DNA of 64,000 nucleotides, taken from NCBI GenBank assembly GCA_051294375.1, contig CM119267.1:23650115-23714114 (forward strand). Direction: 5' to 3'. Below the pieces are notes generated by a model. It searched no databases and was not told the DNA's origin. It saw nothing but the letters and a program-made list of their open reading frames with translations. Below, piece after piece: positions 1 to 64,000 of this stretch (position 1 is its first letter; each line of letters opens with the position of its first letter). The position numbers and the translations under genes are program-made. This DNA comes from Paraspadella gotoi. Lineage: Eukaryota > Animalia > Chaetognatha.

Positions 1-539
1 TAAAGCTAGGGCCAATCTTTGTCAATGGGGTGCGTCAAAAGTTTGATTTGGGAACCTTCCCAAATGAAACTTCATACATTTCTGAGAAAACTTTCAATGG
101 ACCAAAATTTTCTAAAATGGCTAGAAGCACTAGTAATTATTTTTTTACTATTTATTTATAGATAGAAAATGTTAAAAAAAGTTGTCTACATAAAATATAA
201 TTCTTTTTTCAATATTTTGCTGATAAGTGGGTTAAAATTGGGAGAAACCTTAAAAAAATTTTATTATCCGATGATTTTAGCAGTTTTTAATAAGTTTTAG
301 TAAGAAAACATCAAAATTTTAAAGTTGTAATTATATTTTTTGCTTAAATTTTTGAGCTCTATCAGAATCAATTAAAAAATGTTAAATACCAAAAAAAATT
401 GTTGGACTTAGCAATATAATAATTACTAATGTTTCGGAACATTTTTTCAAAAAAATATTTTAACACAATAATTAATACCAATAATGGATTAGTTTAATGC
501 TGTCCCCATTAAAATTTTGAATTTGGTCGGCTACCGCTA
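1..539. mobile_element. Non-autonomous DNA-transposon-like dispersed repeat (hAT-like TAG/CTA end)
   Basis: Aligns by eye over most of its length to the reverse complement of 60495-61128 (e.g. ...aatttggtcggctacc vs ggtagccgaccaaatt...). A more distant relative lies at about 18470-19075. Confidence 0.65.
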
Positions 540-909
540 CTTATATTATATTATATTATATCATAATCAGATTAACTTTTTTAATGTTTGTGCTTTTGAT
601 TATTCACTAAATGAGACCAACAAAAAAACTTGTTTTCGCCGACGATGAAAATGACGACTGACTCCATTTTCAGTTCACTCTGGTGTCTAAAACTCGCTTC
701 CTTATTGACTACTGTGCTACTGTGCTAACTTTAAACCCGCTATGCCTAAACGTTTCACTACAAAATAAAAAAAAGAAAAAAAAAATTCACGCCGTCACTC
801 ATCATGATTTTAATGCAGCGAGATACTAACTCTAAGATAGTCAAGTTGAAATTCAAATGATGTAAACTTTGAGTCTATTTTGTCTTTCAGGATAACATTG
901 ACACCGTTG

Positions 910-1094
910 CTAAGCGACGACGCCCTGACCGACGCCGCGACCGACAAGTTTGACGACGAAACCGACGAGAATGCCGACAATGCCGACGTCGACTCCGGCG
1001 CGAACAGAAGAAGCGCCGCAACGCCGAAGACTGGGCGGGCCGCAACGAAAATCGCAACTTCCGGTGCAGAAGCCTCGTTCTCCGTCTGGGGGAG

Positions 1095-1150
<56 letters not shown>

Positions 1151-1653
1151 AAAAAATAATAGCGATCAGTAATCATCAGCAACCTCCGAACGCATCCTTG
1201 GACAATCCTTTGAAAATTTTCAGCAGCCATCCAACTCATGCTTGGACATGCAGCAACCTTTATCACATCCTCCAAAACGCAGCATTTTTAGCGGCCATCC
1301 AACTGATTCTTGGACGTGCAGCAACCTTAATCACATCCTCTGACATGCCACATTTTCAGCAGCCATCCAACTCACGTTTGGGCATGCAGCAAACCTTTTT
1401 CCATCCTCCGAAACGCAGCATTTTAACTGATTCTTGGACGTGCAGCAACCTTAATCACATCCTATGACATGCAGCATTTTCAGCAGCCATCCAACTCACG
1501 CTTGGGCATACAGCAGCCGTCGGCTATCTTGTGTCCTCTGTAGACAAACTTGTTCGAAGAGCAGTAGTGATTGGACAAGCAGTCGCCGATATCCTCGGCG
1601 CAGCAGACGGAGAAGAGCAGTAGGAGCAGCAGCACGATGGAGCAAGGGCTCAT
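910..1653 (-). CDS. Small secreted 8-Cys, probably GPI-anchored protein, paralogue 1 (2 exons, 109 aa)
   Basis: Exon 1 1653-1500 encodes MSPCSIVLLLLLLFSVCCA-EDIGDCLSNHYCSSNKFVYRGHKIADGCCMPK, with phase-1 donor C|gtgagt. Exon 2 1085-910 follows a (CT)n-cccag acceptor and encodes (H)GERGFCTGSCDFRCGPPSLRRCGASSVRAGVDVGIVGILVGFVVKLVGRGVGQGVVA*. Phases match, and Cys spacing is shared with two neighbouring paralogues. Confidence 0.85.
1216..1520. repeat. Minisatellite with ~68-bp unit, about 4.5 copies, alternating A/B variants
   Basis: Recurring cagcagccatccaactca..ttgg.catgcagcaacc. It lies in the intron of paralogue 1 and overlaps its exon-1 end. Confidence 0.85.
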
Positions 1654-1713
1654 CTTTTATCGTCACTGATGTCACAACTGGTAGGTGGGTGGGATTGTTC
1701 GGTCTGTCTCTCT

Positions 1714-1945
1714 TGTAGTCGGGCATTGTAATAATTTCACCCCGCCTCTAAGCATATTCCCTTTCTTTAGTCGTGACCCGATGTCTCATGGAGTAATCCC
1801 ATCGGCTCATGACCACCTGCGGGAAACGTAAGGACGGTCGTAAACCGTAAACCGCCCAGGAACACGTTTCATTGCAGCCGAAGGGGCACGGAAGACAAGG
1901 ATAGTAGTCTGCAACCCACTTAGCGCCTTATTCACAAACTTACTT
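1714..1945 (+). mobile_element. tRNA-related interspersed repeat family A (SINE-like, with TGTAGTCGGGCAT 5' extension)
   Basis: Shares its 5' segment, tRNA-like head and agcgccttat 3' segment with copies at 5474-5527 (-), 13468-13665 (-), 30650-30834 (-) and 47616-47845 (+). Confidence 0.65.
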
Positions 1946-2415
1946 GTTTCGTTTAAGAAAGGGATTTAGATTTACCTTTGAGCAGATTTAAAAAGTTGAT
2001 CTGTTGTTGTTGTTGTTGTTTTTTTTTTGTTTTGTTTTTTTTTTCGCCGGTACAAATTTTTCAGAGGTTTAAGAGCGATAAATAAACTTATGACGTAGGA
2101 CAGCAAATTTACAAAAACTAATTATGATGTATAATTTATTTTAGTCTAGATTATTTATTTATACTTTACTTTATTTATATTTATTTATTACTTTATACTT
2201 TAAAAAATTGATCGATTTCGGTTGATAGGGCTGGTAGAATTTCATTTTACTCTTGTTGAATCGACGCTCATTCATTTGCAAGAATGAGTCACTCGCTTTT
2301 GCTCGTTAGGGTGATTAAGTCAGTTATGAGTAGTTTAGTTTCAGTTAGTGTTCGTTTTAAAGAAAAATAAATATCTAGCAAGAAATAGAAGAGAAGAGAA
2401 GAAAAGAGAAAACAC

Positions 2416-2490
<75 letters not shown>

Positions 2491-2903
2491 AGAGAAGAGA
2501 GAGAGTGTGTAACCGAAAAATTGAGAGACATATATATCTCAATTATTCTCTTACCTTTGTTTTTTTGTTTTTTTTTAATCCCATACAATTTTGTTCTTTA
2601 GATGAGACTTATTTCCATATTAATTTATTTTTCCTTCAAATTTTTATTTGTGCTCTTTCATCTTCAACATAGCGCAACAACCATTACCCGTTACTTCCGC
2701 TCGTCGCTTTCCTCGCGACCCGAAAACGAGGCTTCGTGTCGTTTCCACGAAGTAAATAATCAAAGAAAGAAAGTCCCTTTACCACACTCGTTTAGCCTCT
2801 TCGTCAAAAACGTTTTTTTTCTCTATTTTTTTATTATTTTTCTTTTTTTTTCGCAAAATTTATTTTTCCCTTTTTTTTTTAATTCGAGCTAAGGACGAAT
2901 AAA

Positions 2904-3909
2904 ATGTATTTTACTCTAATGCTCGCGGCGACGGTGGCGGCGTTGTCGTCCGTCGACGGGCAACTGACGTGCGGAGCTGCCAAGTGCGACCCCGCTAAAA
3001 ATCAACTCATGTGCAAGGTGATTGAGAAAAAACCGAAATGGGGCGGGGCTTAGTTTTTTAATTTATGTTTGCTAATGCTTTGTCTAATGGCAGAGAATTT
3101 AGTCGTTTGACGCTGCTATGGCCATCCAGAGTAATACGAAGTTTCATATTCTGAGAAAAAAAAAATGAGAAAGTCGACTTCATATCTTACAGTACGACAC
3201 GGCCTCTAAAAAGTCTGTCTGCGCCGACATCAATGATTGCGCCAAAAATTGCGCCGCCGCGACGGCTACATGCTCCTGCTGTGACAAGTTCGTAGATGAT
3301 AAGTCCTGCAAAACGTACTGGGATGGGGTCAAGATGAACGCAACTCAGTTGAAATGTCAAAAGGACGCGAAAACCACGGTCGAATGCACCGGTGTCCCCA
3401 AATTTGCGGCAATGTGCGGCCTCAATAAAAAAGGGTAAGGAGGGTGTTTATTATCATTTATTTTTATTCATAATTTTTTTAACCTATACGTTAATGATTA
3501 TATAAAGTTGTCAATCTTTGTTCATAGCAAACTTGGTTTCCCCTCTTTCTAAAGCGATCAAATGGGATGCGCCAATTCTGATGGAGTCTGCATCGCCAAG
3601 TATGGAAAAGACGGATGCTGCTGCAAGAAGGAAATATGCAATGCCAAGATGGCAACGTGCAAGGCGGATCAACCTAAGACCAATACAACCACTTCCATGA
3701 CCACTGCCAACCCGAGCGGTAACTCCACGGCCGCACCCGTCAAAACCACCACCAAAGCCGCCGGCAAAAAAACCACCAAAGCCCCCAAAAAAACCACCAT
3801 GACCACCACAACCACCACCGAAGCCGGCGAGATCGATTCCGCCGCCTCGACCTTCGCCGCCAACGTTGTCTTCGTCGTCGTCGCCGCCGTCGCCGCCGTC
3901 GGGGCTTGA
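2904..3909 (+). CDS. Cys-rich surface protein with Thr/Lys-rich mucin-like stalk and GPI-type C-terminus (3 exons, 236 aa); Ly6/three-finger-like end motif
   Basis: Exon 2904-3017 encodes signal peptide MYFTLMLAATVAALSSVDG (AAG|gtgatt). Exon 3193-3434 is bounded by ttacag| and GG|gtaagg. Exon 3555-3909 follows ttcccctctttctaaag. The spliced frame is open throughout. It contains CCCKKEICN, resembling the Ly6/uPAR CCxxxxCN end, then a T-rich stalk and the hydrophobic tail NVVFVVVAAVAAVGA*. Confidence 0.85.
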
Positions 3910-4749
3910 AGCTGGAGGCGGAGCGATGGGAAGACGGGGTGATGGGATTGAGACGGCGAGAGCGATGGGAAGACGGGGTGATGGGAGAAGGAAGAAGAAA
4001 TAAAGGGGATTTGGACTCGAAAGAGAAAGAAAGAGAAGAGAAGAGAAGAGAAAGAAACATTTTTTTAGGGACGAAAATAATTTATTTTTTTCTTGAGTTT
4101 TATTTTCTATTCGAATCTGAAATAAAAGAGAGAATAAAAAACAAAAGACCCAATTTTGATTTTTTTTTTTAATAAGACCTATGGTAGAACTGAAAAATAA
4201 ACGGAACATTTAAATTAAAATTATGAAGCAATGAAGAGTATCAAAATACGCGAAAGAGAAATTTTTTTTTTTAGTAATATTCAAATGTCCAGTTAAAAAT
4301 CAAAATGCCTAAACTGGATCGGAACCACCGACTTACGCAACTGTTTTCCTGATTTGACTCTACTGGGAATTTAGAGGAGTCGTGACGCTGATTGCATCTA
4401 AATTGTGTTTGAAAACATTTGAAAGGATATAAACCCGAAGATTAGGAAATACGAACTGGAAAACGTTTTTACCATGAGGAAACTAAATCATAATTACTCG
4501 TTTGGCATCGATAGCATTTTAGGTTCGAAATATTTATTAATCGGATGGATTCAACAGGGGAAGCGAAATCAACAGGAAAAACGAAGCGACTTTTGCGACT
4601 CAGAATCGAATGTTCATAATTTGGATTAGAGATTTGGTCAGAGATTTGGTCAGAGATTTGGATCAGAGATTTGGTCAGAGATTTTCCAATTTTGCTTCTT
4701 TTTCCTCTCGCACTTTACTAACTGTTAACGACTTAGACGATCTGCCTTC

Positions 4750-6455
4750 TCAACGGAATCCAACGCCGCCGACCTCGACAATGACGCCGCTAAGAATGAC
4801 GCCGATGACGCCGCTAAGAATGACGCCGATGACAACGTTTACGAAACCAAGACCGAGCGATCTCGCGCCGCATGCCATTCCTTTGCGTAGGCAACGCCCA
4901 CAGTTATCCGTGCAGAAACCAACGCCCCAATCTCGAAGGAAAAATTGATCGATTGATTGATTGGTTTTGATTGAGTGATTGCTCTCCTTTCGCAAGGGCG
5001 TGCACAATAGTAGACGCCCTCGACTAAGTCCTGGGGCCCAGGCGCCAAGGTAAGCCATCAAAAAAAACTGTGGATGTGTGGCGGTGTATTCACACCGCCT
5101 CACGTCAACCATCTTTCAGCCAAATCCATTGGCTCATAGGGGGAACACACCATCCCAAGCGTAGTGTTCCATCCACAGTCCTAACGACTTCCCTCTGCGT
5201 TGGCAAAGCGAGACCGTCCTAGGGTAACCGCGCCAGTGACAGGAGGCGTCACTGAGGGTCGGATGCCCCCAAAGCCAACAGTGAGATGCTCCATCCCAAT
5301 GGGCATCACAGGCAACCCGGCTGTTGCCCTAGATGCTTTTTATTTCAAACGAAAAATCTAAACGTTTAACTCGGATTGAGCTCATGAAAAATTCACATTT
5401 TTAATGTTTTTTTTGTGAAAAAACTCAACCTAATCTATTCATAATAATATATATATCTATATATATATATTCTCGACTGAAGGTGTTATGCTTAGAGGCG
5501 GGGTGAACTTTGCTATGCCCGACTACAAGCTCTCCGTTTCTCTAATGGGCCCGAGCCAGTGGCAACGCCTCTTTTTATCCCCAGGCGATTACTTACCCCT
5601 ATCCCTCCTTCGAATCGGCATGCAGCAGCCGTCGTTCATCCTGACTCCATTGACGATCATTATGTTTTCTGTGCAGAAGTAGTCGGAGTAACAGGAGAAT
5701 GGATCCTCACCCGCGCAGGAGCTAAAGACTGAGAAGAGGGAGGGAGGAGGAATAGCAGTGGGGGAGGAAAAGGAGCAGTGGGGGAGGAAAAGGAGCAGTA
5801 GGGGAGGAAAAGGAGCATTGGTCAGTTAAGAGAAGATTACATTTAAGATTAAAGATTAAATATTAAAGATTAAAGATTAAAGATTAAAGAATAAAGATTA
5901 AAAATTTAAGATTACATTAAAAAGATTTTACACAGATTATAGTTGGAAAATAATTGTATCGCTAAATTCGTTGTACAATACAAAATTAAACTTACACACG
6001 TACGAACCTTAGAACGATTTAATTAACTGAAAAAACCCATTCGGGGAAACTACTGGGAACCATCAGGGGAGACCTTTGTGCATGCATTAGAGTGTTGTAA
6101 AATAAGAAAGGAATTCTTGAGGTTTAAACATTTGAAAATACAGCCGGTGCAAAAAAAAATAAATAAATAAAAATAATAAAACCTGACAGAAAACAAACCT
6201 TTATCGAAAATCGCGGAGCGATATTGTCAATATTATCAATATTGTAAATATTATTGAATAATGAAATTTAGTAGTGTTTAATGTGAGTGTGAGCGTGAGT
6301 TGTTAAAAAAATTAATGAAAATCCTATCATTAATTTTATGTAATGAGGATATCGGCAACTTCTGAAAATCATTTACTAAAAAATAAAAATTTGTTTGACT
6401 AACCGCTGACGAAAACGACGACGACGACGACGACTGGGATCGAGCGAAACTTCAT
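4750..6455 (-). CDS. Small secreted 8-Cys, probably GPI-anchored protein, paralogue 2 (3 exons, 121 aa)
   Basis: Exon 1 6455-6404 MKFRSIPVVVVVVVFVS (G|gttagt). Exon 2 5728-5597 (V)FSSCAGEDPFSCYSDYFCTENIMIVNGVRMNDGCCMPIRRRDR (G|gtaagt). Exon 3 4931-4750 (D)WGVGFCTDNCGRCLRKGMACGARSLGLGFVNVVIGVILSGVIGVILSGVIVEVGGVGFR*. All junctions are phase 1. The last acceptor is an uncommon GAG (ttccttcgag), and exon 1 is the least certain part. Confidence 0.8.
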
Positions 6456-6477
6456 CTGCGACTGACAAAAGAGCAAC

Positions 6478-6546
<69 letters not shown>

Positions 6547-6893
6547 AGGGTTCGGCCTGACACCGTCTTGATCGTCGCAAAACAGCGCCGCTTCACGATT
6601 TCCGGCGACCTTAATGATTGTTATTACATCTCTTTTTATACTAACTTTTTAAAACTTAGACTCCAATGTTAGTTGGCGTTTAGGACCGTTTGGCGATATT
6701 AAAAACTTTTTTGTTCGTTTGTAGGTTTGTTTTAAATTTTGAAAAACTTTGGATAACCGGGTGCGTTAATGTTTACAGTTTATATATTTGATTTACTTTA
6801 CATCATATTTAATGGATAAATTTAACGATGAAATTAAGCAATTACTTCTTTCATGATTCGAAATTATCTTAATACGACTACGAGAAATAGAGA

Positions 6894-6924
<31 letters not shown>

Positions 6925-7284
6925 TATATACAAAGAAATCATTATAATTCAGTTAAGAAAAAGGGTCATTCAAATCACCTTCAAAATAGCTCCTGGCGAT
7001 TCCGTAAATGTATTCACTTTAAACATTTGATGCATTCTACGCCATTTTATATCGGTTTTAATTATAATATAAAATAAAAGAAACCTATCTGAAGAGTTGC
7101 AGGTCAAACAAAAAAGCCAATCCATCTGATATTTTTTATAAATTTTTTATTACTGAATTAGAAAAATGTAATAAAGAGACATTTTTAAATTTCAACTTGT
7201 ATCCTTAAAAAATGAAACGTTTTTAAACTTTAGCCTTGAATTCTTCCTAACTGGAATGCGTTTATCAAAATTTCTCTCTATTAC

Positions 7285-7878
7285 TAGTAGTTAAAAGTTT
7301 GATTTGGTCTTTTCATTCCAATAATATAAAAGGAAGTAACATAATATTTATTTATTAAAAGATTCTGCTATTTTAGAACATCTTTTTGATTGCACTAATA
7401 CCTGTCAATTTCCTGACCCAGGGGTTATTTGGGATGAATGTAAAATATTAGAACAAGAAAATAATAAATTAAAAAGATTGTCCTTAGAAAGTATTCATAT
7501 TAAAAAGAATAAACTTAAAACAGTAAATAGAAATGAAGGAAATTTGAGCACTGAATGGGATAAGGCTCTTAAGGTCACCTTTGAAAAGACAAAAACCATT
7601 TGGTTTAAGGTCATCTCAAGCCTATAGAATTCAAAGGCAGAGAAGAGAAGAAATGGCCAGAGTGAGGAGAATGGATTTTCAGCCAAATAGAAGAGTAGAA
7701 ACCTTACCTAAAACTGTTTTGTAAATTTTGTGTTATTTTGTTATGCACCTTTGAGGGAGACAGAAGTCTCTGAAGATCAGTGCTTATTTAAAAATAAATA
7801 TTATGTTACTTCCAGAAATAATTTGTTTTCCTTTTATATTATTGGCATGAAAAGACCAAATCAAACTTTTAACTACTA
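7285..7878. mobile_element. MITE with long terminal inverted repeats
   Basis: tagtagttaaaagtttgatttggtcttttcat.ccaataatataaaagga at 7285 is mirrored, ending at 7878. Confidence 0.75.
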
Positions 7879-8535
7879 AATCTTCTGCCAAAATCATGAC
7901 TCTCAAACAAATAAGTCTCTCTATTACATTTTTACAAATGTTTTTAAGATTGCTAATCAAATTTTTAAATCAAATTCAAATTCAGTGTAGATTCATTGTA
8001 GCTTGAATTTCTTTACCATCTATTTAACTGAAGATTTTGTTCATGACTAGAAAACCAACTAAGTAACAAGATTAATTGTTTAATTCTCCCCTTCTAAATT
8101 ATCCCTTACCGTGTTTTAACTTCTTACCTAAAATTTTTTAACAACCAGAGTGAAAAACAAATCTTTAAAAAATGTGCTTACCCATTTAACTTGACAATTT
8201 TGTTATTTACTGATTTAAAAAAAAAGATTTAAAACAGAATGTTTACATATAAATAAAAACTTATTTTTTTGTGATTACTGATTACTATAATGTATTTCTC
8301 GATGTATTAGCTCTAATACATCAATGATTACGCATTGTTATGGTGAATGACCTTTCCTCTTAAAATTTAAACCATAAAAATCTTCCATCTGTTCGCAGTT
8401 TGCGTCTAAATTATAATTTCAAATAGAATTACACTTGTAATCAACATTTTGAAAAGAGTAAAATCTTCAAATAGTATAATGTCATCTTTAAAAAGAAATC
8501 CGTCCCGCCGCCCCCCAATTTTTTTCCGGAAATCT

Positions 8536-9727
8536 CTACGATCCGGCGCCGGATCGCGTTGCCGAGACGACGACGCCGACGCCCACGAAGGCGACGACGA
8601 CGACGAAGCCGTTGAAGCCGGAAAAATGAATCGGCGCCGAACACCTCAATCCACTTTTCGTGCAATTCTTGCAGGACGCCGTGCAGATGCCTGAGTGGGA
8701 CTCTATGGTTGAAGGGAAGGGGGGTAGGATTGATTGTTAATCGATTGAGTCATTGATTGATTGATAGATTAATAATTTGCGAAAATATTCGATAGAAATA
8801 GAAATATTTAGGACTAAGCTCTGACGAACAAAGCCAGAGGTTTTTTTAATATATTCTTATACCGGCCAAGGTAGAATGATGGCAATAATAATGAATGATG
8901 GCAAGAATGATGGCAATAATCATACAATTGAAACATTCTTTGAAATATTTTCCACTTCATCGATAGGGAAGCCAGGTACTCTGGGAGTGAATAAACGGGA
9001 CTGTGAGAGAGTCTTGATTGAAAGCTTGCAGGGACCTGCTATGTCATTATCTTGTAAGAGTGATGGAGGCCTTAAACCACCAAAGCCTGTCCAAAGTCAG
9101 GGGCAAGATAGCTTATTTATTAAATGAATGGATAATTTTTATATTGGTTGTACCAATTTCATAAATATAAATTTTCAAAAAAATCCAACCATAAATATAG
9201 AAAATATTAACCAAAATCTTCGGAAAATCCACCCCTTCTTTGGAAGATTTTCGCCATAGAAGATTTTTTCCCGAATCTGACTCCCGGTTGAAAACTCTTA
9301 GAATTCTGATCGTTAGCTCCTCTTTTATTTTTACTTTAAATAAAAAATTCACCAAAATGGACTCAATCTCTTCCTCGATCTCTAAGAACGACGTCGGCTC
9401 CTAAAATATTGGTTTGCGGCTGTGAAGGTTTTGAAGCCACGGGGTCACTGGCGAAGTATACTGATAAAGTATTACGCGAGATATGCGCATTTTTAATGTA
9501 AGCGGAACAGACCGACAGACAGACATACCCAGAGACCGACCTACCGACCGACTGAAAAGCGACTCTTCGAGTAACTCACTGTTGTGCATGCAGCAACCGT
9601 CGCTGACTGGTGTCGAGTTAACGAGGAACGTGTGCTCGATGCAGTAGAAGTTCGAATAGCAATGGATAAAGTTTTCGCAGGAGATCAACGCAGCCAGCGA
9701 CAGGACGAGTACAAAGCAGAGATTCAT
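8536..9727 (-). CDS. Small secreted 8-Cys, probably GPI-anchored protein, paralogue 3 (2 exons, 104 aa)
   Basis: Exon 1 9727-9580 MNLCFVLVLSLAALISCENFIHCYSNFYCIEHTFLVNSTPVSDGCCMHN (A|gtgagt). Exon 2 8702-8536 follows ccccttcccttcaaccatag and encodes (K)SHSGICTASCKNCTKSGLRCSAPIHFSGFNGFVVVVAFVGVGVVVSATRSGAGS*. The CC-to-C spacing (9 aa) is identical to paralogue 1. Confidence 0.85.
8921..9165 (+). mobile_element. Interspersed repeat, possibly a Penelope-like element 3' end/pseudo-LTR
   Basis: Near-identical to the reverse complement of 48242-48482 and 48560-48749, with fragments at about 13825-13868 and 51583-51698. Translation ...ERVLIESL... is weakly reminiscent of a GIY-YIG C-terminus (inference). 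Confidence 0.55.
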
Positions 9728-10727
9728 TGGTTGCGAAGAGAGATGCTCCTTTTTTTTTTAAAGAAAGAATTAAGTTATTAATTTTCTTTTTTTATGTTTG
9801 GTTTATATTAAGAGTTAGACAAAAGAAGTAATGATTGATTTTAAGGATATGATTTGGAATGGAAAATTTTTTGAAAAATTGGAGAGAGAAACTAAAAAAG
9901 TTACAAAACATGATTTTATTAAATTTAAATTAAATGAAATTAAGTGAAACGATTGTTTTCACATTCACAGTGTTAGAAACCATTATCGAAAAATTTAAAA
10001 AAAATTTTTGAGACTTTTGCAAGAAATTAGAACCTTCTTTTTTTAAGATACGGATGTTCTATATACAATGTACAATGTACAATATAATTAAAGATTAAGA
10101 AAAAACGTTGTTCACTTATGCATGTAAGCTAAAGCACATCAAATGACTAAATTAGACAATAAAATTTTTCTGCAGGAAGTTTTATCAACAGCAATGTTAC
10201 AGATCCTTGTATAAATTTACTGAACAATAAAAAGGTAAATATGAACAATGCAAAAAAATGGCGGAAACTTCTCGTTAGATCTTGCTTAAGAGACAAGAGA
10301 CAAAAACAAGAAAATATGAAACTTACAATTTTTTTTTTGTTCGTTTTGTTTTGTTTTTTGTCATTCTATGGGGAGGTTCACAAAACATTTAGTAAAATAT
10401 TCAAAAAATTGAATGAGCGTTAGGTTTGTCATGGGAGAAAATAATTTTGAAAATATACAGTTGTACAACATCAATATTTAAGTAAAATATGAGTAAGCGG
10501 CAAAATTACATTAAATTACTTTTAAAATTTTTTTTCTGGTTGATTTTGATTAAATGTAATGTTAAAAAAACAAAAATTTTTAATTTATAATGTTTAAAGC
10601 AAAATAGTTTTTAATTTCAACAACGATTTTTTTACACAATTTATAATGTAAATACTTATTGTACATATAAAACTTTGGCCAAAAAATAGGACGGAAACAT
10701 CTGGAATCCCACGCAGGCTTAAACTTC

Positions 10728-13700
10728 CTATTCGATCTCGCTCAAAAAAATCAACATCGGACAAAACAAGAGCAGAAAAATGAAGAAATTATTATTTTCC
10801 AACGATTTTTCTTCGAGATAAAAAAGTAGATCCCCGAATACCCGCGTCAGATTCATCAGCCTCGGGTCCGTCAAGCGAAACATCCTGAAATAGAAATCTA
10901 CTATGAAATTAAATTCAATAGGAGCGGGCCGTTCAAAACTTGAGTCAGGTAAAAACAGAATTTTTTAAAAATGTTCAATTTTAATGCTTTTATTGTTGCT
11001 ATTAATATTCCAATAAAAAATTATGTTTTGATTTTAAGATAATTTTTAAAAAAATGATTGTTTTCAATATTTATTATTAAAATGCCATATTTGGTAGCAA
11101 TTAAAAAATATTTGTATAAAAAAGTAATACTAATTTATGGCTAACCCTTTTATATGTTTAATTCCATTATAATTTTGTTAATTCTATATTGCAAACATCA
11201 GTCAGAAAAAGAAGTGTCAGCTATACTAACCTTTGGAAATCACTTTTTCTTAATTCTATTTTAAAACTTTGACTTTAAAGTTTTGCTATATTCTACTTCC
11301 TGAACCAATTCAAATTTTTCTTGCACCAATCAAAAGCTCTTTAAAAGAACTGAAGAGACAGTAATTATTGTTATGTGTTAGTGACAGAACCGTTCAATAT
11401 AAGCAGTCCCTGAGCTTCGGATCAGGCTGTAATAACGTGTTACAGGCGGGTTAAGCGCCCCGTCCCTCTTAACTGCTAAGCGGCCACCGGGCTAGAACCC
11501 TGGACCTTTGGGTTGGGAGGCAAACGACTTGCCTCCGGCACCAATGGCCGCTGATGAACGGTTGGTGGATTTTAGTCCACCACAGAGCTATACTTTTCAT
11601 ATATATTTTCTCAATATTAAAAAAGAACTAGTGGTGTATTTAAAGCTACCTAGTGTCTTCTTTTTTTTGCGCCGCAGTGTATGATCAAAATATCGAGAAA
11701 AAAAAAATCAAACTTTGTGCAAGCAACTTTTTGCAAGCTAATTGAATCTGATCTTTAAAATAATTTTAACCTTTCTTATCTATAAATAAATATTAAAAAA
11801 ATAATATATGGGATATCGAATAAAAAAAATTTGGCTATTCACATTTTTAGAAAAATGTTTAAATTTTCGTTTGAGCAGGTGCTCATTTCAAATTTCTTAC
11901 TGAGTTAGACTACCCCTACCTGAAGACTCTCGGCCGAATCAGCGCCTTCGTCCGAACGTCGGCGCAGAGCCGCGCCATTCGAAGCAGCGGCGCCGCGATC
12001 TGCGAAGTCAGGGCGCAGGGGCGCAATGCGTCGCAGATTTTGTGCTGGTTGCCTTCTAAAGAAACCTCAGAATAAACTGAGTCAAAAAAATTGCGTTTGG
12101 AAAAAGGGCTTTTCTTTGGGTGAACCAAAGAACCGGCAGAAATATACAGGGTCAAGCCGAGAATTAGAGGCGCGACATTTTTTAACCGTTTGTGATCACA
12201 AAATGGGATTTTTGTGAAAAATACAATCGTAAGAAGGTAAAATGGCGTGAGAGAAAGGCCCGACAAGAAATATAAGTTTTCCTTGACGAATATATAAGCC
12301 AATAGGTTAACTTGTATTGAATCCACATATGAAGATAAAAGCGTTGTTTCATCTGAAACTTCTAATGATTCACAAAGTTTCCTGAAATACTTCAGAGAAG
12401 ATAATTCGCATTTTTGTAGCCATATATTCAGCATAGGAAACGAGACTAATGGGAGAACTAAACTTAATATTCCAATCAGGGAATTACAAAGCAGCTTGTG
12501 ATTGTTCAAAAGCCAAAATAAGCGTTCTTTCATCAAACTACAAATAACTATCATTAAAAAAATTAAATAATAGTTAGATAGAAAAGATCCACATTTATAT
12601 AAATTCGACTGAGCATCGGCGTGATGGTTTAATAAAAGAAAACGTTCAACTTTTGTCTCGTCAAAATCTCGCGGTTTTTGATACACGAAATAATTATTTA
12701 ACCCGTACCCGTCTTGTTTTTCCAAGACGACTTCTAAATTAAGAATACGAATAGAGTTGTACAAATTTATGTACAAAATAATACCAGAACTCGTCAAAAG
12801 AATTAACTTAAATAGCAAAATTTTCAAAAATCCCTTTATGAGAAGAAAAACCACTTGGTTGGTGAAGCTCAAGACCAACTCGCACCAAAACATGAGCGAA
12901 ACTAAGCGAAAGTCGGGGTACAAAAGAAAATGATTGCCCATACTTATAGTAACTAAGGAAGGGAACATTTCCATTTTGCTCCCGCTCTCTTGCGTAAAAT
13001 TTTTAACGCAGTTTGGATCGAATTTGAAGTCATAATCAAAAAACTTTAAGTTACTCCAGGTTTCTTGTTGAGCAATACCCATGGTCGAGTAACACAAAAA
13101 ATGTTTAAATCTCATCTGTTGAGTTCGGTCCATCTTGAAAACGAGAACTGGGAATACACGATGTTCCAACTTGCCAATTCCCCATTTCAACAGAACATAT
13201 GTGGTTTTGTTGCTTTGTAATTTGGCGGCAAAGAAGAAAGAGAATAGAGCAAGGTTCAGCAGAGAGCAGATAATTTTTTGCATCTGTTTTGTTTTTTTAT
13301 AGAGCTGAATTGTATATTATCATTTTATTTTAATAGAAGGCATAAAAGAAATTTACATAAAAAACGATTGCAACTGCTAGTTTTCTTTTGATCCTTTGCC
13401 AGCAACTGTTCAAAGTTATACTAGCATTGTCTTGCTTTTTCTAACGCAGGTGAGAAATCACTAATACTGTGGTGAGGATAAGGTGCTAACTGGGCTGAAG
13501 AGGTATCTTCTGCACCTCCTCATCAGCAAGTCTTGGAATGGAACCAGGCTGAAGGGTTTTCCACCAGCCAAAAGCGGTTTACAGCCGATCTCATGCTTCC
13601 CATAGAGAAGGTTCTATAGGATATTGTGCACAATGATCATGAGCTGATAGACTTCCTCAGTAAAGATTTTTTATTACTCTAAACGAACTCAATATGATTG

Positions 13701-16700
13701 ATATTTAATCATTTTATTAGTTAGAAAATTCTCTGACGTTTATGTTCCTATGTATTAAATTGGGAATACAATCACAACAACTGGTGCGCTTGCTTTCCAG
13801 CAGAATTCAATTTCAAACTCATTGTTAAATGAATGGATAATTTTTATATTGGTTGTACCAATTTCATATTATAATTTCTTTTATTCATTATTTAGTATAA
13901 TGTCTAATGTAAAAATTTCTTATGAATATATTTCAAGGTTTAGTGAAATAACAGGAGCTTGCCAGATCAATTATCTTTTTTTTTCAAATCTGAAATATTT
14001 TCTATAAGTTTTAACTAGAAAAACTATAAAATGTGAAAAAGTTTTTGACATTCTGATTGCTCAGAAACATAATTTAATGTCCAATATTTGTAAGATAAAC
14101 CCTAATTTTTTAACATTTTTATTTCTTTTCATAAAAATATACACGGTGACACACGACAACCTGCCGCTATAAAAAAAATCGTTTTTTAAGTATTAAATTA
14201 TTATTAGCTATTTTAGCATAATCTTTTTAAAACTTTTTTATAATACTTATATTATCATTATAGTTTAAATATGTTAGATATTTGAAAAATACATTTTAAG
14301 ATTTTATTATTTCAATTTTGATTACCTTGATTATATTAAAGCTGGTTAAGCTTATTTTTATATTATAATATTTGTAAATATATAATTCTCTTAAAATTTT
14401 CAGGAGCTTTTAAAAGATATTAATATTGATACCTTTTTATATAAAAATTTGTTAAAATATTTTGAGAAAATTACATAAAAAAATTGTATCTTTTCCTTTC
14501 TTGTTGTTATTATATGTTAATTTAAGTTGTAAGTTTAAAATTTTGTATAGTACAACAAATTTAATATTTAATTTGGGACATGTTTTGGTCTTTTCACTCT
14601 GTAGTACTTTTTTTATATGATTGGTGGTTTTAGTCAATGAGGTTCATTCACAACGAGGGTAGTAAGCTATACAATTTTAATTTTAATATTTTCGATGCTC
14701 AGTAAATTATTAAGTTTTGTTGATAATATACATCCCAGGCATTGCTTAGCATCAACAATTGCTGAGCTATCTCTATCTCGCCAAATCCCAGTGAGAACAG
14801 CCCTCAACTCTGCTGGCGTAAAAGCGCGGAAAATCAAAAGGATAGAGAGGAAAACAAACCAGGGACAGAAATCCACCGTCACTCTGTAAATAGAGACGAG
14901 GCCGAAGGTAACGCCTAAAACGCAATCAAGCGTTGCTAAGAAGCGACTGAGGATCTTTAACTGAACTTTCCCACAGCCAAGTAGTTGGCTCGAATCCGCA
15001 GATAACCTGGCTATGCTCATGGTGGAAAGAGCTATGGAAGCCAATTCAATGTAATTTTGAATGGCCCAACCACAACGATATTCAAAATGCGACACCATGT
15101 GGGTTCCCACAATTGATTTGCAGAAACATTTTATGTTCCTTGTACGGAATGTCTTGTTGGAGGAGACTACGAAGACATTGCCACTCTCTGAGGTGACACT
15201 CCTTGACGATTTTTTAAAAAGATCATTTGTAAAGCAAACCTGAGAAGGGACAAAAGGAATTTTGTTATTAAATGAAAACAAAAACAAATGAGAAAAAACT
15301 ATCATCAGTAGGCCATAGTTATTATCAAAGGAAAAGTAAAATTGTTTTAAACAAGGCTATAAAATTTTTTTATTTGTACCATTTAAGGAAAAACTCATGG
15401 ATTTCGATGGTGAAATCAACCGAGGTTATATTTCTGAGAATAAAGGTGACGGTGAGACACACGCAGGAGTCTTGATCAATTCTACTGAAACTAAAACAAG
15501 CTAGGTCTAGATCGCCCGAGTCTCCGATCGAATTTGCTTTTGGTGGCTTGATACTCCTGCGATGGTACAGTAACATGATTGATACTTGGTACTTTATAAG
15601 TATACAAATGTGGGATTCGATCCCAATGGTACTGTCTGTTAACTTTAACATATTGTGCGGAACTGTGTTTTTAAATTTTATTTCTGAGATAACAATGTCA
15701 AAGTTAAGTTCTTACCATTTATGATACTATCTTCAATTTTGAAATATTTTTCTGTCCAAAATATTTAATCCAAATGAGTCCTCATTTTTCACTTTTTTAA
15801 TTTTAAATAATTTATTTATTTTAAAATAAATTTTATTAAAAATTATGTAAAAATATTTTAAATTGTTATAAATTATTTAAATTTTAATTTTTATAAATTC
15901 GGTGCATTAATAAAATGAAATAAACAAATATAAAAAAAACAAAAATTAATAAAAATATGCTAATTAATTTGATATTTAAATTCTATTATTTGAAGTTGTG
16001 AGCGATTGAATCATTAAACCTGAACAAAATGGTTGCTATTTATTCTATAAATTATTATTAAATCAATTAAAAAGTAATATGAACAAGGTAAGTTGATAAT
16101 TTGGTCTATACTTGTGCGCTTATTCATTATAATAAATTAAAGTTTTTCGATCTGGTATTGGAGCAGTAAACTTTTCTTAACAGACAGTACCATTGGGACA
16201 CACTGTATAGTGTATAATAATCATTGTAACATATCTCAAATAATTCTTTTTTCTAGAGTGGAAAGTATATCATACCCAATGAAAAAATCTTCCAAACATA
16301 TTTCGAATATCTTTTAAAAAATAACTCCAAAGCACAGGTCATAATAACCTTTTTCAAGCACACACATCGAGCATGCGTACTATAGAATACCTCCTTTGAT
16401 CCCCTTGTCCACTCCAAAGCCGCAGCCGCAACTTGAAGGAGAAGTTGAGGAAAAGATTCCAGAAGTACTTGTATAAATTGGAGGTTTGAGTCCAATCGTC
16501 GCTTCAATGCAAATGATTTACCTTAAATGATTGATTGATAGAGTGATTAATATAATTGATTTAATTGGTTTTGTTAGAATATATAGATTGATTTACTGAG
16601 TTGATTTTTATTAACAGATTTGATTAAATAGAAACTCGCATGATGGGAAGAAGAAGATACTCCCAAGAGGGGTTGTCTCTAACTTTTTAACTTCTTTTAG

Positions 16701-19468
16701 ATCGAGTAGATAACTCACATTATTATTAATATTCTATCTCCATCATAATATATCTTTTCAGATTTGTAGTGAAAAAAATGGTCTAAGGCAAGCAGTAAAA
16801 ATGATTGATCTCATATGAGGCATACTAAGCTTTTGTTATTGCTGTACAATGTGATCCTTTATAAAATCTTTGATTTTTCTTTTTTTGGATTTTTTTGATA
16901 CTTGATACTGATAATACATCCGAAGGTATATAAAAATATTCATTTTGTTCATAGAAAGGTTACCCAGAGCTTTATGACTTTTACTAATGCTGTGCAAAAA
17001 AAAGAGGACACCCAAAAACATTATGAAAAGAAATTAAGTTAGATTCCTTTAAAATGAAAGATATTATAAGTAAATAATATTCATGGAAAAAGGAACTATT
17101 GGTGTAAATTTGGTTAATACGTGGCTATCCGTTACGAATACAAAGTACAAAAAATTAAGGTACTTGTAACCTCTTGTGTTTGAGGTGCTGTAGCTCTGGA
17201 ATGATTGGACCCATTTTATTTTAAGTTACACAGATGGATTCCTCATTCAAAAGTCTTTATTTACCATTCATAATATTTAAGAAAACATAAATACAATGCC
17301 CATAAATTAAGGCTAAAAAGTATTTTCGGTTTTTGGCAGATGTTTTGACTTTGTAAATCTAATATTTTGATGAAGACTTACAACTAAGTCAAAACATGTT
17401 TAAACCACCGTACAAAGGACCGATTGTAAGCCCCACGCTTTAAATTTTTCCAACTCCTCACCGGCCCAGCCAATCTAGTATACCGGTAGAAAGCCTACCG
17501 CCGGATCCGGAGTTCCGTAAAGCAAGGCAAATAATAGAAAAATCTCCCAGACCCACGGAGCACACAAAGTGTGGGGCGACCTCCTGTCTTCCCTGTCACT
17601 TTAACATGTGTGTTTGCAACTATGGTAAATATAGAAAATTAATAAAATTCAACCAACCGTGAAATTCTTCGTCAAGAAAAATGTCCATCTTGATGGATAT
17701 CAATCCAAGTCCAAGAGCGTGAAAAGCGATGGTGATCCACATTCGAAAATGATTTTTGGTCAAACGGGGAAAATGCCTAAATATGCGATTATTTTTTTTT
17801 TAGAATTGAAACTTAGTATTTGACGGAATTGATAATTCAATTTGCTAATGAGGTGACAATTTTTCAGTCTGGCATCATATCTTAAACAAATGAATCTCAA
17901 AGCTTAATTAATAATATTAGCAACTTCACCTTTTATTCTTCATTAAAACTCTGACTCCGCAAAGGAGAGAGACCAAATTGTGTGTGAGCAACACAAGAAG
18001 CAACGCCCATCCAATGACCCTGAAGTAGGATCCCTCGGAGGCGACCAATTTCCATGTGACTTTGATATCGCTGCCAACATCGACGATCTGGACAACATTT
18101 TTTAACTTTTTAATATGTTCACAATCCCTTCTTTAAAGGCTTGTTTGTTTGTCAATAAATTAAAATTACAATGAAGTTTTGGTATAAATGCCTCACGGGC
18201 AGGACAAGTTATTGCCTTTCATTCGCTTACTACAGATCTTTAGATAAGACAACTAGCTATTCTACCACTCTTGTCACATCCCATTCTCTCGCAATAAGAC
18301 TAACCGACACCACAGACATCTAGTATCTGTTAAACTTTGCAGACTTTTTGGAAAGAGAAAACAAATCTCATTCTAGCAGCATTGCTGGTTTATGACAGGC
18401 ATTTCTGCTGCGTTGGCAAAGCATGGCACGGTTGGCTTATATAATCGCACATGATACATTACATGATATAGTAAGGCGGGCCAAAATTGAACTCTTTTTA
18501 TATCTTTAAGTTCTCTCAAAAAAATTTCTTTTTTCCTTCTATTACTAAATCAATGCAGCTTTTTGAATTAGTTCATCGGGTTGTTGCACTGAAGCTTTTA
18601 AATATTTATTAATAAATAAGAAATGACAAAATTTTTTAAAATTTTTTTTAAAGAACGGATTCCTATAGAGCTTGAAAAGTTAAATGAATGTTAGTAATAC
18701 AATTTTTTTAAATTTTGACAATAAATTGGTTAAAAATAAGAAAAACCTTAAAAAATCATCATCATCATCATCATCATTGGCTGAATTTTATAGTTTATTA
18801 AAATTTCATCCATAAAACAACAAAAATTTTAAAAAGTTGAATTAATGACATTTATCTAACTTTTAAAGCTCTATCAGAACCTATTAAAAAAATCGAAAAA
18901 ATTAAAAAACAATCTATATATAAAATATATATAAGTTATAAAATAATCTTTAAATGATTCCGTGGGCTTATCAATAAGATAAATTTTAAAAGTTATTTTC
19001 ATTTTCATATTTTCTAACAGTCACTAAACCATTATTTATTTGAGAGAACTTCTAGTTTTTAACCTGTTCCGGCCTAATGATATAGTCCCTCAGGAGCTGA
19101 ATTGACCAACGCGAACTGGTAAGATACCTTTAATTAGCACATCAAGCTTCCACTGTTTTTACAAAACTGATTGTCTCAACAAAGAAAACTGGTTTATACT
19201 CTGTGATAGTCTGTTTTTCAACTTTAGATTAACTTTAAATAAAAGTTTTAAGTTTTTTTTAAATCGAAATTTTTTTTGCTACTAATATATAGTTTAATCC
19301 TTTAATTTAATTCTTATCCTACTAATTAAAACGTCCGTTTTTTTATAAATTACCCAGTTTAGGAAAATTGATAAGTAAATTTAACTTTAAACCAATTGCT
19401 TCTATTACTTATCATAATCTTACCTGCAGTACACTCGATAAGATGAAAGAGTAAGCTATGAGTCCCAT
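10728..19468 (-). CDS. XK-related (Xkr/CED-8 family) multi-pass membrane protein, multi-exon
   Basis: Phase-compatible exons: 19468-19424 (MGLIAYSFILSSVLQ), 18087-17930 (IVDVGSDI...), 17776-17658, 16521-16391 (LLESFPQLLLQ, matching the XK-family ESxPQxxLQ signature) and 15239-~14673. These are probably followed by 13283-11920 and 10884-10728. The donor near 14673 is weak. A further 5' exon at 19857-19813 is possible. Confidence 0.7.
11400..11551 (-). mobile_element. tRNA-Gly(CCC)-like head (11551-11479) with downstream body: tRNA-derived SINE or pseudo-tRNA
   Basis: Perfect 7-bp acceptor stem GCGGCCA/TGGCCGC, CTCCCAA loop and B-box-like GGTTCTAGCCC. The D, anticodon and T stems are mismatched, so it is not called a functional tRNA. 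Confidence 0.6.
11916..13283 (-). CDS. Large 455-codon exon/ORF with many hydrophobic helices; probably the 3' part of the XK-related gene
   Basis: A 1.37-kb stop-free frame in very AT-rich DNA with several TM-like segments. It is preceded by acag|ATG and ends at AG|gtaggg, which is phase-compatible with a terminal exon at 10884-10728. It could be a separate gene. Confidence 0.75.
   Translation of the reverse strand: MQKIICSLLNLALFSFFFAAKLQSNKTTYVLLKWGIGKLEHRVFPVLVFKMDRTQQMRFKHFLCYSTMGIAQQETWSNLKFFDYDFKFDPNCVKNFTQESGSKMEMFPSLVTISMGNHFLLYPDFRLVSLMFWCELVLSFTNQVVFLLIKGFLKILLFKLILLTSSGIILYINLYNSIRILNLEVVLEKQDGYGLNNYFVYQKPRDFDETKVERFLLLNHHADAQSNLYKCGSFLSNYYLIFLMIVICSLMKERLFWLLNNHKLLCNSLIGILSLVLPLVSFPMLNIWLQKCELSSLKYFRKLCESLEVSDETTLLSSYVDSIQVNLLAYIFVKENLYFLSGLSLTPFYLLTIVFFTKIPFCDHKRLKNVAPLILGLTLYISAGSLVHPKKSPFSKRNFFDSVYSEVSLEGNQHKICDALRPCALTSQIAAPLLRMARLCADVRTKALIRPRVFR
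13468..13665 (-). mobile_element. tRNA-related repeat family A, degenerate intronic copy
   Basis: gataaggtgctaa, gcggtttacagccg and catgagctgat segments match the reverse complement of the other copies. Confidence 0.5.
15605..16205. mobile_element. Tc1/mariner-type MITE in an XK-gene intron
   Basis: 22-bp inverted repeat tcccaatggtactgtctgttaa at 15621-15642 and 16177-16198. The right end is cactg|ta and the left end ta|ca, consistent with a TA target duplication. Confidence 0.65.
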
Positions 19469-19716
19469 GATTGAAAAAAAATATAACTATCATTGACCAA
19501 AAAAGGTCTATTGTATATTCAGTGAATCTTTTCTAATTCACAGTTTCTCTCTTTTACGAATTGAATTGATATCATGAATAAGCGTGAATATGATATCATT
19601 GAAAGAAAAATGAAAAAGAGAGAAATATGCGCGACTATTTATAGAATGAATCAGGGATTTGTTTCAGCGGAAATCGCGATGGATGATTAGAATTGTAGAA
19701 AGAAAGATAAATACAC

Positions 19717-19799
<83 letters not shown>

Positions 19800-21358
19800 A
19801 CAAACAAATTACCCAGCGATGACGGCGACGACAAAAAATCGCATAATTCGCTTCCATATTAAGCTCATTGCTGTGTCACAGTAAAGGTTGTTTCAAAGAA
19901 TATGTCTGTGGAATTGGTTAAATTGGTTATTTAATAATTCATAATTATGTATAAATTGTATATATATATATATATACAATAATATTTACAAATATTTATA
20001 TATTGTTTATTTCATTAAAGTGACTAATTTATGGTACAACCACTGTAGAAAAAAAATTGTCATATTTACTATTATAAAAATCTTGTTCTTTAAAGAATAA
20101 TATTGTTCTTTCATTTTCCTTTCATTATTACGTTCATTATGTTTTACCTTGTTTTGACTTAGTTTTTACTCTTTTACTTTGTTTTTGTTCTCAGACTTAG
20201 TTTTGTTTGATGTTTGATGAACGGAAACAAATATGTTGAATTCAAAATAAACCCAAGTATTTTCATATAAATGTTTACAGTATCCAAAGGGTTAAAATAT
20301 ATCAAATATAAAGCCTAGCTAATAAGTCGTTAAATATTATAAATACTGTTCTGATAAAGACGACACTATACAACTTTAATATTTTTAATATGCACTTATT
20401 TCAGTACTATTTAAAAAAGAATGTTTCTGACCCGTTTGCAGGCTTCACTGTACGTAGACGAAGAAAATCAATCTCTTCAGGACAGGAATTGTATTCATCG
20501 ACATAAATCGTTTGGGCTTCGATTAGCCGATTGTTGATTTGATGTGCCAATCGATTGCAGATAATCAATAACAAAATATAGTGGAGGTAATGAGATTGAT
20601 GTCCGATTAATGTGACAATGGAAATAAAAAAAAGCTAATGCTCTCATTTCTATTTTTAATTATTTGGTATTGCATACATTCAACATAAATTGTATAAATA
20701 AAATAAATACAATTTTTTAAGCAACGTGACATACTAATAGTGGGAACAGAAATAAATTAGTAAAATCGATTGTGACCAAATAATCTAACATATGTTTCCA
20801 ACATAACAAATTCACAATAAGCTGGTTTAAATATTTAATGATCCTTTAATGTGATCAGTAGTTCAGGCTTAACATTTTAAAAACCTAGATCTTACTTTTG
20901 TCGTCTATACAAACATTGATTCTTTCCATAATTGAAACTTTGTAAGAAAACTGTCAATCACATGAGATCTAATTATAATTGATTTTGGTCTTTGCTCGCT
21001 ATATATAACTTTGACGCTAATTGATTAGAATACAAAATTGCAGCTTGAATTTTGGATTTGAGTTTCAATAGCGACAATGCTATATGTAGTTTTAAAAAAT
21101 CGATACCTTAAAAAATTTTAGATAAAAATAACGCTATGTATAATTGAAAGAAAATTGGCAAATGACAGAAGAGCGATCTGAATCCATCCAATAAAAAAAT
21201 CAAGTTGCACGTAAACTTGACGTCACTTCCGACGTCGAGAACCTCGAAGACAATCGGCAGAAGTTTTGACAAAATTCTCCGCATCACGATGATTTCTGAA
21301 TTTAATAAATTGAATCAATCAGGATGTGACAAAATGGTCGAAAAGTATCAGAAATGCG

Positions 21359-21494
<136 letters not shown>

Positions 21495-21933
21495 TCCTGA
21501 ATTTTCCTCGTCTCGAACAGCCGTTGAAATAATAATTACAAGCTTGACAATTACTTATGACATATCAATCATAGTTAATAGATTCCAATTTTCGCTCTGC
21601 CATTTTCATGATTTCTCTCCGACTCATCCAGTCACCCATTTTCAATAAGGGGTTTTCATCTGTTCATTTTACTGCACAATGTGCACATTCACATTCACTT
21701 TCCCATTCACATTCACGCTTCTTCGTACAACGACCTTTATTCTACGCCTAAAAACTACATCCACCAACCATTTTTAAACATTCCAGCCTCTTATCCCCCT
21801 ACCACTTTCATTCTACCCTCCATCCACTCCACCACCCCCTCCACCATCCTATACCTACCACCTCCATCCACTCCACCACCCCCTCCACCACCTCCATCCC
21901 CAGCTTCGCCCCATCGACCGATGATCGCGTTGG

Positions 21934-22447
21934 ACACGAAATCAAAGCCAAAAAAAAAGAGTCAAACGGAAAAATCACTTTTGACGAAATCACACGAGTT
22001 TTCTTTTTTTATCCGAGAGAAAAGAGAAAAATCTACATATGAATGAAGTCGGCGTCATTGTCGTTCTTGTCAATGTCGTCGTTGTAGTTGTCATCTTTGT
22101 CGTTGACGTCTTTGTCGTTGTCATCGTTTTCGTTGTCGTCTTTGTCNNNNNNNNNNNNNNNNNNNNNNNNNNNNNNNNNNNNNNNNNNNNNNNNNNNNNN
22201 NNNNNNNNNNNNNNNNNNNNNNNNNNNNNNNNNNNNNNNNNNNNNNNNNNNNNNNNNNNNNNNNNNNNNNNNNNNNNNNNNNNNNNNNNNNNNNNNNNNN
22301 NNNNNNNNNNNNNNNNNNNNNNNNNNNNNNNNNNNNNNNNCGTCTTTGTCGTTGTCGTCTTTGTCGTTGTCGTCTTTGTCATTGTCATCTTTGTCGTTGT
22401 CGTCTTTGTCTTTGTCGTTGTTGTCTTTCTCGTCGTCGTCTTTGTCG

Positions 22448-22478
<31 letters not shown>

Positions 22479-23314
22479 TTTGAAAGAAAGAAAGAAAGAA
22501 AGAAAGAAAAGAAAGAGAAGAAAGGAAAGAATGAATCCGCCAAGTGTCACACTACCAAGCACACATAGTAACACAAAAAGCCAAAGAACACAGAAAAATG
22601 AAAGGGGTCTAAAGAAGAGTACGACATAATATACCACTAGTTAAAATCCCAGTACCACCACTTATTCGACACTTAAGTAAGTAAAGTTGACATAACGAAC
22701 TCACGCTCATAAGCAACAACATCATCCTCTGCTCAGCCATCATCTCGCACAGCGCCTTTTTGTAGTCCTCTAGCCTTCGCCCCAATCGAGCGCCCCATCT
22801 GAGTAAGTGATCGCGTATCTGGAGCGCACACGAAATCAAAGCCAAAAAAAAAGAGTCAAACGGAAAAATCACTTTTGACGAAATCACACGAGTTTTTCTT
22901 TTTTTATCCGAGAGAAAAGAGAAAAATCTACATATGAATGAATCGGCGTCATTGTCGTTCTTTGTAATGTCGTCGTTGTAGTTGTCATTCTTTGTCGTTG
23001 ACGTCTTTGTCGTTGTCATCGTTTTTCCGTTGTCGTCTTTGTCGTTGTCGTCTTTGTCGTTGTCATCGTTTTCGTGTCGTCTTTGTCGTTGTCATCGTTT
23101 TTGTGTTGTCTTTGTCGGTGGTCGTCTTTATCGTTGTCGTCTTTGTCATTGTCATCTTTGTCGTTGTCATCTTTTTCGTTGTCGTCTTTGTCGTTGTCGT
23201 CTTTGTCGTTGTCGTCTTTGTCATTGTCATCTTTGTCGTTGTCGTCTTTGTCTTTGTCGTTTGTTTGTCTTTTTCTCGTCGTCGTCTTTGTCGTTATTTA
23301 TTTATTTATTTATT

Positions 23315-23330
<16 letters not shown>
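21934..23330. repeat. Direct duplication (21934-22480 and 22828-23330) with (GTCGTTGTCTTT)-type microsatellite; likely assembly overlap
   Basis: The same unique leader acacgaaatcaaagcc...ggcgtcattgtcgttc occurs twice, spanning an N gap. The intervening sequence looks like an error-rich version of the upstream flank. Confidence 0.75.
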
Positions 23331-23345
<15 letters not shown>

Positions 23346-23456
23346 TTTTATTATTTATTTTATTATTTTTTATTTTTTATTTATTTATTTTTATTTATTT
23401 ATTTATTTATTTATTTTAATTTATTTATTTATTATTTATTTATTTATTTATTTATT

Positions 23457-23490
<34 letters not shown>

Positions 23491-23501
23491 TTTATTTATT
23501 T

Positions 23502-23545
<44 letters not shown>

Positions 23546-23680
23546 TTATTTATTTATTTATTATTTATTTATTTATTTATTTTATTTATTTTTGTTTTTC
23601 TTCTTTTTTTTTCCGGCGTCTACGTACGAGAACATGCTTTGACGAATGCAGCGTAAAAAACTCCATTATCTAAAATCTAA

Positions 23681-23767
<87 letters not shown>

Positions 23768-23962
23768 GGAACCAATTTAAGAAAAAGCGAAAAATCTCTG
23801 TCGAAGAATGGGAGAGCATATTTCGGAATTGACAACCAAATTGAACATACCTCTTTGGGCCTACGAAATTGAGAGAAACCGAACGAAGCAATGAAACGAG
23901 AGAGAGAGAGAGAGAGAGGAAGAGAGAGAGAAGAGAANNNNNNNNNNNNNNNNNNNNNNNNN

Positions 23963-23999
<37 letters not shown>

Positions 24000-24194
24000 A
24001 CGATGACCGAGAACCGGCAAGTTACTTTCTTGTTTAGACTCTTTAGATTAAGAGATTGACTACACAAAATGTGTGAGACTTTGCCTTATTTTTTATATAT
24101 TCTTTACAGAGTTTAGAGCTATAGTACAAACTATGGGAATAGTTTCAATGATTGTTCCTCGTCGCTTGACTCGTCTATTGTTTTTTTTTTCCAT

Positions 24195-26207
24195 TTAGTC
24201 GAGCGAAAAATCTTCTTCAATTCTTCCCATTTGTTGAATGAGTCTTTCACGGGCGTCGCAGTCATTGGTGTTCATCGCCCAACCGGTGAAGGAAGACATC
24301 AAGTCGGTCAGGGTCAAATTACCCGCGGCGTTGTTGTTGTTGCTGTTGTTGTTGTTGCTCTCTCCGTTGATGCCAGAAACGGCCAGGTTTCCAAACATCT
24401 CGGTCAACGACGCGTCTCTTGGAAATTGCCGCATCGTTGGTTGCCTGGAGACGCAAGACGCGGCGGCAGAGGCGCCTATTTCTTGAAGACTGATGGAATT
24501 TTCTTCGGCCACCCGTTCCGCCAGGTTATTCAGCCTTTCTTCAAAATCTCGAAACTTTTCCGCGGCCTTGCAACTTGGACACAGTCCCGGAATCTTCGAG
24601 TAGTCGATAGCGGTAAAGGTTGGCAAGGCGACGCCGGCTTCGACCGATCTGACAAAGATGACGACGAGGTCGTCGGCGGAGACTCGGTCTCGATCGGTTC
24701 CAACTCGTTCGAGCCACACCTCTGCCACAAAATGACAGAGTAGACGAAGGGAGGCGTCGATTTCTTGCGAAGAAAAGAAAATGGCGACTTCTTCGACGAG
24801 GACATCTTTCGGCAGAAGTCGGCGATAATTGGCGACGATGTAGAGCAAAGAATCCACGATCTCGTTTCGATCTCTCGTTTCACAACGAAGAGACGGAATG
24901 GTCTTGACGAGAAATAAACGCTCGGATGCTCCGTTGCTTTCGGCTATCCAATCCAAAGACGCAAACGAATCCACGGAACTAAAGTTTAACAACCCGTTCA
25001 AGTTACCCATCAACGCTCGAGCCCAATCTCCTTGAAAAACGGCGTCGTGCAAGTAACTCATCCAAGACTCAAAACCGTTGCTTGGCAACAGATCCGGATT
25101 TGTTCGCAAAAAACGAGTTGCCGTCGCTCTGCCGACGTTTGTTAAGATATCGAGATTGAAGGGCGAATCGGGAGATTGAATCAAATTCTGTACGCCGAAC
25201 AGCGGAGAGGTCTGCATCGACTCGAGGAAACCCGACATGTCAATGTGAAAGTTGCCTCCCTCGGGGGTCAGATTGAAATCGAATTGACCGTTCGCATCGA
25301 TGGCAGAAAGGAGTGGGCAGAAAAAGCGAGGATAGCGCATCACGATTCCGAATTGTTCGAAAACAACTTTGGCTCGATCCGCAATTTCCTTTTTCTTACT
25401 CTCGTCGGCGAAAGGAAATTTATCGAGGATATATTCTTGGCAAAGTTCCAGAGTCAGTGGAAGAATCTTCAAATGAGATTCGACCAAGATTTGAGAGGGA
25501 AACTTTTCGTGTCTCGTGAAAATGACCATGGAAACCTTGGACCTTGGCCTGCGGTCTTCCCGGAAATACTCGAGAATGGAGTCTTGGGTCTCACGTTCCG
25601 CCGAATCAAAATTGTCGAAAAGAACGAGAACGAAATCTTCGTCCAACGCAATTTCGGCGGCCAACTCCGGTGAAAAATCTTCGGAATCGAAAGGCTGGAA
25701 TATTGCGGCGAGTTGAGCGGCGACGTCCGTGCTGTTGACTTCCTCGAGGTCGACGCGGACGACGGCTTTGAAGTCGTGCAAAAGTTTTCCTCTGGCCCAT
25801 TTGCGAGGGATAAATCTCGTGGTTTCCGTTTTCCCGCTTCCCGTCGTTCCGGTCACGACGATCCGCTTCTTGCCATCCAAAATGTCCGATTCCAACGCCT
25901 TCACCAACCTCGCGTCCCGCGCCGTCCGTCCGTCGGCGCGTGCGCAGAGTAGATCGATGTAACACGAGTCAAGATCGAGAGGTTTAGCGCCAACGATTAT
26001 CGGAACCGTCATTTCTCGATACGAGGACAAATGATTTCTTTTGAGGTTTTTACGAAGAAGCATCATGACCGGGCCGTTCAAGTAAGGCGATAGTCGGGGT
26101 CCTTCGTAATATTGGCCGGCGATGACGGAGTTTAGGGCAATGACATTCTCTTCTTCCACTATCATCTCCCCTTCTTCCATTTTTATCACCATTTTACTTT
26201 TCGCCAT
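24195..26207 (-). CDS. Intronless NACHT-type (STAND) NTPase, NLR-like, about 670 aa
   Basis: Walker A GTTGSGKT (about 25850-25827) is followed by KWARGKLLHDFKAVV, as is typical of NLR NACHT domains. Walker B is VLVLFDNFD and sensor-1-like VIFTR follows; the pre-NACHT motif LDLDSCYIDL precedes them. The first ATG (aaaaaATGG) is at 26207; the ORF-track start at 26228 is a TTG. Confidence 0.88.
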   Translation of the reverse strand: MAKSKMVIKMEEGEMIVEEENVIALNSVIAGQYYEGPRLSPYLNGPVMMLLRKNLKRNHLSSYREMTVPIIVGAKPLDLDSCYIDLLCARADGRTARDARLVKALESDILDGKKRIVVTGTTGSGKTETTRFIPRKWARGKLLHDFKAVVRVDLEEVNSTDVAAQLAAIFQPFDSEDFSPELAAEIALDEDFVLVLFDNFDSAERETQDSILEYFREDRRPRSKVSMVIFTRHEKFPSQILVESHLKILPLTLELCQEYILDKFPFADESKKKEIADRAKVVFEQFGIVMRYPRFFCPLLSAIDANGQFDFNLTPEGGNFHIDMSGFLESMQTSPLFGVQNLIQSPDSPFNLDILTNVGRATATRFLRTNPDLLPSNGFESWMSYLHDAVFQGDWARALMGNLNGLLNFSSVDSFASLDWIAESNGASERLFLVKTIPSLRCETRDRNEIVDSLLYIVANYRRLLPKDVLVEEVAIFFSSQEIDASLRLLCHFVAEVWLERVGTDRDRVSADDLVVIFVRSVEAGVALPTFTAIDYSKIPGLCPSCKAAEKFRDFEERLNNLAERVAEENSISLQEIGASAAASCVSRQPTMRQFPRDASLTEMFGNLAVSGINGESNNNNSNNNNAAGNLTLTDLMSSFTGWAMNTNDCDARERLIQQMGRIEEDFSLD

Positions 26208-26301
26208 TTTTTGTTTAGCCCAATACAAGGTAACAATAAAAATTCCGCCACAAAAAATTGTCTTTGAGTAACCATTGAGATTTTAACCTTTCGAGATTTC
26301 G

Positions 26302-27172
26302 TTTATAGTCGGATCTGCTTATCAGCAGATCCCGACTCTATAATTCACTTTGTCGGTCCATCGGTCCGCCCCCTCAATATTGTCGGCCATTGACTTATAT
26401 CATTTCAGAACATCGAATTATGATAAATTAGGCAAAAAACAAAACGATGTCCGTCCGTCTGTCTGTCCGTCTGTACGTCCGTCCGTCCTTCCATCCGTGC
26501 GTCCGTCCCACCTTAGCAAAAAATATGAATTACTTCAGATTGCATGGATGGATTGGAATGAAATTTTGTGTGTGGGTAGGGAAGAGTGTGATTGAGCTGG
26601 ATATGAAGTTTCGATAGAATCGTCCGAGTGGAAATGAGTTTAAATGAAAAAAACAAAAAAATATGTTTTATTCTTTCAACACCAATTAATCATGAGTGGA
26701 TGGGGAGATTGACCTGAAATTTTGTATGTGGGTAAGAAAGTATGTGAATAAGCTGGAAATCAAGTTTCGATGGAATCTTCCAAGTGGAAATGAGTTGAAA
26801 TGGAAAAAACAAAAAACCTGTTTCACTAATTGATTATGCTTCTTTTTCTTTTTATAGTAAATGAAAATGCAAGATGTATTAATTAATCAAATAATTAATC
26901 AGTTAATTATTCAATTAATCAATTGATTAATCAATAATTACTTAATCAGTCAATCAATCAAGTCAGTCATTATTGGCATTATTCTCATCGTCGTCATTGC
27001 TTTTATCGTGGTTAGTGACGAAAAGACCTAAAAACAAACATTTTGGATAAAATTAATTAATTAATTGCCTAATTAAATAATTAATTAACTTGAATTAGTT
27101 ACTTATTAATTAATTAATTAATTACCGATAATGATCGTGGGCAGATCCGACATTGTTTGCTCAAACTTGTTT
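26302..27172 (+). mobile_element. Helentron-associated non-autonomous element (HINE/DINE-1-like)
   Basis: 5' subTIR gtcggatctgc with local partner gcagatcccgac, a (GTCC/GTCT)n tract at 26448-26509, an internal ~155-bp duplication, and 3' subTIR gcagatccgac at 27141 followed by a gtttgctcaaac hairpin and T-run. Confidence 0.75.
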
Positions 27173-27457
27173 ATATTTAAAATTAAAAACTTTTGTAGTT
27201 TTGGGGTTTTTTTTTCCGTTCTTTACCATTTTAACTTTAACACTTAGCCACCGAAGGATCATAAAGGCAAAATTAACTCTTATATCATTTTTCTAAAATA
27301 TATATTTAATTTTTTACGTTCAATGATGGATTTCAAATTGTCACCTGGTAATTAAAAAAAAATAATTTAAGCTTGAAAATGAAGGATATCTTCTTTTTTT
27401 TTCAATAGCAGGAGGAACTTGTATCAATAATAAAAAAACTGAAGGAAAGATTTTTTA

Positions 27458-27786
27458 AAAACAAGTTTGAGCAAACAATGCCGAATCTGCCCACGATCAT
27501 TAGCGGTAAGCAGCTGATCAGATAATCAATTAATTATTTTTTTTTATTCAATTTTCTCTTATTTCTATCGAAAGTTGATTTCCTGCCCAATCACACACTT
27601 TCCTACCCACATACAAAAGTCAAGTCAATCGCTCCTTCCTCTCATGAGTAACGGATGGATATGAATTTTTTTGCATAATTTATCATAATTCAATATTCTG
27701 AGATGATGTAAGTGACTTTTGGGACCGACGGACCGACAAAGTGAATTATAAAGCCGAGATCTGCTGTAAGCAGATCCGCCTAAAAA
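27458..27786 (-). mobile_element. Shorter, internally deleted HINE/DINE-1-like copy, tail-to-tail with the first
   Basis: Both ends match the reverse complement of the 26302-27172 termini (aaacaagtttgagcaaacaatg.cg.atctgcccacgatc and gaccgacaaagtgaattata...gcagatccg). Confidence 0.75.
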
Positions 27787-28568
27787 TTTAATAGTCTTTT
27801 ATCAATTATTCAATTTTTTTCGTAAGATAAGAGAATTTTGCGGGAGCGGCCAAAAAAAGAAGAGTAAATTTTCGGACCGATTCATGATTAGTAATGAACT
27901 GAATGAATGAATGAATGAATAGATCAAATGATCATAAATGTAATCTGAAGAATGCGGTATGAATGAGGGAGAAAAAAATAAATGTCTTAATTTGTTAAAA
28001 GAGTGCAGTTGATGTTTAGTACAACTTTTGCTTGAATTAAAAATTTCAAAATTCGGCTGCAATAATAGAGAATCGGGAATTTTTTAGATAGAAAGACCTT
28101 TGGACTTTTGAACTCAAAGGAGCGGTAAAAAAAATATTGGAGACGGGGCACAAGTAAAAAAGAAAGAAATTAACGGGAACAAATGGGGTAACAAATGGGG
28201 AATTGTTGTGGGCGATGCCGGAGGGCGCCGGACGGGCTTGGGAAGCACGAGACCCTCTCACGCGTAGACCACAATGTCAGTTAGCCACACGGGACGGCAC
28301 GGTCGACCGCAATGAAGCCCACTGTGTAGGATCTGTGAATATGAATACACAAGAGAACGGGGGACGCCAACTAAATTAGACTCACACTCGAAAACATACT
28401 TTCTAATGATGTCACGATGCTCACTTAACTGAAAGGGAACAAGTAATGAATCGATTATGAATACACAATGAATATCATTAACTATGAATGTCACATCGGT
28501 AAGTTCAGAGTCTTTGAAGGATCCCCTTCACAATACGGTCTCCAACAATGATTCCACCCTTTCTGAGG

Positions 28569-28720
28569 TTAAGGGATGAGAGGTAAGGATTAAGTTAGCT
28601 TAAGGGATTAGCGGTAAGGATTAAGTTAGTTTAAGGGATTAGAGGTAAGGATTAAGTTAGCTTAAGGGATTAGAGGTTAGGATTAAGTTAGCTTAAGGGA
28701 TTAGGGTTAATGATTGGGTT
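28569..28720. repeat. 31-bp tandem repeat (about 4.5 copies), TTAGGG-related
   Basis: Unit taagggattagaggtaaggattaagttagct. Confidence 0.85.
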
Positions 28721-28885
28721 ATGGATTTGTTAACTGATTTTCGCTGAAATTGGAAAAGAGAGCCGAAAATAAAACAAAAAAGGAAAAAATAATTAGAGAG
28801 ACTCGTAGAAAATATTTTGATAAACAGAGTCTGACGGACGGATTAAAAGACTGACAAAAACGGATTTAAGATTCTGCCTGAAAAT

Positions 28886-28997
28886 CCAATAACCCATTAC
28901 CTTTCGTTCCAATCAGAAACCGAAGACGTTTGTCGTTCAATCAAAGAACGACTAGCTCTTTGTTCAACCAATCAGAAACTGAGATTCTTCGCGCCTC
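28886..28997. promoter_or_regulatory. Cluster of CCAAT boxes (putative NF-Y promoter)
   Basis: CCAAT at 28886, CCAATCAGAAAC at 28909 and 28968, TCAATCA at 28937 (about 30-bp spacing), then ttcgcgcc. Confidence 0.35.
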
Positions 28998-29046
28998 AGA
29001 ACGTAGAAGACGAAAGTCTTAAGATTCGTCGTTTCATTCGACATCT

Positions 29047-29078
<32 letters not shown>

Positions 29079-29086
29079 TTCCTCTG

Positions 29087-29123
<37 letters not shown>

Positions 29124-29179
29124 TCGTTTGTTTTGTTTTGAACTTTTTCTTTCATTTTTGCTTTATCTCTTTTTTTCGT

Positions 29180-29263
<84 letters not shown>

Positions 29264-29463
29264 TCACTCTCTATTTCTTTCTTTCACTCTCTCTTTCTTT
29301 CCTTCTTTCTATTTATTCCTCCTTTCATTCCTTCCTTCTCTCCATCTTTCGCTTCCTTCTTATTTTCTTTCCATCCTTCATTCATTTTTCTTTTTCTTCT
29401 CTCATTCGATCTTCTTTTTTTTTTCAGACGAAAAAAATTCTTCTAATCAAAGTCGTTGAATTT

Positions 29464-29494
<31 letters not shown>

Positions 29495-29564
29495 CGTCGT
29501 CGTGTCGTCGTCGTCATTCTTTTTTCGTCTGCTCATCGCAAGCATCTAACGACGTTACCTTTTT

Positions 29565-29602
<38 letters not shown>

Positions 29603-29628
29603 CTCTCTCTTCTCTTCTCTCTCTCTTC

Positions 29629-29661
<33 letters not shown>

Positions 29662-29831
29662 TTTCGTGTAATTTTCGAAGTCAATTTTTTTAAATATGCG
29701 TCATTGTTTTATACTATTATGGTAATCATTATAAACTTTTTCTCAGTAATATCAAAATTGAAAGTTTGAAATTTATTTCTTGTCTGGGTAGTGGGTACCC
29801 AACTAACGACTTACGCATTTGAGAGAGAGAG

Positions 29832-29913
<82 letters not shown>

Positions 29914-29973
29914 GAGAGAGAAGCGCTTTTTCTCAGGTCATGCCGCAAATTTGATCCCCCCTCTAAAAAAAAA

Positions 29974-30025
<52 letters not shown>

Positions 30026-30649
30026 GGGAGGGAGGAGGAAGGAGAAAAATGTTTTCATGATTCGCGTCTTTTACGGATTTTTTGAACGATGGAACTTTGG
30101 CTTAAATTGAGGTTGAGCCTCTCATCCATGGAGTTGTTGTTGTTGTTGTTGTCGATGTTGTATTTGTTGTCGTTGTTGTTAAGCTCGAAAATAATGTTCA
30201 CCTCTTCGTCTTTCTTTATATTTCCTCATTTTGATAACTTCTCTTCTTTCTTTTTAATCCACTAATTTTCTCAAAACTCGTAAATATCTTTTTTCAAAAA
30301 CGCGACGAGCCTTTTTACAGAGATATTTTCCGTATATTGTAAGAAATGTACTTCTCGTTAACAATTTTACTGTTATTGTGTTAAAGTTTCACGTATTGAG
30401 CATAAAAAAAATCAAATGAAATAAAAAAAGATATTAGCATTAAATATTGCCCCTATAATCAAAATTACGTTACCATTTACGTAAAAAGTTTTCTTATAGA
30501 CATTGTGTTAAGTTAAGTTTAGTTAAAAAAAAAGAAAAAACCAAGTTTATTTACAAACAACGGGTTCGTTGTCTGTTAACAAACTTTGTTTTCTCTTTAA
30601 AGTTTTATTTTTAATATTTTGTATGAACCATCTTTTACTACAATCCATG

Positions 30650-30834
30650 AATTTTTCTATGCCCCCAAGGCGGCTTACGGCCGTCCTCACGCTTCTCGCA
30701 GTGTAGGTTACCCGATTGGGATTGAACCCGGTACCTAGTAGCCATGAGCTGATGACTTTACTCAATGAGCCACCGGGTAACAAATATAGTGTCATGCTTC
30801 TAGGCGGGGTGAACCTAGGAAATGCCCGACTACA
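30650..30834 (-). mobile_element. tRNA-related repeat family A, best-preserved head
   Basis: The minus strand at 30780-30708 has A-box-like TGGCTCATTGAG, a CTCAT loop, B-box GGTTCAATCCC and terminal pairing ttacccg/cgggtaa. It is preceded by TGTAGTCGGGCAT...TTCACCCCGCCT. Confidence 0.7.
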
Positions 30835-31065
30835 TTTATAATTTTTAGTTTTTCTTCGAGATTTTAATTTAAAAATCGATTAAAAAAAAGAATTTTAGAA
30901 AAAGATCGACATACCGACAGAGACCGACAGAATCCGACCGACAAAGGATCTCACTGAGTGAAGAAAGAAGTGAAAAGTCCGACAATCGATTAGTGAATTC
31001 ACTGAAAAAAAGTCACCATTTCTTTCGCCCATTTAATCTCAATCAGAGTCTTAGATTTTCTCCAG

Positions 31066-31115
<50 letters not shown>

Positions 31116-31430
31116 CTCTCTCTCTCTCTCTCTCTCTCCCTTTTTTGAGACAGACAGAGACAGAGAGACAGGAGACAAACGACTTTTTAAATGCAATGAG
31201 TGATGGAACAAGAGAAGAGGGAAAATTAATGACGAAAAAAACTTTTGAGAAATCGACTGACGAAACATCGAAAAAGAAACAAGACATAAAAGGGATATCA
31301 ACCAATAAAAGGATAGATATCAAGATAGATATCAAGCATTGATATTGACGATAACAACGACGACGACGACGATGATGATTACAAATAAGACAACGATGAC
31401 GACGACGACGACAACAACGACGATAAAGAG

Positions 31431-31472
<42 letters not shown>

Positions 31473-32399
31473 TTTCCTCGCTGAATCGATTTTTCTGCAT
31501 AAACGAAATAATCAACACCAGAAGAAGAAAAAAGAAAAAAAAAGAAAAAAAATCTAATTTCGTTTCAGACTCTTACTGATAACAACAATAACAAACTAGA
31601 TAACCATAATCTCATTTGCATATCGAAGTATTTTATTTTTCCACGCGTTGGCGCATGGAAATGGGTTTCGAGGGCAAAGTGATTCAATTGTAAACTGCGA
31701 CACTTAAACTTCTTTAAACTTTTGTTCACATTAGAAAAACAGCTGTGCTTAATTAATAATAATAAACATATTAACAAATTGTAATTTAAAATAAGCGGGT
31801 GGAAAAGAAAGGCTCTTCTGTTCTGTTCTGTTTTCTGATTATGAATTCCTTTTTTTCATTCCTAAGTTCTTTTCATTCACTATTCGTATATATTTTAATT
31901 AATGCTTTGTATAGTATACGAATTGTGTTCCTATACTACTATATGGTTGTTAAGGAAAATCTTTTTTGACTCATGTTTAACCAATGTAGAAAGAATTTTA
32001 ATTCTAAGATCTACTGTTCGAAAAATTTAGTTTTCAAAAGAATAGTCGCATTCTTTAATGATTGAAATATTTTAATCAATAACTTAAACCTTGTTTTGTC
32101 TATAGTGGTAGTTTTCATGAAATCTTTAACTTTGTTTTGTCTATTGTCTTAGCTTTTTTTTGATGCTCATGTATGTACTGAATCAACCTTGTTGAATTCT
32201 AAATAAAACGCATATATATATATATATATAATTAAAACTTTAATAAGTTACGTTATTTTAAAACAAAAAACAATCTAAATTACAAAAAAACTTACTAGTA
32301 AAATACAAGTTTCCCCGGGCTCCACTCATTCTACAAAAAAAAAATAGTCGAGTTACTTGATCGAAAATTCGCGAAACGGTTTTGAGGCATGGGAATTCT

Positions 32400-32497
<98 letters not shown>

Positions 32498-32695
32498 CAA
32501 AATTTAATAGCCGAATAAGAACAACCGAGAGAGAATAGATTTTCATTTTTTTGGCAAAAGACGAATTAAAATTCTTTCCTCGAATTTGACTCCAGATTTT
32601 ATTTTCATATTTGATTCTTTTTTTTAATTTCATTGAACTTTTAGTGTGTCGCCTTTTTACTATAGTTACAATATTTTCATCATCATCATCATCAA

Positions 32696-32764
<69 letters not shown>

Positions 32765-33598
32765 CCAGTGCGCCACACGTCTCCTTCTCCCCGGATGTCT
32801 TTTGTTTCGACTCGATTTCCTCCTTTCCCCCGGATGTCATTTGTTTCAACACGGTTTCCTCTTTCCCCTCGGACGAGCGACGAATCCATTTCGAGGGTTC
32901 ATCTTCTTTCCTCGACCTAAGACTGGATCTGCTTCGCTAAAAATCCCGATCCACTTTCGTGTCTGGAGATCAGCGTCCACTTCCGGATTCTCCTCCGTCT
33001 CTAAAGACCCCATTGTTGGGTCCGAAGATCCGGGTCTTATTCCCGGTCCGAAGATCCGGCTTCTCTTCGGGTTCTGAAGATCCGGGTCCTCATCCGGGTT
33101 CTCTCTCAGATATCTCAAAATCCATGTCCTCATCTGAGTCTCAAGATTGGGTTCTCTTCCAGTTTTTAAGATCCTCTTCCTCTTCCGGATCTTTAAATCC
33201 GGGTATTCCTCCGATTCTGAGGTACAGGTCCACTTTCGGGTCTGATGATCCGCGTCCACTTCCGGTTTTAGGTCTGGGTCCGGCTTCGGGACTGAATTTA
33301 CTCGGGTCCTTCTCTTCTTTTAAGATTTTATTTTTCTGGGTCTCATTGATCCTAGTCCGCTTCCGGATGTGAAGACACATGTTCTTTTTTCTGTCTTTCT
33401 CTCTGTCTAGTCTGCCTGTCTGTCTGTCTCCTCATTTAGTCGAATCTGAATCACGAGTCAAATTCACGATTATGAATCACGTTCGTGAAACCGGATCCAT
33501 CATTTGTGACACTGTCGCTCCTCCGTCGAAATCTTAGGCATTATAAAGACCAGTTGCAACATCCGTGATAATGCACAAAGGAGATAATGTATTATTTT

Positions 33599-33663
<65 letters not shown>

Positions 33664-35233
33664 TTGATTCATTTCTCTTATTTCTATTTTCCTCTGGGCC
33701 AATCGTTCGAGTTATGACGTCTTCCTCGGAATACATTTCATCGTCTGTTCCGTCGTCGTCGTCGTCTTCGTCATCGTCATCTTTCATGACGTAGTTTCCT
33801 TCTCTGTAACATCTGTCATCTTCAACGTCATCGTCGTTGTCATCGTCGTCGTTTTCATTGATATCTTAATTGTCGTCGTCTTCGTCGTCGTCGTCGTCGT
33901 CTTTGCCGATGTCTTTTTTTTTCGTCTTTTTTCATCGTCCTCTAAGTCGTTGTCATTATTGTCTCAGCTGATGTCATCGTCTTCCTCGTAGTCATCATCC
34001 CGTCCATGTCATTTTCTCCGTCGTTGTCATCTTCTTCCTCGTCGATGTCATCCTTCGTCGTCATTCGAAAAAAAAAATGGAAAAAATTCGTGTGAGATAA
34101 AAATAGAATTTTATTCTGAGCTTTAATATCAACGTCGCTTCTCGCCTTTGAAATCTTTCTTTCTTGTTTAACTTTAGTTGCATTTATGTACAAAATATAT
34201 TTTTATATATTTTTATATGTACTAGATTTAATAAAAAGTTAGTTTAGTTTCGCTCATCTTTCTTACATTCATGAACTTTATGAAATTCGTAAAATCAAAA
34301 GAAAAATATTCATTCATTAAATAAACGAGCCGCCTACTTTGGACCAGCTATGGTGAGTTATATTTATGAAAGTTTGATGATTAATTACAATATACATATT
34401 ATACAACTAACTTTTTTTAAAAATGGATCTTTCAGACATTTTTATTTAACGAATCTAACATGGCCAACATACTTCAATGGCACATTTGGTTCTTTTGGTG
34501 GCGATAAATTGTTATCCTCACCCAATCCCATCGACCTCAACTTGGCAAAACGCCGAACTTACCTTTTCTAACTTTACATTTGCTGAACTCTAACGGAGGA
34601 ACACACCATCGAAAATACCTCTCACCTTTCCTCCCATTTAAAACCATATTGTTTCTCTCTCTCTCTCTCTTTCTTTTCCTCAGCTTCTTTCTCCTCATTT
34701 CCTTTTTTTTCTTTTCCCTTCTTATTTCTTTTTTTCTCCTTTCCTTTTTCTTTTTCATCCTCCTTTTCTTTCTCTCTTTCATTATATTCTTTCTCTTTGT
34801 CCTTTCTTTCCTTATTTTCCTTATTTTCCTTCGCTCCTTACTTCTTACCTTTTTTTTCTCCTTTTTTCTCTTCTTCTTCCCCCTTTTTTTTCTTCCTCTG
34901 TTTTCTTCCTCCTTTTCTTTCTCTTTTTCTTCCTCCTTTTCTTTCTCTTCATCATCCTTTTCTCACTCTAACTTAGGCTTCCTTCTTTTTCTTTCTTTTC
35001 TTCCTAGTCCTTCTCCTCCTCTTCCTTCTCCTCCTCATCTCCATGATGCTCTTTTGTTTCGCTTCATTGTTTCGACGTTTGATGTTGTTGCCGTTGGAGG
35101 CGCTTCGGTCGGCGACGCCGTCCGACGAAACGCCATCTTCGTTGATTAGCGTCGTTAAGAAGCTATGACGCCATCTTGGCCCAAGGAAAGAGAGAGAGAG
35201 AGAGAGAGAGAGAAGAGAGACGAGAGAGAGAGA

Positions 35234-35273
<40 letters not shown>

Positions 35274-35809
35274 AAGAATTTATTAGTAGAAAGTTCAAAG
35301 CTGTAAAATTAAAGAAAAAGAAAGATGGAAAGAAAGAAAGTAAAAAATAAAGAAAGATATATTAGGAAACAAAAGAAACTTAAAAAAAAAGAAAGAAAAA
35401 CAATAAAATGGGAAAAGGGAAAGATAGAAAGACAAAAAGAAAAAACCTATAAAAACAATAAGGAAATAAAAATAATTAAAAAAAGGAAATAAAAGAGAAA
35501 AAGAAAAAAAATACGGAAAGAAAGAAGGAAAGAAAGAAAGAAGAAAATAAGAAAAAAGAAGGAAAAGAAGAAAAGAAAACAAGAAGGAAAAAAAATAAGG
35601 AAAGAAAGAAAGAAAGATATGAGAAAAAAAGAAGGAAGCAAAGAAAAGAAAATAAGAAGAAAAGAAAGAAGGAAAGAAATGGGCGTGGCCTCGTGGGGGC
35701 AACGTCGGTCGACTGAGCGCCTTCGATGTTCCCGCGTCCGTTGCTAAGGTCGTCGTCAGGGTCGTTGCTAACCGCGGCATTGACGTTGCCAACGACGGGG
35801 CGCAAAAAT

Positions 35810-36092
35810 GAGAGCGCCAATGACGCTGCAAAGACGTGAAAATGACGTGCAATTGACGCCCCAAGGACACATCAATAATGTGCCAAGGATGCACAAATGA
35901 TTCGCCAATAACAAAACAATAATGCTTCAAAGACGCGCTAATGTCGCACCAGAGACGCTCCTATGATGCGCTAATGACGCACGAATGACGCTCCAATGTC
36001 GTGCCAATGACTCCTTAATGACGCGCCAATGACGCTCTAACGTCGCGCCAATGACACGCCAATGACGTTCCAGAGACGCTGCAAGGACACGC
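35810..36092. repeat. Degenerate ~11/22-bp minisatellite
   Basis: Recurring (gcg)ccaatgacg units. Confidence 0.6.
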
Positions 36093-37746
36093 CATATTTA
36101 AGCAAATACTATGCAGTAAAATTACAACTGCCCCCCCGTAGTTATTCCAAACGCTTAAGACAAGTTTTTTTCATCCCTCGTCCTCCACCAATGCCACTGC
36201 TCGTGCCACGGCCTCACAGTTTCTGCCACGTCGATTTGCAACGGCCTTTTTTGCCTCGAGATTTCGACCACTTTCCTCAAACGAGGAGATATTGTCTTGA
36301 CCTCATCTTTGGCTTTGGCAACTTACGAACGGGAGGAAAGAGGGGAGATGACGGGAAAAGGGGGATGGAGCAGTGGAGATGGGGAGAGTGATTACAGATG
36401 GGGAGAGTGATTACAGATGGGAAGAGTGATTACAGATAGGGATGATAGGAAAGCATAATTTCCATTCGGGCATAGAGATGGTCGGAGAAAAATATGATCA
36501 ACGGGACAGGGCAAATGGGAGTGAAGTTCAGATGGAAACTCCAAATAGGAACTTCAGATGGAGACCACAGAAGGGAACTTCGGATGGGAACGACGACGGC
36601 GACGACGACGATGAATGTACCTCCCACGCGGCGGTGATAAAACTTTGAGAAGTCCCAGCGGCGAGATTAACGACGAAGATGACGACGAAGTTAAAAACGA
36701 CGACGACGACGACGACGACGACAACGACGATGCCACAACGGACTCGGAGAGAGCGATGAGTGACAGGGGCTGTGATTAACGAGGATGTGAAAATTATAAC
36801 CTCTGCCTCTGTGTCATTTGTCACACTTTGTCACGACGATGACGACGACGATGACGACGACCTCGAGGAATAATTATATAAGTTTATATCCCAATGTTTA
36901 TATTCATAAAGACAATTTTCCCGAGTGTTGAACTTTTTTCTCACATGCTCAAACACGGTCACATGCTCAAAAACGTCTCTCTAGTAATTTCTCTCTTCTC
37001 TCTAATTTTCCCTTTTCCTCCCCTTCCTTTATTTTCTTGCCCTTTTCTCAATTTTCCTCCATTTTACTCCCTTTTCCTCTCTTTTCCTTAATGTTTCTCC
37101 CTTTTCCTCCCTTTTCCTCCATTTTCCTGCCTTTTCTTTCCATTTACCTTTTTTTCCTTCCTTTTCCTTCCCTTTTCCTCCCTTTTTCTCCATTTTTCCC
37201 CTTTTCCTCCATTTTCCTCCATTTTACTCCATTTTACTCCCTTTTTCTCCCTTTTTCTCCCTTTCCGTCTCTTTTCCCCTCTTTTCCTCCATTTTCCTTC
37301 CTTTTCCTTCATTTTCCTCCATTTTTTCTCTTTTCCTCCCTTTTCCTCCCTCCTCCATTCCATTTTAACATCTCCTCACTTCACCTTCTCGTCAATGAAT
37401 ATTTCTTCTCCTCGGAATCAACGACTCATCCGTCGTCAAGATTCTCTTCCTTCTTCGCATTTCTGAGAAAAGATTCCGCCCCTCTTCCCGCCAAACCCCG
37501 CGCGGTGTGAAAAAAAAGTGAAAGTTTTAAGTTCCGTCGGTTGACGTGAAATTTTCCTAAAACTCGAAGCGACGAAATTCTGGAGATCCTTTTCCTTTTC
37601 CTTTTCCTTTTCCTTTTCCTTTTCCCGCCTAAATTTTTCATTCACACTTTTTTTTTATTCGAGGTAGAAATTTCAATAAAAAAAAATCTAGAATAAAATA
37701 AAGTGTATTGCCGAAAATAAAACACCCGGGCGTCGAAAAATACGTT

Positions 37747-38042
37747 GCTATATTTTACAAAAGCACCGCATTTCAGTTTAAATTCCGAATTAGTTTTTAG
37801 AAATAAAAATTAAGTTAAGGGTTGAAGAAAAGTTTGGGACTAAGGTTATAATAAGGGTTTAGTTGAGGGGATAAGTTAGGGGATTTTGGTTAAGATTTAG
37901 GGTTAGGGATTTGGGTAAGGAATTAGCTTAGGGTTAAGGATTAGGATTAGGTATTGGGATAAATATTTGTTAAGAGATATTAAGGTTTAATTTCAATTTA
38001 CAGACTAATAACAGAAACGGGGTAATTTCGGAAAGTAGTGCC
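37747..38042. mobile_element. MITE-like element with degenerate TTAGGG core
   Basis: Imperfect TIRs (attttacaaaagcaccgcatttc / gaaacggggtaatttcggaaagtag) enclose a degenerate (TTAGGG)n tract. Confidence 0.5.
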
Positions 38043-39316
38043 AAATGCGGAAGGGTTGAGAAAAAAAAATTTTAAAATGTAAATTCCGGGCGGTTGAGGT
38101 GAAAAAAGGCCGATATAAATAAGGCAAAGGAACAGGAATAAGGCGGTTTGAAGATATAAAAAACTTAGAAATAAATATTGTTATGAATATTGTAAAAATT
38201 GATGGTTGAAATAAATGTTTGATGGGTGGCAGATAATAAAAAAGGTCTGAAATCTATGGAAATGTAAAAGAAAGAGAGAAAGGAGAACATGATAAAAGAA
38301 GAAAGAGAGACAATAAAAAGAGAGAGAAACAGAAAGAAAGAAAGAACAAAAAAATGAAAGAAAGATTAGAGGAATTGAAAAAATAAAACAAAAAAAAAGA
38401 GAAAAAGATAAGAAAGAAAGATAAAACAGAAATGAAAGAGAGTGAAAAAGAGAGAAGTGAGTTCCAGATCCCCTTTGTGGTGAATGTGTACGACGGACGC
38501 GTCACTGCCTATAAATTTTTAATTCTCTCTCTCTCTTCCTCTCCTCTTCTCTTCTCTCTCCTCTCTCTCTCTCTCTCGCTTCACGCCTCGGGGCCTTAAT
38601 TTGAATTTTTCGCGAATTTTGAAGAAAAAAACGCCATAAAGTTCCAACGCTTTAACCTCGATTGGCGGGATTTGCAGAAAGAGAGGGATGAGGGAGGAGG
38701 AGAGGAGGAGGAGGGAAAAAAGGAGGAGGAGTCGCTGGAGGGGATAAAGAAGAAGAAGCATGTCAGAACAAGCGAAAGAAACCAGACTCTAAAAACAACA
38801 AAAAAAGATCCGAGCAGAGAGAGAGAGAGAGTGAATTGAGAGAAAATTGAGAGGGAGAGGTTTCTTCAGGGAATTGTTTTTGAGAAGGAGGAAAAAAAGG
38901 GGAAGGAGCATCGAGAAAGGAAAGAGGAAAAAAGTAAAGATGAAAAAAAGGAGGAAAAAAATAAAGAAACGTTGAGAAAGGAAAGAGAAAATAAGTAAAG
39001 ATGAAAGAAAGGGAGGAAAAAAGGAAAGAGGAAAAAGTAAAGATAAAGAAGAAAAAAAAAAGAACAAAGAATAAAAGTTAAACATGAGCGAATGAGATTT
39101 TAACTTATTAATAAGAAAAACACATATTTAAAAAATTACCTCGATAGGCAGCGGAAAGATTTAATCTCGTTACATTTACATATTCTGTAAAGAGAATGTT
39201 ACAGTAAAATGGCCTTGGAAAACTGAAAAAGAAAAAAAAAGAACGATTTAATTCGATTTTCCTATAAATTGCGAATTAACCAGGTCTCTTTTTACTAAGT
39301 TTCGATGATAAAAAAA

Positions 39317-39610
39317 GGCCTATTTTTTGAAAGGGCCCGCTTCTTAATCTTAATCCATTACCCTCATCTCAAATCTAAGATTTTAAAAGTAATCTTTAAT
39401 TTAATCCCAAATCTAATCTAATCTAATCCATAACTCTAATCCATAACCATATTCAAAATCCAAGTCACTAACCCTGATTCTTAACCTGATGCTTACTTGT
39501 AATTGTTAACCTAATCATTAACTTCAAAATCTCACCTAATATTCAACCCCTAATTCCTATTTAATTCTAAACCCGTCGAGCAGAAATGGGGTGCTTTTCG
39601 AAAATGGCTC
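39317..39610. mobile_element. MITE-like element with degenerate CCCTAA core (same family as 37747-38042)
   Basis: Imperfect TIRs ggcctattttttgaaagggcccgcttc / gaaatggggtgcttttcgaaaatggc enclose a degenerate (CCTAAT/CCCTAA)n tract. Confidence 0.5.
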
Positions 39611-39817
39611 TGATTCAGACGGGTTAATCTTTTTACGCTAACAGGTAATTTTGAGAGAAATAATTAATTTTTATTTATTTTAAAATATAACCGGAGTCGA
39701 CGATTCGATAATCAGTTTTAATCAGACGATACCATTTGCCAACAAAAGAGATATACGGAAAAATTCTGAGCAGAAATCGATGAAACTTATTTCTTTTCTC
39801 TCTCTAGAAGAAGAGAT

Positions 39818-43134
<3,317 letters not shown>

Positions 43135-43747
43135 CGGTTGTAAACAAACGATTGACTCAGAGAAATATTAATGCAAGCGAGAGAGAGAAGAGAGAGAAAA
43201 GAGAGAGAGAGAGAGGAGACAAAGACGAGAGAGATGAGAGAGGCAGAGCAAGCAAGACGACGAGGACGAGAGAGACAATGAGAGACCGAGAGAAGACAAC
43301 AGAAGAGAGTAGAGAGTAGAGATGAAAAGCAATCTCATTTCATACTACGAACAGATGGACATAGTTGAAAACTTGGTAAAGTAAACTATACGACAGATTG
43401 CACGATACTACTAGAAAAAAACAAAACAATTAAGTTATTAACTAATGATAAATATTTCAAATGATCTTTAGTTTAAAAAAAAAAATATTCAACTTCTGCT
43501 TCCATTTTCTTTAATTCCAACGAATAAAAAAAAGTCTTAAGATTCATCTTCTAATCCTCCTCCTCTTCCTCCTCCTTCTCCTCCTCCTCCTCCTCCACCG
43601 TCTGCCTTTTCGGCCATCTTTCATCTTTATCCGTCATCTTCCCCCACGGTCTGGGACGGAGACGAAGGACGACGACAACGACGACGACGACGACTACATT
43701 AAAAGGCACGAGTCGTCGAGATGCTCATAACTTTTTCATATCGAAAT

Positions 43748-43806
<59 letters not shown>

Positions 43807-44230
43807 CTTTTCTTCCAGTTATTGTTTTTTTGATTGTTATTCTGGGTGTTTATCTAATTTAGTTGTCGTCGTTGTCTTTCTAATTGTTGTTTAAGACTGA
43901 GTTGTGTCGTCGTTGTTGTTTTTTTTTGTTTTTTTCCGTCACGTTGTTTAGTCTGTTGTGTCGTCTTTCAGGTTGTTTTGTCTGTTATTTCGTCTTTGAT
44001 GTTGTTTGGTCTGTTTTTTCGACTTTTTTGTTGTTTTGTCTGTTGTTTCGTCTTTTCTGTTGATTAGTCTGTTGTTTCATCATCGTTTCGGTTTTGTCTG
44101 TTGTTGTTTTGTCTGTAGTTTCGTCTTCGTCGTTGTTTTGTCTGTTGTTTTGTCGTCGTCAGCGTTTCCTTCCTCCTTCTGCTTTACATCTCCATTTTCC
44201 TTTCTCCTTCCAAAAAAGGCACTTATGCAT

Positions 44231-44353
<123 letters not shown>

Positions 44354-44953
44354 TTCTTTTTTCGGATCGTGGGGCTCAAATTGACCAGAATTGGAGAACC
44401 TCTCCTCGGATGAAATGGGTAAGGGGAAAAGGATAAAAAGGAAGAAGTTGGGTAAGGAAAAAGAAAACTCTTTTTTAGTCGAAAACGTGCAAGGAGATAG
44501 AGACAGAGAGAGACAGAGAGAGACAGAGAGGGAGAGAGAATGAGCGAATGAGAGAAGAAGAGACTAAAAGGAGAAGAAAAAAGTGATGAAACATCTGAAA
44601 TGAACAAAGAAAATGTTTGTTGCCTTCTTTTTTTTCAAGTTCCATAACCAAGTAATCAAACCGTCACCAAGCTTTCAAGTTAGTCCGTCTCTCATGTATG
44701 TGGCACTTGACATTATTACTATCACCTCTCAGAATCTCATTTTCAGTTTTCAAATTGTAAAATCTCTTACATCTTTTCGGCTGAAGCAAGTGTACGGACC
44801 CTTTCCATCGGGTGATGCATGGTGATCAATGGTCACAGACTCACAGTGGAACAACGGGTTGTGAAAGGCGGTGATTAAAATCACCAACGGTGAATGAATT
44901 CGTTGTCAACATCTCACGACGTGAAGAGAAAGAAGAATTAAGGCCAAACAAAG

Positions 44954-45085
<132 letters not shown>

Positions 45086-46988
45086 AATATACACACTCCC
45101 CGAGGCTAAAAAAACATTATCCCACAGAAAAAAAAACTTTCTTCACGTGACGAATCCCACTAAGACGAGGAGACATAAAACAACAACGACGACGACGACA
45201 ACAACGACAACGACACCTCGTAACGGAGACGCTCATCAAAAAACCATGAGTACGACGACTACGACGAAGCCCCGACCACCTCGACGATAATAACAACAAC
45301 AACGACGACGACGTCAACCGCGTTGATGACGATGATGACAACAACGACAGAGGTCCTTCAAGTGTCATCGAAAATGATAAAATGGCGGCAGGGATGACTT
45401 TTAAAAAAAGTCAATGACAAAAATAAAGACATAAAAACCAAAATAAAAGCCAAACTCGTATATTGATAACAATAATGATGAAAACAATGATAGTGACAGC
45501 ATGTATCTACGATACAATCACAACAACAGCGACAAAGACGACAACAACAACAACGACAACGACGACAACAACAACAACAGCTGAACGTCGATTCCCACTT
45601 CAAATACGTCGTTTTATCGAAATGAGACGCAATAAAAAAAACCTGTTTTCTTGTTTTTCTTGTTGTTTTTTTTTGGTGTTTTGTAATTTTTTGGGCGATA
45701 TTTTTTTATAGAAAATAACTTTGTCATTTCTTTCATTTTGCATATATATTTATACTACACAAGACAATATGATAGCTCTCACGTTTATACTAATATAATA
45801 TAATAAATAGACTATTTTCGTAATTTTATGCCATTCGTCTTTGGTGAAATCAACATTTTAATTAATAGAATCTATAGTGAATGGAAATGTATTTAATTTC
45901 TTATTCATAACATATATGTTTAACGTTAGTTCTTTCACGTTTCAAACATAATATATGCTTCGATTTTTGTTTCTCTTTCCCTTAAACTCCCAACAGAGTC
46001 AAACTTTTGAAATGACTCTCCGAGATTTCAAGACAAAAGGCGAAGACGATTAAAAATAGAAACTTGTTTTCTATTTAAGAAAAACCTCATGTATTTCTCA
46101 ATAACTTATTTTCGATAAACTTGTATAAAGCTTTTAGACTCTTATTAAAAAAGAAGTTAAGGGGATAATTAAGAAAAAAGAGGGGAAAAAAAGAAAAGAA
46201 AAAAAGAATTTCCTAATTCATGTCAGGCTTTTTGTCTCCTCCCAAATTCACAACCAGGAACTCACAAATGAGCTTCGACGCCTTCTATTTTTCTTCTCTT
46301 TTATCTTTTCTTTTCTTTTCTTTTTTTTATTTTTGTCTTTTCTTTTCCAATTTTAAATTCCATCTCTTTCCCTCGAATCTTCGCACTTTAAAACTTTTCT
46401 GCGATATTTTCTGGCAACAATGAAAGAAAGAAAAAAGAAAGAAAGAATAAAAAATAAATAAAAAACAAATTTTCTTTCTTCTCTTCGCGTCTTTTGTTTT
46501 TCATTTCTCCCACCTCCTCCTCCTTTTCTTCTTCCTCCTCCTCTTCCTCCTCCTCCTCCCGCCGTCTCGCGGCGCCACGGTCTTCCCTCGCTCATCGCTT
46601 CGCCATTTTTCATGGTGGAAGAAAACTGGCGAAGAAAAAGGAAAAAAGGGAAAAAAAGGGAAAAAAAGGGAAAAGTCTTAATCATGTGACACTTTTTTTT
46701 GTCAAAAAGGATTAAATCCTTTATCGCCATCTCAAGCAGACGTTCTCGCTTTTTTGACGTTTTTGCTCTTTTTTTTCTCTCTAGATTAATATTAAACATA
46801 AATAATTAAAAACAAAACAACGAAGTTCTTTGTTCAACAATTACTGGAATAAAGAAAAAACCATAAAGACGAACGCTTTTTCATCAGAGATTTCTTATTT
46901 AATTTTTCATATTCATTAATTAAAATTATTTTCGAACGATTATATTTTTTGCACAACAATTTACTTTACAACTGTTCTTATTTACTAA

Positions 46989-47022
<34 letters not shown>

Positions 47023-47319
47023 ATATAGTAGAATAAAAACATTTTTTCCAATCATGAATAAAAATAATAAATAACTTCAGTTCTCTTTCTCTCTCGATTT
47101 TTTCAAAATCCTTCCCTCACCCACGGCCGAAACTTTGGATATTTTCCTTCAATAAAGACAAACATTTTCTTTATTTTGTTTTAACATTTTTTTTTAAATG
47201 AAACGAATTATGAGGAATTTTTTTTACTCAAGAAAATTCAAGAGTTTCCTTTCAGTCTTGTTGATCTTAATAAAGAAATAAAGAAGAGACGCTTTGGGAT
47301 TTTATGAAAGACGGATTTA

Positions 47320-47351
<32 letters not shown>

Positions 47352-47434
47352 TTCCCTTGTCCCTTGTCCCGCGCTCACAGCTTTCGTCCCACACATTCTC
47401 TTCTTGGTCGTCATCGACCCACACGAAGATAAGA

Positions 47435-47477
<43 letters not shown>

Positions 47478-47615
47478 TATCGTCGTCGTCGTCATCACAG
47501 TTTTTATCTTCAAAAATCAACAGTAAAGAGTTGATATAACAGAATCTTTTTGTGTTCGGCGACCGGACCCTCACAAGTCGAAAAGACTCGTGCAAAACTT
47601 ATCTATTAATGGAGT

Positions 47616-47845
47616 TGTACCGGCTTTTGCAAAGTTCACCCAGCGTATAGATATCGTACCTTTCAGTTGTGACCCGCTGGCTCAATGAATAAGTCCCATC
47701 AGCTCATGACCCTTGGGTACCGTGATGCGTGATGAAAGTCGCAAACCGCTTTGAGGGGGAGCGTCAAAAATTCCCTGGCCTGATTCTAAGCCTGGGCTGA
47801 TACTTATAGCGGTCTTCAGCCTTCAGCGCCTTATCAACAAAGTAA
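47616..47845 (+). mobile_element. tRNA-related repeat family A, diverged copy
   Basis: tgtaccggcttttgcaaagttcaccc ... gacccgctggctcaatgaataagtcccatcagctcatga ... cagcgccttatc. Confidence 0.6.
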
Positions 47846-47887
47846 CTGCCAACATTATTGCCATAATCAAGATAATAAACACCTTCA

Positions 47888-47936
<49 letters not shown>

Positions 47937-48111
47937 TCCGCCCCCACTTCAGCTTCTGACCATCGAAGTCGCACGAATTTCACCCGCGGGGTCACGTGAC
48001 GATCCTGAGGCGCGTGAGGAGAAAGGCATCACGTGATGGGAGAAAAGAGGAGAAGTCACGAGATCACAACCGATACTAGATGGTTCCATGAAAAAAAGAA
48101 AGGGAGAGAAA

Positions 48112-48749
48112 GATAATGGAGGCCTTAAAGTTAAACCACTATAGTCTGTTCAAAGTTAGGGGCGAGATGGCCTATTTTTAGATTCGTTGTCCAAAGTCAG
48201 GGGTAAAATAGATTATTGATTGAATAAATGGATAAACTTTATATGAAATTGGTACAACCAATATAAAAATTATCATTTATTTAAGAAATAAGCTAATCTT
48301 GCCCTGACTTTGGACAGGCTTGGTGTTTAAGGCCTCCATCACTCTTACAAGATAATGACATAGCAGGTCCCTGCAAGCTTTCAATCAAGACTCTCTCACA
48401 ATCTCGTTTATTCACTCCCATAGTACCTGGCTTTCCCTATCAATGAAGTGGAAAATATTTCAAAGAATGTTTCATTGTATGAAAAGACCACTCCCTTAAG
48501 TATTAGATCGGGGAATACTTATTGTACTCCGCACTAGCATCAAAATACAAGGAGCTGAATTTATGAAATTGGTACAACCAATATAAAAATTATCCATTCA
48601 TTTAATAAATAAGCTATCTTGCCCTGACTTTGGACAGGCTTTGGGTGGTTTAACGGCCTCCATCACTCTTACAAGATAATGACATAGCAGGTCCCTGCAA
48701 GCTTTCAATCAAAGACTCTCCCTCACAATCTCGTTTATTCACTCCCATA
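48112..48749 (-). mobile_element. Partial tandem plus inverted copies of the 8921-9165 repeat (Penelope-like arrangement)
   Basis: Two minus-orientation units start atgaaattggtacaaccaatataaaaat (about 48243 and 48563) and abut a diverged plus-orientation fragment at 48112-48243. Confidence 0.6.
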
Positions 48750-48891
48750 TGTTATACTAATTTTTTAATATCATACAAAGAGTTAATGACAATTCAAGAA
48801 TAAATATATCGATTCTCATTGACCCCGAATTCGACTGTTCTCCAAATCACCTGGTCATAAAATCGAGCATATGCTTCTAAACCAAGTGATG

Positions 48892-48987
48892 CTTCAAGTC
48901 AGCTGATTCTCTTATCACGCGATCCTTCAAGTCAGCTGATCCTCTTATCACGTGATCCTTCAAATCAGCTGATCCTCTTATCGTGTC
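48892..48987. repeat. 33-bp tandem repeat, about 3 copies
   Basis: Unit cttcaagtcagctgatcctcttatcacgtgatc. Confidence 0.8.
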
Positions 48988-50323
48988 TTTTTCCTAATCA
49001 CGTGACCGATCTAACGAGGTCTACGAAGAAAAACAGTTTTTTCCCAGTTTTATCTTTTGTGGTTTTTAAGACTTAAAAAGTATAACGTCGCCAAAACGAT
49101 GTCATCAGTTATAAAGAGTAATAGCGTCGCCCAAACGATGTCATCAGTTGTTACTATCATCAGCACAATTACTGTTGTTTACAATCACTGTGGCCGTTTC
49201 AGTTGCTTGGCTTCTTTGTTTCACAAATAAAACTTACTCTACAGAGCACACTTCTTTTTTATTTTCTCTCATTTTTTTTAAAGTACATTGTTTTCTATCT
49301 ACTTTTTTTTCCATTTTCTTTGGCCATTTAGTATTACTTCTTTTCTACGAACTCCTCCATGTATTTTAATTTTATTTTCTCTTTACCGACGTTGTCATAT
49401 TCGCACCGAATTATTTCCCGTCAGTGTTTAATCTCATTTATGAGCAGTAAACACTTTTTTCCCCATCTTTCTTAATATATTCTTTTTTTTCACCAATTCC
49501 ATGTTTATCCTACGCAGTTCAAATTAGAAAATCAGCAAAGGTTGTTTTTTTTTATCCACGGAGTTTCCAAAGTTTTAAAGCCTACTCCAGCGTTCAGCTC
49601 TTATAAATTAAAAAACCTTCTTCCCGCTCCTACGGAATGGAAAAGGTGCACGGCTCCTGCAAACTCGAGTCCGCCCGGGACTCATTCGTCCTCGTTCTGA
49701 GGTCATCACCCGTCCGTCTATCCTCTTTCACCTTCTCGCTTCCTCTATTACTCTTTCTTTCTTTCTTTCTTCTTTCTTTCCTTCTTTTTTCTTTCTTTCT
49801 TTTTCTTTCTTTTTCTTCTTTTGTATTTTCCGTTTCTTTCCAATTTCTTTCTCACTTTTTCTTTTCTCTCTTTGGGTTTTCTAACTTCATCTCATTTTCT
49901 TTTTTTTCTTTTTTTCCCTTTACTTTCACTTCTTGCTTTCTTTATTACCATTTTTTTTCCTTTTTTTTTTCTTCTTTTTTTGTATTCTATTACCATTTTT
50001 CTGATTTTATTTTTTTTCATTTTTTTCTTTTCTTTTTTTTTGTTTTCTTTATTACCATTTTTTCTTTCCTTCTTCTTTTACCTTTTACCTTTTCATCCCT
50101 CTTTCCTCCTTTCCTCCCCTCCCTTTTCCCTCCTCCTCCTCCTTCCTCCCCCTCCTCCTCGTCCATTCTCGTCCAGAGGTCGTCCCCGCGGGGCGACGAC
50201 CGCGAGAGTCGATGGGACCGAAACGAGACCCGGATGTCGTAAGAGAAAAGAGAAATCTCCATCTCTATCCCCCGGATGTAATAGAAAGTCGTTTAAAAGA
50301 CAAGTAGTTTCCTCTCTCTCTCA

Positions 50324-50356
<33 letters not shown>

Positions 50357-50534
50357 GTCTCTTCTCTCTCTCTCTCTTCTCTCTCCTCTTGACCAGCGCG
50401 CCCTGATGTCACGGAACCCGAAAGACGTGAAACACGTTATTTCCTCTCTCTCTTTCTTCTCCCTTCTCTCACTCTCTCCTCTCCTTCTCTCTCTCCCGTC
50501 GTTCTCTCATCTCTCTCCCTCGTCGATCTCTCTC

Positions 50535-50565
<31 letters not shown>

Positions 50566-53500
50566 GTTCTCTTTTCTCTTCTCTTACTGCATCCTTCTTA
50601 ATTTTACCTCATTCAAACAAGTTGAAAGGCTTAAAATAGGAAGTAAAGTCGCCACATTAGGGAATAAAGGAATTTCATTTTTTTTAACCTCATTTCAATT
50701 TTTTCACTTTGAATTTCCATATAATTGGTTTTACTTTTTTGTGAAAGAGAAAAAAAAAGAAAGAGTGAATTTGACGTAATGTAATAATTTTTTTGAAGAA
50801 AAGCAAAAGGCGACCAAAGAGAGAATTAAGATAATAAAGTTTCTACTCTCGGAAAATGCAAGATGTTTTCTTATTACTTTACGCTATAATTGTATGTAAC
50901 TTAATTCTGCTCGTATTTAATTTTAAGGTCGATGTAACTCTAAAAAATGTAAAATTATAAAAATAAAAAGTTATGTTTAAATGTAGTTTTTTTNNNNNNN
51001 NNNNNNNNNNNNNNNNNNNNNNNNNNNNNNNNNNNNNNNNNNNNNNNNNNNNNNNNNNNNNNNNNNNNNNNNNNNNNNNNNNNNNNNNNNNNNNNNNNNN
51101 NNNNNNNNNNNNNNNNNNNNNNNNNNNNNNNNNNNNNNNNNNNNNNNNNNNNNNNNNNNNNNNNNNNNNNNNNNNNNNNNNNNNNNNTCTCTCTCACTCG
51201 CATAGAGTGAAATCAATATTCAATAATTTTTCCGTTTATTCGATTAAAAATATGAAAGGCGATATTCTTTCTGTCCATCTCTGTCTCTATCCGCTTTCCT
51301 CTCTATCTCTATCTCTTTCCTTTCTCGCTTTCTTTTCTTTTAACTTCTTCTTCACTTTTGCTCCTTTGTTTTAGTCTTGTGTTGTTGTTGTTGTTGTCGT
51401 TCGAATATTGGATAAACAAATAAATCTCTTTTCATTTGTTTAGTTTGAAAACCTTGTTGACTTAACTCGATATCTCGTTGAGCCAATTTTTAAAACTGTC
51501 ACCGTCCATTTAAAATAATATAGAATTTCAAAATATAAATAATGCGGCAAAGTAAAATATTGTAACCTGTAAGAGGCATTTTAGGCCTTAACCCACCATA
51601 GGTTGTCCACTGGACAATGTCCAGTGTGAAAAGTCTGGAGCAAGATAGCTTATTTATTTAATGAACGATTTATTTTATAACGAAAGTACTAATTTCATAC
51701 TTATCTTCGAAATACCAAATTATTCCAAAGTGATTTTAACAGCTATGATTTTAAAGTTATAACCTAGAATTCTTTATTTGTTTTTTTTATTGAAATTAAT
51801 AGTTCCGCTATTATGTTTTTTTATTAAGAACAAAAACAAAGAAAGGAAACAACAACAACAACAAGAACACTATGGCGCCGACGTTCGCCTAATTACGTTT
51901 ACAGGGAAAAATTAAACCGGGAATGAAAATGCGACNNNNNNNNNNNNNNNNNNNNNNNNNNNNNNNNNNNNNNNNNNNNNNNNNNNNNNNNNNNNNNNNN
52001 NNNNNNNNNNNNNNNNNNNNNNNNNNNNNNNNNNNNNNNNNNNNNNNNNNNNNNNNNNNNNNNNNNNNNNNNNNNNNNNNNNNNNNNNNNNNNNNNNNNN
52101 NNNNNNNNNNNNNNNNNNNNNNNNNNNNNNNNNNNNNNNNNNNNNNNNNNNACGGACTTGAAATGGACTTCCTCAGGGCTTGATTGGAACCACATCCGGG
52201 TTTGTTGGGCCTCATACGGGTTTCATATTGACCTGATTATGGTTTCATAAGGACCACATCTGTATTTGATCTGGATTCTTACGAGTTTTATTTGCTGTTT
52301 GTCTCTGGGGTTTGAAATATTGACTATTTTGATAGCAGTTTTAATAAATATGTATAGCTATATTAACCATGTCCAAGCTTTACACGGACTTGAATTTGAC
52401 TTGACGAGGGCTTCATCCGGGTTTGGTTCTAGCAACGAAGGGATTAAATTGCTCCCCGCTATTTTCCAGAGACAAGAAAGGAATTTCTGTCTCGCACGAC
52501 ACCTGGACGAAAGAGTAGGGGAGAAGGAGATGCCGGTAGTGATTGTCCACAGGATTTGTGGGTGAGTCATTGTGGGGACTCCCCACTGGGGAAGGTCAAA
52601 GTGATGAACTGGGTGATTCATTAAAAAAGTCAGGTACATATGAAGAATGAAGAGGTGACCTTAAATCTTTTTGAAGAATCTTTAATTATAATACTTCTTC
52701 CGAATTAAAAAATAAAAATATTTCTAGTATTGATAAAATTAAGTGGCCAAATTGGCGATTTATTGCGCCTTTTCAAATATAAATTTTGTTCATAACTTTG
52801 TAATATATAATACAAATATCAGCTGAATGAGCCTGTACAAGTATAAACAAATTTATAAAGATTTTCTTTTTCCATTTCTGTTGCAGCTTACGACGAGAAA
52901 AATATCGAGCAATTTCCTTAATTGTACTAAATGCAAATGACTGAGTCGAAAACAAAAAGAAAAAAAANNNNNNNNNNNNNNNNNNNNNNNNNNNNNNNNN
53001 NNNNNNNNNNNNNNNNNNNNNNNNNNNNNNNNNNNNNNNNNNNNNNNNNNNNNNNNNNNNNNNNNNNNNNNNNNNNNNNNNNNNNNNNNNNNNNNNNNNN
53101 NNNNNNNNNNNNNNNNNNNNNNNNNNNNNNNNNNNNNNNNNNNNNNNNNNNNNNNNNNNNNNNNNNNNNNNNNNNNNNNNNAATTGTCGGTAAAAGAGAA
53201 AGCCGAAATGGGCTACAGGGGAAGGACTTGGGTAAGTCTTGCGGCAAATGAGGCGAAGGTGGGGGGNNNNNNNNNNNNNNNNNNNNNNNNNNNNNNNNNN
53301 NNNNNNNNNNNNNNNNNNNNNNNNNNNNNNNNNNNNNNNNNNNNNNNNNNNNNNNNNNNNNNNNNNNNNNNNNNNNNNNNNNNNNNNNNNNNNNNNNNNN
53401 NNNNNNNNNNNNNNNNNNNNNNNNNNNNNNNNNNNNNNNNNNNNNNNNNNNNNNNNNNNNNNNNNNNNNNNNNNNNNNNNNNNNNNNNNNNNNNGAGGAG

Positions 53501-53913
53501 GAGGAGGAGGAGGAGGTAAGAGGGTGAGGGGAGGACAAAGATAAGGAAGAGATGAGGGAAGAGAGCGAGAGAGGTAGGAAGGATAATTGGATTGAAAGAG
53601 GGAGAGGGGGAGAGAGGAAGCAAAATGAAAGGTTAACTCGATGCACCGCGGTCACTGGTGAGTCGATGAGTTAACTGAACGAGTTTGTGGAGGAAGAGAC
53701 GAAAAATTGAATAAAAAAAAAAAAAGAATTGGGTGAGAAAATGAGATTGAAAGAAAAATGAAAAATGATGTGGGTAAAAATGTGGAAAGTTAAGCAGTGG
53801 TCAGTGAGAACTTGTGGTTGTAGCGTAGCGAGAAGTTAAATGGGTAAAAGTTGAACCGTTGTAAAATTTAGCTCAAGTAGTTGTGGTATATCCTCTCTTT
53901 CTTTGTTTTTGAG

Positions 53914-53992
53914 GCAATTACAAAGAAACAGTGTTTTTATTTATTACAAATCATCGTTGTAATAAATAAAAACTCTGTTTCTTTGTAATAGC
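53914..53992. repeat. Near-perfect ~80-bp palindrome
   Basis: attacaaagaaacagtgtttttatttattacaa / ttgtaataaataaaaactctgtttctttgtaat. The arms resemble the outer arms of the 40841 fold-back. Confidence 0.75.
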
Positions 53993-54278
53993 TTTAGTAG
54001 TTAAAAATTAAAGATAGTTGCTTTGATATTTGGGTGATGTGAAAAGAATTGACATTATTCCCCTAGGATTATCACAAGGTCGAGTGAAAACGGTGAAAGT
54101 AATTTTTGAGACAATATCAGCCTATCACTTTTCGTAAAAATTATTTGTGAAAACTATGAAGAAATAAAAAACAGAAGAAAAAGAAAAAATAAAGTAAAAA
54201 TTAAAAAAAAAGATGAAGTAAAGTTAAAAAAAACAAAAACAAAACTCTCAAAGGAGTTGATTTAAAATAGGGGATTAT

Positions 54279-54316
<38 letters not shown>

Positions 54317-55994
54317 AGTGATACTTTGGGACATATATGAGTTTGATTTTGATATGAAAATGGAGTCAAAGACAAANNNNNNNNNNNNNNNNNNNNNNNN
54401 NNNNNNNNNNNNNNNNNNNNNNNNNNNNNNNNNNNNNNNNNNNNNNNNNNNNNNNNNNNNNNNNNNNNNNNNNNNNNNNNNNNNNNNNNNNNNNNNNNNN
54501 NNNNNNNNNNNNNNNNNNNNNNNNNNNNNNNNNNNNNNNNNNNNNNNNNNNNNNNNNNNNNNNNNNNNNNAACATTACAGATTTAGGATAGAATGAGTTT
54601 AATCTAGGAGATTAATAGAGGGAGATTTAGTTAAGAGGACACTTTAATTATTAGGACAGTCTGAGCATACAGGGTAGCTTTAGTTAAAACGAGGCTCTCT
54701 CAGTTAATAAAATCGACGCCGATGATTTTTTTTCCACAATTTTTGTTTTCCAATAGATTATTGGAATAAACGATGAGGAAAAAATCGCGCGGGAAAATTC
54801 AAAATTAGTTTATCCCGAAACAAAAAAAAATAAACAAAAGAGTAACGCGTTTTAATTAATAAAAAGTTTTTCTTTTTTTATAAATTTTCTTTTTTGATGA
54901 AAGGATGGACTGATTTTTTGAGCAGTTTTCTTTATCTCTTTTTTTTNNNNNNNNNNNNNNNNNNNNNNNNNNNNNNNNNNNNNNNNNNNNNNNNNNNNNN
55001 NNNNNNNNNNNNNNNNNNNNNNNNNNNNNNNNNNNNNNNNNNNNNNNNNNNNNNNNNNNNNNNNNNNNNNNNNNNNNNNNNNNNNNNNNNNNNNNNNNNN
55101 NNNNNNNNNNNNNNNNNNNNNNNNNNNNNNTATCTTTTTTTTTCCGCGAGAGAGAGAGAAAATTTTGTTACTCTGATGCAAATTTCTTGCCATTTTTGAG
55201 CCTCAACATGAGGAGGGGGGATTAAGCCTGACAAACTTGACGAGATAAAGGAGGAGGAGGAAGGGGAGGAAGAGGAAGAGGAAGAGGAGATGGAAGCAGA
55301 GAAGGAAGGAGGAGGAAGAAGGGGTAGAGGAAGGAAAGGAGAAGGATTGGTTTGACCTCAGCAGCCGCAAGAGCCGCAGCAGTGGCAGGAGGCGCAGCAG
55401 CAGTAAATGCAGCTGCTGAATGCAACGCGGCAGTCGCGGCTGTAATAACCGCAGCCACCGCAAAGGCTGCAGCAGCGTGATCACTTCACAACGCCCTTAC
55501 CCTTCACCCACGACCGACCCACGATTGCGGAGTGAATCTAAAAGGAAAAGACAGAGAGAGAGTGAGAAAGAAGGAATGAAAGAAAGGCAAAGAAAGAAAT
55601 AAGAAAGAATCTGAGAATAAAGTAAAGAAAAAAAAGGAGTGAAGAAAAGGAAGGAAAAGTTATGATAAAGAAGAAAAAAAGAAAAGAAATGGAAACAAGA
55701 AAAGTGATGATGAAAAAAAAAGAAATGGAGGAAAGAAAAAAAAGAAAAGAAAAAGACAAGGAGGAAAGAAAAGAGAAAACCACCTTCAAGTTCAAAGTGT
55801 TGCGCCGCAGTCACTTTTTTATATATGTTATATAGTATATGAGTAAATACCATATTTGTACATTGTACGTACAAATATAAAGCACACATGTATTAATTAT
55901 CTCATGACAAACAAGCTTTTTTACAAAGTTTTATTCAAAATAATTTTATTTTACCCGAGTAAAGAACATTTGAAATAAAATTGCAACGGGTTAA

Positions 55995-56078
55995 TAAACA
56001 GAGAGACGGACTGACCGACCAAAAAGTGACTTATAGAGTTACTTACGCGAGTACTCGCGACGTAACTGGAAAAAAAGC
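55995..56078 (-). mobile_element. 5' end fragment of another HINE-like family
   Basis: The minus strand reads T-run, cagttac...cgcgagtactcgcg...gtaactctataagtcac...ggtcggtcagtccgtc. A similar fragment lies at about 9470-9575. Confidence 0.4.
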
Positions 56079-56247
56079 AAAAAGAATGAGTCGTTTGGAA
56101 TTTGGAAGGAAAAAAAGAATTAGTTTTTTCAGTTATGATCAGAAAATGTGGAAGAGAAAAGAAAAGAGAGAATAGACCGGAGTTAATCGCACAGGCCGCT
56201 TGGGGAAAGAGAGAGAGAGAGAAGAGAGATGAGAGAGACGAGGAGAC

Positions 56248-56283
<36 letters not shown>

Positions 56284-58268
56284 CGGAACTCGAGAGTGGG
56301 GACGCTCACTCGGGACTTCAGAAGCCACCGACGCCAGGGGATGGAGTCGGGATAATCGGAGTGGTGAGGTGGTGAGGTGGTAAGGTCTGTGAGAGGATTG
56401 GAAGAGTGAGGAATTAGAAAATAGGAGGAGGAGGAGGAAAAGTTATGGTGATGGGGCGATAAAAGGAGATGATGTCGCGAAACTGATATCGCGAAGGACG
56501 ATAGGAAAAACTGAGGCGATGGGGCTGGAGAATTCGGGACGTTGGGAGAACGTTGTGATTGAGTGGGAGAATGGCAGAGTGAGAATGAGGGGATGCCGTC
56601 GCCATTGGGTGGAAGAATAAAAAGAGTGAGGGAACGTGACAATTGAGTGGGAGAACTTGGTTCCGAGTGATTGACAAGGAGAACGGACTTATGCAGTAGC
56701 AGAAAATGATGTTTATGATGAAGAATTCGAAAAAAAAGATCATTGAGTGGGAGAACATGGAAGTGAAGTGGGAAAAGTGGTAATGAAGTGACGGAAGGGA
56801 AGAACGATGCGATGGAGTGGGAGAATGCGGTGTGAGAGCTGGAGAATTGGGGGATGGGAAAGAAGAACAAGGTGATGAAGTGGAAGAACATCAACCGTTG
56901 ATGGAGTTTTTTGTAAGAGGAAGAACATCAATGATGCGATGGGATTCTCTGATGGAGTGGAAGAACATAAAAGTAACGAAGGCCTCGTTTGATTAAAGGA
57001 AAGAATCACATGAAAAGTCACGTGACGAATTGAATGTGAATCAAATAAATGTGAATCGCGGATTGAAAGCGATTTTGTTTTTGTTTGGAGAAAGTGAGAA
57101 AGAGGTGTGAGAGAAGTGAGAGAGAAGTGTGATAATCTTTGTGAAATCTTTAAAATCACTCAAATATTTTAAAATTATGAAACTTTTATATCTCAAAGAC
57201 ATTTTAATTGTCTAATTTTTTTTTTATAAATGTATCCAAAATGTTACAAACGGTAAGAATCTCTCAAATCTTTAAATTCTCCTAAATCTTTTAAATCTTT
57301 TAAATACTTTAAATCTCTTAAATCATTATAATAGAATAGATAAAAAAGAAACTTCCTTGATTTCCAATTGCGAACACTTAATTATTTAAGCTTCAATTTA
57401 ATTGTCTATTCTCAACGTTGTTCTTACTCTTTCTACTCTCAACTCCCGTCGCTAATGGCAACTGAGCGGGCGTCCAGAACTCTCTCCATTCAATCTCTTC
57501 TTATCGACTTGATCTCGTTTCGAATCTCTTCTCTTCACGAGTCAACCAAAGTTCGAATCTCCGACACGAGTCCAATTCTTTAAATAAGTGAAGCAAAAAG
57601 AAAATTTATGTGAAACCTCATTTACATATTGCAGCATTATGAATTCTTTATTCTTACGAGTTTAATGGATTATTTATCACAAAAAATGACGATTCGAAGA
57701 CCAAGTTTTTTAAAAAAGCCTAATGATACCGGCGCCGGAAATTAACGAGTAGATGGATTTGATTGACCAAATGGACGGCCTCTCTTGGTTTTAATTCTGA
57801 TTGATCAATCAGAGAAGAGCTTTCTCTCAGGAAACCGACGGCGGGGAAAGAAGAGATGAAAACCGGATCAGTCTTCAACTTGGTTCTGAAAAATTACAGT
57901 TCACGTCCTGTTGTTACTCTGTTTAATCTCTATCAATAATAATTTAATAATTATTATTATTACGTGTCTAATGTCAATTAATCTTCTTAGATTTCTATGT
58001 ATTAAACCACGACGCGCATAAATAATTTGAAAATCTGAATTAATTTGTACGATATAATTTTGTTTCGAGAATAAAGTTTGAACTAATTTACAAAATTTTT
58101 CAAAAAATACAATGACTAAAACGTTTTAACAATTGTGAAAAGTATGCGCTTGAATCAGAGAAGCGAAGATATCACTCTAAGCACTCAAGACCTTGTTGTT
58201 GTTGTTGTCGTCGTCGTCCTTGACGCGTCCAAAGCTAAAGTGAACGAATTAAGTGTGAAAAAGAGACG

Positions 58269-58322
<54 letters not shown>

Positions 58323-58703
58323 CCATGATGATAAAAATGGCCCAAAGACCTTGAAAACAACGACAACGAGGCTCCCGACGATGAAGAGAGCCTAGAATTA
58401 AAGAAGAGATGGAGACAGAGTCGAAACGAGATGGAGACGAAAAGAGCTTCAGCGAATGAAGAAGGAGCAGCTTTTGCCAAGGTCAAGTCATATCTGGAAG
58501 AATAATTGGCGAGAGAGTGAGAGCGAGAGAGAGAGAGAGAGAGAGNNNNNNNNNNNNNNNNNNNNNNNNNAAAAGAGAGAGAGAGGAGAGACGAGAGGCG
58601 TGACTTTCGTCCCCGTTTTACTTTTTCTTCTGGTGGCTAAAATGGAATTCCCTCTATCTCGGAGTCTCCGACTCGCATTGCGCCGCAAGAAGAGCGTCGC
58701 TCA

Positions 58704-58740
<37 letters not shown>

Positions 58741-59768
58741 CTCTCTTCCTCTCTCTTCTCTCTCTCTCTCTCTCATCTCTCACTCTACCTCTCCCGCTCC
58801 ATCCCTTCCTGACCCATCCGAGCTCTCACCTCGCTCTCGCCGATCCTCGTCTCGCTCCCGCCTCATCGCCGCTTCGGCTCACTCTTCTCTCCCGCGCCGA
58901 TGTCATCCTCCTCTCTTCTCCTCCACGCTCTCTCTGCCAACTCCCTGCCGGCCTCTCGCCTCGCTGCTCTTGTCACTCAATCCACCCTCCTCTAGCGTCA
59001 TCCGTCCTCCCTCTCTCTCCTCTTCTCTCTCGTCGCGCGCAATTTCCCAGCTCGTTGTCTAGCGACGGCTCGGCGGTTCCTGTTCCGCTTTTTTTTATCC
59101 TTCCGCAAAAAATTTAAAAAAAAAAAAAATTTTCAACTTCTGACGCAAAAAATTGTGTTTTTTTTACTCCGAAATGAAAAAAATTATAACATTTTAATTA
59201 ATTTATAAATATAGTGTTAATTTCTGTTTACACGTCATTACATTAGCAAACAATGGTAAAATAAACCATGTACTTTTTAAAACAGAGAAAAACCGGTGAA
59301 AAAGCAAGAAAGAAAGCTTTTCCAAAAAAACAAAAAAAATTAAATCAATATTTGAAATAATATTTAGTTTTTATCTTGCCTTTACACCGGATGTCTCCCC
59401 GTTATCATAAATACATGTTTGTAATACATTACATATGTATGTTATATCGCGCTTTTATTTTGCTTTTTTAACTTCGACGTTTTCTCTCCTTTCCGCTTTA
59501 TAATTTTAAGTTAATTTGTAAATTTTTAGTTAAAGTTAAAGTTTAAAGACCCATTTTATACAATCATAAAGAAAACTAATTGTATAACACGTATAAAGTG
59601 TTACTGGGAGTCCATTCGTTCTGTTCCTCCGTCCGTCCGTCCGTCCGTGCCCTCCAATCATCCGTCCACTCTCCGATCTGAAATTTCCAAACTACAATCA
59701 GACTGGCCGGCCTCGAGTTAGAATTGAGCCGCTATTCGAAAAGTGTGGGCGAGAGAGAGAAGAGAAGT

Positions 59769-59825
<57 letters not shown>

Positions 59826-60494
59826 AGAGCAGAGAGGGAAAAGAAGAAGAGAGAGAGAGAGCAGAGAGAGAGCAGAGAGAGTGTCAACGGCGGCTGTGGC
59901 TCGCTATGCTACGCTGGCTACGATCCGCTGCTGCGTCTGCACGTTTTTCATCATTTTTCCATTTTATTTACGTTACCTTTTATTCCCCGAAGAGCGAACT
60001 TACCTGAATTTAGAAAAAAATATTTTTTGAGAAACATGCCTATCATCAACTTTTTTTTCCGGGACGGTAACTTTTTTATTCATCCTTATTTTTAAATAAC
60101 TTACTTAAATTAACTATATTTTTATCCAGTATCCAAATTGATGAAATTATGCTTTATGCATCGTTCCTTCTTTTATTCCTTTTCTCTTTTTCCTTCGCTT
60201 CTCCTTCTCCTTCCATCTCCTTCCTTTCTCAATTCCTTTTTCTTTTTCAAACAATCTTCTTCCCCTTTTCATTTCTTTATTCTTATGTCTGTTCTGTTTT
60301 CCTTTTTGTTTTCACAACTTCTTTCCTTTTTATTTCTTTATCTCCTTCTGCTCTGTTCTGTTTTCCTCTTTTGTTTTTCAACAAACCTTCCTTCCTTTTC
60401 ATTTCTTTTATCTTCCTTTCTGCTCGTTCTGTGTTTCCACTTTTGTTTTTCAACAAATCTTTTTTCCTTTTCATTTCTTATCTCCTTGCCCTGC

Positions 60495-61128
60495 TAGAGG
60501 TAGCCGACCAAATTCAAATTTTAATGGGAAACAGCAATTAAACATTAATCCCATTTATTGGTATTAATTATTGTGTTTGAAATATTTTTTTTAACAAAAA
60601 TGTTCCGGAACGCATGAGTATTACGCAATTAATATTTTTTATTGCGTATATAATGTCAAAAATTTTTTTGGATATTTTAAGTTTTTAATTGATTCTGATA
60701 GAGCTTAAAAGTTAAACAAATATAATTACAACTTTTTAAATTTTGATGTTTTATTACTAAAAAATTAGAAAAAAACTGCTAAAATCATCGGATGATTGAT
60801 GAGATGAGACTTTTTTAAGGTTTTTCTCAATTTAAACCCACTTATCATCAACAATATTGAAAAAAGAATTATACTTTGTGTAGATAACTTTTCAAATAAG
60901 ACGCATTCTGAATTGCTTTTAAAAATAACAAATTCAAAAAAAATTTTTGACATTTCTATCTAGTAAATAATATTAAAAAATTAATTACTAATGCTATCTT
61001 GGCCTTTTATGTAAAATTTTTGTCATTGAAAGTTTTCCTCAGAAATGTAATGAAGTTTATTTGGAAAGCGTTCGCAAAATCAAACTTCTGACCGCACCGC
61101 CCATTGCGAAGTTGGCGCTAAACTTCTG
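60495..61128. mobile_element. Second, inverted copy of the 1-539 repeat family
   Basis: Begins tagaggtagccgaccaaattcaaatttt and is colinear with the reverse complement of 1-539, with an internal insertion. Confidence 0.65.
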
Positions 61129-61566
61129 CTGCAACGCGCAATCCTCGAGACGAAATAAAAGACAAAAAGTATTAATAAAAATAAATTTAAAAAATTAAAA
61201 AATAAATTCCTTTCTCACCGGAAAACAAACCACACCACAGCCGGCAGACACACACAGGATAAAAAAAAACCAGAAAGACAGAAAAACAGAAAACAGAAAA
61301 ACAAAAACAAATTAAAAATTTCGTTCTGTTTTTCGTCTCGCGGAGATTGTTGAATCTGGGGGGCGTGGGAGCGAAAGGTTGGGGGGAAAGAGGGGGAGGG
61401 AGAGAAAGAGAGAGAGAGAGAGGAGGAGAGGGGAGAGGGACGAGAGAAAGGGAGAAAAGAGAGAGGGAGAAAGGAAAAGGAAAAAATTAACGAGGATCGG
61501 ATTTGATTGTTCGTTGGTGTCGAAAATCGCGTGGAGGCATTTGACAAGTTGAGGGGAAACTGGTAA

Positions 61567-61612
<46 letters not shown>

Positions 61613-62237
61613 GAGAGAAAGATAGAGAGAGAGAGGAGGAGGAGAGAGAGAAAGAGAGAGAGAGAGAGGAGAGAGAGAGAGAAAGAGAGAGATAACGCCA
61701 AACTTTTGCTAGGATTCTTGTGTCAGTATCTTAACGCCGTTCGTTATGTTCCTTTTGCGATCCGCTCTTGTTTTTACTTTTAGTTATAATATTTTCGTTA
61801 ATTCTGTTTATTTTTCTTAATTTTTTTGTTTTCACTTCTATTTTTCTTGCTTTTCTTTCCTATTATTATCTTTTCTTTCCTTGTTCTTTCCTTCTTCACT
61901 TTCCCTTTTTATTTTTGTTATTATTCTTTCCTTCTTTTTATCTTTTTTTCATTCCTTTCCTGGTTTTCTCTTTTCTCTCCTATTCCTTTTAATCTTTTCT
62001 CTTACTTTCTTTTCTTTCTTTTTTTATTTTCTTCTCTTTTCCGGTTTTCCCTCTTTCTTTTTCCTTTTTTTCTCTCCTCTTCATTCACGCCCGAAAATAC
62101 TGCTGCCACCAAAAAAAAATTTCTTTTTCTCTCCTCGAACTTTCTTGTGATTTCACTTAGGTTATTTTAGGTGAACCTTTTTTTCTCTCACCAACCTTTT
62201 CACTTCCACTCTCTCTCTCCTCTCTCTGTCTCACGCG

Positions 62238-62269
<32 letters not shown>

Positions 62270-62585
62270 TCACCCCTCTGGTCCTTCTCTCTCTCCTCTC
62301 TTTCCTCTCTCTCTCTCTCTCTAGTCTGTTCTCTCAAGCACATCGACTTTCTCCCATAGTTCTCCAGAATCTACCATCTCAAATCAAATTTAAGCTTTTT
62401 GAAAATATTTGATTTCTTCTGCCCATTGAAGAATTAAAAGTATGTAACATGAAGAGAGATCACTTCAGAACAGCCGGGCTTAAAACCTCATCTCACCCAA
62501 GCCACACAAGATGTGCCACCCCCTGAAATTTAAGCTATGACTAACAGCAATCCGAAGAAACTGTGTTGTCAAAAAATTAAGTTTT

Positions 62586-62833
62586 TGTGGACGAACAACC
62601 ATAAGACGCAACCCCGGTAACTAATTGGCCTTACTTTCAACCTTACCTCATTTATTTAGCTCTCCTTTATGGTCAAACTTTGAAGAATAAATTCATCTTA
62701 CTCTGAAACTTGTGTCGTCCACACGTGATGAGCCGACTGGGAAAAAAAGAAACAAAAAAGAAAACAATCGAGGGAAGGTTGAAGTAAGGTCAATTAGTTG
62801 ACCGGGGTTGCGTCTTATGGTTGTTTGTCCACA
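62586..62833. mobile_element. MITE with TGT...ACA termini, ~58-bp TIRs and 5-bp TSD (Ginger-like)
   Basis: tgtggacgaacaaccataagacgcaaccccggt... is mirrored at the right end. gtttt flanks both sides (62581-62585 and 62834-62838). Confidence 0.7.
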
Positions 62834-63399
62834 GTTTTCTCATAATTGTAAGCATTCGAAATTGCAACGATCAATCTGCCAGCAAACGAGGATTCAATCT
62901 CTCAAAACGCAGCATCGAAGATTTGCAATGATCAAAAACTGCAGCGCTTGAAGATTCCGATCTTTTTAACTGCAGCACAGATTTTAATGTCACCCGAAGA
63001 TTTTGATCGTTTAAACTGCAGCACACGAAGATTGACTTAATCCATCCTCAAAGATTCAGATTCCACTTCAGCACCAAAGAAGCTGAATCTCAAACGAAAG
63101 ACGGTCCGCCTCAAATCGCCGGTGGTGCCCCAAGACGAGGCGCCCAAAAACCTGCACGCCCCAAACCACCTGGCGCCCAGAGACCCCCCCCCTTCACGTC
63201 CGCCCGTCCTGCGGCGCTCACAGTCTCAGAAAACCGAGTAAGGAAGAAAAGGAGAAAAAAAAAGAAGATTCTAAAGTTATGGTCCATATCGTTTATGCCT
63301 CTCGTATAAAAGATTCATGCGTCGGGAGCGAACTCGAAGGGACCGTGGTGAGTGTTTTGCGACACAGAGAGAGGGTGAGTTTTCAAAAAGGTAAGGTGA

Positions 63400-63439
<40 letters not shown>

Positions 63440-63480
63440 AGAGGAGAGAGAGAGAGAGAGAGAAAGGTGGAATGGAGGAT

Positions 63481-64000
63481 AAAATTATTAATTAATTTAT
63501 AAAATATATGTTAATATTCTTTTCACGTCATTACATTAGCACAATGGTAAAATAAACATGTATTTTTAAAACGGAGAAATCCGGTGAAAAAGGCAAAGAA
63601 AAAGCTTTTCCAAAAAACAAAAAAAATTAATCAAAATATTTGAAATAATAATATTTCAAAATATTAGTTTTTATCTTTGCCTTTACACCGGATGTCTCCN
63701 NNNNNNNNNNNNNNNNNNNNNNNNNNNNNNNNNNNNNNNNNNNNNNNNNNNNNNNNNNNNNNNNNNNNNNNNNNNNNNNNNNNNNNNNNNNNNNNNNNNN
63801 NNNNNNNNNNNNNNNNNNNNNNNNNNNNNNNNNNNNNNNNNNNNNNNNNNNNNNNNNNNNNNNNNNNNNNNNNNNNNNNNNNNNNNNNCCTTTCGCTTTT
63901 ATAATTTTAAGTTAATTTTAAATTTTTATCTGAGTTTAAAGACCCATTTTTATACAATCATAAAAAACTATTGTATAACACGTATAGAGTGTTACTGGGA
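63481..64000. repeat. Direct copy of about 59180-59609
   Basis: Colinear cacgtcattacattagc...ccggatgtctcc and ...gtgttactggga, interrupted here by an N gap. Confidence 0.8.

What the first reader, a model, noticed from the sequence alone, without database searches (positions are those of the whole stretch)
910..9727. Hidden tandem family of three small 8-cysteine GPI-type surface proteins (invariant DGCCM)
Seen in sequence: three minus-strand spliced genes about 4 kb apart, none recovered intact by the ORF track. Each encodes a signal peptide, then C-x5-C-x15-CC-x9/14-C-x3-C-x2/3-C-x6/7-C, a small-residue site (CGA/CSA) and a hydrophobic tail. All three have a phase-1 intron just after DGCCM. 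Inter-cysteine residues are highly divergent while the scaffold is fixed. Established knowledge: signal peptide plus small omega residues plus hydrophobic C-terminus is the GPI-anchor architecture. Inference: a lineage-specific, diversified disulfide-rich surface family, such as recognition proteins, tethered toxin-like modulators or gamete/immune ligands. I do not recognise this Cys framework; it lacks the Ly6 CCxxxxCN end.
Basis: partly seen in the sequence, partly recalled or inferred. Interest (0 to 1): 0.82.

Follow-up and report, generated by a model that had tools for sequence, protein, structure and literature searches.

The report
Three orphan membrane-tethered eight-cysteine mini-proteins
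Three neighbouring, anciently duplicated genes in an animal genome (likely an arrow worm) encode tiny proteins with one shared eight-cysteine pattern that matched no known family in the searches run; they are predicted to sit tethered on the cell surface and likely act as binding partners of other membrane proteins, a common kind of protein in an unrecognised shape.

Summary
All four junctions are GT-AG, phase 1, and give open 109, 121 and 104 aa proteins with the stated cysteine spacing. The three are true paralogues (0 of 2000 cysteine-fixed shuffles reach their scores). RNA-type contigs stop exactly at two acceptors, so g1 and g2 splicing is inferred; g3's junction was not shown. Three corrections. 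(1) The GPI call is weaker than stated: the CGA/CSA sites lie 34-39 residues from the end (usual 20-30), so a single membrane helix fits about as well. (2) Divergence looks old and constrained (pS 0.55-0.93, pN 0.31-0.37), not adaptive. No family, homologue or fold was found, but only exon pieces could be searched, and two control proteins from this window also drew blanks. Ly6 membership fails on tested features. Best reading: a lineage-restricted family of tethered disulfide-rich modules that likely bind membrane receptors in cis. The scan had not noted this family elsewhere. Real and undescribed as far as searched, but of an ordinary kind.

The parts
1500..1653 (-). g1 exon 1: signal peptide plus Cys 1-4 (ends just after DGCCM)
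   Evidence: donor GT at 1499; X1 contig remainder of 158 letters = 154-base exon + 4 (inferred)
910..1085 (-). g1 exon 2: Cys 5-8, small residues, Gly/Val-rich hydrophobic tail, stop
   Evidence: X1 contig piece 792-1085 stops exactly at the acceptor; AATAAA-type hexamer at 814
6404..6455 (-). g2 exon 1: signal peptide
   Evidence: phase-1 GT-AG intron 6403-5729
5597..5728 (-). g2 exon 2: end of signal peptide plus Cys 1-4
   Evidence: a depth-34 contig shows one synonymous difference at 5670; predicted beta-hairpin
4750..4931 (-). g2 exon 3: Cys 5-8 and a long hydrophobic tail holding a 24-base tandem duplication
   Evidence: X1 contig piece 4519-4931 (depth 34) stops exactly at the acceptor; polyA-type hexamer at 4538
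9580..9727 (-). g3 exon 1: signal peptide plus Cys 1-4
   Evidence: junction not displayed in RNA contigs
8536..8702 (-). g3 exon 2: Cys 5-8, hydrophobic segment, short polar tail
   Evidence: homology to g1/g2 exon 2
Not shown to be homologous to g1-g3
   Evidence: both GT..AG joints seen in contigs of runs X1 and X2; similarity to the g1-3 profile 2.5 bits, reached by 77 of 2000 shuffles
1216..1515 (.). 68-base tandem repeat (4.6 copies) that starts in the end of g1 exon 1 and carries degenerate copies of its donor site into the intron

Best explanation
[quoted passage not shown] Shown: gene structure, homology, cysteine pattern, hydrophobic ends, purifying selection. Inferred from contig arithmetic: splicing of g1 and g2. 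Predicted: signal cleavage just before a shared E-[DN]-x3-C start, leaving exactly 8 cysteines; a beta-hairpin between Cys 2 and Cys 3/4; the anchor (my odds: GPI about 50%, uncleaved single helix about 40%, other 10%). Inferred only: action in cis. It rests on the domain sitting within about 10 residues of the hydrophobic segment, with no stalk and at most 8 residues on the far side, so it could neither reach far nor signal by itself. The variable hairpin faces and the 9-14 residue loop after DGCCM would give each paralogue its own partner.
For: Models and spacing. Homology beyond the cysteines. pS 0.55-0.93 against pN 0.31-0.37 over 37 core codons. Contigs end at the predicted acceptors 1085 and 4931, with remainders that fit the upstream exons. 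N-terminal 11-residue hydropathy 3.1-3.6; C-terminal 19-residue hydropathy 2.2-2.7. Hairpin E11-20/E23-32 in the exon model, mean pLDDT 70. No stalk, in contrast with g4 next door. Precedent for tethered disulfide domains regulating membrane receptors: PMC13719153 (parts 1-2 of 4 read) and PMC6600238 (passages).
Against: No partner, tissue or function data exist. No sequence or fold link to Ly6 or to any modulator family. The anchor type is unresolved. The hairpin model covers half the domain, rests on 3 sequences and has pTM 0.30. The g3 junction is not displayed, and the g1/g2 joints are not among the 15 joints listed, with 50 more hidden. The dN/dS core was chosen around conserved positions, which lowers pN.
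Confidence: 0.4

Rival explanations
1. Cell-surface recognition or adhesion tags acting in trans (cell-cell, gamete, epidermal or microbe binding), with the paralogues giving different specificities.
For: Tandem paralogues with a fixed scaffold and variable loops. Small tethered LU proteins serve in fertilization and septate junctions (PMC13719153; PMC6600238).
Against: No stalk. No excess of replacement change. Only three copies in the window.
Confidence: 0.28
2. They are highly derived members of a known disulfide fold that the piecewise searches missed: a knottin/disulfide-directed-hairpin (colipase, prokineticin or hevein type; the cysteine order C-C-CC-C-C-C-C is recalled from these), a three-finger domain that lost loop 1, or a TNFR-A1-like hairpin joined to a furin-like four-cysteine module (both patterns recalled). 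This concerns ancestry and is compatible with either function above.
For: The cysteine order fits knottin-type frameworks (recalled). Nearest Atlas clusters were lycotoxin 0.81, conotoxin 0.79 and hirudin 0.76. g2 has the three-exon, phase-1 layout typical of LU genes (PMC6600238), and a Ly6-like gene sits in the cluster. Only exon pieces could be scanned, which lowers sensitivity.
Confidence: 0.45
3. Precursors of released bioactive peptides (toxin-like or antimicrobial), shed from the anchor by a phospholipase or protease.
For: Toxin-like size and cysteine density. g2 has a basic stretch in one loop.
Against: All three keep a C-terminal hydrophobic segment with no basic processing site shared by all three after Cys 8. 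Net charge is 0 to +2. No toxin family hit. 'venom' does not occur in the main text of the arrow-worm genome paper.
Confidence: 0.12
4. Structural coat proteins of the epidermis or another membrane surface, with no specific partner.
For: Gly/Val-rich tails and simple architecture. A mucin-stalked GPI gene lies in the same cluster.
Against: Non-cysteine positions (S, DG, M, G-x-C-T) stay invariant despite synonymous saturation. This fits a constrained fold or binding surface but does not exclude a structural role.
Confidence: 0.15
5. Artefact or pseudogenes.
For: The g3 junction is not seen, and run X1 is RNA only by guess.
Against: Open frames across 4 of 4 canonical introns, a homologous intron position, pS well above pN, contigs ending at acceptors, and GT..AG joints at g4 in the same run.
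Confidence: 0.03

Closest known systems
Single-domain Ly6/uPAR (LU, three-finger) proteins such as CD59, Lynx1 and the Drosophila septate-junction Ly6 genes (PMC6600238 passages; PMC13719153 parts 1-2)
   Same: Signal peptide + one small disulfide-rich beta domain + GPI signal or C-terminal helix; clustered paralogues; phase-1 intron inside the domain; g2 has the three-exon layout.
   Different: 53-58 residues (LU 60-90); 8 cysteines with the doublet at positions 3-4; no Asn after the last cysteine; no Pfam hit in pieces; three-finger fold not shown.
Knottin / disulfide-directed beta-hairpin folds: ICK toxins, prokineticin/colipase (bioRxiv 10.1101/485722 passages); hevein and conotoxin C-C-CC-C-C-C-C frameworks (recalled)
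   Same: Cysteine order C-C-CC-C-C-C-C; C-x5-C start; predicted hairpin; size.
   Different: 15-residue loop 2, 9-14-residue loop after the doublet and 3-residue gap after Cys 5 differ from recalled ICK spacings; membrane anchor present; no propeptide; no HMM or structure match; connectivity unknown.
Small single-CRD TNF-receptor-family proteins (A1/B2 modules; PMC2779652 passages; module spacings recalled)
   Same: Tiny cysteine-rich ectodomain close to a membrane helix; a C-x2-N-x-F-like hairpin start in g1 (recalled A1 pattern).
   Different: Spacing after the doublet does not follow the recalled B2 module; essentially no cytoplasmic domain; no Pfam hit.
Lineage-specific tandem duplicates of chaetognaths (PMC12460157 passages)
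   Same: Tandem paralogues a few kb apart with no recognisable homologues; that paper reports thousands of duplicates, some about 10 kb apart, and many phylum-specific genes.
   Different: The window's assignment to arrow worms comes from earlier unreviewed notes, not from my tests. The terms DGCCM, Ly6, Lynx, Quiver and toxin were absent from the 3 supplement files held as text.

Membership tests
Ly6/uPAR (LU) domain | 60-90 residues with 10 ancestral cysteines (the 2-3 pair is often lost) | tested here: not met
   Domains are 55, 58 and 53 residues with 8 cysteines and the doublet at positions 3-4; definition from PMC6600238.
Ly6/uPAR (LU) domain | Invariant Asn after the last cysteine | tested here: not met
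   Last cysteine is followed by G, G, S in 3 of 3. g4 does carry CC-x4-CN.
Ly6/uPAR (LU) domain | Signal exon plus two domain exons with phase-1 introns, in gene clusters | tested here: inconclusive
   Met by g2; g1 and g3 lack the first intron. Phase-1 introns are common in secreted-protein genes (own knowledge).
Ly6/uPAR (LU) domain | Three-finger fold | not testable with these tools
   The spliced domain could not be folded; the exon model shows one hairpin only.
GPI-anchored protein | N-terminal signal peptide | tested here: met
   Hydropathy only (11-residue maxima 3.1-3.6 within the first 18 residues; small residues before a shared E start). SignalP was not available.
GPI-anchored protein | Omega site about 20-30 residues from the C-terminus | tested here: not met
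   CGA/CSA sites are 35, 39 and 34 residues from the end; only g1 has a candidate in range (25). g4's sites are 20-23. Rule from PMC2571997.
GPI-anchored protein | Small residues at omega to omega+2 | tested here: met
   Several candidates in g1 and g2; in g3 only the last cysteine itself or one site upstream of it, because Pro follows. Rules.
GPI-anchored protein | Hydrophobic tail from omega+10 to the C-terminal end | tested here: inconclusive
   Tail hydropathy 1.3-2.1 with 1-4 charged residues and polar ends, against 2.7-2.9 and none in g4.
GPI-anchored protein | Release by PI-PLC / anchor attachment | not testable with these tools
   Needs a bench test.
Knottin / DDH (ICK, colipase-prokineticin, hevein) | Match to a family profile or solved structure | tested here: inconclusive
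   No hits, but with exon pieces only; Atlas hits at chance level.
Knottin / DDH (ICK, colipase-prokineticin, hevein) | Cystine-knot or DDH disulfide connectivity | not testable with these tools
   No whole-domain model and no coordinates.
TNF-receptor cysteine-rich domain | A1 plus B2 module spacing (spacing recalled) and family profile match | tested here: not met
   9-14 residues follow the doublet; no Pfam hit in pieces. Module scheme from PMC2779652.

The most novel reading that the evidence does not exclude
A new disulfide fold, unrelated to three-finger proteins, that arrow worms use as membrane-tethered 'prototoxin' modulators of their expanded ion-channel families: an independent invention of the Lynx strategy, and a new peptide scaffold.
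Probability: 0.15. Interest if true: 0.65.

Novelty: new variant of a known kind. Interest (0 to 1): 0.35.

Why it matters
If the fold is new, it adds a compact four-disulfide scaffold and a concrete example of the phylum-specific genes that PMC12460157 links to new cell types. If it modulates channels, it would show that tethered modulators arose more than once. As it stands it is a solid but functionless orphan family. Small tethered Cys-rich families are common in invertebrates, so a specialist would not be surprised, and no open question becomes directly testable.

Full report
1. Observation. I read 1-11000 on the minus strand and built the models by coordinates. g1 is 1653-1500/1085-910 (109 aa), g2 is 6455-6404/5728-5597/4931-4750 (121 aa) and g3 is 9727-9580/8702-8536 (104 aa). 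Each protein has a hydrophobic N-terminus followed by E-[DN]-x3-C, so cleavage before that Glu (predicted by eye and hydropathy) leaves exactly 8 cysteines. The internal intron lies 2, 7 and 2 residues after DGCCM but at one fixed distance before G-[FI]-C-T, so it is the same intron. Only g2 has a second intron, in the signal peptide.

2. More than chance. The DGCCM codon pattern occurs 3 times in the window against 0.02 expected. Domain pairs score 103-121, and 0 of 5000 shuffles reach this in any of 3 pairs even with cysteines held in place. A profile of any two finds the third at 38.5-45.2 bits; the best of 2000 cysteine-fixed shuffles is 19.7. Profiles of either exon find only these three among 2492 six-frame segments. 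Over 37 core codons pS is 0.93, 0.83 and 0.55, and pN is 0.31, 0.37 and 0.34. These are old duplicates under purifying selection. The core was chosen around conserved positions, so pN is biased low, but the near-saturated pS stands.

3. Expression. Three runs hold part of the stretch, none on record as RNA. Laid on 700-10000, run X1 has a 452-letter contig whose listed piece covers 792-1085 and stops at the g1 acceptor; the 158 letters left equal exon 1 plus 4. A 579-letter contig of depth 34 covers 4519-4931 and stops at the g2 acceptor; a single depth-34 contig also shows a synonymous difference at 5670 in exon 2, and the remainder (132 + 34) fits exons 2 and 1. Both pieces end about 20 bases past a polyA-type hexamer (814, 4538), a weak hint since contigs cannot show RNA ends. 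These joints are inferred: they are not among the 15 listed, and 50 were hidden. The g3 junction was not displayed.

4. A missed gene. Between g1 and g2, on the plus strand, lies g4 (2904-3017/3193-3434/3555-3909; 236 aa). Both its GT..AG joints are seen in contigs of X1 and X2, which also shows that these runs hold spliced RNA. It has 20 cysteines ending in a CC-x4-CN motif (the Ly6-type end, recalled), a Thr-rich stalk, and a textbook GPI signal with sites 20-23 residues from the end and an uncharged tail. Its intron phases are 0 and 2, and its likeness to g1-3 is not significant. It serves as an internal yardstick for the anchor.

5. The anchor. Published rules place omega about 20-30 residues from the C-terminus, with small residues to omega+2, a spacer, and a hydrophobic tail to the end (PMC2571997 passages; bioRxiv 10.1101/838680 passages). 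The tails carry 1-4 charged residues and end polar in g2 and g3, and their best 19-residue hydropathy is 2.2, 2.7 and 2.3. The g1 exon-2 model gives a 36-residue helix, pLDDT about 80 in its middle. Membrane tethering is likely; GPI versus an uncleaved single helix is open (about 50:40, my estimate).

6. Identity. No Pfam family matched any of 6 exon pieces. PDB sequence searches gave chance hits only. The large protein libraries gave nothing real, nor did metagenome contigs. Two limits apply. Only single exons could be searched or folded, so a family profile that spans the intron loses score. And the same library found nothing for the window's NACHT protein or for g4 exon 2, so it appears blind to this organism. 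The exon-1 piece folds to a beta-hairpin (strands 11-20 and 23-32, mean pLDDT 70, pTM 0.30, 3 sequences); symmetric pairing about the turn would set Cys 2 opposite Cys 4 (my inference). It matched nothing by Foldseek or VIA. Atlas neighbours (lycotoxin, conotoxin, hirudin clusters) scored 0.76-0.81, chance level.

7. Organism. Earlier unreviewed notes on other pieces of this genome call it very likely an arrow worm; I did not test this. If right, the setting is ordinary: PMC12460157 (passages; 3 supplement files searched) reports thousands of duplicated genes, some about 10 kb apart, many phylum-specific genes and expanded ion-transport families. The invertebrate three-finger survey PMC13719153 (parts 1-2 of 4) lists 22 phyla, and Chaetognatha is not among them. 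Supplementary tables of the genome paper that are not held as text could bear on these genes.

8. How it most likely works. The protein would enter the ER, form four disulfides and reach the surface with its domain within about 10 residues of the membrane anchor. It has no catalytic motif, no stalk and at most 8 residues beyond the hydrophobic segment. That anatomy suits a cis-acting partner of a receptor or channel, the role known for Lynx-type Ly6 proteins (PMC13719153 introduction; PMC8771676 and PMC6502960 seen as search listings only). I put this at 0.40, recognition or adhesion in trans at 0.28, structural coat at 0.15, shed toxin-like or antimicrobial peptide at 0.12 and artefact at 0.03. 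Separately, I put the chance that the domain is a derived version of a known fold at 0.45. The function is inferred from architecture alone.

9. Membership. By the LU definition in PMC6600238 (passages) the domains fail on length, cysteine pattern and terminal Asn, so they are not filed as Ly6, though they may work like them. Knottin/DDH (bioRxiv 10.1101/485722 passages) and TNFR modules (PMC2779652 passages) resemble them only by recalled spacings; connectivity could not be tested. No description of this framework appeared in searches. The scan's own index had nothing near this place or like this sequence; it held one tandem Cys-rich GPI array of another family in a choanoflagellate.

10. Verdict. 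A real, constrained, probably undescribed small family of tethered 8-cysteine proteins: a new variant of a common kind. Interest 0.35. The boldest open reading, a new fold used as a tethered channel modulator, has probability 0.15 and would deserve 0.65.

Noticed in passing
window 2904-3909 (+): g4: spliced 236-aa gene with 20 Cys, a Ly6-like CC-x4-CN end, Thr stalk and textbook GPI signal; joints seen in two runs; no Pfam or library hit in pieces. Possibly a divergent or double LU protein.
   Followed up: partly
window 24195-26282 (-): Uninterrupted 695-codon frame with a NACHT NTPase domain (Pfam E 3.9e-9); no homologue among 7988 candidates; no repeat or death-fold domain recognised.
   Followed up: partly
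window 11916-13316 and 16253-16522 (-): A 466-codon hydrophobic frame without Pfam hit, and upstream a short frame with a weak XK-related match (E 0.018, below cut-off); perhaps parts of one membrane-protein gene.
   Followed up: partly
window 1216-1515: 68-base tandem repeat (4.6 copies) built from the end of g1 exon 1 and its donor, leaving degenerate spare donor sites in the intron.
   Followed up: no
window 4781-4833: Perfect 24-base tandem duplication that lengthens g2's hydrophobic tail by 8 residues.
   Followed up: no
window 9401-9727 (-): g3 exon 1 reads on into its intron for 108 codons; intron retention would give a secreted 4-Cys form without anchor. No evidence that it is used; no Pfam hit.
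   Followed up: partly
window 6456-6480 (-) and 2865-2890 (+): Pyrimidine tract plus AG right before the g2 start codon and just upstream of g4, where an X2 contig begins with 3 unaligned letters; possible trans-splice acceptors.
   Followed up: no
window 5054-5364 and 8786-9407: Intronic stretches with very high, polymorphic contig cover in X1: likely high-copy repeats.
   Followed up: no
window about 40200-40800 (+) and 42100-42760 (-): Near-identical blocks in opposite orientation, seen in the frame listing; likely a repeat element or an assembly duplicate.
   Followed up: no
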